Source: Elsinoe ampelina (Eukaryota). Taken from it: a stretch of 64,000 bases of DNA. The DNA lies in the NCBI GenBank assembly GCA_010093995.1, contig ML992503.1:409662-473661 (forward strand). Direction: 5' to 3'. The position numbers and the translations under genes were made by a program. The notes beneath the pieces were generated by a model, which had not been told where the DNA came from, did no database searches, and saw only the letters and a program-made list of their open reading frames with translations. This document shows, piece by piece, positions 1-64,000 of the stretch; position 1 is the first letter of the stretch; each line of letters begins with the position of its first letter.

Positions 1-3000
1 TGGTCTTCTTGTCGAGGGTGACACGGGCAGAGGGGTTGAGGAAGACCTTGCTCTGTTGGGCGTCTTCGTAAGGAGACTTGGCCTTGGCGCGGAACATGGT
101 GTTGTTAATAAGGCCGTCGTGGTAGTAGCGGTAGGCCTTCTTTTGACGGGCTTCGACCTTTTGCTTGTAGGTCTGGTACTGTGCGTGGTCGAGGGTGGCG
201 AAGAGGTACTTGGGATGGATACCGATGGCTTGTGCACCCTTCTGTCCGAAACCGAAAGACGTAACGCTGAAAGCCTTGACGCCATCGGTCTGGATCGAAC
301 GGGATGGGTAGACGATGTAGTCGAATTTCTCCATGATGGCATCGACGTTGTCGGCGTTGCGGTTGCCAGGTACAAGACCAGAGTTGAGCACTTGAAGACA
401 TCCGTTGAACATCCATGCACCAGCAGCACCCTTGGGATGACCAGTAAGGTACTTCTGGAAGATACCGAGCAATGCATTACCCTTCTTGCGACCGAGATGC
501 TGCATTTGTTGGCAAATGACATCCGACTCGTTCTTGTCGTTGGCCTTGGTGGAGGTGCCGTGGAAAGACGCGACACCGAGATCATCGATGGTGAGACCCC
601 AAGTAGCGAGTGCACCACGAAGAGGGGCAATCTTTGGATCTTGCTTCCAGAAGTTGTTGCCCAGACTGTACAGAGCATCCTTCTCCTGCCTCTTTGCTTC
701 CAGCTCAATGTGCTTGGCACGATCTTGCATGTAAGCAGATTCGTCGAGATCCGGGTTTTGCTGCTTCGCGGCACTTGCCTCCTCTTGCAAGTACAAGAGT
801 TCCGACTCTTGCCACTGCTTGATGAAGCGACGGCGGTGATCGAGTTGACGTCGGCGGTATTTGATGTCGAGAAGGGGAGATGGGAATGCCGAAGGTTCCT
901 CCTTGGCGGTGGTGAGGACACCCTGACCGGGCGCGGGAACAGAGCGGCCAATTTTGTCAGTAGCGGTAGCTGTAAAGCCGAGAACACCGTAAATTGGCAC
1001 ACCCATATCGAGCGCGAGCTGGGCATCCATGATGACCTGCATACCACAACCTTGTGATTCCATGAAACCGTTTCTGGTGGTAGTAGTGGGTCGGGACATT
1101 TCCTTTGGCGTCCTCCCGTGTGCAAACTCGTCCTCCGCATTACTAGTGGCCTTCATGTTGGCGAATTCATACGAGCCTTCCTCCTGGAAATCATCAAAAC
1201 CACCGACGAAGCATACGCGAGCCTTGCCCTCAACGATAGTGTCATATCCAATGTCGATGGACTCGACAGCAGTTGCGCATGCACCTACTGGAGTCTTGAT
1301 CGGCCCAGTCGAGGACATGAGCAGCATGTTGACCCAAGCGCTCATAGTATTGATGAAAGATTCCTGAAGGATGTCTTTCTGGAGAGGCTTGTCGAGGTAG
1401 CGATCCTTATACATGCCACGAAGAGCAGTAGTACCACCGATACCAGACCCGATACAGTTACCGACTTCTGAGATATGCACGTACTTGTAGAACTCGTACG
1501 GGTCAGTGATACCAGAGGAGAGAAGAGCTTCGGCAGTAGAGACGAGGACGTATAGAGTGACAGGATCAACTTGCTCGATAATGTCGTCGGGAACACCGTA
1601 TCGCTTTGCATCCCATCCAGTAGGGATTTGACCAGCAACCAGGCGATCGAAGCGAAGAGCCTTGGGGATGAGTAAAGTGGCGCCCTTCTTGAGCCTGACT
1701 TGAAACTCTCCAGAGTCCTTGATTTCGAAGACCTCGACCTTCTCACCGTGTTGTCGCTTGAATTCCTCAGCAGTCTCCTTTGATGACTCGAACGGGTCGA
1801 GGTCTTCCTCGATCTGAATTTCCTGCAACAGCTGCTTCTTGTTCGGGTCGTAGCCGTTGAACAGTTCAGGCTCGATCAAGCGGATACCAGAGTGCTCGAG
1901 GATTTGCTTCTCATACTTGGACTTGATGTCCTTGTCGTCGACCGGTTCTCCTGATTTGGCATCTACCCAGCCAGAATAGCTCTTGCCCTTGAGAGGACCG
2001 TTGTGGTTCTTGATTAGTCCCATGATCCAGGCCATCTCGACACATCCCTCGAGTGAGAACTCTCCATAGGCTTCCATCTCCCATCTCGTGCGAGCGTTGC
2101 CCCATGGACCGACTTCAGCGAAACCCGTGACGACAACGACCTTCTCGAGATCGACCATACCCTTAAGATCACCATTGAGTGGTTCAACTTCCGTCTTCCA
2201 GTCAGGTACCTTGGGAAAGTCGAACTTGAGGTTGGCTCGTGGCTGAATGTTGACTTTCTTGTACAGAGCTTCGTGGTCTTCTCCATGGACAATCTTGTTC
2301 TCGACCGAGTTCTCACGAGTGACAGCCTTGCGAATCTCCGAAGTCTCGGTGATTTCCTTGCGAAGTCTGGTCATCAGGTCCTTCAAGTCAGGCAGGAATT
2401 GAAGACCTCCATTTAGATCGGCAAAGACGGGTTCTTGTTGACAGAGATTGACAATGGCTGGAGCCATCAGGCCAAGCAGGTTGAAAGCCATCTCTTGCTG
2501 TGAGAATGTGCGAACACCATACTTTTCGACACCCTCAGCAACGACGTTGTTGCCGCCCATCAGACCGGTACCACGAGTCCAGCCGATGACGGCACCGCAG
2601 ATAGTGAGGAAATTGCCCCAGCTCTCGGAGTGCCACCTGTTGAAGAGAGTTTCGAGGGCGAGCTTGGATTCAGAGTAGAGTCCATCGTTACCGAAAGTAC
2701 CGTGGTTGGGGGACAGAGGAAGGATGACCTGTGCTGGCCGTGTCTCAAAGCCCCTTTCGGCCTTCTGTACCTTGACAGCACCTAGCATACGCAGCAAGTT
2801 GGTAAGCATGATTCTGTGGGCGAGCTCGGACTTGGAGTCAATGCTGTCGATCTCACGTCCGTTCTCCGGAATGGCGGCGAACGGGACGATGTAATCGAGA
2901 TCCCAGCCAAGACCCTTCTTCTCGTCGTAGATGTAGTCGATAAGTGCTTGGACGTCCTGCTGGCTTCCCTGGTTGAATGGTACAACCACGAGTTGAGAGC

Positions 3001-5171
3001 CGCGTGACCCGTACCGGGCATACATGGATTGGTAGTACTCAGTGACCTGGCGCGAGAAGCGGCTAGTGGTGACTATGACCTTGGCGCCACCACTGAGAAG
3101 ACCTTGGAGGACCTCTGCACCGATTGATCCGGCACCAGCGCCGGTCATTAGGGCATTCTTGCCTTGGAAGGTGACACCAGCGCGAGCTGCTTGCTCAAGA
3201 CCATCAAGGTAGACGCCAGTGAGCTTCTTGCTGTATTCCCAGCCGAATTGGTCTTTGCGCTTGAGATGTAGGAAGGGCACAGTCTCGACCTTTCCGGACT
3301 TCAGAGTACCGTTCGCACGTCCATTGCGACCCTTCTTCGCGTGACCATTGGCCTTGCCATTCTCAGTGGGCATGATCTGGCCTTCATTCATTGCGAGGGA
3401 GCGGACGATATTGCTGTAGAGCTGCTTGATCTGAAGCTGAGAGGACTTTGACAATTTGTGTTGTTGGCGGATCAGCTTGTACACACGCTGCAGATCGTTC
3501 TGCACCTTTGTCCTGTTTCCATATTCCGAGATCTTGCCACCTTCCGCCATTTCGCGGACGTAGTGCTCGAGCTTCCTGACGCTAGCTCTTGGAGCTTCTT
3601 CGTAATTCATGTTGCCTCGGGCATCAATGGTGAGATGTGGGGCGGTAGGAACGGCGACATCCTTGTAGACCGGAGCGACGTCAAGGACGTCACGGCAGTT
3701 GTCGATAAGCTGCTCTCCGAGCATTTTTGCGAGCTCGTAGGTCTCACCTCGCTCTTTTGGACAGTGATCGATGTGATACTGCATGTAGTCGAGGAGTCGG
3801 GGATTTGAGCGGTTCATGATCTGAATGCAGCGACTGACAATCTCGCGGTCCACGGCCTTGAGCCGGCCAAAAATGATGTCGTAGTACATACTGAGCGCGT
3901 CCTGGCGAGCCCAGTTCCAAGATGAGTCGTATACACGAGCTTTTAGAGGACTGAAAGATGGTTCAATGCCAGCAGCGTAAAACTCGCCATGTTCTGTATT
4001 CCAGAGGTCAAGCTGCGCCTGAAGGACAGCCGAGTTCTCCTGTGACGCGATGGCGGCTTTGTCTCCAGCTCTGAGATCAAGTTGGAGGTAGCGGGCGAAA
4101 GCCTCGAGCTGCTGCTTGAAGAGTGCCTTCTGGTCCTTTGTCAAAGCCTCGAGCGCTGCAGGATCCATCATCATGCCACCTCCTCCGGCAGCACTATCGC
4201 CCCCAGAAGGTGCCGACGATAGACTGATGCCGGCTTGAGAAGCGTATGTTTGTGATGTTGTGTCCAGCCACGCCTTTGCGTCATTCTCCGAACCCAAGCG
4301 CGAAGGTGGCTCCGCGGTGAGACCAAGAAGAAGCACGCCGTCTTGCCTACCAGGACCGAGGCCCCACCTTGTCTCCAGGTGCTTTCTCACTTGTGTAATG
4401 TTGAACCCTCCGGGCATCTTGGAAGAGACCATGCGGGCAATGAGAGAGCTCGATTGCTTGCCTAGCTGGCCATTGAAGGTAGCCTGCATCGAGGCACCGA
4501 GCTCATCGAGAGGCGTGTCTTCCGGCTTCTCTGGTGTCGAACCAAACTCTTTACCAAGGTCACCGAGGATTTCGTTCTGGAGCGTTGATTTACCTATTGA
4601 ATGTCAGTGATCTACCATGTCCGTTCCGGCCTGTTGTCTGCTCACCTCCGACGAGATCTTTGATGGCTTTGCTCAGAGGAATCTCGAGCAGTGGCTTCTT
4701 CAGCTTCTGAGCAACAAGAGTCCGGACAATGTCTACGGCTCCCACAGGGGCGTCTGCTACAGCCACTGCTGGTCCAGCGCTCGGCGCTGCTGGTGCGGCG
4801 GCGGGAGCAGCAGCTTGTGCAGGGGCTGAAGAGGGTGCAGAGGATGTGGGAGCGGGGCCTCCAGCTGCAGGTTCTGGCTCTTCCTCGATTGGATCTACGT
4901 CGTAGTAGATGTCCTTTGCGTCCTTGTTGTAGCAAAGGATTTGACGTTGGACTGATCTCGCAGCATCATAAGCCTCATACTTTGAAGCAAGTGTGCGCTT
5001 TGCCATTCCACCAAGTGTGTCTGCCGGACCGATTTCGACGATCCTCTCGGTCGTCTTTTCTCCAAGAATAACATCCTGTGTTTCGATCCATCTTACAGGG
5101 GAAGCGAATTGGTATGCGAGGAGCTCGATGAGGAGGGTGTGAGCGAGCTCTTGCTCGACTTCGGGCCTCAT
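1..5171 (-). CDS. FAS2: Fatty acid synthase alpha subunit, 3' end outside the window; exons 5171-4646 and 4593-<1
   Basis: N-terminus [33 protein letters not shown]; splicing the 52-nt intron 4645-4594 (GTGAG...CTGAC...TAG) restores the ACP motif [19 protein letters not shown] and KS sequence follows. Confidence 0.97.
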
Positions 5172-6578
5172 TTTGAGGCTGGCCCAGTCGTTGCGGCCGA
5201 TGTGTTGAGCAGAGGTAGTGTAGTCGATTTGCTGTTAAAGTCGAGTGGGGAAAGGGAGATGAATTGGAGAAAACAGAGACACGGTGGGTATAATGCTTCA
5301 AGAAGTAGCCGATCCGAGTGATCAGAATGTCTCCCAACCTCGAATTCGCGGATGGTATAGAGGTAGTCGATGTTTATGGTTTGACTAGGTGGTGAAGAAG
5401 GGAGAATGGTATAGAGGTTGAGGTGGAGCTGGAAGGGCAGACGAGAACAAGTCCAAAGCTCCAGGCAGGCGTGTAGACCCTCGGGTAACGCAATGTGTCA
5501 AACCCGGGGACGAGTGGAAGAGATGCAGGTGAGGAACTGCAGGAGCGTGGTTGGGAAGAGTGGCAGTATGGGTTGGGACGTTGTGGCTCCTCTTGCAGTT
5601 GTCGAGCTCTGCCGCCTCTGCGGCGTCAGGGTACTTTTTTCGTTGCTCCCGTCTCTCCGCAAGATGAACTGCGGCCTTGGCTCCCCCACGACACGACCTC
5701 ACAATGTGGTGAGCTACGCTAGAAACTCAACTATGCCTGATACGGACAGGTCCTGCAACTCTGCATCATGCCGGGACGGCGGAACCGCACTTTACGCCGC
5801 GACCATGTCATGTAGGTTCAAGGGGTCTCGACCTACCAGACACGCCAGAATAGCGCCTCTGGCGGTCATGGGGAGAGAACGTGGCACGCGCGATATCTCA
5901 TGAACACAATTTTGCTGCTGATCTGGTAGAAAAAGCAACGTGTAAGTTATGCGGTGAGAGATCGTGGGATGCAAGTGCCGAGCATCAGGGCAGCTTCAAC
6001 GATTCATGGTACGACTAATCTTTTCCGACTGGTCCAGGGCAAGCAGACAGCACAATGCAATTTCAGCAATTCGAGGAGCAGATCCATCTGTCCTTATTGT
6101 AAGTGGTTCGATGCGAAACTCCGAGATTCGGCGAGGCATTGGGCAATGGGGAGAGGTCTGGCAATGTCAAGCTTTCCGTTGCCTGCAGCTTCTCCCGCAC
6201 TAGTTGTCCCCAATTTCTGTTGCGTGAAGCTCAACGTGAATGAACCACCGACCAGAATGTCCCTGAACCGCAGCCATTGATGCGAGTCCCTGCTCCGAGG
6301 TTGATGTCCGCTATTCTCGAGCTGCACCACGTCTAGACGATATCATCTCTTACTCCTTGACAATCCAAATACCACTCCTGACGTCTGGCTATCCTCGATT
6401 CCCCCTCGACCACTTTTTTGTTTCACCCCCGAGAGCTCGACTTTTTGCGGGGAAACTTTTCTCTGTCTCCTACCTCATCTCAAGGCTCAACCTCGTCCCC
6501 ATCCGCCATCACCCAGGCGCCTCAAAGACGCCATCAACGGGCAGATGACTGCCTGAATATCCTGACACTTGTCCAAAG

Positions 6579-6720
6579 GTATGTGTTCCATCTCTCAATC
6601 CACTTTGCATCCTGTAGTTCCTGCCCAGGCACCAGTCATTAGGGTGTTGCGGTAGCAGTTGGTCAGACGACCTCACCAGATCCCATATCTCAGACTCGGT
6701 GCTGACACGATATCTTGCAG
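6579..6720 (+). other. Probable 142-nt 5'-UTR intron of FAS1
   Basis: AAG|GTATGT donor at 6579, GCTGAC branch at 6701, TTGCAG acceptor ending 6720, 44 nt before the ATG at 6765. Confidence 0.7.
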
Positions 6721-6764
6721 AAAGCTAGTGTCTGTTCCTTCCCTCCCACTTCCACGACATCGCC

Positions 6765-9700
6765 ATGTTCACCTCCGGCTCGCAAACGGGCATCTCGACC
6801 CCTCGCTCCTCTGCTGTCTCCCGAACCCTCCTCCTGCAACACGGCTCCCTCGAATACAACTTTTTGATACCCACTGCGCTACATTTCGTTGCGTCCCAAC
6901 TCAAGGACGCCTTCAATGCCACCCTCCCAGAGCCCACAGACGAGCTAGCACAAGATGATGAGCCTTCATCGACGGCCGAGCTCGTCGCTCGCTTCCTCGG
7001 CTTCATTGCTGATGAGGTCGACGAAGGAGAAGACCCTGGTTCATACCTCGAGGTCCTCAAACTTGTCCTGCAAGAGTTTGAAAGAGCTTTCCTGCGCGGC
7101 AACGAGGTACACGCCGTCGCTGCGTCTCTGCCAGGTATCGTGGAGAAGAAGAGTGTCACAGTAAAGTCATACTACGCTGCGCGATATGCTGCAAAGAGAC
7201 AAATCAAAGCACACGAATCAGCACTTCTCCGAGAGGCGTCTGATGAGAGTGCTTACCTATATGCCGTCTTCGGAGGCCAGGGCAACATCGAGGAATACTT
7301 TGAGGAGCTCCGGGAGGTATACACAACCTATCCATCGTTCGTCGAGGACTTCATCACCGCTGCCGCTGCACATCTCCAGAATCTGTCGAGAGATCCGCAA
7401 GCCACCAAGATGTACTCTAAGGGTTTGGACGTCATGCGATGGCTTCAGAACAAAGACGCACAGCCAGACACCGATTATCTCGTCTCGGCACCAGTCAGCT
7501 TGCCATTGATCGGTCTCACTCAGCTCTCACATTTTGTCGTGACTTGCAGAGTTCTCGGTACGCATCCTGGCAACGTCAGAGACCGCTTCAGCGGTGCTAC
7601 TGGTCACTCTCAAGGTGTGGTGACTGCCGCCGCGCTAGCCGCCTCCAAGGATTGGCAGAGTTTCGACAAGACCTCGCGCGATGCTCTCACAGTCCTTTTC
7701 TGGATCGGCTGTAGGTCCCAGCAAGCCTATCCACGCACATCCCTCGCTCCCAGCACCCTCCAAGATTCGATAGACAATGGCGAAGGTGCTCCTACGCCCA
7801 TGTTGTCCATCCGAGATCTTTCGCGGGAAGCGATCCAGACACACATCGACGCGACCAACCAGCATCTACCAGAGGGTAGGCACATCGGCATATCGCTGGT
7901 CAACAGTGCTCGCAACTTTGTCGTTACAGGACCTCCCATGTCTCTGTACGGTCTCAATCTCCGCCTCCGCAAGGTCAAGGCCCCAACCGGTCTCGATCAG
8001 ACTCGCATCCCCTTCACTGAGCGTAAAGTCCGCTTTGTGAATCGATTCCTGCCAATCACAGCGCCATTCCACAGCCCATACCTTGCAGAAGCGACTGCGC
8101 AACTTCAGCAGGATTTGAAGGACATCAATATTCCCGTCTCCAGCCTCGAGATTCCAGTCTTCGACACCAACACCGGCGAGGATGTCCGCAAGCAAAAGGG
8201 CTCCAACGTTGTCCCGGCACTCGTGCGAATGATCACCCAGGATCCAGTCAACTGGGAGACTGCTACTGTCTTCCCGAAAGCCACTCACATCCTAGACTTT
8301 GGCCCAGGTGGCATCTCCGGCCTCGGTGTCCTTACCAACCGCAACAAGGATGGCACTGGCGTCCGTGTCATCCTTGCCGGAACCATGGATGGCACCAATG
8401 CCGAAGTAGGCTACAAACCAGAAATCTTCGACCGCGACGCCGACCACGCTGTCAAGTACGCAGTTGACTGGGTGAAAGAGCATGGACCCCGTTTGGCACG
8501 CACTTCAGTGGGCCAAACATTTGTGGATACCAAGATGTCAAGGCTCCTCGGTCTGCCGCCCGTCATGGTCGCCGGTATGACGCCTTGCACTGTCCCATGG
8601 GACTTTGTGGCCGCGACCATGAACGCCGGCTACGAGATTGAGCTTGCAGGTGGTGGTTACTATAACGACAAGACCATGACTGAAGCAATTGCCAAGATCG
8701 AGAAGGCAATTCCTGCTGGTCGTGGTATCACCTGCAACTTGATCTACGTCAACCCTCGAGCAATGGCCTGGCAGATCCCATTGATCGCACGTCTGCGAGC
8801 AGAGGGCTACCCAATTGAGGGTCTGACCATCGGAGCCGGTGTACCATCTATCGAGGTCGCCAATGAGTACATCGAGACCCTCGGAATCAAGCACATGGGC
8901 TTCAAGCCTGGATCCATGGAGGCCATTCAGCAATGCATAAATATCGCGAAAGCCAACCCCACATTCCCTGTGATGATGCAGTGGACTGGAGGTCGTGGTG
9001 GTGGTCACCACTCTTTTGAGGATTTCCATCAACCAATCCTGCAGATGTACAGCCGTATCAGGAAGTGTCCCAACCTTGTCTTGATCGCTGGCTCTGGGTT
9101 TGGAGGTGCCGAGGACACGTACCCCTACCTCACTGGAGAGTGGGCCAAGAAGTTCGGCTACCCCCCCATGCCATTTGATGGTTGCCTCTTCGGCAGCCGT
9201 CTCATGGTCGCCAAAGAAGCATACACCTCTCCTGCGGCGAAGCAGGCCATCGTTGATGCGCCGGGTCTTGAGGACCACGAGTGGGAGAAGACCTACAAGG
9301 GCCCCGCTGGTGGTGTTATTACTGTACGGTCCGAGATGGGGGAACCGATCCACAAGCTTGCAACACGCGGCGTGCTTTTCTGGGCCGAGATGGATCAGAA
9401 GATTTTCAGTCTCGACAAGGCCAAGCGCATTCCGGAACTTAAGAAGAACCGCGAACACATCATAAAGAAGCTCAACGAGGACTTCCAGAAAGTCTGGTTC
9501 GGCCGCAACGCTGCTGGTGAATCAGTCGATCTCGAAGACATGACCTATGGTGAAGTCATTCAGCGCATGGTTGACCTCATGTACGTCAAGCATGAATCAC
9601 GGTGGATCGACAAATCCCTCGCCAAGCTCACTGGCGACTTCATTCGCCGTGTTGAGGAGCGCTTCACCACAAGTGCCGGGAAAAGCTCGCTTGTTCAGAA

Positions 9701-12700
9701 CTATGCTGAGCTTGACAAGCCCTTCCCTCTAGTCGAGAAGGTCCTCCAAACATACCCCGAAGCGACCAAGCAGCTCATCAACGCCCAAGATGTGCAACAT
9801 TTCCTGTTGCTGTGTCAGCGTCGTGGGCAGAAGCCGGTACCATTTGTACCCTGCCTGGACGACACTTTCGAATTCTTCTTCAAGAAGGACTCGCTATGGC
9901 AATCTGAGGATCTCGAAGCTGTTGTTGACCAGGACGTCGGCAGAGTCGCCATCTTGCAAGGACCCATGGCCGTCAAGTACTCGACCAAGGTTGACGAGCC
10001 TGTGAAAGATATTCTTGACGGAATCCACAACAAGCACATTGAATTCCTTACTCGCGATGTGTATGGCGGCAACGTCAACAAGATTCCAGTGGTCGAATAC
10101 TTTGGAGGCAAGCTCATCGAAGCCAGCGATGACGTGGACATCGAAGGTCTCGTGGCTTCAGAGTCAAAGGAGAAGTGCGTCTATCGTCTCTCTGGTGCTC
10201 CTGGTGCCGTCCTACCAACTGTCGATCAATGGATGGCCATCCTGTCTGGCAAGTCATACTCATGGCGGCACGCTTTCTTCTCGGCCGATGTGTTCATTCA
10301 AGGACAAAGATTCCAGACCAATCCGATGCATCGCATTTTCAACCCGACTCCAGGCATGTTCGTCGAGATTCAATACCCAGAAGATCCCAAGAAGACTGTC
10401 ATCACCCTCAAGGAGCCATCAGCGAGCAACAGACTGAGCCAAACGATCGAAATTGGTCCAATCAACAGCAAGAATGAGATTCCTCTCAACATGATTGAAG
10501 AGCGTACAGCGACCGGAAAGGCAGTAGCTCTGCCTCTCAAGTTCACCTACCACCCAGAGACTGGCTACGCGCCCATCCGTGAAGTCATGTCCGCACGCAA
10601 CGATCGCATCAAGGAATTCTATTATAAGATCTGGTTTGGTGAGGACTCGGTGCCTTTCGACACTCCCGTCACCAGCAAGTTTGACGGTGGTCGTGCAAAG
10701 ATCACTAGCGAGGCTATCAATGACTTTGTCCACGCGGTCGGCAACACTGGTGAGGCGTTCGTTGACCGTCCTGGCAAGGAAGTATTTGCCCCTATGGACT
10801 TTGCGATCGTTGTCGGATGGAAGGCTATCACGAAGCCAATCTTCCCTCGCACAATCGATGGAGACCTCCTCAAGCTGGTGCATCTATCCAACGGCTTCAG
10901 GATGATTCCAGGAGCCTCACCCCTTAAGAAGGGTGACGTTCTTGACACAACAGCTGAAGTCAACGCCGTCATCAACCAGGAATCTGGCAAGATGGTCGAA
11001 GTTTGCGGCACCATTACTCGCGATGGTGAGCCGGTTATGGAAGTCACCAGCCAGTTCCTGTACCGCGGCAACTATACCGACTTTGAGAACACCTTCCAAC
11101 GCAAGACCGAGAAGCCAATTCAGGTGCATCTCGCCACGACCAAGGACATTGCCGTACTTCAGTCGAAGGAATGGTTTCACCTCGAGGATCCCGAGACTAA
11201 CTTGCTCGGGCAAACTGTCACCTTCCGCCTCCAGAGCTTGGTCCGCTACAAGAATAAGACTGTATTCAGTTCGGTACAGACGCAAGGTCAAGTCGAGCTC
11301 GAGCTTCCGACCAAGGAGATCATCCCGATCGCATCGGTCGACTACTCCGCAGGCACATCGCATGGCAACCCAGTCATCGACTACCTTGAGAGGAACGGCT
11401 CAGCGATCGATCAATCCATCAATTTTGAGAACCCCATCCCACTGAGCGGACGCACACCACTCGAGCTCAAAGCTCCGGCTTCGAACGAGAACTATGCAAA
11501 GGTCTCTGGAGACTTCAACCCCATTCACGTCTCGCGCGTTTTCTCCAAGTATGCCAACCTTCCCGGAACCATCACCCACGGTATGTACTCGAGTGCTGCG
11601 GTTCGCAGTCTGGTGGAGACCTGGGCGGCAGAGAATAATGTAGGACGTGTACGAAGCTTCCACGTCAGCCTTGTTGGCATGGTCCTTCCGGACGACATCA
11701 TCCAAGTCAAGCTTCAGCACATCGGTATGGTCTCTGGATGCAAGATCATCAAGGTAGAAGCGTCGAACAAGGAGACGGAAGACAAGGTACTCATTGGTGA
11801 GGCTGAGGTCGAGCAACCAGTCTCGGCGTACGTTTTCACAGGTCAAGGTTCGCAAGAGCAAGGCATGGGTATGGATCTGTACGGCAGCAGCCCTGTCGCC
11901 AAGGAAGTATGGGATCGCGCTGACAAGCACTTCCTTGACAACTATGGTATGTGTCTAATTATGATGCTCGTTTTTCACTGTGCTGACCATTTCAGGCTTC
12001 GCTATCACAAACATCGTAAAGAACAACCCGAAGGAACTCACCATCCACTTTGGTGGTCCTCGTGGTAAGGCGATTCGACAAAACTACATGTCCATGACTT
12101 TCGAGACTGTCGCTTCTGATGGCTCAATCAAGTCAGAGAAGATCTTCAAGGATGTTGATGAGAACACGACTTCCTACACATATCGATCACCCACCGGTCT
12201 GCTCTCAGCAACACAATTCACGCAGCCCGCGTTGACTCTTATGGAGAAGGCATCGTTCGAAGACATGCGCTCCAAGGGTCTCGTTCAGCGCGACAGCACT
12301 TTCGCTGGACATTCGTTAGGAGAATACTCTGCGCTTGCAGCTCTCGCCGAGGTCATGCCGATCGAGTCGCTCGTCTCTGTTGTCTTCTACAGAGGTCTTA
12401 CAATGCAAGTCGCCGTCGAGCGTGATGAGGCTGGTCGTTCCAACTACAGCATGTGCGCTGTCAACCCGTCGCGTATTGGCAAGACTTTCAACGAGCAAGC
12501 CCTGCAATACGTCGTCGAGAACATTGCAGAGACCACCGGCTGGCTCCTCGAGATTGTCAACTATAATGTTGCCAACATGCAGTATGTCGCCGCCGGTGAC
12601 CTCCGCGCCCTCGACTGCCTCACCAACGTCACCAACTACCTCAAAGCTCAAAAGATCGACATCCAACAACTCACTCAGACAATGTCAATCGAAGACGTCA

Positions 12701-13080
12701 AGTCCCACCTCGTCGAAATCATCAAGGAATGCGCCAAGCAAACCGAAGCCAAACCCCGCCCCATCGAGCTCCAGCGCGGCTTCGCCACCATCCCACTCAA
12801 GGGCATCGACGTGCCATTCCACTCAACCTTCTTGCGCTCAGGCGTCAAGCCCTTCCGCTCCTTCTTGCTCAAGAAGATCCACAAGACCAGCATCGACCCT
12901 GGCAAGTTGATCGGGAAGTATATTCCCAACGTCACCGCTCGACCGTTTGAGTTGACAAAGGAGTATTTTGAGGATGTGCATCGGCTGACGAACAGTCCGA
13001 GAATCGGGAACATTCTGGCGAATTGGGAGAAGTATGCCCAGGAGGGTGAGGAGGGAGGGAAGGCGGCGCCTGCCGCGTAG
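6765..13080 (+). CDS. FAS1: Fatty acid synthase beta subunit; exons 6765-11946 and 11996-13080
   Basis: AT motif GHSQG, enoyl reductase GGRGGGHHS, dehydratase [18 protein letters not shown] and GHSLGEY; 49-nt intron 11947-11995 (GTATGT...GCTGAC...CAG) joins the two ORFs in frame (NYGFAI). Confidence 0.97.
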
Positions 13081-13328
13081 ATGACGGATGGAGGACAGAA
13101 GATGGAAAGGGATTAGCTGGGAGTACTTTTAGAGGCATAGGCGCTCTTGTGGATGTACGGAATGGTAGATTTTGTAGCGTTATAGACGGTTTCGATTGCT
13201 AATGCATTCTATCAAACAAGTACTTCTCTTTCCATTTCTCTTGCATGCCACATACATGTACAGCAACGCCTGCCCATCCCCCGTCCTTGTGTACACCTCG
13301 TCTTTCCCACCCACTCCCCAAGTCCTTC

Positions 13329-16300
13329 TCACAAAAACGCACACCACCCGATATACATCCTGCACAAATTCCCCTCATCCCTCGCCATATCAATCAGCGC
13401 CTGCACCATCCCCTCGACAGACAACGGCACACTTTCCCCCCTCAAATACCCCCTCAACTTGCCACTCACACTATCCAACACCTCCCTCGGCGTCTCCGGC
13501 ACCCCGGTCCCAGCAGGGGCCTTCTTCCTCCTCCCCACGAAATCCGTCGTGGGATCATGCAGGAACGTCTCGAGGATATTCATCAACGTATCCTGCTCCT
13601 CGCGCAACAACCTCAGCGTCAGTTCCGCGGACGCCCGGAACGGTCCCTCGACGCCCAGCACCGGCCCCATGGCGTCGACCATGTTGTGCGTGAGCCTGAA
13701 CGGGACCAGTTCGGGTTTTTCGAACGTGAGGCCCTTGTCGAAGAGGCAGTTGAAGTCGACGTGGAAGACGCCCCCCGTGGATTCTTCAAGCAGGATGTTC
13801 TCCCCGTGACGGTCGCCTAGCCCCAACACGTGGCCCGTCATGGACATGACGGCTGCGGTGCGGGTGTAGCGGAGGCGGGAGGCGAACCAGGATGAGGGCG
13901 AGGGGAAGAGTTCGGTGAACCATTCGTGCAGCACCGGGGGGAAGTGGGGGAGGATTTTGCGGGTGAAGAGGGGGTAGTTGGACGGGTGGGAGGAGGCTTC
14001 GTTGAGGAGACCCCGGAGTTCGGTGTAGTTGGGTTGGATGCCTTTGCGGGAGTAGATGCGGAGGAGGATGTCGCGGAGGGGTTTGATGCCTTCGACCCAT
14101 TCGATGGTGCCGGATTCTTCGCTAAGGGGGGTAACGCCGTAGGTTTTGATGTAGAGCCGGCGGCGGGAGGACTCGGGGGAGCGTTTGAGGGCGCGGTTGA
14201 TCATGGTGTTGAATTCCATGAGGCGTTGGTCTTTGCGGAGGTCGTCTTTGGGCTTGCAGAGGAGACCGTAGGACTTGCCGTCTGAGCCGCGGAGAGTGAG
14301 CTTGCGCGGCCGTTGGAGGGAGTTGAGGACAAGAACGTCATCCTGGAAGCCGGCGATGGTGACACGGTCGGCGGCAAATGCTTTGAAGTTGCGGATGTAG
14401 CCTGCGTCTTGCACGGTAGGAATGTTGGGTGTGAGGAAGTCCTGGAAAGGCACGACAAGTGGATTTGGTGCCAGCTTGTGATTGAAGCCCAGATCTCGAG
14501 AGAGACTTGCATTAGAAGACCTCCCTTCGAGATGTACTTCGCAGGCATTCAAAAGTGCTTCTTGCAACTTCTGACCTTGTATGACCAAGTTTCTGACTTC
14601 GTACCCGCCAGTGTCGCTCTTTGATTTACTCTTGCTGTCCCTGAGCTTGGCAATGATCTCTCGCCCACGACTAGCTCGGTCTTGTGCCGTCGCCCTAGCG
14701 ACTGGAAGAAGAGCCCAGAGCCCCTGCTGAGCATGCCAGGAGACAATGCCGGTAATGATGTGTGAAAGGACCTCGCTGACTTTGGGATTTGGATGAGCGA
14801 TCCGGCTGATCAGCTGTGGCAGAGCTGTATAGAACACATATCTTGGAACCCGATCATAGTACTTCTTCAGCTGGGAGTGAGTGTGGGCGAGGAACTTGTT
14901 GCGTCGGTCAAACATGTCCTGGCTGAGCTCTCTTGGCTTCGTCAAGCAGTCCATCCCGAGATCCAGCCAAAGCGTGATAAGCTTCGGTATGGTCTGGTAC
15001 CAATACTTGCTGCCAAAGGGTACAGATCGGAGATAATTCTCAATGACCAGCTTCGTAATTTCACCAGTGTGAAATGCCTCTGACTGCTTCCCAGAAGGTA
15101 GAGCTTTCTCCGCCTCCAGCAATTTATTGTAATGCTTGCCGAGATAGTAATGGCCCTTTTCCCACTTTGCATAGTTCTTCGCTGCATATTGGTACTTGTC
15201 TGTAACGGCCTGAATTTGTGTCTGGCCAGATGCATCCAGCCACTTGGCCAACAACAAGTGAGCCCTTGCAGCCAACATGTTCTGCTTCACGGGCATGTCT
15301 GACGTACTATGCGATGCTGTGCGTCGGTCGTACGCGGCGAAGACATTCGAATCGATGGCTCCTTGGAGACTGTGGATAGCCTGACGATGCTGTCCGTTCT
15401 TCCACATGAGTCGTGCCTGCTCGATCTTGGAGGAAGCGTCACCGCACTTGGAAGCGCAGATAACTGCGAAATGAGCAGCATTGTCGATGTCCGCCTTTCG
15501 CGCCAGACGTGCGGTCGTGAGCCACAATTTGCCGATCTCAGGGTCTACGGCCGACTTGGTGGCCTTGAGAACTGCTCTTCGCACGCCGAGAACGTATTGC
15601 TTGTCCGACATGGACGTTCCTAGCACTGCTAGACGCTTGTCAAGTGCAGTAGACATCTGACTGACGTCTACTTGACTGCCAGGTGGCTGCTCGCGGAGTC
15701 GTTGGATCTCTTCCACTTCATGTAGGACGTGGAGTTGCAGAAGCTCTGTATGACATGCACCCAGAGAGCTGGCTGTTGATGATGAGATGTTTCGGCTGAT
15801 CGATGATCGCAGATCAAGCAGCTTGGACATGGAGATGTCAAGCTTGCCTTCCTCCACTGCCAGGAGCACTTGAGCTAGGGACACGTTGAAGTTGGCAGCC
15901 CCGGGAAGTCGGAGCTCTACAAGCTCTCGCGAATGATCGTTTAGCGAACCTGTTGACCACGCGGCCTCGGACGTGAAGGAAAGCAATCGCTGTCGCCAAC
16001 CGGTATCTGCAGATTCAGAGGATGCAAGGTCCTGCGCTACCCGTATGACGTGGCTTGCTTGACCAGATTGCTGCAAGCAGACCAACAGATTGGCTTGCGT
16101 CTCTCGGTCGTCCGGCTTGTCCATGAGTTCGATCTCATACCAACTCTGTGCAGCTGTCCACCTTCCTGCCTGCAGATGCTGCCATGCTTGCTGCTCCGGC
16201 GTCAAGATGTTCATTTGTGCAGCTATACCATCAAGTCCGTCTGGCTCATCGATCTCGCTGTAGATTGATTGCAATCGAAGATACATGCCGTCTCTGGTAC

Positions 16301-19300
16301 TGGTATCGAGTCCAGATCTTTGTTGCTCCTCACGTATATGGTTCTCCCAGTGAAAGAGAGCTCGGGTGTATGAGCCACATTCGATGGCTCTCGTGGTGAT
16401 GATATTGGCCGGTATGGATTCAACCAATTTCTCAATGCTTGAGATCTGGGCCATAGCGACCTCTTCTTCTGTCTCGTCGGGAGAATGACCGGCTCGCTGT
16501 AATTGTATTCGCATAAGTGCCTGAGCTCTTTTCTTCTCTTGAGCCCAGCGGGTCAAGTAGTCAAGCACTGAGAAGACATCCTGACCAAATGTCAGTCATT
16601 TTGTAAAGATGAGTGAGGATGTGCTTACCTCGCTGCATTGCCGCAGAACGTCTTGCTCTGCAGGTATTGAGGACTCTGACGACAACACCGTCAACATTTC
16701 GCTTCCAATATCCTCGACCTCTTTGACAGTGCCGCCCAGCACAATATCAGTGACCACGTATGGAAGCAGAAACTTGGATATGCTAATGTCGTGGGATAAG
16801 ATGACTCTTGTCAGCGGGACGAAGAGGATCTTAGCATTGTCTCCTTTGCCTCTCCTGAGCAAGTCGAAAACCCATCTCCGCAGCCATTCGCCATGTCTGA
16901 TGGACAAGGTGAAGATAGGGAATTCTGCTTGCGGCGTTAATGGTAAGCTGTTGAGAACGTAATTCGAAGAGAGGAAGGGTTGGAGAGTGTTCCTCGTGCT
17001 TTCTGGCATCCTCAGCCATGCCTCGCTCTGTGTATTGCCCTGCGAGCTACGCAGTCTTGTGTTGTCTGAACCCTCAATATTTGTCAACTTCATCAGCTCC
17101 TGCATTGCCCACGCTAGAAATCCCTGTGTACGGGCATTCGTAGCAGACCTGAAGGCTGGTACCAGAGTCTCTGTGAAAAGGTTGCCAATCCATATGCCAA
17201 TTTCTCTCGTCAGCTCAAAATTGGACAGCATGAGCATGTGAGTTTCAGGCGCTTTCTGCTCTACTTTGTTAGGATCGATACAGCCAATGACACCAAGACA
17301 CCTGGCACACATGTCTGCAATGGGTCGTGAGGAGAGATTGTACTTGACGCAAGTGGTGAGTAATGTTTGCGTGGCAGTGATTATGATAGGCATCGGAGGC
17401 TCGCTGACTGCACCGTCATGAACAAAGCTCTGATTCTGCTCCAACCAGTCGTACAATTCGCGAGCTGCTTGCAGTACTATCGAAGCATTCTCGTCATTGA
17501 GTCGATCCACGAACGATTGAAGGAAGTTTTGCGGTCGCTCCCCAGACTTCAACCGGCTCAACTCGGCCTCAAACTTGCCCATGAGTGGTATGTCCGCGAG
17601 TGACGGTACATTGATGACTTCGTCCCGGATGGCATTGTTGTGGGTCTTAAGGAGGTGTGCTACTGTGTCATGTGTTTTCTGCTGAATGTCGGAAGACATG
17701 GTTGTCCAGTATTGTGCGACAATTGAGAAGAGATGCCCAAGAAGCGATACGACGTTCTCGCCAGCCAGGCAAGACATGAGAGCAAGCCACGCAGACATGG
17801 CCTCGTTGATCAGATCGCCTTGGTCTATAGCGGATTGTAGACATGCTCTGATTTGAGGCAAAGCGATCTCTGCATGGATGGTAGCCAGATTGATCATCTC
17901 CTCGATCCCCTTGAGACATCTCATTCTCTCCTGCCTCAGGGTAAAGTCATCTTTGCGTTCGATTGTGTTGGAGAAATGAGTGATGATGCCCAACACATGG
18001 TTTTCGAAGAAAGTCCCTAGCAACTTCGCAGGACGAGCCCGAATATTGCCTTTCCGTTCAATGATGACTGCGAAATCCTGGATCGACTTGTATATTCCGG
18101 GCTTTCTTCCAGGATTATCGACATCAGCGGCCATCTTCAACATCTCGGCGACTACTGGGATCGGTTCGAAACGAATGAGACTGTGAAGATCCTCTTCATT
18201 CCACTCCTGTGTGCAATCGAGCAGGACTGCTGTAATGAACTCTTCTGGGTCCATGCCATTTGGAGTCTCACAAAGCAATGTTGCGAGCACTCCAGCCAAA
18301 TTTGATTTGGGTTGCATGATCGTCTCTCGAATCGACAGAGAACTTGGTCGTCTTTGAAACGTCTTGTTACCAGTCCCGCCGGACAGACTTCGAGAGACTT
18401 CTGCTGCAGCGACACGAGCAGCCGCTATGCGAAGCAGGACATCTTTTCGCTTGGTTCGAACCAGGAAAGGTACCGTTTCGGCCTGTGTCGTGAAGAGAAA
18501 TTGGTCGATTGTCTTACCTAAGAAGTCTGACAGTAACTTGGCCTTCTGCGGTACCGATATGAGGTCCTTTGCGACTGTTGCAGCGATTGATCTCCAGTAC
18601 GGTCTCATGAGCCTCTCGGGATCTATCTTGAGTGACAAAGCCAATCTCTCCAATTCACAAGCAGCTAGTCCGCTGATCAAAGCGTTACCATGCCCGAGAT
18701 ATTCCACGAGCTGGAGCAGAGCCAGATTTCGTTCTTGATCACCGCACACCATCACAACCTGCCCCCACGTCTGAATCAGAGTTTCGTGCTGACTTGGCTC
18801 TTTTCTTTCAGACAACTTGTGGAACAGCTTCAGAGCTTCACGTCGGTTGTTCAGACGGATGGCATCCGAAATACCTTGTCCAAGGAAAGCCACGAGGGCT
18901 TTGGCCGAGCTTGCTCTGAATTCACGAGACGAATGCGTGAGATTTCTTACGCACCACCAACCGAGTGTGGAGGAAGATAAATCCAGGTGCTCAACCGCTT
19001 TCGGATTTTGAGCATAGTATTGAATTGCTTGTGCAGCCAAGACTCGACAACGTGTGGAGTTCTTGAGGTCGGGATAGTCGACCAGTGACACGAGCAGATT
19101 ACCTAGGTGTTTCATCGATGTGGCATCAAGAGTCGTATCCTGCGCAAATACATTCAACAATGTCCAGATGTGCACTTGATCGGATTCTTCGAGCTTTGTA
19201 TAGCCCGTCTTTGAGATTCTTGGCTGTGATGGTCCGTTGACAGATAATGCTGCGATACCACTGAGGATCTTCTGCACATCCTCGGAGATAGACTGTTCAG

Positions 19301-20309
19301 GATGTGCTTGCTCCAGGTACACCGGAGGTCGTAGACGAATTGCAGGATCTGGTACTTCCAATGCTTCCAACAGACTATCAATTCTGCCCGGGATCGCTCC
19401 TGCTTCCGTGGGCACAAAGTCGTGGTTGAATTGCACGAAACGCTTTATTGCGACCAGTGATTTTTTCGCCCACATTCCTGTCCCAAACTCCGCCTGAGTG
19501 GGGTGAAAGGTATGCAGTCTGATCGAAGCATCGAGCAATGTCAGTGCGGAATCGCAGATATCGTGTATGCCATGTAATTTGAGCTGTGTATCAGACGGTA
19601 TCGTCGTTGCCATCCCAGAGCCTTCGTAGAAGCGGGTAATGCTGCGAGCAGGTGGCAAGGTGACTGCCAGCGACTGAATCGACTTTTTTGTAAAGCGTAG
19701 CTGCTCCTGTAAAGCTTCAATCACAGCGTCGACACCTTCTCGATATAGCAAAGAGACTGTCTTTGCATATTGCCAGTAGTCTAGCGACTTCGACAGGACG
19801 ACGACAACAGATGCGAGAAATGTCGACACATGAGGTTGCAAGGCCCTATACTTTGGGTGAAGCGAAGCACTGAGTAAGCGAGTGAGAAGCCAGATGACCA
19901 TAGGCGCTGTCTGGCCATCGTGCTGCGTGTAGAAGAGAAGCTCAGGCTGCCGACCAATGGTGATCCCGATGACAGCTACACTGTCTTGTGCTTGTGATAG
20001 TAACGCATCGTGCTTGGCGAACGGATCATCGTCCTTGTGTAGCACGTCGATGCCCAGCTGAACCACCAGACGGATGGCATTGTAGTTGATATTGGGGTCG
20101 GTCTCAGGATTCGTGTCGTTATGTAGGATCTCATTCAGCATGCTACTGAAATCGACAGTCGAATCTGCGGTCACACGTCTCGCCTCTGGAGCATGCTCGC
20201 GGACGAGCTGCGCTGCAAGCGTTGATGGTGGCGGTACGTTGTCGCCGATGTGTGATCCATTCGGACCTCCGTGGGTCACCGCCCCGGCGGCGCTTCTTCT
20301 TCCCACCAT
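13329..20309 (-). CDS. MEC1: PIKK-family checkpoint kinase ATR/Mec1/Rad3; exons 20309-16629 and 16580-13329
   Basis: Kinase motifs KPKDDLRKDQRLMEF, GLGDRHGENIL, HVDFNCLF; FATC end LCRMYIGWCAFL; 48-nt intron 16628-16581 (GTAAGC...CTGAC...CAG) fuses the ORFs. Confidence 0.95.
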
Positions 20310-20557
20310 GCTGAGTTAGCATGCAATTTCTCCAGGGAGCTCCTCATCATCTGTCCTGAGCTGCGTTTCCACGTGGAAAAGGAAGGTTCATGGATTGTGG
20401 CGCGAGAATAAAGTGGCTGCGTCCGTCAAAATCGCGAAGGCACGTGACCAATTTGCGGAGGATTTTCGGCTTCGAAGAACATCATCCTCAGCTTCCACCT
20501 TGATCAACATCGACCTCACATTTCTACACATCGGTTCAACGATTACTCCTGGACATC

Positions 20558-20952
20558 ATGGCGGTATTCCAATCAAAGAAATTCCATCCGTCCTCCAGCT
20601 CGGCGATCAAGATGCGAGCCGCAGTCTCCCGACACCCATTCCTTCTGTTCGGCCTACCCTTTATGGCTACTATGCTGGCAGGATCCTTCTTCTTGACCCC
20701 AGCGACCGCGCTGCGATACGAGAGGCACGACAACAAAGTCAAGCAGCTATCGCGAGAAGAGTCGTTGGGTATTGGTGCAAACAAGCGAAAGGTGGATCTG
20801 CGGGAAGAATACTACGTGAGCTTGGAAAGAGGTATTTCTGGCTAGAATGACACTGACATGCGTGGCAGAGACTTGCAGGGAAGGACTTGGACAACTGGGA
20901 GCAGAAGCGAGTCAAACGACTTCCTGGTGAACCAGATGGGATTCTCGAATAA
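20558..20952 (+). CDS. COX16: Cytochrome c oxidase assembly protein Cox16; exons 20558-20815 and 20869-20952
   Basis: RHPFLLFGLPF...GSFFLTPATALRYERHD...DLREEYY|RLAGKDLDNWEQKRVKRL after removing the 53-nt intron 20816-20868. Confidence 0.9.
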
Positions 20953-21104
20953 GCAAGAGATGTACGGATATATCATTACGACCATCATGACTCTAGATAC
21001 CCGGCGCAAACGGACGCTACCAATATGCACAAAATGCACGCTGCTCTCTAGTATATCCTGCTATCTCAGAGCACCATGCTCTATGGACAGACGCTCACCG
21101 GCTT

Positions 21105-22583
21105 TCACAAGCTCGGCTTCGGCATCGCCTTTCCTTCCTTCTCATAGCCTTCGAGCCTCTTGTTCTTGGTCTTTTGCACATTCTCCACAGCTTGCTCCCA
21201 AGAGAAGTGCGCTTCTCCACCAGTCTTCAGCTCCACTTGCTCTTCCTTCCCAGACTTAGCCCGGATCAGGATGCTCTTCCCCTGGACTCCTCCCTCGACG
21301 CATTTCCTGGCAAAGTCACCCCAGTTCTTGTAGCAGGTATCGCTGGTTGCAAGATGCGGTAGCAACATGCTGAAAACGTGCGGCATGGCTTCGTAATGCT
21401 CCCACTGAACAGTAACGCCCTGCTCCTTCGCTCGGACAGCAAGGACTGCATCTTCATCGTAGAGCATCTCGTCGCCGCTCATGAGCCACAAGGGTGGTGC
21501 GCCGGACCAGTCTTTCGCGACCAGAGGCGATACTAGCGGATGATCGAGCAAGCTGAGGTCGCAGAACACGTCACCCCGTGGTGGAGTCGTTGGCCAGATG
21601 TCGTCCTTTGGGAATGCAACCTTTGCATCGTCGGCCTTGGGCGGAGGGAGGTAGTCATACTTGGCATTCTCGATGAGCGAGGGCGAAGACCGAGCGATAT
21701 CCAGCCAGGCAGAGAGCCCTGAAACGCCAGCAGGTAGAGGGACGGCCACCTCTCGGCCATTGTAACGCACCGTGGGCGGCTTAGTCGGCACCCTATTCGA
21801 GCGATGAAGCTGCAGAAGCAATTGCAGCAGCGCAAAAGCCAGATTTCCACCAGCAGAGTCACCTGCGAACACGATCGAAGACGCCTTCACCGGCTCATGG
21901 AACGACCCCTCCGGAGGATACAGCAGGTACAGATACGCGTTAAATGCATCGATCAGCTGCGACGGGAACGCCGCTTGAGGCGCAAGCCGGTACTGCACCG
22001 CTAGCGCACGCCCCCCGCACGCCTTCGCTAGCCGCGAGATGGGCACACGATGCGTCGTGAAGCCACAGAGGTAGTAAGCGCCGCCATGGAAATATAGCAC
22101 TGTCGTCTCGGACTTGCGATTCGGGTCTGCCATGAGCTTGTCGTAGCGCTCCTTGGGCGAGAGCCCCTCAGGCAGCGGCTCATTGGCGGTCCTCGCTTCC
22201 GAGCGGAATCCAGTCCATTCTACAGGTAAATCTGCATTGTCTGGCTTCGTGTACGTCTCTTGTCCTGTGCCCATGTCTGCTATCGCTTTGAATACTGCTT
22301 CTCTTGTCCCGTCGTCGCTGGGGGCGGGTATTGTGGCTGGTGCGGTCCATAGCTTGCCTTTGGGGCCGGGGTCTTTGAGTGTGAGTGCTTGTGTCTTCCC
22401 GAGAGGCGAGGGCTTGTCGGTTATGAGCAGCGATCGGAGCACGGTCATTTGCAGGGTCGTGTGGAGGTCCCATGTTGAGGACGTGGGGGAGAGGGAGAGG
22501 GTGTGTGCCGCTGCTGCTCGGAGCATAGAGGGGACTTTGGGGAGGATGAATCTGGCGAGGGCGGCGTATGATGCGTCCTCCAT
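21105..22583 (-). CDS. Alpha/beta hydrolase, hormone-sensitive lipase family (Say1-like esterase)
   Basis: HGGAY oxyanion motif, YRLAP, GDSAGG nucleophile elbow, MPHVF catalytic His; first in-frame ATG at 22583. Confidence 0.88.
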   Translation of the reverse strand: MEDASYAALARFILPKVPSMLRAAAAHTLSLSPTSSTWDLHTTLQMTVLRSLLITDKPSPLGKTQALTLKDPGPKGKLWTAPATIPAPSDDGTREAVFKAIADMGTGQETYTKPDNADLPVEWTGFRSEARTANEPLPEGLSPKERYDKLMADPNRKSETTVLYFHGGAYYLCGFTTHRVPISRLAKACGGRALAVQYRLAPQAAFPSQLIDAFNAYLYLLYPPEGSFHEPVKASSIVFAGDSAGGNLAFALLQLLLQLHRSNRVPTKPPTVRYNGREVAVPLPAGVSGLSAWLDIARSSPSLIENAKYDYLPPPKADDAKVAFPKDDIWPTTPPRGDVFCDLSLLDHPLVSPLVAKDWSGAPPLWLMSGDEMLYDEDAVLAVRAKEQGVTVQWEHYEAMPHVFSMLLPHLATSDTCYKNWGDFARKCVEGGVQGKSILIRAKSGKEEQVELKTGGEAHFSWEQAVENVQKTKNKRLEGYEKEGKAMPKPSL

Positions 22584-23355
22584 GATGGCGGTATTGTGCT
22601 GGAGGACTGGGCAGCAGGGCGGCGTGGTCAAAGATGAGGTGGTTTAAGGAGAGGTATAGATAGGTAAAGTTGTAGTCGCTTGCCGAGGTCGAGGTTGGCT
22701 GGTGAGGTCACGGTCGTTGGAAGCGAAAAGTCCGAAGGAACGAAATTTCCGAAAAAGTGCACACTTAAAAGCTTTGGAAACGCCTTTCCTAAGCAATAGC
22801 TGCCTACCTACTGTCCGGGTATCTCGTGACATATGGAAGCTGATATGACCGATTGACAGCACAGCTCGGCGATAACGTTTGTGCAGGGCATTAGGCTGTC
22901 ATCTCTGTGGTGGTCGTGTTCGGCTTCTGCGTCTGCCTTTTCTCTATACTTCTACGTCTGCCTTTCCCTATACCTCTGCTACTGCCTTTCTCTATACTTA
23001 CCTCTTAATCTTTGACTCTTCCTGTACCCCTAGCCTCCCTGATGCCTATGGCCAGGAATATGACGATTTCCCATTCTCTGGGGATGCACCTCCAACGAGT
23101 CTCCCCGTCGGGGCACGCCACGGCGACGGGCATTGACGGTCCTTGATAAAGGGTAAGGTATGTGCTGCGTAGAGATAAAAGCGAGCCAGTACCCAAGTCT
23201 GTCCATCATCGTGGTGGAAGAGCAAACTGTCTTGTTCACATCATATGATTTCAGCAAGTTGCAAGTTCAGCAAGTTGATACTCAGCTGAGATAGTGTCGC
23301 AGAGGACTCAAACTTTTGCAAGGAGAGAGGTCGCTTCAGCATTCCTCTTACACCA

Positions 23356-23413
23356 TTCCTAAGCAATAGCTTCCTCTTCCATCTTTCCTAAGCAATAGCT
23401 TTCTCTTCCATCT
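23356..23413. repeat. Two tandem 29-bp units (TTCCTAAGCAATAGCTTYCTCTTCCATCT); the 16-bp core recurs at 22786-22801
   Basis: Read directly; the units differ at one base. Confidence 0.85.
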
Positions 23414-24146
23414 TTCGTATCCTCCTTCGTATTCCAGGCTCCTATCGACGTCGCCGCAAGAAACAAGGCCGTGGAATGCGATGCACATGATCTAGCACGA
23501 TGAGGACTACTACATCGCTTGTTGCCTCGCTGGACTCCCAGCTACCAGCTTCAGAAGTCCTCTCACGTCTTAAGAGACATCTGACTATATACCGCCTCGT
23601 GTGTGCAGTCATAAGCTGCTTCGATGCCTCTGGTTATGTACAGCGCGCTAGTGCTTTTCTCAACCATCGCCGCGAACAAGCTTGATCTACACACCATGAC
23701 ACCACTTCCAAGTGGATACACACAACCGGCTACATGACTGTCTTTGGGTACTGCCGTTTGTATAGATCACATGGTTGCTACGATGCTATACTGGGATGTG
23801 GTCATCACGGGTCGATACGTGCTCCATGAGCATGGCACATTTTGCACGGGCACTCTGATCAAACTGCTTTTGTATCTTGCATCCAACTATGATTTGGACC
23901 TCGTACAATAGCTTCCGGTCGACTATGTAAGCTCTTGAAAGGGCTGGAACGCTCTAGGTAGCATCGGCGTTCCATCGCATGAATAGAGACCGGTGATTGA
24001 TGCGAAAATGGACGTCAAGATCGAGCTTGTCTGTGATGATTCTACTCGACTGCCATCCAGCTCAGAAGCGACCATTCCTCCATATCATGACCGAAAGGTC
24101 GGTGACGCATTCGTCCCGCCCGCTACAACCGGTGTGTGGAACATGT

Positions 24147-24401
24147 CTAAGGCGTTGCAGGGGGAAGCCCTTCCATGACGAGAGAGTTTACATCTTCCTT
24201 CCCGTACCTTGCAGCTCTGCAGCCATGGAACCAGGCGTCGCACAGATCGCACCAGTAGTGTCTCCAGTTACCATGGAGGTCGTGGCACTTGTATTTCCTA
24301 ATCCAATCTCGCCTGTTTCCGCAGTCGCACTCGGATTCATCGTTTGGCCATGTCGACCACGTGATCTGCAAAGCCCTGGAGGGTGTCCGGTGCCAGTGCA
24401 T
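24147..24401 (-). pseudogene. Relic of the C-terminal Cys-rich module of the 32031-34163 / 34877-38980 family
   Basis: TWPND...DAWFHGCRAARYGKEDVNSLVMEGLPPATP aligns with TWPND...NAWFHGCRAAFYGKIDTNSLSMAGLPSATP; TAG where the paralog has TAC; no signal peptide; in-frame stop two codons upstream of the ATG. Confidence 0.7.
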
Positions 24402-25330
24402 CTTTCAGTGCCCCTCTTTATGCTTACTGGCCTGCTTCCAGGAGCCACGTCACTCTGCGCAATAGACGCACATTTATACTCCAGGGTAACTCTTTGTGGA
24501 AGTAATGACCTAGCTTTCGATGCTTCTGCTGGCTCATTGCAGTGAGCAGATGATCAAAATTGTGGGATTTGGAACTCTATGCCTTGCTCGTGGTACCCCC
24601 GCAAGACAACTTCTTGCCGGAAAGCGTGGACGCCACCTGAATGTATGGAAGCGCCACGGTGCCTACCTTATAGGTGGGAACCTTCGTCGGCTTGGTGTGG
24701 TGATAAGATTGACATGGCCTCGAGAGACGAGGTCAGATGCGTTGTGCTGCGGCTCGATAAGCGTGAAAACCCGGTGGAATTTACAGTATCATCCATACTG
24801 AATCGAAAAATAAAAAGTCAAGACAGGGCGGTAAAGTTATTTATTGCTTTTGATTGATTGTCAAATGTGGAGAATGATCAGGAACCTGGAAGATGTGCTT
24901 TGGAGGACATCACAGCCGAGGTTCCAACGTTGATATCAGCGAAGCAACGCGAACGCACAGCCCTAGGACTTCATTTATTTCGGACATGTGTTTCAGAGTG
25001 TCTCCAAATCATCAATGTTGCCATACCCTGGTAGATGCCAGCTGACCGGTCGATGCCAGTCGCCCTCTTGCGACCCCAGTGTCCAAGCTATCGTCACGTG
25101 AGCGGCGCCATGTCACACGGCAAATCACAGGAAGATAAAGCAACGCCGAAAGAAGGCAGTATATACAATCCTCAATCAATCTAAGCGAGCGAAAGGTTCT
25201 CTCAAGACCAATGCCAGCAAGAATACAGTTTTCCGAAAGGTAAATGTTCCCAGTCACACCATGAGCGCCTGACGCTCACACTCCCCTCCTCCTTCCCTGT
25301 TTCATCGTACCCAGCTATCCCTCTCCAACC

Positions 25331-27322
25331 TCATGCCTGCTCAATCAAAACCAACGTACTCTTCCTCGTGTCCACATCCACCACCCTCGGCCTAAGCGGC
25401 TGCTTCACCGCCACAGGCACGTGCCTCGTATTCTTCGCCCTACTCAGACTCACCGTCCTCGCCACCCCCACCTGACCATACTGCACCTGCTGGCTCTTCT
25501 GCGGCCTATGATGCGAAGGTGGCGACGGCTCCTGCTCCGGATCCAATGAGTCCATCCGCTTTGGTCCTGGTGTGTGCTGTGGATCCGGCCTTGGCTCGGT
25601 GATTTTGGGTATGCTTCGCGCGACAGCCTGCTGTGTGACGATGATGTCTTCGGTGTCCGAGTCGGAGCCGATGGAGAAGAAAGTTTGGGCGACGGAGGAG
25701 TCGGGGGTGACGGGCAGGGAGGCTTCGGACCAGAGAGGGGAGGCGGGGCTGTCGTCGCGGGAGGAGGGATGGGCGAGGGCAGGGGTTTGTTGGTGGGGGC
25801 GGGTGAGGATGGGGCCTGGGCCGGGGTTGGGGTGGAGGGTGGTGCTGCCGGCTGGGGCGGTGCGGGAGCGTTGGATCTGGAGGAGGCGGTTGGCGGCTTC
25901 CATATGGTGTTTATTGGTTTCTTGGATTGACTTTTCGATGATCTCGCGGCCGGGCGAGGGTTTGGGGGAAGGCTTTGTCGAAGGCTTGGGGAGGGCGTTG
26001 GGTGATGGTCTGGATGGCATGGATGGTGATGTTGCACGTCGCCGTGGCGTGTTGTCAACGGGCTCGGCAAGTGACGTTTCCTCCCCGAGTGGTCGTAAGC
26101 GCTTCAGAGTTCCCCTTCGTTCGGCTATCGATGTCGTTGGCTTGAGCAGCTTCTCGAACATGACGCTATATCGTTCCATTTCCGATTTGGGAATGTCCAC
26201 GTTGAGCAATGAATTTTGTTGAATACCTCCAGTACCAGAGTTGATCCTTTCTAGCGCGTCCTGGTTGATTTGAGGTATCCGAATCTCAGTATACTTCCCT
26301 CTCTGTATTGGTGGAAGCGTCTGAACGGTCGGGAAGATCTGCATGTTCGCAGGTTTTGGCTTCGGCTGTTGTGCGGCAGCCTTTGCAGCTTCATACGCTG
26401 CTTTGTCCAGTTCCGCTCTCATCTGTTGACGAGCAAATCCACGGGCATTAGAATCACTCCTGTTGTGCGTGGCCGGTGCAGCCATTGGCTTCGATACGCT
26501 CGACGCATTCGTAGACTGGGACTGATAGGATGTGTTCGAAGTGCTTGCAGTAGTCGCGTTTGAAGACAGACTTCTCTGGCTGTTCAGCGATGTCGATGTG
26601 TCCTCCCTTGAGGCATTTGACTTCATTTGCCAATGTGCAGCTGGTACCGGCGGCTGCCACTCGGCTTGTTGTCTCGGTTTCGCAGCGGATGACGAGGAAA
26701 ACATGCTCTTGAAACTTCTGGATTTGGATTTTCGCAACTTCGTCGGCTCGGCGGCCGTCGGTGTGGTAGGTGTCGCCGTCATTGGAGTCCGTACTGGTTC
26801 ACTGAACGTCCGCAAGGGGCTCGCTCGGGGGACCTCTGGCAACGCACGTGGCGAGTTCGCAAGATATTGAGGCGGTAGTCTTGGACTACCGAGCGCGATT
26901 CCGATTGTAACATCGGATGTGTTGTGTGGTGGATTATGATGTGCCGCAGTACGTGGTGTACCGGTCGGCGTAGGGAAGCGGTAAATGTGTGAGTCGGCCT
27001 TGATCTCGATAGTCTGGGTCTTTATCTGAGAGTCAGGGTTTGGGAGTTCTTTATCTGGCGTCGGGAGGGGATTCGATCTCTGAGCTGAGCCGCTGGATGT
27101 TTTCGGGCGATTGACAACAGAGGTTTTGGTCGCATCTTTAGGGAATCGGCCCTCTAACCTAGCGCTGCTGACATCGAATGATTGTGTTACATTGACGTTG
27201 ACCGCCGATTGCTGCTCGTGTCTCTGCTTATAGAACCGTTCCTCTTCGCTCTTGTCGCTCCTCGACGTGTTTAAGCTCGACTGCTGCCGGCGCAGTGACT
27301 TTGATCTACTAAGGAACCCCAT
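25331..27322 (-). CDS. Hypothetical Ser/Pro-rich, largely disordered protein (663 aa)
   Basis: Long ATG-initiated ORF; short ordered islands IGIALGSP and LNVDIPKSEMERYSVMFEKLL. Confidence 0.8.
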   Translation of the reverse strand: MGFLSRSKSLRRQQSSLNTSRSDKSEEERFYKQRHEQQSAVNVNVTQSFDVSSARLEGRFPKDATKTSVVNRPKTSSGSAQRSNPLPTPDKELPNPDSQIKTQTIEIKADSHIYRFPTPTGTPRTAAHHNPPHNTSDVTIGIALGSPRLPPQYLANSPRALPEVPRASPLRTFSEPVRTPMTATPTTPTAAEPTKLRKSKSRSFKSMFSSSSAAKPRQQAEWQPPVPAAHWQMKSNASREDTSTSLNSQRSLSSNATTASTSNTSYQSQSTNASSVSKPMAAPATHNRSDSNARGFARQQMRAELDKAAYEAAKAAAQQPKPKPANMQIFPTVQTLPPIQRGKYTEIRIPQINQDALERINSGTGGIQQNSLLNVDIPKSEMERYSVMFEKLLKPTTSIAERRGTLKRLRPLGEETSLAEPVDNTPRRRATSPSMPSRPSPNALPKPSTKPSPKPSPGREIIEKSIQETNKHHMEAANRLLQIQRSRTAPAGSTTLHPNPGPGPILTRPHQQTPALAHPSSRDDSPASPLWSEASLPVTPDSSVAQTFFSIGSDSDTEDIIVTQQAVARSIPKITEPRPDPQHTPGPKRMDSLDPEQEPSPPSHHRPQKSQQVQYGQVGVARTVSLSRAKNTRHVPVAVKQPLRPRVVDVDTRKSTLVLIEQA

Positions 27323-29061
27323 GTCCAGCGAGGGGATGAGATCAAAGCGCGGTCAGATGAGCGAAGAGAGTATACAAGTATCACCGTGCGGCTCTTGTCG
27401 TCCGGGAGGAGAATGAGTGGTAGCGTGACATCCAGTACATACGAACTTCCAGAATAGTCGTCTTGTGAAACACGCGGTGTGTCGTCAGCTTCGTACAGAG
27501 CCGCAATATTGACGGGGAAGGAAGATGGGAGCAGGGATTATCGTAAATCGTGGCGGCTGCAATCCAGATGTTGCAAGATGGGCTGAGAAGAACGCTACAC
27601 AAACGATCGCAAAGGCCAAGTTTGAGAAAAGATGCAAACAAGTCGGGAAATGAAGTGTTGGAAGGCTGAGAGGGACGGGAGTAAAGAGGTGAGAGCGTCA
27701 AATGCGACAGCAAGTGCAAAGTGCACTCTCACCGGCCAGACCAGCGGTGTTACAGAAAGCAAGGAAAGTAGGACCACAAGGGAATAGCAACCCACTTGAG
27801 TGCATCAAGCCTATCTCGCGGGCTCATTTCGCAGAGAGCAGTCCGCCGGTCTAGCACGGGATGGCCCACTGAGGCGAAGATTGACTCTCTGAAATTTGTC
27901 GCAGTTAGATGAGCCTCTGAGAAGCCCTCTGCGAACGAAAGCACAGCCCATTGCCCAGTCAGAGCAGGGACAAAGACAGTTCTTGTTCGCATGATCGACA
28001 ACCATGGCGCCAGGCGTGAGAAAGAATGGGGAAGGAGCCCGCAAGTGAGCCACAAATGGCAGACGATCTTCTGAAACGAGTGAGAGGATTGCGGCGGCAA
28101 AGGCGTCAGAAGAAAGTGAAAGGGAAGACTTGATCGACCGCCATGGTTTCAGAAGAGAGGAAGGAGAAATCTCATTCGTTGAGAGGAAGTGAGGTCTGGA
28201 AATTGCCCCGCCAAGCCCTCGAGCGGAAGTGAAAGATTGCGACATGTCATCCACTTTCTCGGGAAAAAAAGATTCCAGCGACTGCGACGTTGGCTTTGCT
28301 CACGTGAAAAGAGGCGGGACATATCGCTGACAGACTTCCCTCACCATCAATGCTACATACCGACCCGTGCGAGCGAGTCATATGGCATTCTCCAGCCGGG
28401 GCGGGTGTCAGAAAGTCCGATAGTCCAGTTCCCAAGAGGGGAGCAGCAACGGGGCCAGGAGCTGAGACACTTGCACGACTCGTTCCTTTCAGCAGTCCAC
28501 GATGATCCGTGTTCGAGATGTGCTCCCTTCGAGACGACTCTGTATCCTCAGACAGTGTGCTCCCACTTAGGAGTGGTGCCATGGTGTGTAGACGGGATCG
28601 TGCTTGTTCCTCGATTCGTTGACTGGTCGTCTTGCTCGCCAATCCATCGTCTCCATAATGTCGCACGCAACTATGGCGAGGCCTGGTTGAGCGGTTGACC
28701 CGAATCCGTACAACCTTCCTGCAAATATTTACAGAGTAAGGCCCGAAAGTGACTGTTTGCATTTCATACCTCAGCGAGGCCCTTAGATTGTTAGGGGATG
28801 TATGAAAGCATAACACTCCAGCAGGTACTTTTTTGAGCACAAGTCCATACTCATTGCTCATGGTAGACGTTCGGCAAGCGTCCCGATTGGCTGCATAACT
28901 CCCGACCTCTGCCTTCACAATTCATCGCTGACGCTGGAGCCATCTGTCGCGTCGACCATTGGACTCTCAATACCTTCTGATCTTGCATTTATATTGCGTT
29001 TATTAGCGACAATATCATGCGCGACCCTGTCCATAATCCATAACGCACTCGCACCGTCAAG

Positions 29062-31341
29062 ATGGTTCATTTCATCGCCGACCTCGAAGACCCATCTGGC
29101 CGCAACTCTCCCAAACCACCCCCAGCAGAGCCGTATCATGTCTCTGAGCCTCCATACGAGGGCTATCACGAGATAGACTCTGCCTCATACGCTCGAAGTA
29201 CCGAATCGGATGCCATTGTCATTGATAATGGTACATAAGTCTTGTCCTGCCGCAAACGACTGTTTCTGACTTTCCTAGGCTCCTCATCCATTCGCGCCGG
29301 ATACTCTTTCCAGTCGAATCCCGCACTGTCGTTTCCTCCTCTCATGGCCCGCTATATGGACCGGAAACTCAATCGCAAGCTCAACTTCATAGGGTCCGAG
29401 ATCTACTTCGATGGCACAGCGCGTGGACAGGCGAAGAATGCATATGAAGCAGGCGCCCCGATAGTGAACAATTGGGACGTGATGGAAGGTTGCCTGGACT
29501 ACATCTTTGTCAAGCTCGGTCTCAGCCAGTCTTCGAGACTAGATCGAAGAGTCGTCATGACAGAGCCTGTCGCGAATTTGGGATACAGCAGACGAGTAAT
29601 GAGTGAGATTCTGTTTGAATTATACAACACTCCCGCCGTAGCATACGGCGTGGACAGTCTCTTCAGTTACAACTACAATGGCGGCAGGACGGGTTTAGTG
29701 ATGAGTGCAGGATACATGGCAACGAACCTCATACCGGTGGTGGACGGCACGCCTCTCTTCAGCCATGCCACGAGGCTTGATTGGGGCAGACAGCACTGCG
29801 CAGAGTATCTGACGAAGCTTTTGAGAGCGAAGTACCCAAGCCTTCCGACCAAGATCAACGAGACACAAATCGAGGATCTAGTCAGACGACATTGTTACAT
29901 CAGTCAGGACTATGACCGTGAGATGGCACGCTTCCTGGACTGGACCGGCCTTGAGGAGAGAGATATCACGGTCCAACTACCTTTCGTGGAGAAGGAGGTC
30001 GCCGTGAAGACAGAAGAGGAGCTGGCACGAGCCGCTGAGAAGCGAAAGGAGGGTGGGAGGAGGTTGCAAGAGCAGGCCGCCAAGATGAGACTTGAGAAGC
30101 TCATCAGGAAGGAGCAAGAGCTTGAGTACTACAGAGATCTACAGGAGAGATTGGTCGGAGCCACAAAGAAGGACGCAAGGACTATGCTAGAAGCAGAGGA
30201 CTTTGACAACGAAGATCAGCTGGACAAGAAGATGCGGGATATGGAAAAGTCTATTCGCAAGCAGAGGAACAAGGATGTTGGCGACTTTGAAGAGCCGGAA
30301 GAGGTACCTACATATCCTCTACTGGACACGCCAGATGATCAGCTTGATGAAGAAGGTATCAAGCAGAAGCGAGCACAGCGCCTGCTCAAAGCGAACCACG
30401 AAGCGAGAGCCAGGGCTAAGGCCGAGAAAGAGCGGGAAAAGGCTCGCCTCGCGGAAGAGCAGAGGTTAGACGATGAGGCTCGCGAGAGAGATCCGGAAGG
30501 ATGGATCGAGCAGAGACGAGTCAACAGACAGAGCATCATCCAGCGCATCAAAGAGCGTGACAGGCTCAAGGCGGATCTGGGGAATCGCAAATCTCTGGCC
30601 AGCCAAATGCGGATGAAGAGCATTGCAAATCTGGCTTCTGACAACCCAAAGAAGAGACGAAGGGGAGGAGACGATGACAACTTCGGCGCAGATGACGCAG
30701 ACTGGGGAATCTACAGAACGATCGGAACCGGCGAAGGGAGCGACGATGAAGAAGAGGAAGATCTGAATGCGACGCTCAAAGGTGTCGAGTCGGAGCTGCT
30801 AAAGTACGATCCGGACTTTACCGAGCAAAGTACGCAAGAAGCGCAAGCAGACTGGACGAAAAGCATCATCCACGCCTTCCTCCGTGGACCTTATCCCTAC
30901 GACCCAGAGAGTACTAGGGAGAACAATCAATTTCACCTGAATGTTGAACGCATACGGGTTCCAGAGGTCATCTTGCAACCAGCGATAGCAGGAATCGACC
31001 AGGCAGGAATCGTCGAGATTACAGAAGACATTGTCATGCAGCGTCTCAATGGTCATTCCCAGCGAGATGCCATCTTGAAGGATGTCTTTCTCACTGGAGG
31101 CTACACCATGTTCCAGGGCTTTGAGGATCGCTTGCGGAAGGAACTGAGAGCTGTGCTACCCGCTGAAGCGACTCTGGGATTGAGAAAGGCAAATGATCCA
31201 ATCCTGGATGCATGGAAGGGAGCTGCGGCCTGGGCGGGTGACCGTTCAAAGTCTGCACCTGCTTTTGTCACAAAGGAAGAATACGCGGAAAAGGGCGCAG
31301 ATTATCTGAAAGAGCATAATCTGGGTAATGCTTTTGCCTAA
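29062..31341 (+). CDS. ARP5: Actin-related protein 5, INO80 complex; exons 29062-29230 and 29279-31341
   Basis: AIVIDNG|SSSIRAG across the 48-nt intron 29231-29278; long charged insertion; LNVERIRVPE; DAWKGAA; EYAEKGADYLKEHNLGN. Confidence 0.93.
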
Positions 31342-32030
31342 GATATTCCGCCGAGATCTGAAAGCAAGAAGCTTTGGCCCCTTGCAACTCTACTCGCGAT
31401 GGCCCCTGCAAATCTACTCGCGAGCTGCCATGAGCCATAATGCGGTTCCAATGGGATGACAACGACAGCGACGCTCCATGGAGAAGATGAGCATTTTGCA
31501 TATCTTGAATGAATCATGGCCCCCTACTCCATGTCATGTCGCTGCTATGATCCCCGCAATGTGCTTGAAGGAGGGCATGGAGATTCAATTACACCAACAA
31601 AGGTTGGTCGGTGCTACTGAGCCTTTCTGCACACCATCGTTGAGCAAGTGCTCCTTCGATAGAGTGCTCTGCTATGAGAATTCAGACGACTCCGTGGCAC
31701 CATGCACAACAGCCACAGCTTCTTGTCTTTCAAGCAATCCAATCGCTCTTCAGATACGACCAGCGCGTGATGCATCTGGACCTTTTGATGTTTCCGGATT
31801 GGTATAGTCGTTCATTATGCTAAAGCATCGAACCCGCTAATGAAAAAGCCTTCGTCCGGGAGACCATCTTCTCTGCGAGCAGTGTCAAAGTACCGACATC
31901 GCAATGTCAGTGTGCCCCAACGACTTTGCGCCTTTCCAAACATGTTGACAGCCTACAACGGAGGGCATAAGTCAATAAAACCCGCCCGCTACCGCCCTCG
32001 CGAAGAATTGACTGACCAATTTTCTCCACG

Positions 32031-34163
32031 ATGAAAGCGCTACACAGCTACCTGCTGGTAGCACTCCCCGTCGTCTTCTCTCCAATCAATGCAGACATCT
32101 TTGCCGCGCATGGCCAAACTCTCACCAATGGGACCTCCGATCGACCTCTCAAGCCTGGTGTCGCCAGGAACCCACTTGAAGATACGCCAGAAGATGCTCC
32201 TGGTCCCGAGCTGGGCAACGGCACTCCATCTATCAGAGTCATGCCTGTCATAAGGAGATGGCAACCTCCTGTCCCAACTGGGCCACCTGCCGCACGATTT
32301 GAGAATGATCCAACCACCATATTTCCACCTGCAGTCAGGACAGCACTTGACGCTAAATTCGCAACGCTCGTCTCGAACACTCAAATTGTCGACATCTTTC
32401 CACAGCTCTCTGGGTCGCCACCTGAGCTTCAAGCAGTGGTGCTCTTCCTTTTGGGTGCCCCGGACGAGCTCGCTTTGCGTACTGCTGCTTTCGCTCAGAA
32501 GCAATCAGGTGCAAGCATCGAGAGGCTCATCGAAGAGGCTCAGGTGATGGGCAAAGACATTTCTATCGTTCTCTGGGATCTATTTGCGGTCAGCCAGGAC
32601 TCACTGGGCTCTGCCGACCTTACAGAAATTACTGTCGATGCTGCTCACAACATGATGACCATCTTGGGTCAAAAGCCTTACACGATTGGGACGTGTGACG
32701 TTGAAAGCCAGGAATGCAGAGTCAATGGTCATTCGCAGCAAGGTGGACAAAATTCCGATACAGTCCAGTGCAGTGGAGAAGGCCACTGCTGCAAAGTCGA
32801 CGGCGATCGTTGTGGCACAGTGCCCCATCCCAACCACGATCAGTCCATCACAATCTGTCACTCGCCTCGACGTGAGTTGCATGGTTTGGTCAACGGTCGT
32901 GGGATCTGGCAGGGACCTTGGCTCAACCATGTCAGCACAAGCCCTAATCGACAGTCTACGAGCAATCTGACCTGCTCGGCCATGGTTGTGAACCGATTGA
33001 CAGCTTGCAATTCACAAAAATTCTGGTACGATCACTGCCGGACTCGTTTTGCGAGCCAAGCCGATTCTGCTCATGGAAGACCTCCCAAGGCCCAACTTGC
33101 ACCTCATCACGAGCTACACACACGCCATCACAAACCTGACAAAGACGAACACGACAGGAAGAAACATCACAAAGATCACGGAGATCCATATGAGAAAGCG
33201 TGCATTGCTTATGCCTCGGCAAATACCCAAAAGTGTATGGGTCGCGCAATCGAATGGGAAAACATCTGCACATCAACATGGAGGATCTTCGAAGGCATAG
33301 AGAAAGCAGACTTGTCCAACAGTACACACACGCCAATGCCGAGACCGTACCACGGATTCCAGCCTCGCAAGAACTCGTCAACACCCATCACCAGTGCCAA
33401 GGGCAATGACTCTGCGGTCGAGTGGTCGGCGCTCAGACTACCGGATCTCCCGGATCGCCCTGCTAAGAAATTTTGTCAAACTAGCAAATTCGAACTTGAG
33501 CAAGGTAGATGCAAGAAAATCCCGTTTGAAAGGAAGCATTTCAATGCCGCGTGCAAGGCGGAAGTCGAATTCTGGTACTGGATGTGCGAGACTCGGTTCA
33601 CTCTGGGACAGGACGCGGCAGCGGGTGAGACGAAGGCGTGTGAAGCCACCGAGCAAGTGGATGCCGTGAAATGTAGAGATCGCTCAGGGGAACACGGCCA
33701 CGAACGCCACCTTTGCGAGTTCATGGTTCGCGCGGCGAGGCACAAGTGTGAAGCTCTAATCGAAGACCGATCGCGGGTGTTGCCCAACAACGGCACCATA
33801 CCAGAATCTCCAGCTTCCAACATCACAATGCCGACATGGCCCAACGACAATACGAAGAAAGCCTGCGAGGCACGGCGATGTAGAATAGAGGACCAGCAAT
33901 GCCACCACAAGCATCTCACCCATCACTGGAAGCACTACTGCATCAATTTGACCAACGCATGGTTCCATGGGTGTAGAGCTGCATTCTACGGCAAGATCGA
34001 CACGAATTCTCTCAGTATGGCAGGGCTGCCTTCCGCAACACCATACGAGGATTCGCCAGCCACAGCCACCTCAACCGACGAGGGTTCCGAGCCAACCGCT
34101 GCGCCGACAGGTACATTCCCGCTCACGGAGACATCGACGCCTGCTACCGTGACCTGGGCTTGA
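32031..34163 (+). CDS. Putative secreted Cys-rich protein of unknown family (710 aa)
   Basis: Signal-peptide-like MKALHSYLLVALPVVFSPINA; intronless ORF; repeated Cx10C units; homologous to the C-terminal half of the downstream gene. Confidence 0.82.
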   Translation: MKALHSYLLVALPVVFSPINADIFAAHGQTLTNGTSDRPLKPGVARNPLEDTPEDAPGPELGNGTPSIRVMPVIRRWQPPVPTGPPAARFENDPTTIFPPAVRTALDAKFATLVSNTQIVDIFPQLSGSPPELQAVVLFLLGAPDELALRTAAFAQKQSGASIERLIEEAQVMGKDISIVLWDLFAVSQDSLGSADLTEITVDAAHNMMTILGQKPYTIGTCDVESQECRVNGHSQQGGQNSDTVQCSGEGHCCKVDGDRCGTVPHPNHDQSITICHSPRRELHGLVNGRGIWQGPWLNHVSTSPNRQSTSNLTCSAMVVNRLTACNSQKFWYDHCRTRFASQADSAHGRPPKAQLAPHHELHTRHHKPDKDEHDRKKHHKDHGDPYEKACIAYASANTQKCMGRAIEWENICTSTWRIFEGIEKADLSNSTHTPMPRPYHGFQPRKNSSTPITSAKGNDSAVEWSALRLPDLPDRPAKKFCQTSKFELEQGRCKKIPFERKHFNAACKAEVEFWYWMCETRFTLGQDAAAGETKACEATEQVDAVKCRDRSGEHGHERHLCEFMVRAARHKCEALIEDRSRVLPNNGTIPESPASNITMPTWPNDNTKKACEARRCRIEDQQCHHKHLTHHWKHYCINLTNAWFHGCRAAFYGKIDTNSLSMAGLPSATPYEDSPATATSTDEGSEPTAAPTGTFPLTETSTPATVTWA

Positions 34164-34876
34164 CCTCGCCAATCGTTCGCATCTGCACAGCTGATCCGAC
34201 AAGCCATCAAAAGATGCGCCATTTGACCGTAAGCATAGCATACAAGATCACACCGATACAGCATATCACCTTTTCACACCACTATTGACATCTGCTGCTT
34301 TATTCTATCTATGATCAGGGTATCCGAGCGCCTGCTGCCACCGATGTATGCTTCTACAAGGACTAACAGCAGGAGCAAGGTCGGGACCGATTCCAGAGAA
34401 CAGTGAAGGCTGTGGACGAATGGCCTGATGCTCTCTCTTTTTCAGGGGTCACATAGTTCCCATAGATGTCCGAAATGAGAGATTGCATACCAAATCATGC
34501 ATCCAATGTGCTCAATAAGTCACCTCAACTGGATAATAAGGAGTATGCTGACAAAAGACGGCCCGTGCACAGATTTCTGTCGACTTCAACTCGATGCGAA
34601 CTTTGCTTCTTCAGTCTATTTGTGCCGTCAAAAGTATGCCACCAATGCGACCCGCTCAATGTTGCGCAAGAATGCGAAGCACAACAGCCCAAACTCAACC
34701 TTGTAGGGATACGCTTCAATGGTGGCAATTTCCCACCCGCTACCGCAGACGTTCTGCGGTAAAGAGTTGAGGAAACCTATAGCTGGACGACCTGGACTAT
34801 GAGTGGTAGGTACTTGTCTACCGGATGCCCCCTTCTTCCCACTCAGCAACGCGACCGAGGGATCATCACGATTACC

Positions 34877-37800
34877 ATGAGAGTATCTTTCCTCTTTTCT
34901 GTGTTTGTCATTGAGACTGCCCTTTTCTCGGAAGGGCACTCGATAGTGACCGATATCAATCCTGGGCCTCCCAATCTTCGTCGTCCTGTCCCATTTGTGG
35001 ACGCTCCTCGGAGATTTATGATCAACGGATACAGTATATGGTACGACCTAAACAAGTTTCCGCCCTATATCTATAACAACCTAGATCAAGTGATCAAACA
35101 CACACCAAGGAGGCCGTGGGTTACGTCCCCAAGCAGTCTGTTCGATGCCTTCCCGGAGCTCAGAAACTACGCGCCATGGACTCTACACGAGATCATTGCA
35201 AAGCTGTGGCATTACGACACGAAGAACGCGCCGCGCTTTTGGCCGCACTTGGACGAAGTGTTCGTCGACAACATTGCGAGATGGGCAGAGAGCAGGGATC
35301 CAGGCCGAGAACTTTACAGTTTGGAGAAACTGCGCAAATCTCGCTACAAAACTATTGCGAGTATGTGGCGTGAATTTTGGGCCTCGGACTGGATGCCAGA
35401 CGAGTTCCGGGAGCCATTAGAATTGGAGGAACAACTGATCTCTGTTGATCGTGGCCACCTCCTCGATACTGCTAGGCCGAATCCAAAAGTCTGGCTCGGT
35501 AAACGCCGCCAAAGGGTCTGGGTAGATCCATACAGATTCAGGGAACCCGAAGGACAGACGCCGGAAGGAGCACGTCTCCCACGACTAGAGAGACCTCGGG
35601 CTGAGGGCTTGCACAGGGACGGCACTATCGGGTCTCTTAGAAAATGGCTGCCCAGAGTGCCATCCGCGCCTCAGTCATCGGCCCGCAAATGGTTCGAGAG
35701 GTTCAAGGCCTGGTTGCGCAAAATCTTCACTTCGAAGCTGTCTCAAGAAGAGCGAGCAGCGGCTCTGAAAAAGATGCCGCAGCCAGCTGCTGGTGACGAA
35801 TCTCCTATCTCACCCCCGGAGGAGCCTCGTCCGCCAATTCAACCACCAGAGCCTCCCGTCGAACCACCAGAGCCTCCCGTCGAACCACCAGAGCCTCCCG
35901 TCGAACCACCAGGGCCTCCCGTCGAACCACCAGAGCCACCTTCGCCAGAACCCCCCGCGCCACCGCCAGAACCGCCCGTCCAACCACCTGAGCCGCCCGT
36001 CGAGCCACCTGGGCCCCCTATCGAACCACCTGAGCCTCCCGTCGAACCTCCCCCACCTCCTGTCGAACCTCCTCAGCCTCCTGTCGAACCTCCTCGGCCT
36101 CCTGTCGAACCGCCTAGGCCCGCTCCACCGAAACCTCCTCCGCCAAAACCGCAGCCTAAGCCGCCTGCAAAGCCCCAACCGAAACCCCGTCCAAAGCCAC
36201 AGCCAAAACCGAAACCACTGCCGGAGCCAGCCAACACACGTAGGATACCCGAAGTCAAAGTTCCAAGAGAGTATCGCTTCAACAAATACAATCTGTGGTA
36301 TGACTTGGACAAGATGTCCCCAAAATTCTGGCAACATCTAAATCAAGCAGCTGGCAGGCATACTAGAGAATTTCTGGACTTGTTCGATGCATTCCCCGAA
36401 CTTCGGAATTACGCTCCTTGGACACTTCATGATTTGTTCTCCCAGATCTCTAAGGCGAACTCGAAGACGTTCCCTCGCTACTGGCCCGAATTGACCGAGG
36501 AAGTAGTCGCAGTTTGGAAACTCCGTGCTGAGAGAATGGACCCACATAAGCTTCTGACGACCACCAAAAAAGGGGAAGAAGGGTATTTCTTGGAGAGAGC
36601 GGATGTGAAGCGGACCCTCTTGCATTATCGTCGAGCCGAGGGACTCAGGTCGAGGCTCAAAGTCATGACCTCGGAAGGCCCAGGACATGAGTTGAAATCC
36701 ACAGTAGAACGCATGGTGGATGACGAGATGAAGATGGCACACAAACTGGATCCGGGGGGACTTCTCGACGAGAGGTTTCCCAACCAAGACATATTTGACA
36801 AGCTTGGCAAAGAGAGGATGATCAGGACATTCGAATGGTACCCGGACGAACTACCTCCAGCGGGCATGCCACCACCGGACATACAGAAAATGCCACCAGG
36901 CCTAGAAGATGTCCTGAGCCCAGTCGAACCCAATGCGAAGCCCCCAATGGCGACAAGGGTACCCGTCACCGAAAGACCTCCGGGTCAGCGTCCAGAACCT
37001 ACTGCAAAGCCTGGAGAGCCTGGGGACAAGCCTGGAGAGCCTGGGGACAAGCCTGGAGAGCCTGGCGACAAGCCTGGAGAACCTCACGAACCCGACGGCA
37101 AGCCAGGTGAGCCTCGTGGACCTGGCGAGAAGCCTCCGAAGCCTGTAGAAGGCGGTGACCTCATGCCCAATAGTGAAGGCAAGGTCGTTCGTTTCGCAGA
37201 CGACCCTGCCGCGAATATCCCGCCACAGGTCAGAGAGCGTCTCGCTTTGAAGTTTGAGAGGATCAGGAACGGCGTTCCAGCGACCCGTGTCTTCCCTGAG
37301 ATGGCTGGTCTGCCTCCCCGTATTCAGGCGAGAGCATTGTGGGCGCTCGGCCTGCCCGAGAACTTGTTTGGTAGGGTGGCTCGAGGTGTCGCCGTGGCAG
37401 TCATCAAGGTCGTGTCTAACGCCGTGATCAGGGCTGTGGCCGCCATTGTCACCGAGGTTCTCAGTATCCTGATGAGCATTTTCGATATTGTCGGCCTCAT
37501 TGTCGACGCAGTGATGCTTCTCCTGTCATTCTTCGATATGGGAAAGTATCACATGGGTGAATGCTTTGCTGGGAATCAGACTTGCTTGGTCCCACCTGGC
37601 CACAAGCACCCGGGATATCACGAGTGCGACGATGTCCACAAGTGTCATTTCACCGGCGATGTCTGCGGGATACGCCACTCGGCATTGGCACCCGCCGTGT
37701 GCAATTGGCATCGCCGTGAGCTGTATAAGATAGTCACCCACCACAGTTCCTGGAGTGAATTTTCGGATGACAGGAAAGACAAAGGCTCTGATGCTGATCC

Positions 37801-38980
37801 ATCAAGGTGGAAAAACCATGAATGCCGCGGTATGCTGCTCAAGAGAGACGAACAATGCGATCTGCAATACCATGATTGGTATTTTCAGTGCATGGACGAT
37901 TCGAAGACGGTCCAACCCCGGGACTTGCAAGACGACCCCAAGCACAAAGATCACAAAGACGGACACAACGACGGGCATGATAGTCGGTACGAAAAAGCCT
38001 GTGCGCGGACGGCTGAGGCTTCAAAGCTACGCTGCAAAGATGAAGTTGAACAATGGGCGCCAATCTGCCAGAAGACCAGATTGATTCTGCTACGCGAAGA
38101 AGCAAACGCTCCAGACCCCAAGAACACCAAGGTCCCCAAACCGACTCACACTTCCAACACGGCAGCCTGGGCACAATGGCCCAATATCACCATTCTCAGC
38201 GCCAACATGACTGCCACATACACGAAGCCTTACTTGACGCTTCTCAAGAATGGAAGTCTCGCGACATCGGTCAACATCACCACCGCCACCATGACCTCAG
38301 CGGTGACCATTACATTTACTACCAACGGCGCCATCGTTCCGACTGATCCACCAGAGCCAGACGACAAGAACACTCACGTCGTGCTTCCTGGTGTACCTGA
38401 TCGCCCTCCCCATGGTTACTGCAAGCCCTCCGTCAAGGAGCTCAAGTACAAATACTGCTCCGCAATCGTTCGGAAGCTAGAGCGACAGGCCTGCGATAAA
38501 GACTGCGACGCATGGTCAGAGCGGTGCCAGATCCGTAAAGAGCGGGGCTACACCCTGGCCGGCGACGAGTTGAAGCAATGTGACATCGTACACGAGAATG
38601 AGAAGGCCCGGTGCGGCCCGAAGAAGAAGGACAAGCATGCGGCCAAGCACGAGAAGAAACAGTGTCTGGATGTGGCTGAAGAACAGCACGCTGTCTGCAA
38701 GGCGAAGATCCATGACTTGTTCTCGGGCAGGTTGGAGACGGACCCGAAACCAGACAGTAAAGAGGAGCAGATGCAGTTACCGAAGGTGCCCGAGGAGAAG
38801 ACTGACAAGGAGGCGTGTAAAGCGCAGAGGGATGAGATGAGAGCGCATTATTGCCCAGGGTTGAAGGGGAAAGACAAGATTGAAGGGAAGTTGAGGGTGG
38901 AAGGAGGGTACTGGTTTCGTGCCTGTAATAAGTTGTGCGATGCTTGGTATGAGGGGTGCAGAGCGGCTGGGTACCAGTGA
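34877..38980 (+). CDS. Putative secreted modular protein with a duplicated domain, Pro-rich linkers, a hydrophobic segment and a Cx10C-rich C-terminus
   Basis: Second ATG (34877) gives signal-peptide-like MRVSFLFSVFVIETALFSEGHS; 4.1-kb open frame; internal duplication; paralogous to 32031-34163. Confidence 0.85.
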   Translation: MRVSFLFSVFVIETALFSEGHSIVTDINPGPPNLRRPVPFVDAPRRFMINGYSIWYDLNKFPPYIYNNLDQVIKHTPRRPWVTSPSSLFDAFPELRNYAPWTLHEIIAKLWHYDTKNAPRFWPHLDEVFVDNIARWAESRDPGRELYSLEKLRKSRYKTIASMWREFWASDWMPDEFREPLELEEQLISVDRGHLLDTARPNPKVWLGKRRQRVWVDPYRFREPEGQTPEGARLPRLERPRAEGLHRDGTIGSLRKWLPRVPSAPQSSARKWFERFKAWLRKIFTSKLSQEERAAALKKMPQPAAGDESPISPPEEPRPPIQPPEPPVEPPEPPVEPPEPPVEPPGPPVEPPEPPSPEPPAPPPEPPVQPPEPPVEPPGPPIEPPEPPVEPPPPPVEPPQPPVEPPRPPVEPPRPAPPKPPPPKPQPKPPAKPQPKPRPKPQPKPKPLPEPANTRRIPEVKVPREYRFNKYNLWYDLDKMSPKFWQHLNQAAGRHTREFLDLFDAFPELRNYAPWTLHDLFSQISKANSKTFPRYWPELTEEVVAVWKLRAERMDPHKLLTTTKKGEEGYFLERADVKRTLLHYRRAEGLRSRLKVMTSEGPGHELKSTVERMVDDEMKMAHKLDPGGLLDERFPNQDIFDKLGKERMIRTFEWYPDELPPAGMPPPDIQKMPPGLEDVLSPVEPNAKPPMATRVPVTERPPGQRPEPTAKPGEPGDKPGEPGDKPGEPGDKPGEPHEPDGKPGEPRGPGEKPPKPVEGGDLMPNSEGKVVRFADDPAANIPPQVRERLALKFERIRNGVPATRVFPEMAGLPPRIQARALWALGLPENLFGRVARGVAVAVIKVVSNAVIRAVAAIVTEVLSILMSIFDIVGLIVDAVMLLLSFFDMGKYHMGECFAGNQTCLVPPGHKHPGYHECDDVHKCHFTGDVCGIRHSALAPAVCNWHRRELYKIVTHHSSWSEFSDDRKDKGSDADPSRWKNHECRGMLLKRDEQCDLQYHDWYFQCMDDSKTVQPRDLQDDPKHKDHKDGHNDGHDSRYEKACARTAEASKLRCKDEVEQWAPICQKTRLILLREEANAPDPKNTKVPKPTHTSNTAAWAQWPNITILSANMTATYTKPYLTLLKNGSLATSVNITTATMTSAVTITFTTNGAIVPTDPPEPDDKNTHVVLPGVPDRPPHGYCKPSVKELKYKYCSAIVRKLERQACDKDCDAWSERCQIRKERGYTLAGDELKQCDIVHENEKARCGPKKKDKHAAKHEKKQCLDVAEEQHAVCKAKIHDLFSGRLETDPKPDSKEEQMQLPKVPEEKTDKEACKAQRDEMRAHYCPGLKGKDKIEGKLRVEGGYWFRACNKLCDAWYEGCRAAGYQ
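35843..36215 (+). repeat. Coding 21-bp tandem repeats (PPEPPVE)n followed by PKPQ-type repeats
   Basis: CCACCAGAGCCTCCCGTCGAA units seen directly. Confidence 0.9.
37008..37140 (+). repeat. Coding 21-bp tandem repeats (KPGEPGD)n
   Basis: AAGCCTGGAGAGCCTGGGGAC units seen directly. Confidence 0.9.
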
Positions 38981-39358
38981 TGTTGTAGTAGAGGGACGGG
39001 GGTGAGGAAGGTCGCGCTGTACAGCATCGATCGAGATCAAAGAGTCTTGTAAAAGCTGTTACGTCGATGAGAACACGTCATGTATATGGTCAAAGATCGT
39101 CAAGTGTCTAGCAATGGCCAAGGATGATCTCTGACATGATCAGGAGGTGAAGCTGGGGATGCTTTAGAATTGCCTGTTTGGGAATAGCCTCGGATGACGT
39201 CTTGCTCCTCTATCTCCACTTGAGCAATCACCTATCCATTTATCTTGACGTCCCAAAACAAGTCGGAGTCTGAAGACATCTTACACAGCGGACCGCTCTC
39301 CTTACTGATGTTTATCTGCCTCCATTGTGGAGTCCCCACTCACTGACCCACCCCCAGC

Positions 39359-40503
39359 ATGGCGTCCAGATATATGGTGCCACCACAGCCCCCGCCTGAC
39401 CTTAAGATTCCAACTTCAGATGCCACAGTGGAAGTATCATGTATTGACAGGTATGTCACTCACGTGACCTATTCTGCGCCCCCACTCATACAACCAGCAC
39501 AACATGCCTCAAACTCCCCATGTCCCCCTTCCTCCAACCCAACATCAAAGGCAAAGAATTCCTCACCGGCCCCGCTTTCAGCTTCCTCATCCGCCACTCC
39601 TCCGGCAAACAAGTCCTCTTCGACCTCGGCACCCGCAAGGACTGGCAAAACCTCCCCCCCGTCATCGTCGACCGCATCACCTCCGGCGGCTGGACCGTCA
39701 CCGTCGACAAAAACATCTCCACCATCCTCACCGAACACTCCATCCCCGTCTCAGCCGGCGCCATCGACGCCGTCATCTGGTCCCACCACCACTGGGACCA
39801 CGTAGGGGACATGTCGACCTTCCCAAAATCCACCTCCCTCGTCGTCGGCCCCGGTTTCCAGGCCGAACACCTCCCCGGCTACCCCGACCGGCCCGACGCC
39901 CCCGTCATGGCCGAGGACTTCCGCGGGCGAACCGTCGTCGAGATCGACCCGCGGACCGACGGCAAGGGCCTCAAGCTAGGCCGCTTCTGGGCGCACGACT
40001 ACTTCGGCGACGGCAGCTTCTACCTCCTCGACACCCCGGGGCATTCGGTGGGGCACATCTGCGGACTCGCACGGACGACAGGAGGGGGGGAGGCGTCGAC
40101 GTTTGTCTTCATGGGAGGGGACGCGTGTCACCACGGAGGCGAGTTCAGGCCGTCACGGTACCTGCCTTTGCCGGAGGGGTTGGAGCCGAGTCCGGTGCCG
40201 ACGTTGAGGGTGTGTCCCGGGAGTTTGCTCACGGCGTTTCATAGGAGTGGGAAGGCGACGGAGCCGTTTTATGAGGTCACGCCCATGTTTGCGCATGATG
40301 TGGGGGAGTGTAATTGGACGATTGATGGGGTGGAGGAGTTTGATGCGCAGGGGAATGTTTTGGTGCTTATTGCGCATGATGATAGTGTCGAGGGGGAGGT
40401 GGAGATGTTTCCGAGGGCGATGAATGATTGGTGCGAGAAGGGGGTGAAGGAGAGGGTGAAGTGGAGGTTTTTGAGGGACTTTGCTGGTGCTGTGGAAACG
40501 TGA
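39359..40503 (+). CDS. Metallo-beta-lactamase fold hydrolase (AHL-lactonase/lactamase-like); exons 39359-39450 and 39498-40503
   Basis: LFDLG, SHHHWDHVGD (HxHxDH), DTPGHSVGH, GGDACH, AHD; 47-nt intron 39451-39497 keeps frame. Confidence 0.9.
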
Positions 40504-40861
40504 TACGTGGGATTTGATGCGTAATGAATGGTATGACTGCTGGCGAACGGGAGAGATATTCTTGGTTGCGAGCAAATGATCGACGTAGAGAGAATATCAC
40601 GGTTTACTCATCTTCATTGAGTCATGAGCAAACGGGACAAACATTTACCTTACATTTCCACTATAGTCCTACCCTATCCTTGCTAAGCATTCTTAGTGCT
40701 AGAACCCCTGTGAGACCATGATCGACGCCAGAGCGAGCAATTCGTCAACCCCGCCGCAGATTTTAAAAATCTTCATATAGAACCAAAAAAACCACTGGCA
40801 TTCAACCTACCCATTTTCTTCAGAGAATGACACCGTTTGAGGTAGTTTCGGTAGCTCAGTG

Positions 40862-40911
40862 GCATGTATCGCCACAGGATTCTGGCCGAATCTGCTCTAA
40901 TTCCCCTTCAG
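40862..40911 (+). other. 50-nt spliceosomal-type GC-AG intron in the tRNA D-loop (between G18 and G19)
   Basis: GCATGT donor, CTAAT branch at 40897-40901, TCCCCTTCAG acceptor. Confidence 0.82.
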
Positions 40912-40930
40912 GTAGAGCGTGGGATTGCAG

Positions 40931-40944
40931 CTCCAGCCGCAATT
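40931..40944 (+). other. Canonical 14-nt tRNA intron at position 37/38
   Basis: CTCCAGCCGCAATT lies one base 3' of the anticodon; its GCAAT pairs with ATTGC of the anticodon arm. Confidence 0.88.
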
Positions 40945-40958
40945 ATCCTAAGGTCTCG

Positions 40959-41007
40959 GTAAGGAAAACGTTGCGTGTCATTCCCATCACTTCTGACTCT
41001 TGAAAAG
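40959..41007 (+). other. 49-nt spliceosomal-type GT-AG intron in the tRNA T-stem (between 51 and 52)
   Basis: GTAAGG donor, CTGAC branch at 40993-40997, AAG acceptor; removal creates the perfect TCGTG/CACGA stem. Confidence 0.85.
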
Positions 41008-41028
41008 TGTTCGACCCACGATCGGAAC

Positions 41029-41043
41029 TTTTTTGCATTTTTT
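41029..41043 (+). terminator. RNA polymerase III terminator (T6-GCA-T6)
   Basis: Two T6 runs begin at the tRNA 3' end. Confidence 0.8.
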
Positions 41044-41945
41044 GGGCATGCGTAGCAACTCTCCGACTCCTGGGCTCCAGTCCATCAATTTAGCGTACTC
41101 ACTGGATTCACTTTTTGCAATGTAGGAGAACCGTAAAACGCTAGTCAAGAGGGCTTTCGCAGACTGGATGATTGGTAAAATGCTTCACTTGTCGTGTGGA
41201 TCTTTGCTTGTCGCCGCACAACACACTGCATTTCCACGAGACAAGGGACATAATCCATCACGGACGTCGTTGGTGTGTAGCAGGTCCAGTAGCGTCTACT
41301 ACACATCCACACCATGCTCCACGCTGCCGTTGTAGAGAATGCTATCCTGTCGACCTCGGCGCCGCGGCGAACATGTCCCTCACATGGAACGCTTCTCAAA
41401 TTGGTCAGGCCTGCAACATGCAGCCACTGGGAGCGGGACGCGGCTCCTTTCACCCTCACACCGCGCAGAGCCGCATGTGGCAATCGATCTTAGTTTGGCA
41501 GATGGTCGATCAGGGATGCAACGAGCAAAGGGCAAATCTGGTTAAGATATCCCATGTAATGGTCTGTCCCCATCTTGCATGCCTTCTCCGGAGGAAGTGT
41601 TCATCACGATTTGCTCAAGATGATGGAGACGGAAATGAGGACAGGAGTCTTCGGGAACAGATTGTGAGGTAATTGCTGCGAGATGAGGTCAACGAAACGG
41701 TACTGGTTGTGGATCTCAGATCTTCAGGTTGCAGATGAGGACAGGAGTATGATGCTCTGGCCGTTGACGAGCATGTAGACCACGTGCTGTATGCGATGTG
41801 ACATCACGGCATCAGATCAACGGAAAGTCAAGAATGGAGCATCATTGACTTGATGCTCAGGTTCTTTCTATCTTGTCAAACGAGTGTACGCCAGCAGTAG
41901 CCAGCCAGTCGCCGCCTATCGAGCCTCTGCACTTCTGCATAGCCC

Positions 41946-43147
41946 TCAAGCAGCAACACCCACCACCCCAGCCTTGACCCCATCAATCCTCCTAAACCCA
42001 CCCTCCTCCTTGACAACCCTCTGCAACTCGGCCATCCTCTTTTGGTCACCCAACGGATCCGCCGAATCCACCTCCAACTCCCACCCCTGCAAAAACTCAT
42101 TCGTGTAATTCGGCTCGTACCCCTCGGGCAAAACCCCCAACCTCTTCCCATACCTGGTCACCTTCTCCCAATCCCTCTTGACATTCTTCAGATCCCTACT
42201 GAAATACGCAAAACTCCTCTCGAAGATCTTCCTGTTCACCGCGCCGGCCATCTCGGGCTTCACGTCGATGTAGATTTCATACATAGCCTTTGGATCAGCC
42301 AAGACGTCCGCGGTCGCCCGCTTGACGGCCTTCATGAATTTGGCTACCTTCTCCGGGTTAGCGGAGATGAATGCGTCGTTGGCGATGTACAGGATGCTGC
42401 AGAAACAGCAACACCCCAACTCGGCCAGCTCGTCGATGCGCAGCATCTGCACGTCGTCACGCGGACGACCTTGAGAGGCGAGCCACTCCTCGAGCTCGAC
42501 CATCTGGACGTTCTCGAGGCCGATGCCGGCGTCGACGGTGCCCTCGATGATGGCTTTGGTGACGTTCATGCCGCAGCGTACGGCGGTGTAGTCGGTAGGC
42601 TTCATGCCGTAGTGGGCGGTGAGTTCGTCGATTTGGATCTTGCCGAACTCGCCGACATAGCCGATGCGTTTGCCGCGGAGCGTGGTGAAGTCCGGGGTGA
42701 TGCCCGAGGACTTGAGGTAGACGACGCCGGTGAAGGGCTCGTCGAGGAGGGAGCCGATAGAGGTGACAGGGAAGCCGCGGGCTTTGGCCTGGGAGGGAGG
42801 TGAGTGGTGGGCAGGGATGGGGAGGAGGGGACTCGTACGGCGAGGGTGTGGATCATGGCTTTGAAGCCCATATCGACTTTACCGGAGCCGATGATTTCGG
42901 TGACATCTATTGTGAGTCAGTCGGAGACCGTGTTGGATTGAGAGTGGTAGTACCACTTGGGTCGTTGGGCTCGAGAAGAGCGACCTTGATGCCTTCATCG
43001 GCAAAGTAGCCAAGCTTCTGAGCGAGGTACACGGGGGCATGGTATGGCGTAGTGTGCCTGTCAATCGTCAATGGGGTCTATACTTTGTGTCGAGAGCACA
43101 TGTCGACCGCACCAGTTCATCAAAAAGGTGGTCTTGTCAGTCGACAT
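41946..43147 (-). CDS. NMT1: HMP-P synthase NMT1/THI5 (thiamine pyrimidine biosynthesis); introns 43112-43058, 42953-42907, 42838-42789
   Basis: [25 protein letters not shown]...[60 protein letters not shown]. Confidence 0.95.
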
Positions 43148-43200
43148 GTTGCTGCTGGACCAATTAGGCTGCTATTGCAGGGGGGATAAGGGTCAGATGA

Positions 43201-43320
43201 AGCATGTCCTTTCGCTGGTATTATCCAGATCAAGTTTTGTACGGTATAATCTCAGAACCGATTGAGCATCACCTGTTGGTCTCCCAACAGATGATGCAGC
43301 AATTGGACACCCGTCATGCT
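43201..43320 (-). promoter_or_regulatory. TPP riboswitch aptamer in the 5' intron of NMT1
   Basis: Minus strand AGCATGACGGGTG...CTGAGATTATACCGT...AACTTGATCTGGATAATACCAGCGAAAGGACATGCT; P1 AGCATG/CATGCT; lies upstream of a thiamine gene. Confidence 0.95.
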
Positions 43321-45060
43321 ATTCTGTGATTGTACGTTACCTTGACCCAGATGGACTTCCATGGCGAAAGGCACGCTGTCTCCGAGAGACATACGGCTTG
43401 TTGTCTGGCGTTTGAATGACGATTTGTTATGTTCAATGCGTGTTTCAAGATAGCTTGGGAGGTAAAAATCCTTGCTTTGTAGAGAGAGAAAAGGAGAATT
43501 GCTTCGAGTCGAGGCATGTGAGAGAAGAGGGGTACAGTAGAGGTGGACTCGCACTGACCTCACCGCGGGGGCTGTTGTGCTCTCCACTCACTGATGCAGT
43601 TTTTTCTTGAGCAGCAATGCATGCCTCAACCTTGTCAAGATATCGCGTCTTGGTCTGCAGTTGAAGCTCAGAACGTGCTCCGAGGTCTGGAGCTCCCACC
43701 GGATTGACAGCTGGTCGGGTGTCCAGCAATGTGCTAGTCTCTCAACGGCAAAGGCGCATCTTGGGTGCGGGGATTGACAGGCACACGCTGTCCCTCTGGA
43801 GGATCCCTCTGGAGGATCTGGGTGATCATGGGGTCAAGCAAGATCAGGCACGGTCAAGAGAGTTTTGCTGCCCTCTGAATTCTGCCGCGGCAAAAGTTTC
43901 GACATTTCCGGAGACCGAAAAATGTACACCATCGATCGAGATGATCTGTACAAAACGATGGAGACGCATGGTCGTTGCTGGATGATGCCGCATGCACCAG
44001 ATTGTGCGGATAAGCTACACTATTGATATCAGCCCTTCAGCTGGTCATCATGGGGGCGAAAAGGCAAGACTGCTGAGAAGGCGAGCCTACCGGAAGAGGA
44101 AAGTCGTCAATCACCGGAAGCCCTCAGTGGCTCACGCCCGCTCAAGCCTGTCCGAGGCCTTCTCGGCGATATCCCCCCGTAAGGTTCGGAGCACACCGCT
44201 GATTCGCTCGGTCAAGAGTTGGTGCGGTCTGGGCGCAAAATGCAATGCACTGCGTCGATCACACAAGAGTAAGACTGCGGCTAAGATCAACGGACTCTGC
44301 GGCACCTCGGACAGGATCTTGCTGATGACCTTTCAGCGAGGGAGGTATCACGGTGACAGACGTGCAACGTTCGAGAGATCAGGAGGTGGAAGCGTTCAAT
44401 TGACTGGTTCCGAATATCGTCATCTGAGGTAGAAAGAGCAGACAGATCGGACAAGTTCCACGATGGGATGGCAACCATTCATGCACGGAACATCTGGAAG
44501 AACATGGACCAAGCTCACTACTCTGAGACTACTGCATGTCTTGCCGTCGCATCACTTCCTCGCCCGCGACAAAAATCCTCCGTTTTACCCTCCGTCTTCA
44601 CCACACCCGAGAACAGGCTGATGGTTGCCACGCTCCCTCTCCGCCCACTCGGTCCGTCGCGGGCTTGCGTGCGCATGATCGACTGCCAGTCCTACTCGCG
44701 TGGGTAGGTGGATGCCATAAACCCTATCGCTGACTCGCCATCCTCACGTCCCTGTTGGTTGGACCAAACCTTGTCGTGTCTTTCCTCCGCAAATCCCTCT
44801 ATCAAAGCACGTACCTCATCTGGTCATCCTTGATTGGAAAGAGGCGCCATGTAGGTCACCCATCTTCGGTTAATATTATCTGACCTCGCCTTGTCCTTGA
44901 CTACTGCCGACTCACGCTACCTTACCTTCCTGCATGCCAGCGTGTCAGGTGTGATTTAATGTGACTCGCCTCCGGACCTCTCTTCAGCTGGGATTTGCCA
45001 GTCTGACTTTCAGCTTCAATATCCTCACAACCAGTCTCGCCATTGCAGGTCCATCACACA

Positions 45061-47184
45061 ATGGCTCCAGCAAAGGCTCCCCCGAGGATGTCTGGCTCGG
45101 AAGTACTGGGCTGTGTTGAGTTGGTGGTCACCGCATTCAAAGAGGGCGCTGAGCTGGTCGGCCGTCTGAGCAGGAAACACAAGAAGAGAAAGGGCGAGAG
45201 GAATTACCACGAGGTGCTTCTGTTTCAGGTCCTTGAACAAGGTGCCAAACAGGTCCAACAGTCCTACGACGAGGGTTTCCAACGCTTCGGATCTGCTTTC
45301 AAGGTCGGAGATGGTGAGCATGCCTAAACCTACAGCTCGACGGATTGGCACTGACCCGCTCTAGACGAAGCAAGAGAACGACTTCTCTGCGTGGCCATCG
45401 AGACCAATGCAGACGTCGTTACTAGCCTGCAGGTCGCATGCGACATTGAGAAGTCTACGGTCGATTTGGTCCGTCTCCACGAGTCCGCAATCACAAGCCG
45501 CCACGATGCTATCCGCAATCTGAATGACCTGCATCAACGGTTGGAAAAGATCCGGCCTCTGGGCTCGTTCTCACGCTTCAGCCCGGATTCGTCCATCTGC
45601 GGTGGTGGAGACACTCGAAGGAATAGTCTTCTGCTCAATGCTCCAGAGATCCACCCAGGCACCATCCCTCCTGCCGTCTCTGTTCCCCAGATTCCAGAAA
45701 GATCAGGCCTACGCCGCATGCTGTCAGTCGGCGGTAGCACACCACACCGAAGAGCAAAGTCGGATGAGCCCAATAGCCTGCGTCCGATTTCTTCTCAGAC
45801 CAGTATTGCGCCTAGCGTTGCCAACAGCGTCCTCCAACCAGCACCATTGTACTTCAACAGTCATCCAGCATATCCGAGACCAATGGAGGCGGCTCCTCGA
45901 CCTGTTCCCACTCCCATAGTCACGCATGTCCGGTCTCAGTCGACAGCATCGGCAGAGCAGAAGAAGCCTACAAAAGCAGGGACAAACAGGTGGGAAGACA
46001 CCAAGGATCATCCAGATCTTCCAGACTTCCAATTCCTCAAGCAACAGAAGATGGCGGCCAAGCACACCCGAGCACATTCCAGCGCTTCATCACAACCGAG
46101 CAAGCGTGACAGCGTCTTCTCCCTGCCACCGAGGAACTCATGGGACACACAAACAACCATGCCAGCTTCACCGATGGCACCGTTCACCTACCCGGCTAAT
46201 CTTCCACCGCCACCGCCACCTCCCGTTCATCGCCCAGCTCCATCAACGGGCATCATTCCAATGACTTTGGTCACTTCCTTGCCTCCGACACCTCATCATT
46301 CCCACCACCCGAGTCTGTCACGACCACCTGTCACTTCGCCCATCCCGGAAGACCCGTTGGATGTGGAAACTTCGTCAGTCACGAGTCGCGACTATGACGC
46401 CGCATCAGTCTATTCTCAACCTGACGAGCCAGTCGTCTCACCCTCCATCTACTCACCGAGCACAGAGTACACTCCCTCGACTCCTATTACGGATCCATCC
46501 GACCCCTGCACTCCTCTCACCGAGGCGCCGTCGTCCCATGGCCGCTCCTCGATCCGCTCTTCTCATTCCTCCACGCCAAGCGTGATCACCACTCCTTCTA
46601 CCTCTGGTGCACCTTCGATGCACCGAACTGATACAAACCCCACGTCGACCCGCTCTCGTGCCAGCACCACAGTCTCCACCATGGAACGCCAAATGCTCCG
46701 TGGCGAAGACGGTACCTGGCGCGACGTGCCCCGAGAGACTATCGCTAGCAATCTGGAGAAAGCCCGCGAGGAGCAGCGTCTGAAGAACAGAGAGAAGGCA
46801 GAGAAGATGTACCGGCCCCTGCACTCGGCCAGCATCTCCAGCCACAACCCCATGAGCCTCCAGCTCGGCACCTTCGCAGTGGCCCACTCCCCAACCCACA
46901 AAGTCCACTCGCGCAGCAGGACTCTCGACTCGACCATCTCCCACGAAACAGCAGGTCTCGGCCTCAAAAAGACGGTCAGCAGCTTCAGCCAAGAAAGTGC
47001 CGACGACCGTCCTCAAACATCCCAGACCAAGGAGCCAAGCAAAGAAAAGAAAGGATTCTGGCACATCCGCAAGGCGAGCAAGGAAGTGGTTGAAGGAGCC
47101 AAGGAGGGGACGAGGGAGAAGAAGCAGCGGTTGAAGGAACGCGAGAGGAGGATGGAGTGGAGCAGTATGGCTTTTGCTGTGTAA
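45061..47184 (+). CDS. Hypothetical protein, helical N-terminal domain plus long Ser/Pro-rich tail; exons 45061-45313 and 45365-47184
   Basis: 51-nt intron 45314-45364 (GTGAGC...CTGAC...TAG) joins two ORFs in frame (FGSAFKVGD|DEARERL). Confidence 0.8.
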
Positions 47185-47697
47185 GGACGACACACACGAG
47201 TATTGAGATTTGTGAAACAGGGAGGTACTGACGGGACGACAGGGATGAGAAGAAGGGGGTGAGGAAGAGGTTGAGTTGGCTTGGTTGAGTTGAGAATGAG
47301 TCGAGGAGTGGAGCATGTTGCGAGACCGTCTCTTTTGTTGTTGATTCACTTCTTGCACATATTGCTTGTTGAGGAGATGAGGGGATGGTGGAGGTGGAGG
47401 AAAAAAGATACCCAACGGTCCTTATGAGATCACGCTCGCTATGAGACAGATTCAAATTATTGTCGAATGTATATATTGCACCTTACCGAGCTATGGTTTT
47501 TGCTTCGTTTGCTGGTCTCGCAGTCCTAAGCACATGCTTCTTGCCGAGTCTGAACGTTATTGTGATCATGTCACGTGCCCGCTTTGGAATCGAGCACACA
47601 CGTCGGACAAACATTAGCATTCGAAACGATTACTTGCAAACGCCACCCATGCCATGCATCCTCCCACTGTCTCTGTACCCTCTGCTCCTGCTCCCAC

Positions 47698-48454
47698 TCA
47701 CATGACCACACAACACGAGTTCTGCTTCTTGGCCTGCAAAAAGTCAGCCTACACTCTCCCCCTCTCCCCTCCCAACACTCCAATCCACTCACCTGCGTAT
47801 AAAACATCTTACTCTGCGCACTCAACCCATCACTCTTGGCCACCAAACTATCAATCTTCTCCCCCCTCTCCAACACACTCTCAATCGTCTTGTGCAACAC
47901 AATCTTCGTCTCATCCAACTCCTTCTGGATCTTCATGATGCTATCCGCCTGCGCCGGATCCTGATACTTCTGTATATACTCCTTGAGCTGCGGGAAGGCC
48001 AGTTCACCGCCAGTCACGTTCCCCTGGTACGCGCTCCTCGGGTACTTGGACAGGAACTCGTCCAGGATCTTGCTGAGCAGTTGGTGTGCGACGAGAGCGG
48101 GGTACTCGTGGTCCGAGATTATGATGCCCGCGACGCCTTCGGTGCGGGCGTATGCGTGGAAGGTGTAGGATTGTTCTTCGACGTCTTGGCGTTGGCCGGG
48201 CCGGGTGCGTTCGGCGACGGTTTTGGAGAAGAGGGACATGAATTCGCCGATGCTTTGGGGTGGTTAGTGGGGAGGAGACGGAGGGGGGACGAGGAAGGGA
48301 CCTAGTGCGCGTGAAGCGCGAGTAGCTGCTGAGGTCGCGTTCGGCGCATAGTTCCACGGCGGGCTTGTCTTCGTTCTTGAGGATCTGGGGCGGTCAGTGA
48401 GGGGGGAGGCTGGGGTGGAGGGGAGGGAGGTACGCCGATGTAGAGGATCTTCAT
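47698..48454 (-). CDS. YKT6: Longin R-SNARE Ykt6; introns 48433-48385, 48301-48253, 47792-47734
   Basis: MKILYIG|ILKN...DLSSYSRFTR; QDPAQADSIMKIQKELDETKIVLHKTIESVLERGEKID; CCVVM prenylation end. Confidence 0.95.
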
Positions 48455-48761
48455 TTTGGCGGCGAGTGAGATGGGAGGGTTTGTGGGAGAGGAAGGTGAG
48501 GTGAGAGTGCGAAGTGGATGTGGAGGAAATGAAGTTGCCTTGTCGTTGGTCCCGTGGTATCGAGCGATGTCATCTTGAAACGCCGCGCCAAGAGCGGAGG
48601 TCGACCTTCAAAGAGCTACCAATTTGCTGTCTTGCCGCATCACATGCTAGATTTCAAGGACACATCTCACAATTGGTAGCCGACGAAGGCATACGCTACC
48701 CATATACCGCGACTCTTCCCCAACCCTTCTCTGACTGACCCGCGCCCTTACCACCACAATA

Positions 48762-49337
48762 ATGGCTCCCATCACCACCGCCTCCAACGACGAAACCCAC
48801 CACGCCCTCCTCGACAAACTCGACATGCACAAGATCCACAAAGCCTTCCGCAACCCTTCCTGGCGTCCTCCCCAACGCCGCAACAAAAACCTCAAACAAA
48901 TCATCTCCGAAGCCCAACGCCGCGAACAATCCCTCCTCAACACGCAAAACAACAGCGGCACATCCACGCCCCACGCCTCCGGATCCGAGAGCGCCACTCT
49001 CTCCACCAACCCCACGCAAGGCTCCTCCGATCTCTCGCGCGCAGTATTGGAGAAAGCAGCGGGGAGTAATGGTCTGCTGCCCCCAGCAACAGGAGTGGGG
49101 GCAGGGACAGGCGCTGGGGCCCAGCCGAGTTATTCGTGGACGAGTATCGCTGCCGCGCCGAGTTTCAAGCCGAAGCAGAAGTATTGTGATATCACGGGAT
49201 TGCCGGCGCCGTATGTCGATCCGAAGAGTGGGTTGAGGTACGCGAATAGGGATATTTATGCCGTGGTGAGGACGTTGGGGACGGGGGCTGTGCAGGAGTA
49301 TTTGGCTGCCAGGGGGGCGAATACGGTGTTGAAGTGA
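48762..49337 (+). CDS. IES6: INO80 complex subunit Ies6 (YL1-C domain)
   Basis: RRNKNLKQII; SIAAAPSFKPKQKYCDITGLPAPYVDPKSGLRY; QEYLAARGANTVLK. Confidence 0.92.
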   Translation: MAPITTASNDETHHALLDKLDMHKIHKAFRNPSWRPPQRRNKNLKQIISEAQRREQSLLNTQNNSGTSTPHASGSESATLSTNPTQGSSDLSRAVLEKAAGSNGLLPPATGVGAGTGAGAQPSYSWTSIAAAPSFKPKQKYCDITGLPAPYVDPKSGLRYANRDIYAVVRTLGTGAVQEYLAARGANTVLK

Positions 49338-50220
49338 AGAGGGATGGGGGTGAGGGATACAGGATGAAGTCACAATGGCCATTCACGATGGTCTGTAGCA
49401 TGGAGAGTTGGGCTGGTGGACTCGCGGATATGGAAACTGCAAGGCTGCTCTGCGAGCATCGCCACGAGCAGCGGCGCAGGATCAGGCACTAGAGTTGTTC
49501 ATGCAAGGACGGGACGAGAGCAGACAGGCTAGAGTATTCATGACGACATGGCTATTGGGTATCTTTATAGAAGAAGAGGACGTTGATTAAGCTGGATCCT
49601 TGAGGTTATCCGTGGCTGGCCAGAAGTCAGATTGGGGTTGCAGAGATGACTAGGACGATGCAAGTATACCTTCGAGATGGAAGAGGACATTCGATTGGTA
49701 GTTCTTGAACATCTGTGCTACAAGCTCGACGTTCATGTTCTGGACGTTGATCTCCTGTAATATACTTAGACTAGGGATGGAACGAACGGTAGCAGTCATA
49801 CCTGCAGACTTTTGTTGAGCACCATGATTGCCTCATTGAGTTTCTCCTTGTGATAGTGAGTTGTGTTCGAGGACTATGGATCCAGTATACTACTACTCAC
49901 AACATTCGTGATGATCCGGGAGAGGAGTTGTGTCTGCTGGTGCTCGTGAGGGCTCTCCTGCAGAACGTCAGCATGTTCATGAAACACGCAAGTAGCGACA
50001 AAGGACTGACCATGACTATAGCTCAAAGAAGCAGGAGACCTCTGTGTGATGGTAACCGATCAATGAACGTGACTTGCACGCGTCAAATCAATATCAAACC
50101 CTAACCCTTGAGCCCCACCATGACCATCATCGACTCTGCCGCCACTCCAGACTCATTCACCGAGAAGTGTCTGCTTTCACTGCAAGATCTTAATCGAGGC
50201 TACTTATCTGCTCAGCAGCC

Positions 50221-53200
50221 ATGTCCCCAGCAGTAGAGTCCGCAGAGGCACAATGGCTCTCTCAGCTAGAGCAGATGAGACAAGCACTCGCCGACTTGAA
50301 AGCACAAGGTCTGCCCATCGGACAAGAACCATATGGAAAGGACATTATATTTGACCAGACCGATTCGCCATCTTCCTCAGATCAAGACGATATCTGGGAT
50401 CTGATCGATGACGATCAAGACGATATTTCGAGTGGCGACGATGCTGCCACTTTCGACATACCATCAGTGAATGGTGGAGCAGCGCATTACGATCAGACCT
50501 GGCTCGAGAATCACATCTCGATCTCAGGGCTAGGCAGCAATGGTATTGGATCATCTGCTGTCGCCGATCAAGTCATGGCCATCATCTCTTCGGACAGCAG
50601 CAATGATGAGCTACAGATGCTACTGGCAGAGACTCTCGGCTTCGATCATCTGGATTTGGTCTCGCAGATCATCGAGCACAGGAAGGACTTACAGAAGTCT
50701 GCAAGGCAGCAGGCTGCGCCATCTGGTCCCTCAGGAAGGCTTCTGTCAAGACAGGAGCGGGAGGAGGCTCTCCGACAGCAGGACCTGGCACACAAGTCAA
50801 CATCTCTGGCCGCCGCCCAGGACCGCACTGGTCCGGTATACCCGCATGTGTATCGCACACATGATGCCGGGAATACCTTGTCCATGCATGGGCGCAAGTA
50901 CATGCTCCCACTTGGTAGTGAGCGGATCGAGCGCGAGAAATACGAGCAATACTCCATTCCTGCGGCAAAGGTTGGAACACTGGGTCGTCAGCAGAAGCTT
51001 GTACACATCAATGAACTAGACTGGCTATGCCAAGGTACTTTCAAAGGCTACAAGTCCTTGAATCGCATGCAGAGCTTGGTCTACCAAGTCGCCTACGAGA
51101 CCAGCGAGAACATGCTAATCTGCGCACCTACTGGAGCCGGTAAGACAGATGCGGCCATGTTGACCATCTTGAATGCGATCAGCAAGAACATTACCCCTTC
51201 ACCATCCGGACCGACCACGGACGGCGATTTCGTGGTGCGAACAAAAGACTTTAAGATTGTCTACGTCGCGCCGATGAAAGCGTTGGCAGCTGAAATTACT
51301 GAGAAGCTTGGGAAGCGTCTTGCTTGGCTGGGTGTCAAGGTCAGGGAATTGACCGGTGACATGCATCTCACCAAGGCCGAAATTGTGGAGACCCAGATTC
51401 TTGTCACAACTCCGGAGAAGTGGGATGTCGTGACTAGGAAGAGTACTGGCGATACAGAGCTGGTCCAGAAAGTCCGTCTATTGATCATCGATGAGGTCCA
51501 CATGCTGCATGACGAGCGTGGTGCTGTGCTCGAGTCTCTAGTCGCCCGGACCGAAAGACAAGTCGAGAGTACCCAGTCACTCATCAGGATTGTCGGTCTG
51601 TCTGCGACACTGCCAAACTTCATCGATGTGGCAGACTTCCTCAAGGTCAATCGTATGGCTGGTCTTTTCTACTTCGACAGCTCTTTCCGTCCTGTGCCCC
51701 TGGAACAGCACTTTATTGGTGTCAAAGGCAAAGCAGGTACCAAGACCTCAAGGGAGAATCTCGACAAGGTAGCTTTCGAAAAGGTTAAGGATATGCTCGA
51801 ACTGGGCCATCAGGTCATGGTGTTCGTCCATTCAAGGAAAGACACTCTCAACACCGCAAGGACCTTGTACGAACTAGCCATGGAAGAGGGTATGGCTGAC
51901 CTGTTCGACCCGAGCATGCACGAGAACTACTCGTCCGCCCAAAGCCAGATCAAGATGTCAAGGACAAAAGAGATTCGAGAGCTTCTAACCAAAGGTATGG
52001 GAATCCATCATGCTGGTATGCCTCGATCCGATCGCAATCTCATGGAGCGCTTCTTCTCCGAAGGCGTGCTGAAGGTGCTCTGCTGTACCGCTACTCTAGC
52101 ATGGGGTGTCAATCTGCCGGCTGCCGCAGTCGTGATCAAGGGCACACAGCTCTACAGCGCTGAAGCTGGTAAATTTATCGATCTTGGTATCCTCGATGTC
52201 TTGCAGATCTTCGGTCGTGCTGGTCGTCCTCAGTTTCAGGATACTGGTATCGGCATGATCTGTACTACTCAAGACAAGCTGCAGCACTATCTTACTGCTG
52301 TCACTCAGCAGCAGCCCATTGAGTCCAACTTCTCGAAGAAGCTGGTCGACAATCTGAATGCTGAGATCTCATTGGGCACGGTCACTTCAGTGCCTGAAGC
52401 AGTAACGTGGATGGGTTACAGCTATCTTTTTGTCCGCATGAAGCGCAATCCGATGGCGTATGGTATCGACTGGGCTGAGATCCGGGACGATCCGGAACTT
52501 GTTCAAAGACGACGAGAGTTGGTAATCAAGGCTGCCAGAGTGCTCCAGCAGAGCCAGATGATCATCTTCAACGAGACCACAGAAGAGCTACGAGCAAAGG
52601 ATGTTGGCAGGATTGCAAGTCAGTACTATGTCTTGCAGACCTCGATCGAGATCTTCAACACGATGATGCGGCCACGAGCGACGGAAGCAGACATTCTCAA
52701 GATGATCAGCATGAGCGGAGAGTTTGACAACATTCAGTCTCGCGAAACGGAAGAAAAGGAGCTGATGCGTCTCAAGAATGATATCGCTCCTTGCGACATC
52801 GAAGGCGGTATCGGCACCACTCAAGGTAAAACGAATGTGTTGCTACAGTCGTACATCTCGCGAGCACGCTTGGAAGACTTTACCTTGACTTCGGACATGG
52901 CATATGTCGCTCAGAATGCTGCACGTATCTGTCGAGCTCTGTTTATGATTGCGCTTAATCGACGCTGGGGCTTCCAGTGTCAGGTTCTTCTCTCAATGTG
53001 CAAGTCCATAGAGAAGCAGGTCTGGCCGTACGAACATCCTTTCCATCAGTTCGATCTGCCACAGCCTGTGCTCCGCAACTTGGACACGAAAGGATCGACC
53101 TCTTCCATTGAATCACTCCGGGACATGGAGCCAGCAGAGATTGGTGGACTGGTGCATAACAGCAAGATGGGCTTTACCTTGACTAAGCTCCTGGACAACT

Positions 53201-56200
53201 TCCCGACAATCTCTGTCGAAGCTGAGATCGCTCCACTGAATCGAGATGTGCTGAGGATGCGACTGTTCATCACGCCAGACTTTGACTGGAATGACAGGCA
53301 CCATGGAAAGTCCGAGTCGTACTGGATCTGGGTAGAGAATGCTGAGACTTCAGATATCTACCACCACGAATACTTCATCTTGACTCGAAGGAAGCTGCAC
53401 GATGAGCATGAGCTCAATTTCACCATCCCTCTTGCTGATCCTCTGCCGTCTCAGATTTATGTCAGAGCCATCTCGGACCGCTGGCTGGGGGCAGAGACAG
53501 TGAACCCCATCTCTTTCCAGCATCTCATTCGGCCTGATACAGAAAGCGTCTACACAGACCTGCTCAATTTACAACCACTGCCAATCGCTGCACTCAAGAA
53601 TCCTCTCTTGGAGGACATCTACAGCCAGCGCTTCCAGTTCTTCAACCCAATGCAGACCCAGCTCTTCCACTGCATGTACCATACCGACACGAACGTCCTG
53701 CTCGGGTCACCGACTGGTAGTGGCAAGACCGTCGCAGCAGAATTGGCCATGTGGCAAGCTTTCCGAGACCGACCTGGCTCGAAAGTAATTTACATCGCCC
53801 CGATGAAGGCCCTCGTCCGCGAGCGTGTGCAAGACTGGAACAAGCGGCTCACCCGCCAGATGGGCCTCAAGCTTGTCGAGTTGACAGGTGACAACACCCC
53901 GGACACTCGAAGCATTCGAGACGCAGACATCATCATCACCACACCCGAAAAGTGGGATGGTATCAGTCGTAGCTGGCAGACGCGAGGATATGTCAGACAA
54001 GTCAGCCTGGTCATCATAGATGAGATTCATTTGCTTGGTGGCGATCGTGGACCGATTCTGGAGATCATCGTATCTCGTATGAATTACATTGCTTCGCAGT
54101 CGGAGAAGTCGGTCAGGCTGGTAGGCATGTCCACGGCGTGTGCGAATGCGATGGATCTGGGTAATTGGCTGGGTGTCAAAGAGGGTCTGTTCAACTTCCG
54201 CCATTCTGTCCGACCTGTACCATTGGAAATCTACATCGATGGTTTCCCGGAGCAGCGAGGCTTTTGTCCACTTATGCAGTCCATGAACAGGCCGACGTTC
54301 CTCTCGATCAAAGCTCACTCACCTGACAAGCCGGTCATTGTGTTCGTTGCTTCTCGAAGGCAGACTCGTCTAACGGCCAGAGACTTGATCAACTTCTGCG
54401 GTATGGAGGATAATCCTCGTCGGTTCATGAGAATGTCTGAGGATGACCTCGCTTTGAATCTCGCTCGGGTGAAAGACGAGGCATTGAAAGAAGCGTTGGC
54501 CTTTGGTATTGGTCTACATCACGCTGGTCTGGTCGAGTCGGACCGTCAATTGTCAGAGGAGCTATTTGCGAACAACAAGATCCAGATTCTGGTTGCTACT
54601 TCTACACTTGCTTGGGGAGTAAACTTGCCAGCTCACCTGGTCGTGGTCAAGGGAACACAATTCTTTGACGCCAAGACCGAGGCGTACAAGGACATGGACT
54701 TGACAGATGTGCTGCAAATGCTTGGTCGTGCCGGTCGTCCACAATTCGACACGTCGGGTATTGCACGCATCTTCACTCAAGATGCGAAGAAGGACTTCTA
54801 CAAGCACTTCCTGCACACAGGCTTCCCAGTCGAATCTTCTCTACACAATGTCTTGGACAATCACATTGGTGCAGAAGTCAGTGCCGGCACCATTGCTACA
54901 AAACAAGACGCACTCGACTACCTGACCTGGACATTCTTCTTCCGACGCCTGCACAAGAACCCTTCCTACTACGGCCTGGAGATATCCTCTGAGCAGCACA
55001 ACTCCATCGAAGCCCAAACCCTCGCAAACGATTACATGATCACCCTCGTCACAAATTCCCTCAACTCTCTCTCCACCAGCTCCTGCATCGACCTCCTTCC
55101 CAATGGTGACGTCGACCCCACCCCTCTCGGCAAAATCATGTCCTACTACTACCTCTCCCACCACACCATTCGTTCCCTCCTCCTCCACGCCTCCCCCACC
55201 CCTTCTTTCCCAGCAGCTCTCGCCATGATGTCCCTCGCCACCGAATTCGACGAACTCCCAGTCCGCCACAACGAAGACCTCATCAACGGCGAACTCGCCC
55301 GCTCCCTCCCCCTCGAAGTCTCCTCGAATCTCCAATCCCTCCCCCTGTGGGACCCGCACGTCAAATCCTTCCTCCTCCTGCAAGCGCACTTTGAACAACT
55401 CGACCTTCCCATCTCCGACTACGTAGGCGACCAAGTCTCCGTCCTGGATCAAAGCATCCGTATCCTCCAAGCCGCGATCGACGTCATGGCCGAAAAAGGC
55501 TGGCGGGACGCAGTCCGCACCTTCATCCGCGTGCTACAGTGCGTCAAGTCCGCGCGGTGGGAAGGGGACGGCCCACTCGCCATTCTCCCAGGGATGGACA
55601 CGGCCAAGGAACGCCAACGTCTTTCCTCCCCTCCCACCTCCTCCCCCGCGACCCTCATCGAAGCCGCATCCTTGCCAGCGCAGAAGCAAGAATCCCTCGT
55701 CTCCTCCCTCCCCCCTCCTCTCCGCAGCAAAGCCCTCCGCGTCCTCTCCACCGCCATCCCGAATCTCTCCCTCTCCGCCTTCCCCGGCAAACAAGGCGAA
55801 GTGCGCGTCGAGCTCCGCCGGCTGAACAAGCTCTGGGATCGCGAGGGTCATGTGTACGCCCCCAGGTTCCCGAAGAGTCAGACGGAGGGGTATTTCGTTC
55901 TGGTGTCCGACGCGGGCACAGGGGAAGTGGTGGGGTTGAAGAGGGTGGGGTGGGGGGTGACGGCGAGCAAGGGGGGGGATGCGAAAGGGCGGGAGAAGAG
56001 GAAGGAGGAAGAGGAGAAGCCGGGAGTGGGGTGAGGAAGGTGGATGTTTTGGTCATGAGTGATGCGTATGTGGGGATGGAGTGGGAGGTGAAAGGAGTGG
56101 AGGTTTTGTTGGTTGAGGAGAAGGGGGAGGTGGAGGTTGTGACGCTGCCGGCTGGGGTGGGGGGAAAGGAGAAGGGGGGGCAGTGGGGTGGCGGGGTGTA

Positions 56201-56201
56201 G
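50221..56201 (+). CDS. SLH1: Ski2-like tandem helicase Slh1/ASCC3; main frame stops at 56034, probable true C-terminus in another frame to 56201
   Basis: Two helicase cassettes (APTGAGKT/DEVH, SPTGSGKT/DEIH, GRAGRPQF twice) with Sec63 domains; PHVYR N-terminal motif. Confidence 0.9.
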
Positions 56202-56763
56202 ATTTGCTTGCTACAGGATGGAAAAGCATATAGACGATCATGGTATCGGTCACCAGCGGTACATGTAGAGAAGGAAGTTGGTTCTGCTCAGAACATCCCT
56301 TCATGCTGATGCAAGTGACGCATCACTCGACCAGCTATAGACATCCTATGGAATGGTATCAACAGGCAGTCATACTCCTCACGACTCACTTGCATGTCTG
56401 TACTATCATACGTGTGTTTCTCTCTTTTTTGAAAGCCCCCCTTCTTTTGTGGTATCCCTCCCTGAACGCCAGACGAGGCGCCTCGCTTGCTATGCAAAAT
56501 CTGAATCGAAACGTGTGTGGATCCTTGAAGCCTAGTGGTGTGTTCCAGCAGTGCTACATTCGTGCGGAGGAACTGGCTGGGGATTGTCTCTAGGGTGCTC
56601 TTGGGATCTCTATGTGGAATGGGAATGCTTGTTGAAGTACAGTGCGGGCCGCGCTCAAGCGCTGCAGCTGGTCTATCTCAGCCTTGGTTGTGATCAAAAG
56701 CTGGAGCTGACGAAGCTTGAAGAGAAGGGCGTGATCCCCAGGGCGCGGGTTGGCGAGGACGTG

Positions 56764-58986
56764 CTACATCTCGCTCCGTAATGCGGGTGCTTCGGACACC
56801 TCGGTGATCAGAGAGATCATGTTCGAGTCTGCAGATGAAGCCTCCACCTTCTCTACAGTCGCTAGGACCGATAGCTTGGCCTGTATTACTTCGTCTTGTA
56901 TCTCATCTGGATTTAGCTTCTCCAGTACAGCGGCTGCTGCTGTCCTTCGTCGCTCCCTCTCGCCAACAACGGCGCGCAGAAGGCCAACGCGGGTGTCTGG
57001 CGGCAAGCGCTCCAGCACAGCACGTTCGCTGAAGAGAGCTTGTAGTACAAATGTCGGGACCGATAGAAGAATGCTTGAAAGCGTGCGGTTGACCGAGGAA
57101 TGTAGCTGGAAGTCGCCAAGCTGGATACCCTGCAGCTTCGGGTTGGATGCTGACGGGCGTGATGCGTGAAAGGCGCCAGCTGGTCGTTTGAGCAGGTCCG
57201 GAATGCGCCTGAGAGTATCAAGCTCGGGGGCCGATGAATCAAACTCGAAATTGTTGACTAGCGGCCAGGTGATGAAGCGCAGCACCGCGAACATGAATTC
57301 CATGGCAAATGGTGCGTATTTCGGAATTAGCGGCTCACTACCGTCAGCACTATGGTGAGTGCCATTAGTGCCATTTGACTTGACGTGCTCCTTACTCTCC
57401 GCAAGTGCAAAGCCGAGAGCCACCTCAATGTTGTCGATGATGAGCAATTCTGAAGCCAACGAGAGTCCAGCGGTCACTATCTCTGGTACTTGTAGCCACC
57501 ACCCGGCAGTGGCGTAGGACAATACCCACTCCATGACTTGCTTTGGCGACTTGAGGTTACCAGGCAGGTGCTCTCTACGCACGAAGCCGCCGCCATAGAG
57601 TGACCGTACGGCAAGCGGAAATAGCCCTCCATCTCTGAAGATCGCAGACTCTGGTACGTGTATCGTACGACATGGCTTCCCGTCCTGCTTGTCATGGTTC
57701 GAAGACGACTCGAGTAGAATGCTTCGCAAGCGCGGGCTACGAGCTAGGATGAAAGAATGTGCAAACAACTGTGAAGGTCCATTGAAGGATGATGGCATTT
57801 CGAATGATACGTCGGCAAAGTCCGAACTCGCAAACAGACTTTCCGTGTGTGATCTGAGAGCGATTGCATTGTTGATATCCTGATCGTGGTATCTTGAGTC
57901 GAATTGTTGGGTTCGGGTTGGTGTAAAGCTCGGGGTGAAGGGTGAGAAGGGCATTGCTCGTTGGGGTGCAATCGAGGTGTCGTTACCTGGCGGATATACG
58001 GGAAGTACAGGAGCCGGCGGATATGCGGCATACTGTGGTTGGAACGGTGGTTCTGCCATACTAGAACCCACCGAGCCGGATCGTGGCGACTGAGCATATC
58101 GCTCACGATTGAGATGGCGTGACGTGTGAGAGCCGTGTCCATTGGGTAGGAGCGGTGGTCGTCCAGTGGATGCGGAGGGATCTTGTGGAGTCCCCGGTGA
58201 GTAGGGCACTCCGTTTGGCGCTGGTGGAGGATGGGTGAAGCCATTGACAAGTACTGGTGGAGAGAAAGATCCGTCCGCAAAGTGACCAGGACCAGAAGAC
58301 GAGTGCCATGATCCAGCTGAGGGTGGAGGTACGGGAGACGGAGCAGAAGAATCGACGTGTCCTCCGAATACAAAGCTTTGCCTGTTCGATGACCGCTCCA
58401 CATCTTTTGCTTGTGGATAGCCATTACCATTGCCTTGGGACGCGGGATAGAAGGGTGGTGGTAGCTCGACGGGCGAACGGACGGATGTGCGAGGAGGTGC
58501 CTGTGTCGTTGACTGGTGCTGTGGGATCGCTGCCGGTTGTTCACGCTGTGCAGAGACATCTGACGGAGGCTCGAAGCTCGAAGCAGTAGTCGTTGTGTCC
58601 CCTGACTGCTCTTGTGGTAGGGCTGGCGTTGATCCTGAGTCGGCTGGGGTGTCTGCGTCTGCTGTGGTATGATTTGCTTGACCAGAATCGCCCTTAATAT
58701 CTCCTCCTCCCTCAACAGCTGCATCGCCTTCATTCTTTGCGTCTGTGGTTCCATTTGACAGTCCAATTCGCTGTGTACTCTCAACTCCCTTGGTCGTCTG
58801 TGTAGTCGATGTTGATTGCGGGGTTGAAGACTCGGATTGTGCTTGCTTTGCACCTTGCTTCGCGCTCGTCTTGTCTACGCTTTGCTTCGAGTACCGCTTC
58901 GGAATGACGGGAACAATGCGAGTATTCTGCCTAGCATGTCGTGCGCCGGCTGGCGCATTCCCCGCTTGTCCATTTGGAAGACTCAT
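56764..58986 (-). CDS. Hypothetical protein with disordered N-terminus and BTB/POZ-like domain (740 aa)
   Basis: Long ORF; FASSDFADVSF...LFAHSFILARSPRLRSIL resembles a BTB start. Confidence 0.75.
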   Translation of the reverse strand: MSLPNGQAGNAPAGARHARQNTRIVPVIPKRYSKQSVDKTSAKQGAKQAQSESSTPQSTSTTQTTKGVESTQRIGLSNGTTDAKNEGDAAVEGGGDIKGDSGQANHTTADADTPADSGSTPALPQEQSGDTTTTASSFEPPSDVSAQREQPAAIPQHQSTTQAPPRTSVRSPVELPPPFYPASQGNGNGYPQAKDVERSSNRQSFVFGGHVDSSAPSPVPPPSAGSWHSSSGPGHFADGSFSPPVLVNGFTHPPPAPNGVPYSPGTPQDPSASTGRPPLLPNGHGSHTSRHLNRERYAQSPRSGSVGSSMAEPPFQPQYAAYPPAPVLPVYPPGNDTSIAPQRAMPFSPFTPSFTPTRTQQFDSRYHDQDINNAIALRSHTESLFASSDFADVSFEMPSSFNGPSQLFAHSFILARSPRLRSILLESSSNHDKQDGKPCRTIHVPESAIFRDGGLFPLAVRSLYGGGFVRREHLPGNLKSPKQVMEWVLSYATAGWWLQVPEIVTAGLSLASELLIIDNIEVALGFALAESKEHVKSNGTNGTHHSADGSEPLIPKYAPFAMEFMFAVLRFITWPLVNNFEFDSSAPELDTLRRIPDLLKRPAGAFHASRPSASNPKLQGIQLGDFQLHSSVNRTLSSILLSVPTFVLQALFSERAVLERLPPDTRVGLLRAVVGERERRRTAAAAVLEKLNPDEIQDEVIQAKLSVLATVEKVEASSADSNMISLITEVSEAPALRSEM

Positions 58987-59544
58987 GCTTCGTCAAAGGT
59001 ATGATGGAACGGATTGAGTCGGGAGCAGTGTGGGTCGCGGAGCTCCAGGAGATCTGAAGAGGAGTATGTAAAGCTCCTGGAGCGTCCAACAGATAGTGCT
59101 GGGGAAGGATGATCCGGTCGAAGGATATATGTCAAAAGGTGTTGAAGACCAAGTCTGCGGTCATCAAAGTCACCGGAATAAAGTTATTCTGCGGGGATCT
59201 TGCCGTCTTGGAAATGTGTCCGTGCTCCATTCCGGCTCTCCACATTTTCTGTCATCTTCGGCGGGAGCATCTCAACATATGTTGGAGATACTGAATACTC
59301 CTCGCTGGTCTTCAATGTGTATGAATAGCTGAACCCCTGCGATGGCGTTCTCAGTCACCTCAATCTCAAAGTGACAGCAATGACCTCGCGGAAAGAGCAG
59401 GAAAGTCACATGACCTGCTTCTGCAGTAAAAGGTTTGGTATTGTACAATATTGTAGTGTTCAGCGCCCTCTCCGCTGATACTACTGGTGCATCCGCACAT
59501 GGCCTTGTGCTTCGCCATGCTACCGACAACCAGACATGGCACCT

Positions 59545-60431
59545 CTAGAGAAGCCGCCTCTGCCTCGTTGCATCCTTCTTCAACACCGGCAGACCCCTGG
59601 CCAGCAGAGCCTGCTCAATGACCTTCCATCGTCCGCGCTGGTTCTCCTTGTCCACCATCGTGACTCTGCGGGCGCTGATTGTGACATTCGGCAGTTTCCT
59701 CAGCTGCGCGCCACGTCCTCGTGCAAATGTTTCTGAGAATTTCTGCTCCTTTGGTTTCGTCATCAATGCTCTCTTCAGGTCCTTGATGCTCTTGATCCGT
59801 TGAGCTTGGATATCAGGCAGCCGTATTCCAGTCACTTTCGCTACACTCTGCTGGACCTGCTCCTGTCAGCTTGTGACTTTGCACTAATTCTGTCTCGACA
59901 CACCTTGAGTCTACTCGCCTCCTCGAATGCCGGCTCGGCACCTCCAAATGCATCGCTCGTGATCTTCTCAAGGATGTACTCAACATTATCCGGCCGTACC
60001 TTCGCGGGTTCTGCTCGTGACCACCTATGACCGTCAGTCCAATCCATATGACGCCCCTATAGAACCACTCACCCCTCAAATCTGTCTTTCGGATCCCGCA
60101 TCTTCTCTAACCACTTCTTCGAGCCCACCCAATCTAATCCATCTATTGTCTTGGCTGGGGTGTAGCCCGGGTCGCCCCCTGACCTTCTCCGCCGACCGCG
60201 TTGTGTACGCTGACCATCATCCGACTCGCCGAGTCCTGGAGCGAAGGGATTCGAGCGTGGGGCGGAATCGTCGAGGAGCTCGCGCTCTTGAGCACGGGCA
60301 AGTTGAGGTTGAGATGTTTGGAATTGACGCGCGGAAGGAGGGAGGCGTGAGCGACAGGTTCGGCAGATAAATATCGAAGGCGAAGAGGTGATGGGATTAC
60401 TCCAGCGAGGAGCAAGTCGAGTGGCGGCCAT
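59545..60431 (-). CDS. Probable mitochondrial large ribosomal subunit protein of the L50 family; introns 60072-60025 and 59903-59857
   Basis: Arg/Ser-rich presequence; TGIRLPD...LPNVTISARRVTMVDKENQRGRWKVIEQALLARGLP; two short GT-AG introns join three ORFs in frame. Confidence 0.75.
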
Positions 60432-60692
60432 TATTGAAATTGGTGATCTGTTTGTCGATGGAGCGCCTGGTGACAAAAATTTGGGAGGTTGTTGCTTGAG
60501 ATCTCGTAGCTGTTGATCTGGGAAGGTTTTGCCGAGCCATAGGATTACAATATCTGCACATTTCTGGAACTACCACGACATAAGTTGTCCAAATTAATCA
60601 TTTCAAACCTTCCCATCACTAACATGCCGATCACATCAACTTCGCCGGCTTCTTCAATGCAACGTCACGCACGTAGTCCATCCATCACCAGA

Positions 60693-61319
60693 TCACTTTC
60701 CCCCAACCTTCCTCAAACCCACCCCAAACCCCGGCTCATCCCTCTCCCCCTCCGCGACCTCAACAACATCTCCCTCAACCCACCCCTTCACCACCAACCT
60801 CTTCAAGAACTCCATAGTCCACTCCTGACACCTCCTATTCTTGACCTACCCTCCATCAGCATCCCCCCACCCTACACATCCATCTCTAGTACTCACCCCA
60901 TCCACCCTCTCCAGCACATCCTGCCCTCCCCTCGGCGCCTCCACCCCGACCGCCTCCCTCTCCACCCCCGATCTCGGTACGCGCTCCCTCACAACCTCTC
61001 CCCCACCATTGTGTCCGTCCGAGCAGAGAGACCCATTGATATAGCCGAGCAGCACGAGCTTCTCGCACTTCTCCCCTTCGGCAAACGGGTTAAAGGCACG
61101 CTTGAACTCGTGCACGAAGCCGGACATGGGGTTGCCGATGACGTGCATCTGGCAGCCCAGGATGGGGGTGGTCTTGTCGTTGGGATCATGGTGTGCGTGG
61201 GAAGGGTAGGGGATGAAGACGCCGAAGTGGCGGCGTTGGGAGGGGGTGGGTTGGTATTTGGCGAGGTAGAGGGGGAGGTGTTGGGGGGAACCCGATGCGG
61301 CTGGGGGCTCCGTTGACAT
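60693..61319 (-). CDS. Small conserved fungal hypothetical protein (DUF6540-like); intron 60896-60846
   Basis: HFGVFIP...MHVIGNPMSGFVHEFKR; after the 51-nt intron VKNRRCQEWTMEFLKRLV. Start could be 61346. Confidence 0.7.
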
Positions 61320-61540
61320 TGTGCGGTGAGTTTCGTTGATGGTCATGGGGAGGAGCAACTGGATCACTAGAGATCGAACAGTTCAGGTTTGTATGCTGCT
61401 GCCTAACGCGAGCTCACACGACCCAAGAGCACAGCAAGTCCATCCCAAACCACTTTTCATTCTGCCAGTATACCCCATGTATCATATATCTCGTTTCTTG
61501 CCAATGTCGGCATAACAATATCGTACATTCCCCCTTTCTC

Positions 61541-63469
61541 CTACTGCCCAGCTCGTACAAACCCCATCCTCTCAATGTTACTCATCATCTTACTCTTCCC
61601 ACTCCCCGCCCTCGCCAACCCACTCGGTCTCCCCAGCTTGCTCTCGGCGTACATACCGGGCGCCGGCGCCCTCATGCCCGTCGGCCGCGACAGACTCTTC
61701 CGAAAGTCCTCCACCACCGCGGGGGGGACGCTGTCCGTCGCCTGCAACGACAGCATCTCGTCCACGGCGGCGACGAGTTCACCTTTCTCTGCGCGCTCGG
61801 CTTCGAGCTCCTCCACTAGACGAGCGTGATCTGCCATTACGGTTTGGAGTTCTGTCTCCATGCCTTTGAGGCGGGCGACGTGCTCTTCTGTCTCGGCGCG
61901 GAGACGTTCGATCTCGGCGCGCTTTTCCTCGAGGTCGAGCTTGCCGATGCCGAGTTCGCCGGTGAAGGTCTCGTCTCGGCCTGTCTTGAGGTCGTCGTTG
62001 AGGCGGGTCATTTCGTCTAGTCTGGCCTGGAGTTCGGCGCAGCGCTTCTCGCCTCGCGCTTCGTAGCTCTTCTTGAGGGTCGCGACTTTGGTTTCGTGCT
62101 TCTTCTTGTACACTCCGTGGAGCTCTCGACTGACTGCTTCGATCCGTGCATCAAGTTGCATGCCGACTAATCTTTGGACCTCGTCTTGCACTGCACCTTG
62201 GCCGCCTTCGCCCGCCATTCGCTCGAGCATCTCTCCGACTCGTCGTTCGGCATCCTCTGCCCGTCTCTCGCTCTCTTCAACCCGACCTACCAATCCCTCG
62301 CGCTCGCCTTCCATCCGCAAGACCTCTTCCCTAACAGAACCCAATACCCTCTCAACCTCTTCTCCCCTCTTCTCCCAAGAATCCTTTTCCCTCTCCGCTT
62401 CTTCTCGCTTGATTCGTTCCAGTCGGCCTTGCTCCTCTGCCTCGCCTACCCTTCTTTCCGCATCCTCGAGTGCCTTCTTCAGACTCTCCACTTCCGCTTC
62501 CTTGCCGGACAGCTTTGCCTTGACAGAGCTGATCTGGCTCGCGAAGCCACTCTTCAAAGCCTCCACTTCTCTTGCTGATACGGATGGGGCAGATCGCGGG
62601 GTTGGTGGAGGTGGTAATTCGAAATCGAGGAGATTCATAAGCGCAGCACTCTGCCGTGATGACTTGGCTGGGGAACGAGAGTTGTTGATGTATGAGAGGA
62701 GATTAGACTCTGTGCGTGAGGGAGATAGACCGCCGCGTTGTGGGGAAGGGTAGGTGGACATTTGTTGTGTAAAGTCTATGAGCAGAGAGGTAGTCTCATC
62801 TTTTACTGTGGATGGACGCGAACGACGCGGCGTCGGTGAAGGTGATCGTGAAGGGGAGACCCGTCTCTTTTGCCGTGGGGTTGAAGAGTCGATGTGTGTT
62901 TGGTAGAGAGGTTTCGAGGGTGAGAGTTTGGCAAAACGTGTCATGTCAGGTGCTTCAGAAAAGGTACTGAAGCAAGTGTCGTCAATGGTCGGATCTTCTG
63001 GGATTGAGTCGTTTGTGGGCGTTCGCAAGGGCTTAGGTCGAGATGGAGTCGAGTCATACATGTGTGAGCCGGAGGGCTTCTTTGCTGTTGACGTTGTCGA
63101 CAGAGTCGGAGATGAAGAGCGCTTGATCGTGCTAGGAGGCAGCATTTGTCCTCGTGTGGACGCAGGTGTTGGCTTGCTCGTAGTATTGTTCCCGACCTCT
63201 TCGTACGCCGACTTCGCTGGTGTGTCCGCTGGGAAGTCATGCACACACCCCGGCCCAGCATTCTCTTTATCGACTTCCATGACAATCTTTGAAGCTTTGA
63301 AGGGTGTTTGCTGAGCGTCACTGAAGATGTCTGCCGTCTCGGAATTCACAGAAGCATGTTGTAGTGTTTTGCTGGGTGCTCTGCTAGCGTCGTTTACTTC
63401 GGTGATGAAGGGGGAGCTAGGTGGACTTCCGTCGTCGTCCCAAATGATGATAGAGTCGCCAGTATCCAT
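61541..63469 (-). CDS. Coiled-coil protein of the fungal TACC/Slk19-like family (642 aa)
   Basis: SP/TP-rich N-terminus; coiled coil with VSRELHGVYKKKHETKVATLKKSYE. Confidence 0.78.
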   Translation of the reverse strand: MDTGDSIIIWDDDGSPPSSPFITEVNDASRAPSKTLQHASVNSETADIFSDAQQTPFKASKIVMEVDKENAGPGCVHDFPADTPAKSAYEEVGNNTTSKPTPASTRGQMLPPSTIKRSSSPTLSTTSTAKKPSGSHMYDSTPSRPKPLRTPTNDSIPEDPTIDDTCFSTFSEAPDMTRFAKLSPSKPLYQTHIDSSTPRQKRRVSPSRSPSPTPRRSRPSTVKDETTSLLIDFTQQMSTYPSPQRGGLSPSRTESNLLSYINNSRSPAKSSRQSAALMNLLDFELPPPPTPRSAPSVSAREVEALKSGFASQISSVKAKLSGKEAEVESLKKALEDAERRVGEAEEQGRLERIKREEAEREKDSWEKRGEEVERVLGSVREEVLRMEGEREGLVGRVEESERRAEDAERRVGEMLERMAGEGGQGAVQDEVQRLVGMQLDARIEAVSRELHGVYKKKHETKVATLKKSYEARGEKRCAELQARLDEMTRLNDDLKTGRDETFTGELGIGKLDLEEKRAEIERLRAETEEHVARLKGMETELQTVMADHARLVEELEAERAEKGELVAAVDEMLSLQATDSVPPAVVEDFRKSLSRPTGMRAPAPGMYAESKLGRPSGLARAGSGKSKMMSNIERMGFVRAGQ

Positions 63470-64000
63470 TGAAATATATCCCGGCTAAAACTGAGAGTCA
63501 ATGCTGAGGTTCAAGAGTGGTCGCGAAATTGGTCGTGAACAAACAAGTGTTGATGGCAGTGTTGACAAAGCCAAACATGGTTGCCGCCAAGCCGAAGCTG
63601 CGGCCCCACCTTGTACTTTTCTCCCCTCGCATTCTTATGTGCACTCTATACCGACAGATACTGTTCCAGTCAGCTCATCCCAACCTCCATACTTTCGCAT
63701 GAAGGCATTCCAAATGAATTAGCTCCAGGATACGACTACAGGTTCAATCATGGGCAGGAGGTCAACCATCGCGAGTGGCAGCAGGAGTACCCCTTGAGGG
63801 AGACTCGATCGGAAGATCACATCGGAAACTCTGCAAAGAGGAGCCGTACCAAGAGGTAGCAGAGACCTACAATTGTCCTCGCGCAGGGAGGCAGTGCTTG
63901 ATGAAAACTTCCTGCAGTGAAGCATGTCGATCATCTCGAAAAGTTGCCGTCCATGATAGCGTCTCGATCTCGGATGTCAACGGATCTGCAGAGATGCGAT

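Follow-up and report, generated by a model that had tools for sequence, protein, structure and literature searches.

Can the maturation of a single tRNA depend on both the spliceosome and the tRNA splicing endonuclease? The two kinds of intron concerned are treated as separate, unrelated classes in excerpts of a 2025 paper and a 2023 review (PMC12530127, PMC10275265), and a locus in Elsinoe ampelina raises the question of whether one gene can carry both. An earlier note had described this locus as a tRNA-Cys gene interrupted by two introns of spliceosomal type and by a canonical tRNA intron. It lies in a 64-kb window (the whole stretch of DNA that was analysed) from E. ampelina, of the Dothideomycetes, order Myriangiales; a metallo-beta-lactamase-fold protein encoded in the window is 100% identical to an NCBI protein of E. 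ampelina, followed by matches in other Elsinoe species at 72-87% identity.

The gene is on the + strand and was divided into four exons. Exon 1 (40845..40861, 17 nt) supplies tRNA nucleotides 1-17, comprising the 5' strand of the acceptor stem, the 5' strand of the D-stem and the start of the D-loop, and exon 2 (40912..40930, 19 nt) supplies the remaining D-arm, the 5' strand of the anticodon stem, the anticodon GCA and G37. Exon 3 (40945..40958, 14 nt) contains A38, the 3' strand of the anticodon stem, the variable loop and the first 3 nt of the T-stem, while exon 4 (41008..41029, 22 nt) contains the remaining T-arm, the 3' strand of the acceptor stem and the discriminator U73. The four exons were joined by coordinates with a script, and ARAGORN identified the resulting 72 nt as tRNA-Cys(gca), the cloverleaf being complete and position 73 being T. 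All 72 positions were flawless, in agreement with the claim of an intact tRNA-Cys(GCA) with U73 and no decayed positions, and the joined exons have the cloverleaf, the GCA anticodon and the U73 discriminator expected of a functional tRNA-Cys. The three inserts occupy 40862-40911, 40931-40944 and 40959-41007. Their borders are fixed to within one base because the tRNA itself sets them, and for each outer insert only a single register is left: GC..AG ends are obtained only with 40862-40911, and GT..AG ends only with 40959-41007.

The gene was invisible to standard searches of the raw sequence. ARAGORN returned no tRNA gene from the raw 64-kb window, Rfam gave no match in it at the gathering score, and a permissive Rfam search of 40700-41200 gave no tRNA match. 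Comparison of these results with the ARAGORN call on the joined exons bears out the prediction that tRNA finders would miss the gene. A heuristic search of the whole window for a T-arm with an acceptor complement revealed no split tRNA besides the tRNA-Cys locus. The one match that the permissive Rfam search did list, a weak snoR64a-like one just upstream of the gene on the - strand (40753-40828; 15.4 bits, E 6.5), is most likely due to chance.

The middle insert (40931..40944, 14 nt) is located at position 37/38, the site of classical tRNA introns, and its GCAA pairs with TTGC of the anticodon loop. Tested for a bulge-helix-bulge (BHB) fold, it formed four of four pairs in the central helix and five of five in the outer helix, and by this predicted fold it is a member of the endonuclease-type (BHB/SEN) intron family. 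Among the metagenome matches listed (described below), a 37/38 intron of 9-61 nt was present in 79 of 115 parsed tRNA-Cys genes, so that an intron such as the 14-nt one is usual in the group; among the same listed matches, 74 of these 79 introns contain the anticodon complement. One metagenome tRNA-Cys gene, at locus L051, has an unusually long 37/38 insert of 61 nt, which does not start with GT and is presumably also of the endonuclease type.

The two outer inserts carry the signals of spliceosomal introns. Intron 1 (40862..40911, 50 nt) interrupts the D-loop between its two conserved Gs and has a GCATGT donor, a CTCTAAT branch site and a CAG acceptor; intron 3 (40959..41007, 49 nt) interrupts the T-stem at 51/52 and has a GTAAGG donor, a TTCTGAC branch site and an AAG acceptor. 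Each of the two opens with a 5' splice site that fits G[TC]NNG, a G standing at both +1 and +5, and closes with AG, and each holds just one CTRAY, whose branch A lies 11 nt before the 3' end. An ORF-joining heuristic delimited five mRNA introns in the window, and these are 48-52 nt long and have GTRAGY or GTATGT donors, an ACTGAC-type branch site and a branch A 9-11 nt from the 3' end. An intron in the neighbouring gene (39451-39497, 47 nt) is proven by RNA, and the outer inserts fall within the host size class of 47-52 nt seen for mRNA introns of the window. The resemblance that had been claimed between the outer introns and these mRNA introns was upheld against the five ORF-joined examples for length, donor, branch site and spacing. 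An AAG acceptor had also been attributed to intron 2 of a YKT6 gene, and a minus-strand reading of about 47710-48453, made from the reading frame and not from RNA, fits this. The YKT6-like gene itself ends in CCVVM and has three short introns, of which the second apparently uses AAG after a CACTAAC branch site.

As a control for chance resemblance, window segments of the observed lengths were screened for a start of G[TC]NNG, an end of AG and a CTRAY 9-14 nt from the end. Only 33 of 767,340 segments (4.3e-5) qualified, with the real introns counted in, and the chance per insert is at most 1.3e-4.

RNA evidence was taken from six public E. ampelina runs, four of which (X3-X6) were compared as contigs with 39300-41700. 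The 47-nt intron of the neighbouring gene was skipped in X3, X4 and X6. X3 is cDNA, because this intron is skipped and the intergenic stretch 40515-40757 has no cover in it; X4 and X6 cover the upstream gene only and not the tRNA locus, and X5 covers nothing in 39300-41700. A single X3 contig (record 2; 997 nt, depth 39.7) has its 5' end at 40826, 19 nt before tRNA position 1. Eight loose letters at the start of this contig are presumably the tail of an Illumina adapter, and 40826 is therefore a real RNA fragment end. The locus is transcribed from about 40826, with a 5' leader at 40826..40844 defined by the start of the contig. Within the contig exactly 49 nt are skipped, at a joint (40957>41007) that has 132 letters on its shorter side and that, with the cut moved by +1, falls on GT..AG at 40959-41007. 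Intron 3 thus leaves the RNA exactly at its GT..AG borders. Intron 1 and the 14-nt intron are kept in the same contig, the sole RNA contig over intron 1, and intron 3 had been removed while the endonuclease-type intron was still present.

Spliced junctions in RNA had been proposed as a check on the outer introns. The intron 3 joint was found in X3, while the intron 1 joint was not in the X3 contig; contigs drop rare forms. For the proposal of two spliceosomal introns beside a canonical one, the signals therefore stand for both outer inserts and excision stands for intron 3, whereas intron 1 is retained in the only contig that covers it. Short RNAs are lost from contigs, and the exons, at 14-22 nt, are shorter than the 31-letter index words; neither the mature tRNA, a lariat nor the fully spliced form was among the RNA seen in contigs, which cannot show short RNAs.

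Downstream, the X3 contig reads through exon 4, two T6 runs and a T5 run to 41700 and beyond. The stretch 41044..41700 belongs to the same contig and has no joint, and the length of the record implies an end near 41863. The contig extends about 830 nt past the T runs, its strand and single-molecule status not being readable from a contig, and strictly the spliced RNA need reach only a few bases beyond the first T6 run. Two downstream ORFs, 41172-41672 (+) and 41145-41489 (-), matched no Pfam family. A candidate small protein, starting with ATG at 40827 and running for 59 codons to 41055 (+) through retained intron 1 and spliced intron 3, was judged to be due to chance because about 12% of 44-codon stretches are open and the start is 1 nt from the RNA end. 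A gene caller fed with RNA-seq data could annotate this frame as a small protein.

Which polymerase makes the RNA is about evenly balanced between Pol III and a Pol II-type transcript. Pol III promoters contain an A box and a B box, the consensus sequences of which were used as a yardstick. An A-box-like TAGCTCAGTGG is complete at the DNA level, being formed by exon 1 and the first G of intron 1, and a B-box-like GTTCGACCC lies in exon 4, the distance between the two boxes being stretched to about 157 bp. Two T6 runs read from the sequence (41029..41034 and 41038..41043, + strand) resemble Pol III terminators, and the longest T run in introns 1 and 3 is 2, with no T4 run in either. The intact A- and B-box-like sequences and T6 runs, together with introns that are free of T4 runs, make Pol III possible, and fission-yeast U6 provides a precedent. 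A Pol II-type transcript is also possible, because the contig continues for about 830 nt past the T runs, where the ORFs have no Pfam family. Such a transcript would resemble that of tRNA-Sec in Trypanosoma brucei, which Aeby et al. reportedly described in 2010 as made by Pol II; there too the tRNA would be cut from a Pol II transcript, but no intron is involved in tRNA-Sec, unlike tRNA-Cys of E. ampelina. A putative TATA-like element, CATATAG (40776..40782, + strand), precedes the 5' end of the RNA by about 45-50 nt, and similar TATA-like stretches were found upstream of metagenome tRNA-Cys genes with or without extra introns, among the matches listed.

To look for further cases, as the earlier note had suggested, metagenomes were scanned with the 19-mer of exon 2 as the query, giving at least 122 matches at at least 119 loci; an earlier search pattern (the tail of exon 1, a gap of 40-70 nt and exon 2) had given no matches in metagenomes. 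Each match was checked for a contiguous 5' part and for T-stem and acceptor pairing. The 122 matches listed comprised 111 ordinary tRNA-Cys genes, five with an extra insert, four cut by the ends of their loci and two chance matches outside tRNA, so that the 19-mer identified 116 complete tRNA-Cys genes among them. Loci with an extra intron account for five of 95 distinct tRNA-Cys loci among the matches listed. Three of the inserts are in the D-loop at position 15/16 (L056, 55 nt; L084, 57 nt; L100, 65 nt), one is in the variable loop at 46/47 (L027, 54 nt) and one is in the acceptor stem at 3/4 (L106, 54 nt). All five start with GT, have G at +5, end in AG and contain one CTRAY only, located 10-13 nt before the end; their donors are GTACGG, GTAAGA, GTAAGG, GTATGT and GTGAGT. 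When the five loci were joined in silico, each was called tRNA-Cys(GCA) by ARAGORN, while in raw form four were missed and L027 was mis-called as tRNA-Ser. The search for more cases was thus answered by five further tRNA-Cys genes with GT..AG inserts among the metagenome matches listed. A different kind of locus among the matches, L016, has eight tRNA genes in 819 nt (1-819), the Cys gene from the scan being accompanied by Ser, His, Ser, Leu, Gly, Ser and Arg genes found by ARAGORN; this dense cluster is unlike the single fungal genes.

Comparison of these loci with one another bears on whether the genes are under selection. Between L056 and L100 the exons are identical at 72 of 72 positions, and the introns agree at 32 of 55 positions with gaps, being alike over the first ~22 nt, while the flanks agree at 45 of 137 and 58 of 132 positions, which is the random level. 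L095 is the orthologous locus of L027, with identical exons and with flanks agreeing at 30 of 40, 87 of 147 and 80 of 112 positions, and two introns of L027, a classical one of 11 nt and a GT-AG one of 54 nt, are precisely absent from it. Such a pattern would result from recombination with a fully spliced tRNA copy or from conversion by a paralogue that has no introns. The D-loop intron of the window lies 2 nt from the D-loop introns of L056, L084 and L100 and has no sequence in common with them. Because of this offset and the absence of common sequence, it is not their orthologue and was probably gained separately.

Taking the E. ampelina and metagenome data together, we consider it rather probable that the tRNA-Cys(GCA) gene in the window is live and that its precursor contains three introns belonging to two unrelated kinds. 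Against this reading count the retention of intron 1 in the one RNA contig that covers it, its GC donor in place of GT, the stretched distance between the A and B boxes, and an RNA that extends well beyond two T6 runs, as is uncommon for tRNA genes. The donor and the long RNA would speak for a redundant tRNA-Cys copy that has been retired, or exapted as the 5' end of a non-coding RNA made by Pol II, with intron 3 spliced as the first intron of that RNA, intron 1 mostly retained, no working tRNA produced and tRNA-Cys supplied by other intact genes. We regard this as unlikely, but it is the most serious of the alternatives. In the one form of RNA that was seen, intron 1 and both ends are retained and the sequence extends for the ~830 nt noted above, and the lack of Pfam families in the downstream ORFs fits a non-coding RNA. 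A dead copy should decay, however, and the intact exons therefore argue against retirement: the cloverleaf made by all 72 exon positions is without flaw and has the identity features of tRNA-Cys, and the fold for the endonuclease is preserved in the 14-nt intron. The five further genes with such introns, among the matches listed, also keep perfect exons. Compensatory stem changes distinguish L056 and L100 from L084, as read by eye from the joined sequences, and the exons of L056 and L100 are identical despite their scrambled flanks.

It would be far less probable that the spliceosomal look of the outer inserts is deceptive and that the tRNA splicing endonuclease cuts them as non-canonical tRNA introns, in the manner of Cyanidioschyzon, nucleomorphs and archaea. 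Non-canonical D- and T-arm introns do occur in some eukaryotes, and a nucleomorph tRNA-Cys with three introns appears in excerpts of a 2014 review (PMC4090602). In the same BHB test in which the 14-nt intron scored full marks, however, introns 1 and 3 reached at most two of four central-helix pairs at all three registers tried, and the five metagenome inserts never reached four of four at the five registers tried. Cutting by an endonuclease would not require the donor, branch and AG signals present in all seven inserts, and the insert sizes of 49-65 nt match host mRNA introns. Least credible of all is a chance resemblance or an assembly or strain artefact, such as a 49-bp genomic deletion in the strain used for RNA, for although the RNA label of X3 is a guess in the run table and the joint is present in one contig only, X3 behaves as cDNA in the neighbouring intron and intergenic DNA, every word sampled from the unspliced stretch is present in runs X1 and X2, the joint coincides with GT..AG and rebuilds a stem of the tRNA, and the same architecture recurs in five unrelated metagenome contigs among the matches listed.

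If the gene is live, as we favour, maturation of its tRNA-Cys would probably need two unrelated splicing machineries, an inference that is strengthened by the five independent parallel genes from metagenomes. The spliceosome would first take out intron 3; its removal of intron 1, the weaker of the two with GC-AG ends, would be slower, and the D- and T-arms would form only after both outer introns had left. RNase P and tRNase Z would then trim the ends and, after export, SEN and Trl1 would remove the 14-nt intron. In such a scheme a long RNA with intron 1 kept would be the expected slow intermediate, while any fully spliced molecule would be processed into tRNA and so disappear from long-RNA data.

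The outer introns probably arose by reverse splicing into a tRNA or by intron gain at the DNA level, and such gain probably happened repeatedly across this group of fungi. Introner-like elements, which van der Burgt et al. reportedly described in 2012 as multi-copy mobile introns of Dothideomycetes, are a possible source; when introns 1 and 3 were searched with blastn against the 64-kb window and the metagenome loci listed (at least 119), no match exceeded 11 nt, the level of chance. A wider proposal, to which we would give an even chance, is that spliceosomal introns have repeatedly colonised tRNA genes, at five or more positions in Elsinoe and in the fungi of L027, L056, L084, L100 and L106, and that these genes would still be a working source of tRNA-Cys, its supply depending on the spliceosome as well as on SEN/Trl1 and its precursor possibly being of Pol II type. 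Annotation would then miss about 5% of the sampled tRNA-Cys loci among the matches listed.

No description of spliceosomal introns in tRNA genes was found in a full-text search of literature that is for the most part freely accessible; within that scope the search agrees with the statement in the earlier note that no case in tRNA is known. Spliceosomal introns occur in U6, U2, U5 and U1 snRNA genes and in rRNA genes, and tRNA is absent from the list in an excerpt of the review that assembles them (PMC5855946). On the present reading, the E. ampelina gene would extend the range of spliceosomal introns in non-coding RNA genes to tRNA, and would do so beside a classical tRNA intron.

The closest precedent is provided by the mRNA-type introns in U6 genes of Schizosaccharomyces pombe and other fungi (Tani & Ohshima, 1989, 1991, cited in an excerpt of PMC5855946). 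Fungal U6, like tRNA-Cys, is a small, structured and abundant non-coding RNA with Pol III promoter elements, its intron is a short GT-AG intron with a branch site, and the spliceosome must act before the RNA folds and works. U6, however, is found within the spliceosome's active site, and this explains why an intron landed there, and reverse splicing is put forward as a possible origin of the introns in snRNA genes (PMC5855946, in excerpt). A tRNA is not near that active site, unlike U6, and introns in tRNA would therefore bear on how new introns are gained. The tRNA-Cys gene also differs from U6 in having two such introns, together with an endonuclease-type intron, in one gene.

Spliceosomal introns in ascomycete rDNA (Bhattacharya et al., 2000, cited in an excerpt of PMC5855946) offer a second parallel. 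As with tRNA-Cys, introns of spliceosomal type lie in a gene for which Pol II is not the normal polymerase, the hosts are filamentous ascomycetes, and presence and absence are scattered; the host RNA there is Pol I rRNA, in contrast, and excision from the mature form of the RNA rests on other evidence. Among tRNA genes, those of Cyanidioschyzon merolae, of cryptophyte and chlorarachniophyte nucleomorphs and of archaea include tRNA-Cys and resemble the present gene in having up to three introns, some of them in the D- or T-arm, and in being missed by finders. In the excerpted text of the 2014 review, the non-canonical D- and T-arm introns of nucleomorphs and Cyanidioschyzon are assigned to BHB or unknown routes, and the spliceosome is mentioned nowhere in that text (PMC4090602). 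The introns of those systems, as they appear in the same excerpts, are 3-24 nt long or bear a BHB, and their removal is ascribed to the tRNA endonuclease or to a route not known, whereas both outer inserts here have spliceosomal signals and did not pass the test for a BHB.

If a tRNA has to be processed by the spliceosome, the partition of intron classes with separate substrates would no longer hold, and tRNA would be added to the small set of non-coding RNA genes into which spliceosomal introns have moved. Such genes would also provide a natural test of fungal spliceosomes acting on Pol III transcripts, or of tRNAs derived from Pol II transcripts. For practical purposes, standard tRNA finders would under-count genes in some fungi, which would affect studies of codon usage and of tRNA repertoires.

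The window contains other features of interest. A TPP riboswitch aptamer match (43190-43324, - strand) scored 51.3 bits against an Rfam gathering score of 54.3 and was missed by the default scan; it lies upstream of an NMT1/THI5-like gene (41946-42878, - strand), an ordinary thiamine-regulated arrangement. On the + strand, 34763-38980 is a 1405-codon open frame with long proline-rich repeats of the PEPPVEPP type, KPGEPGD repeats and cysteine-rich ends.
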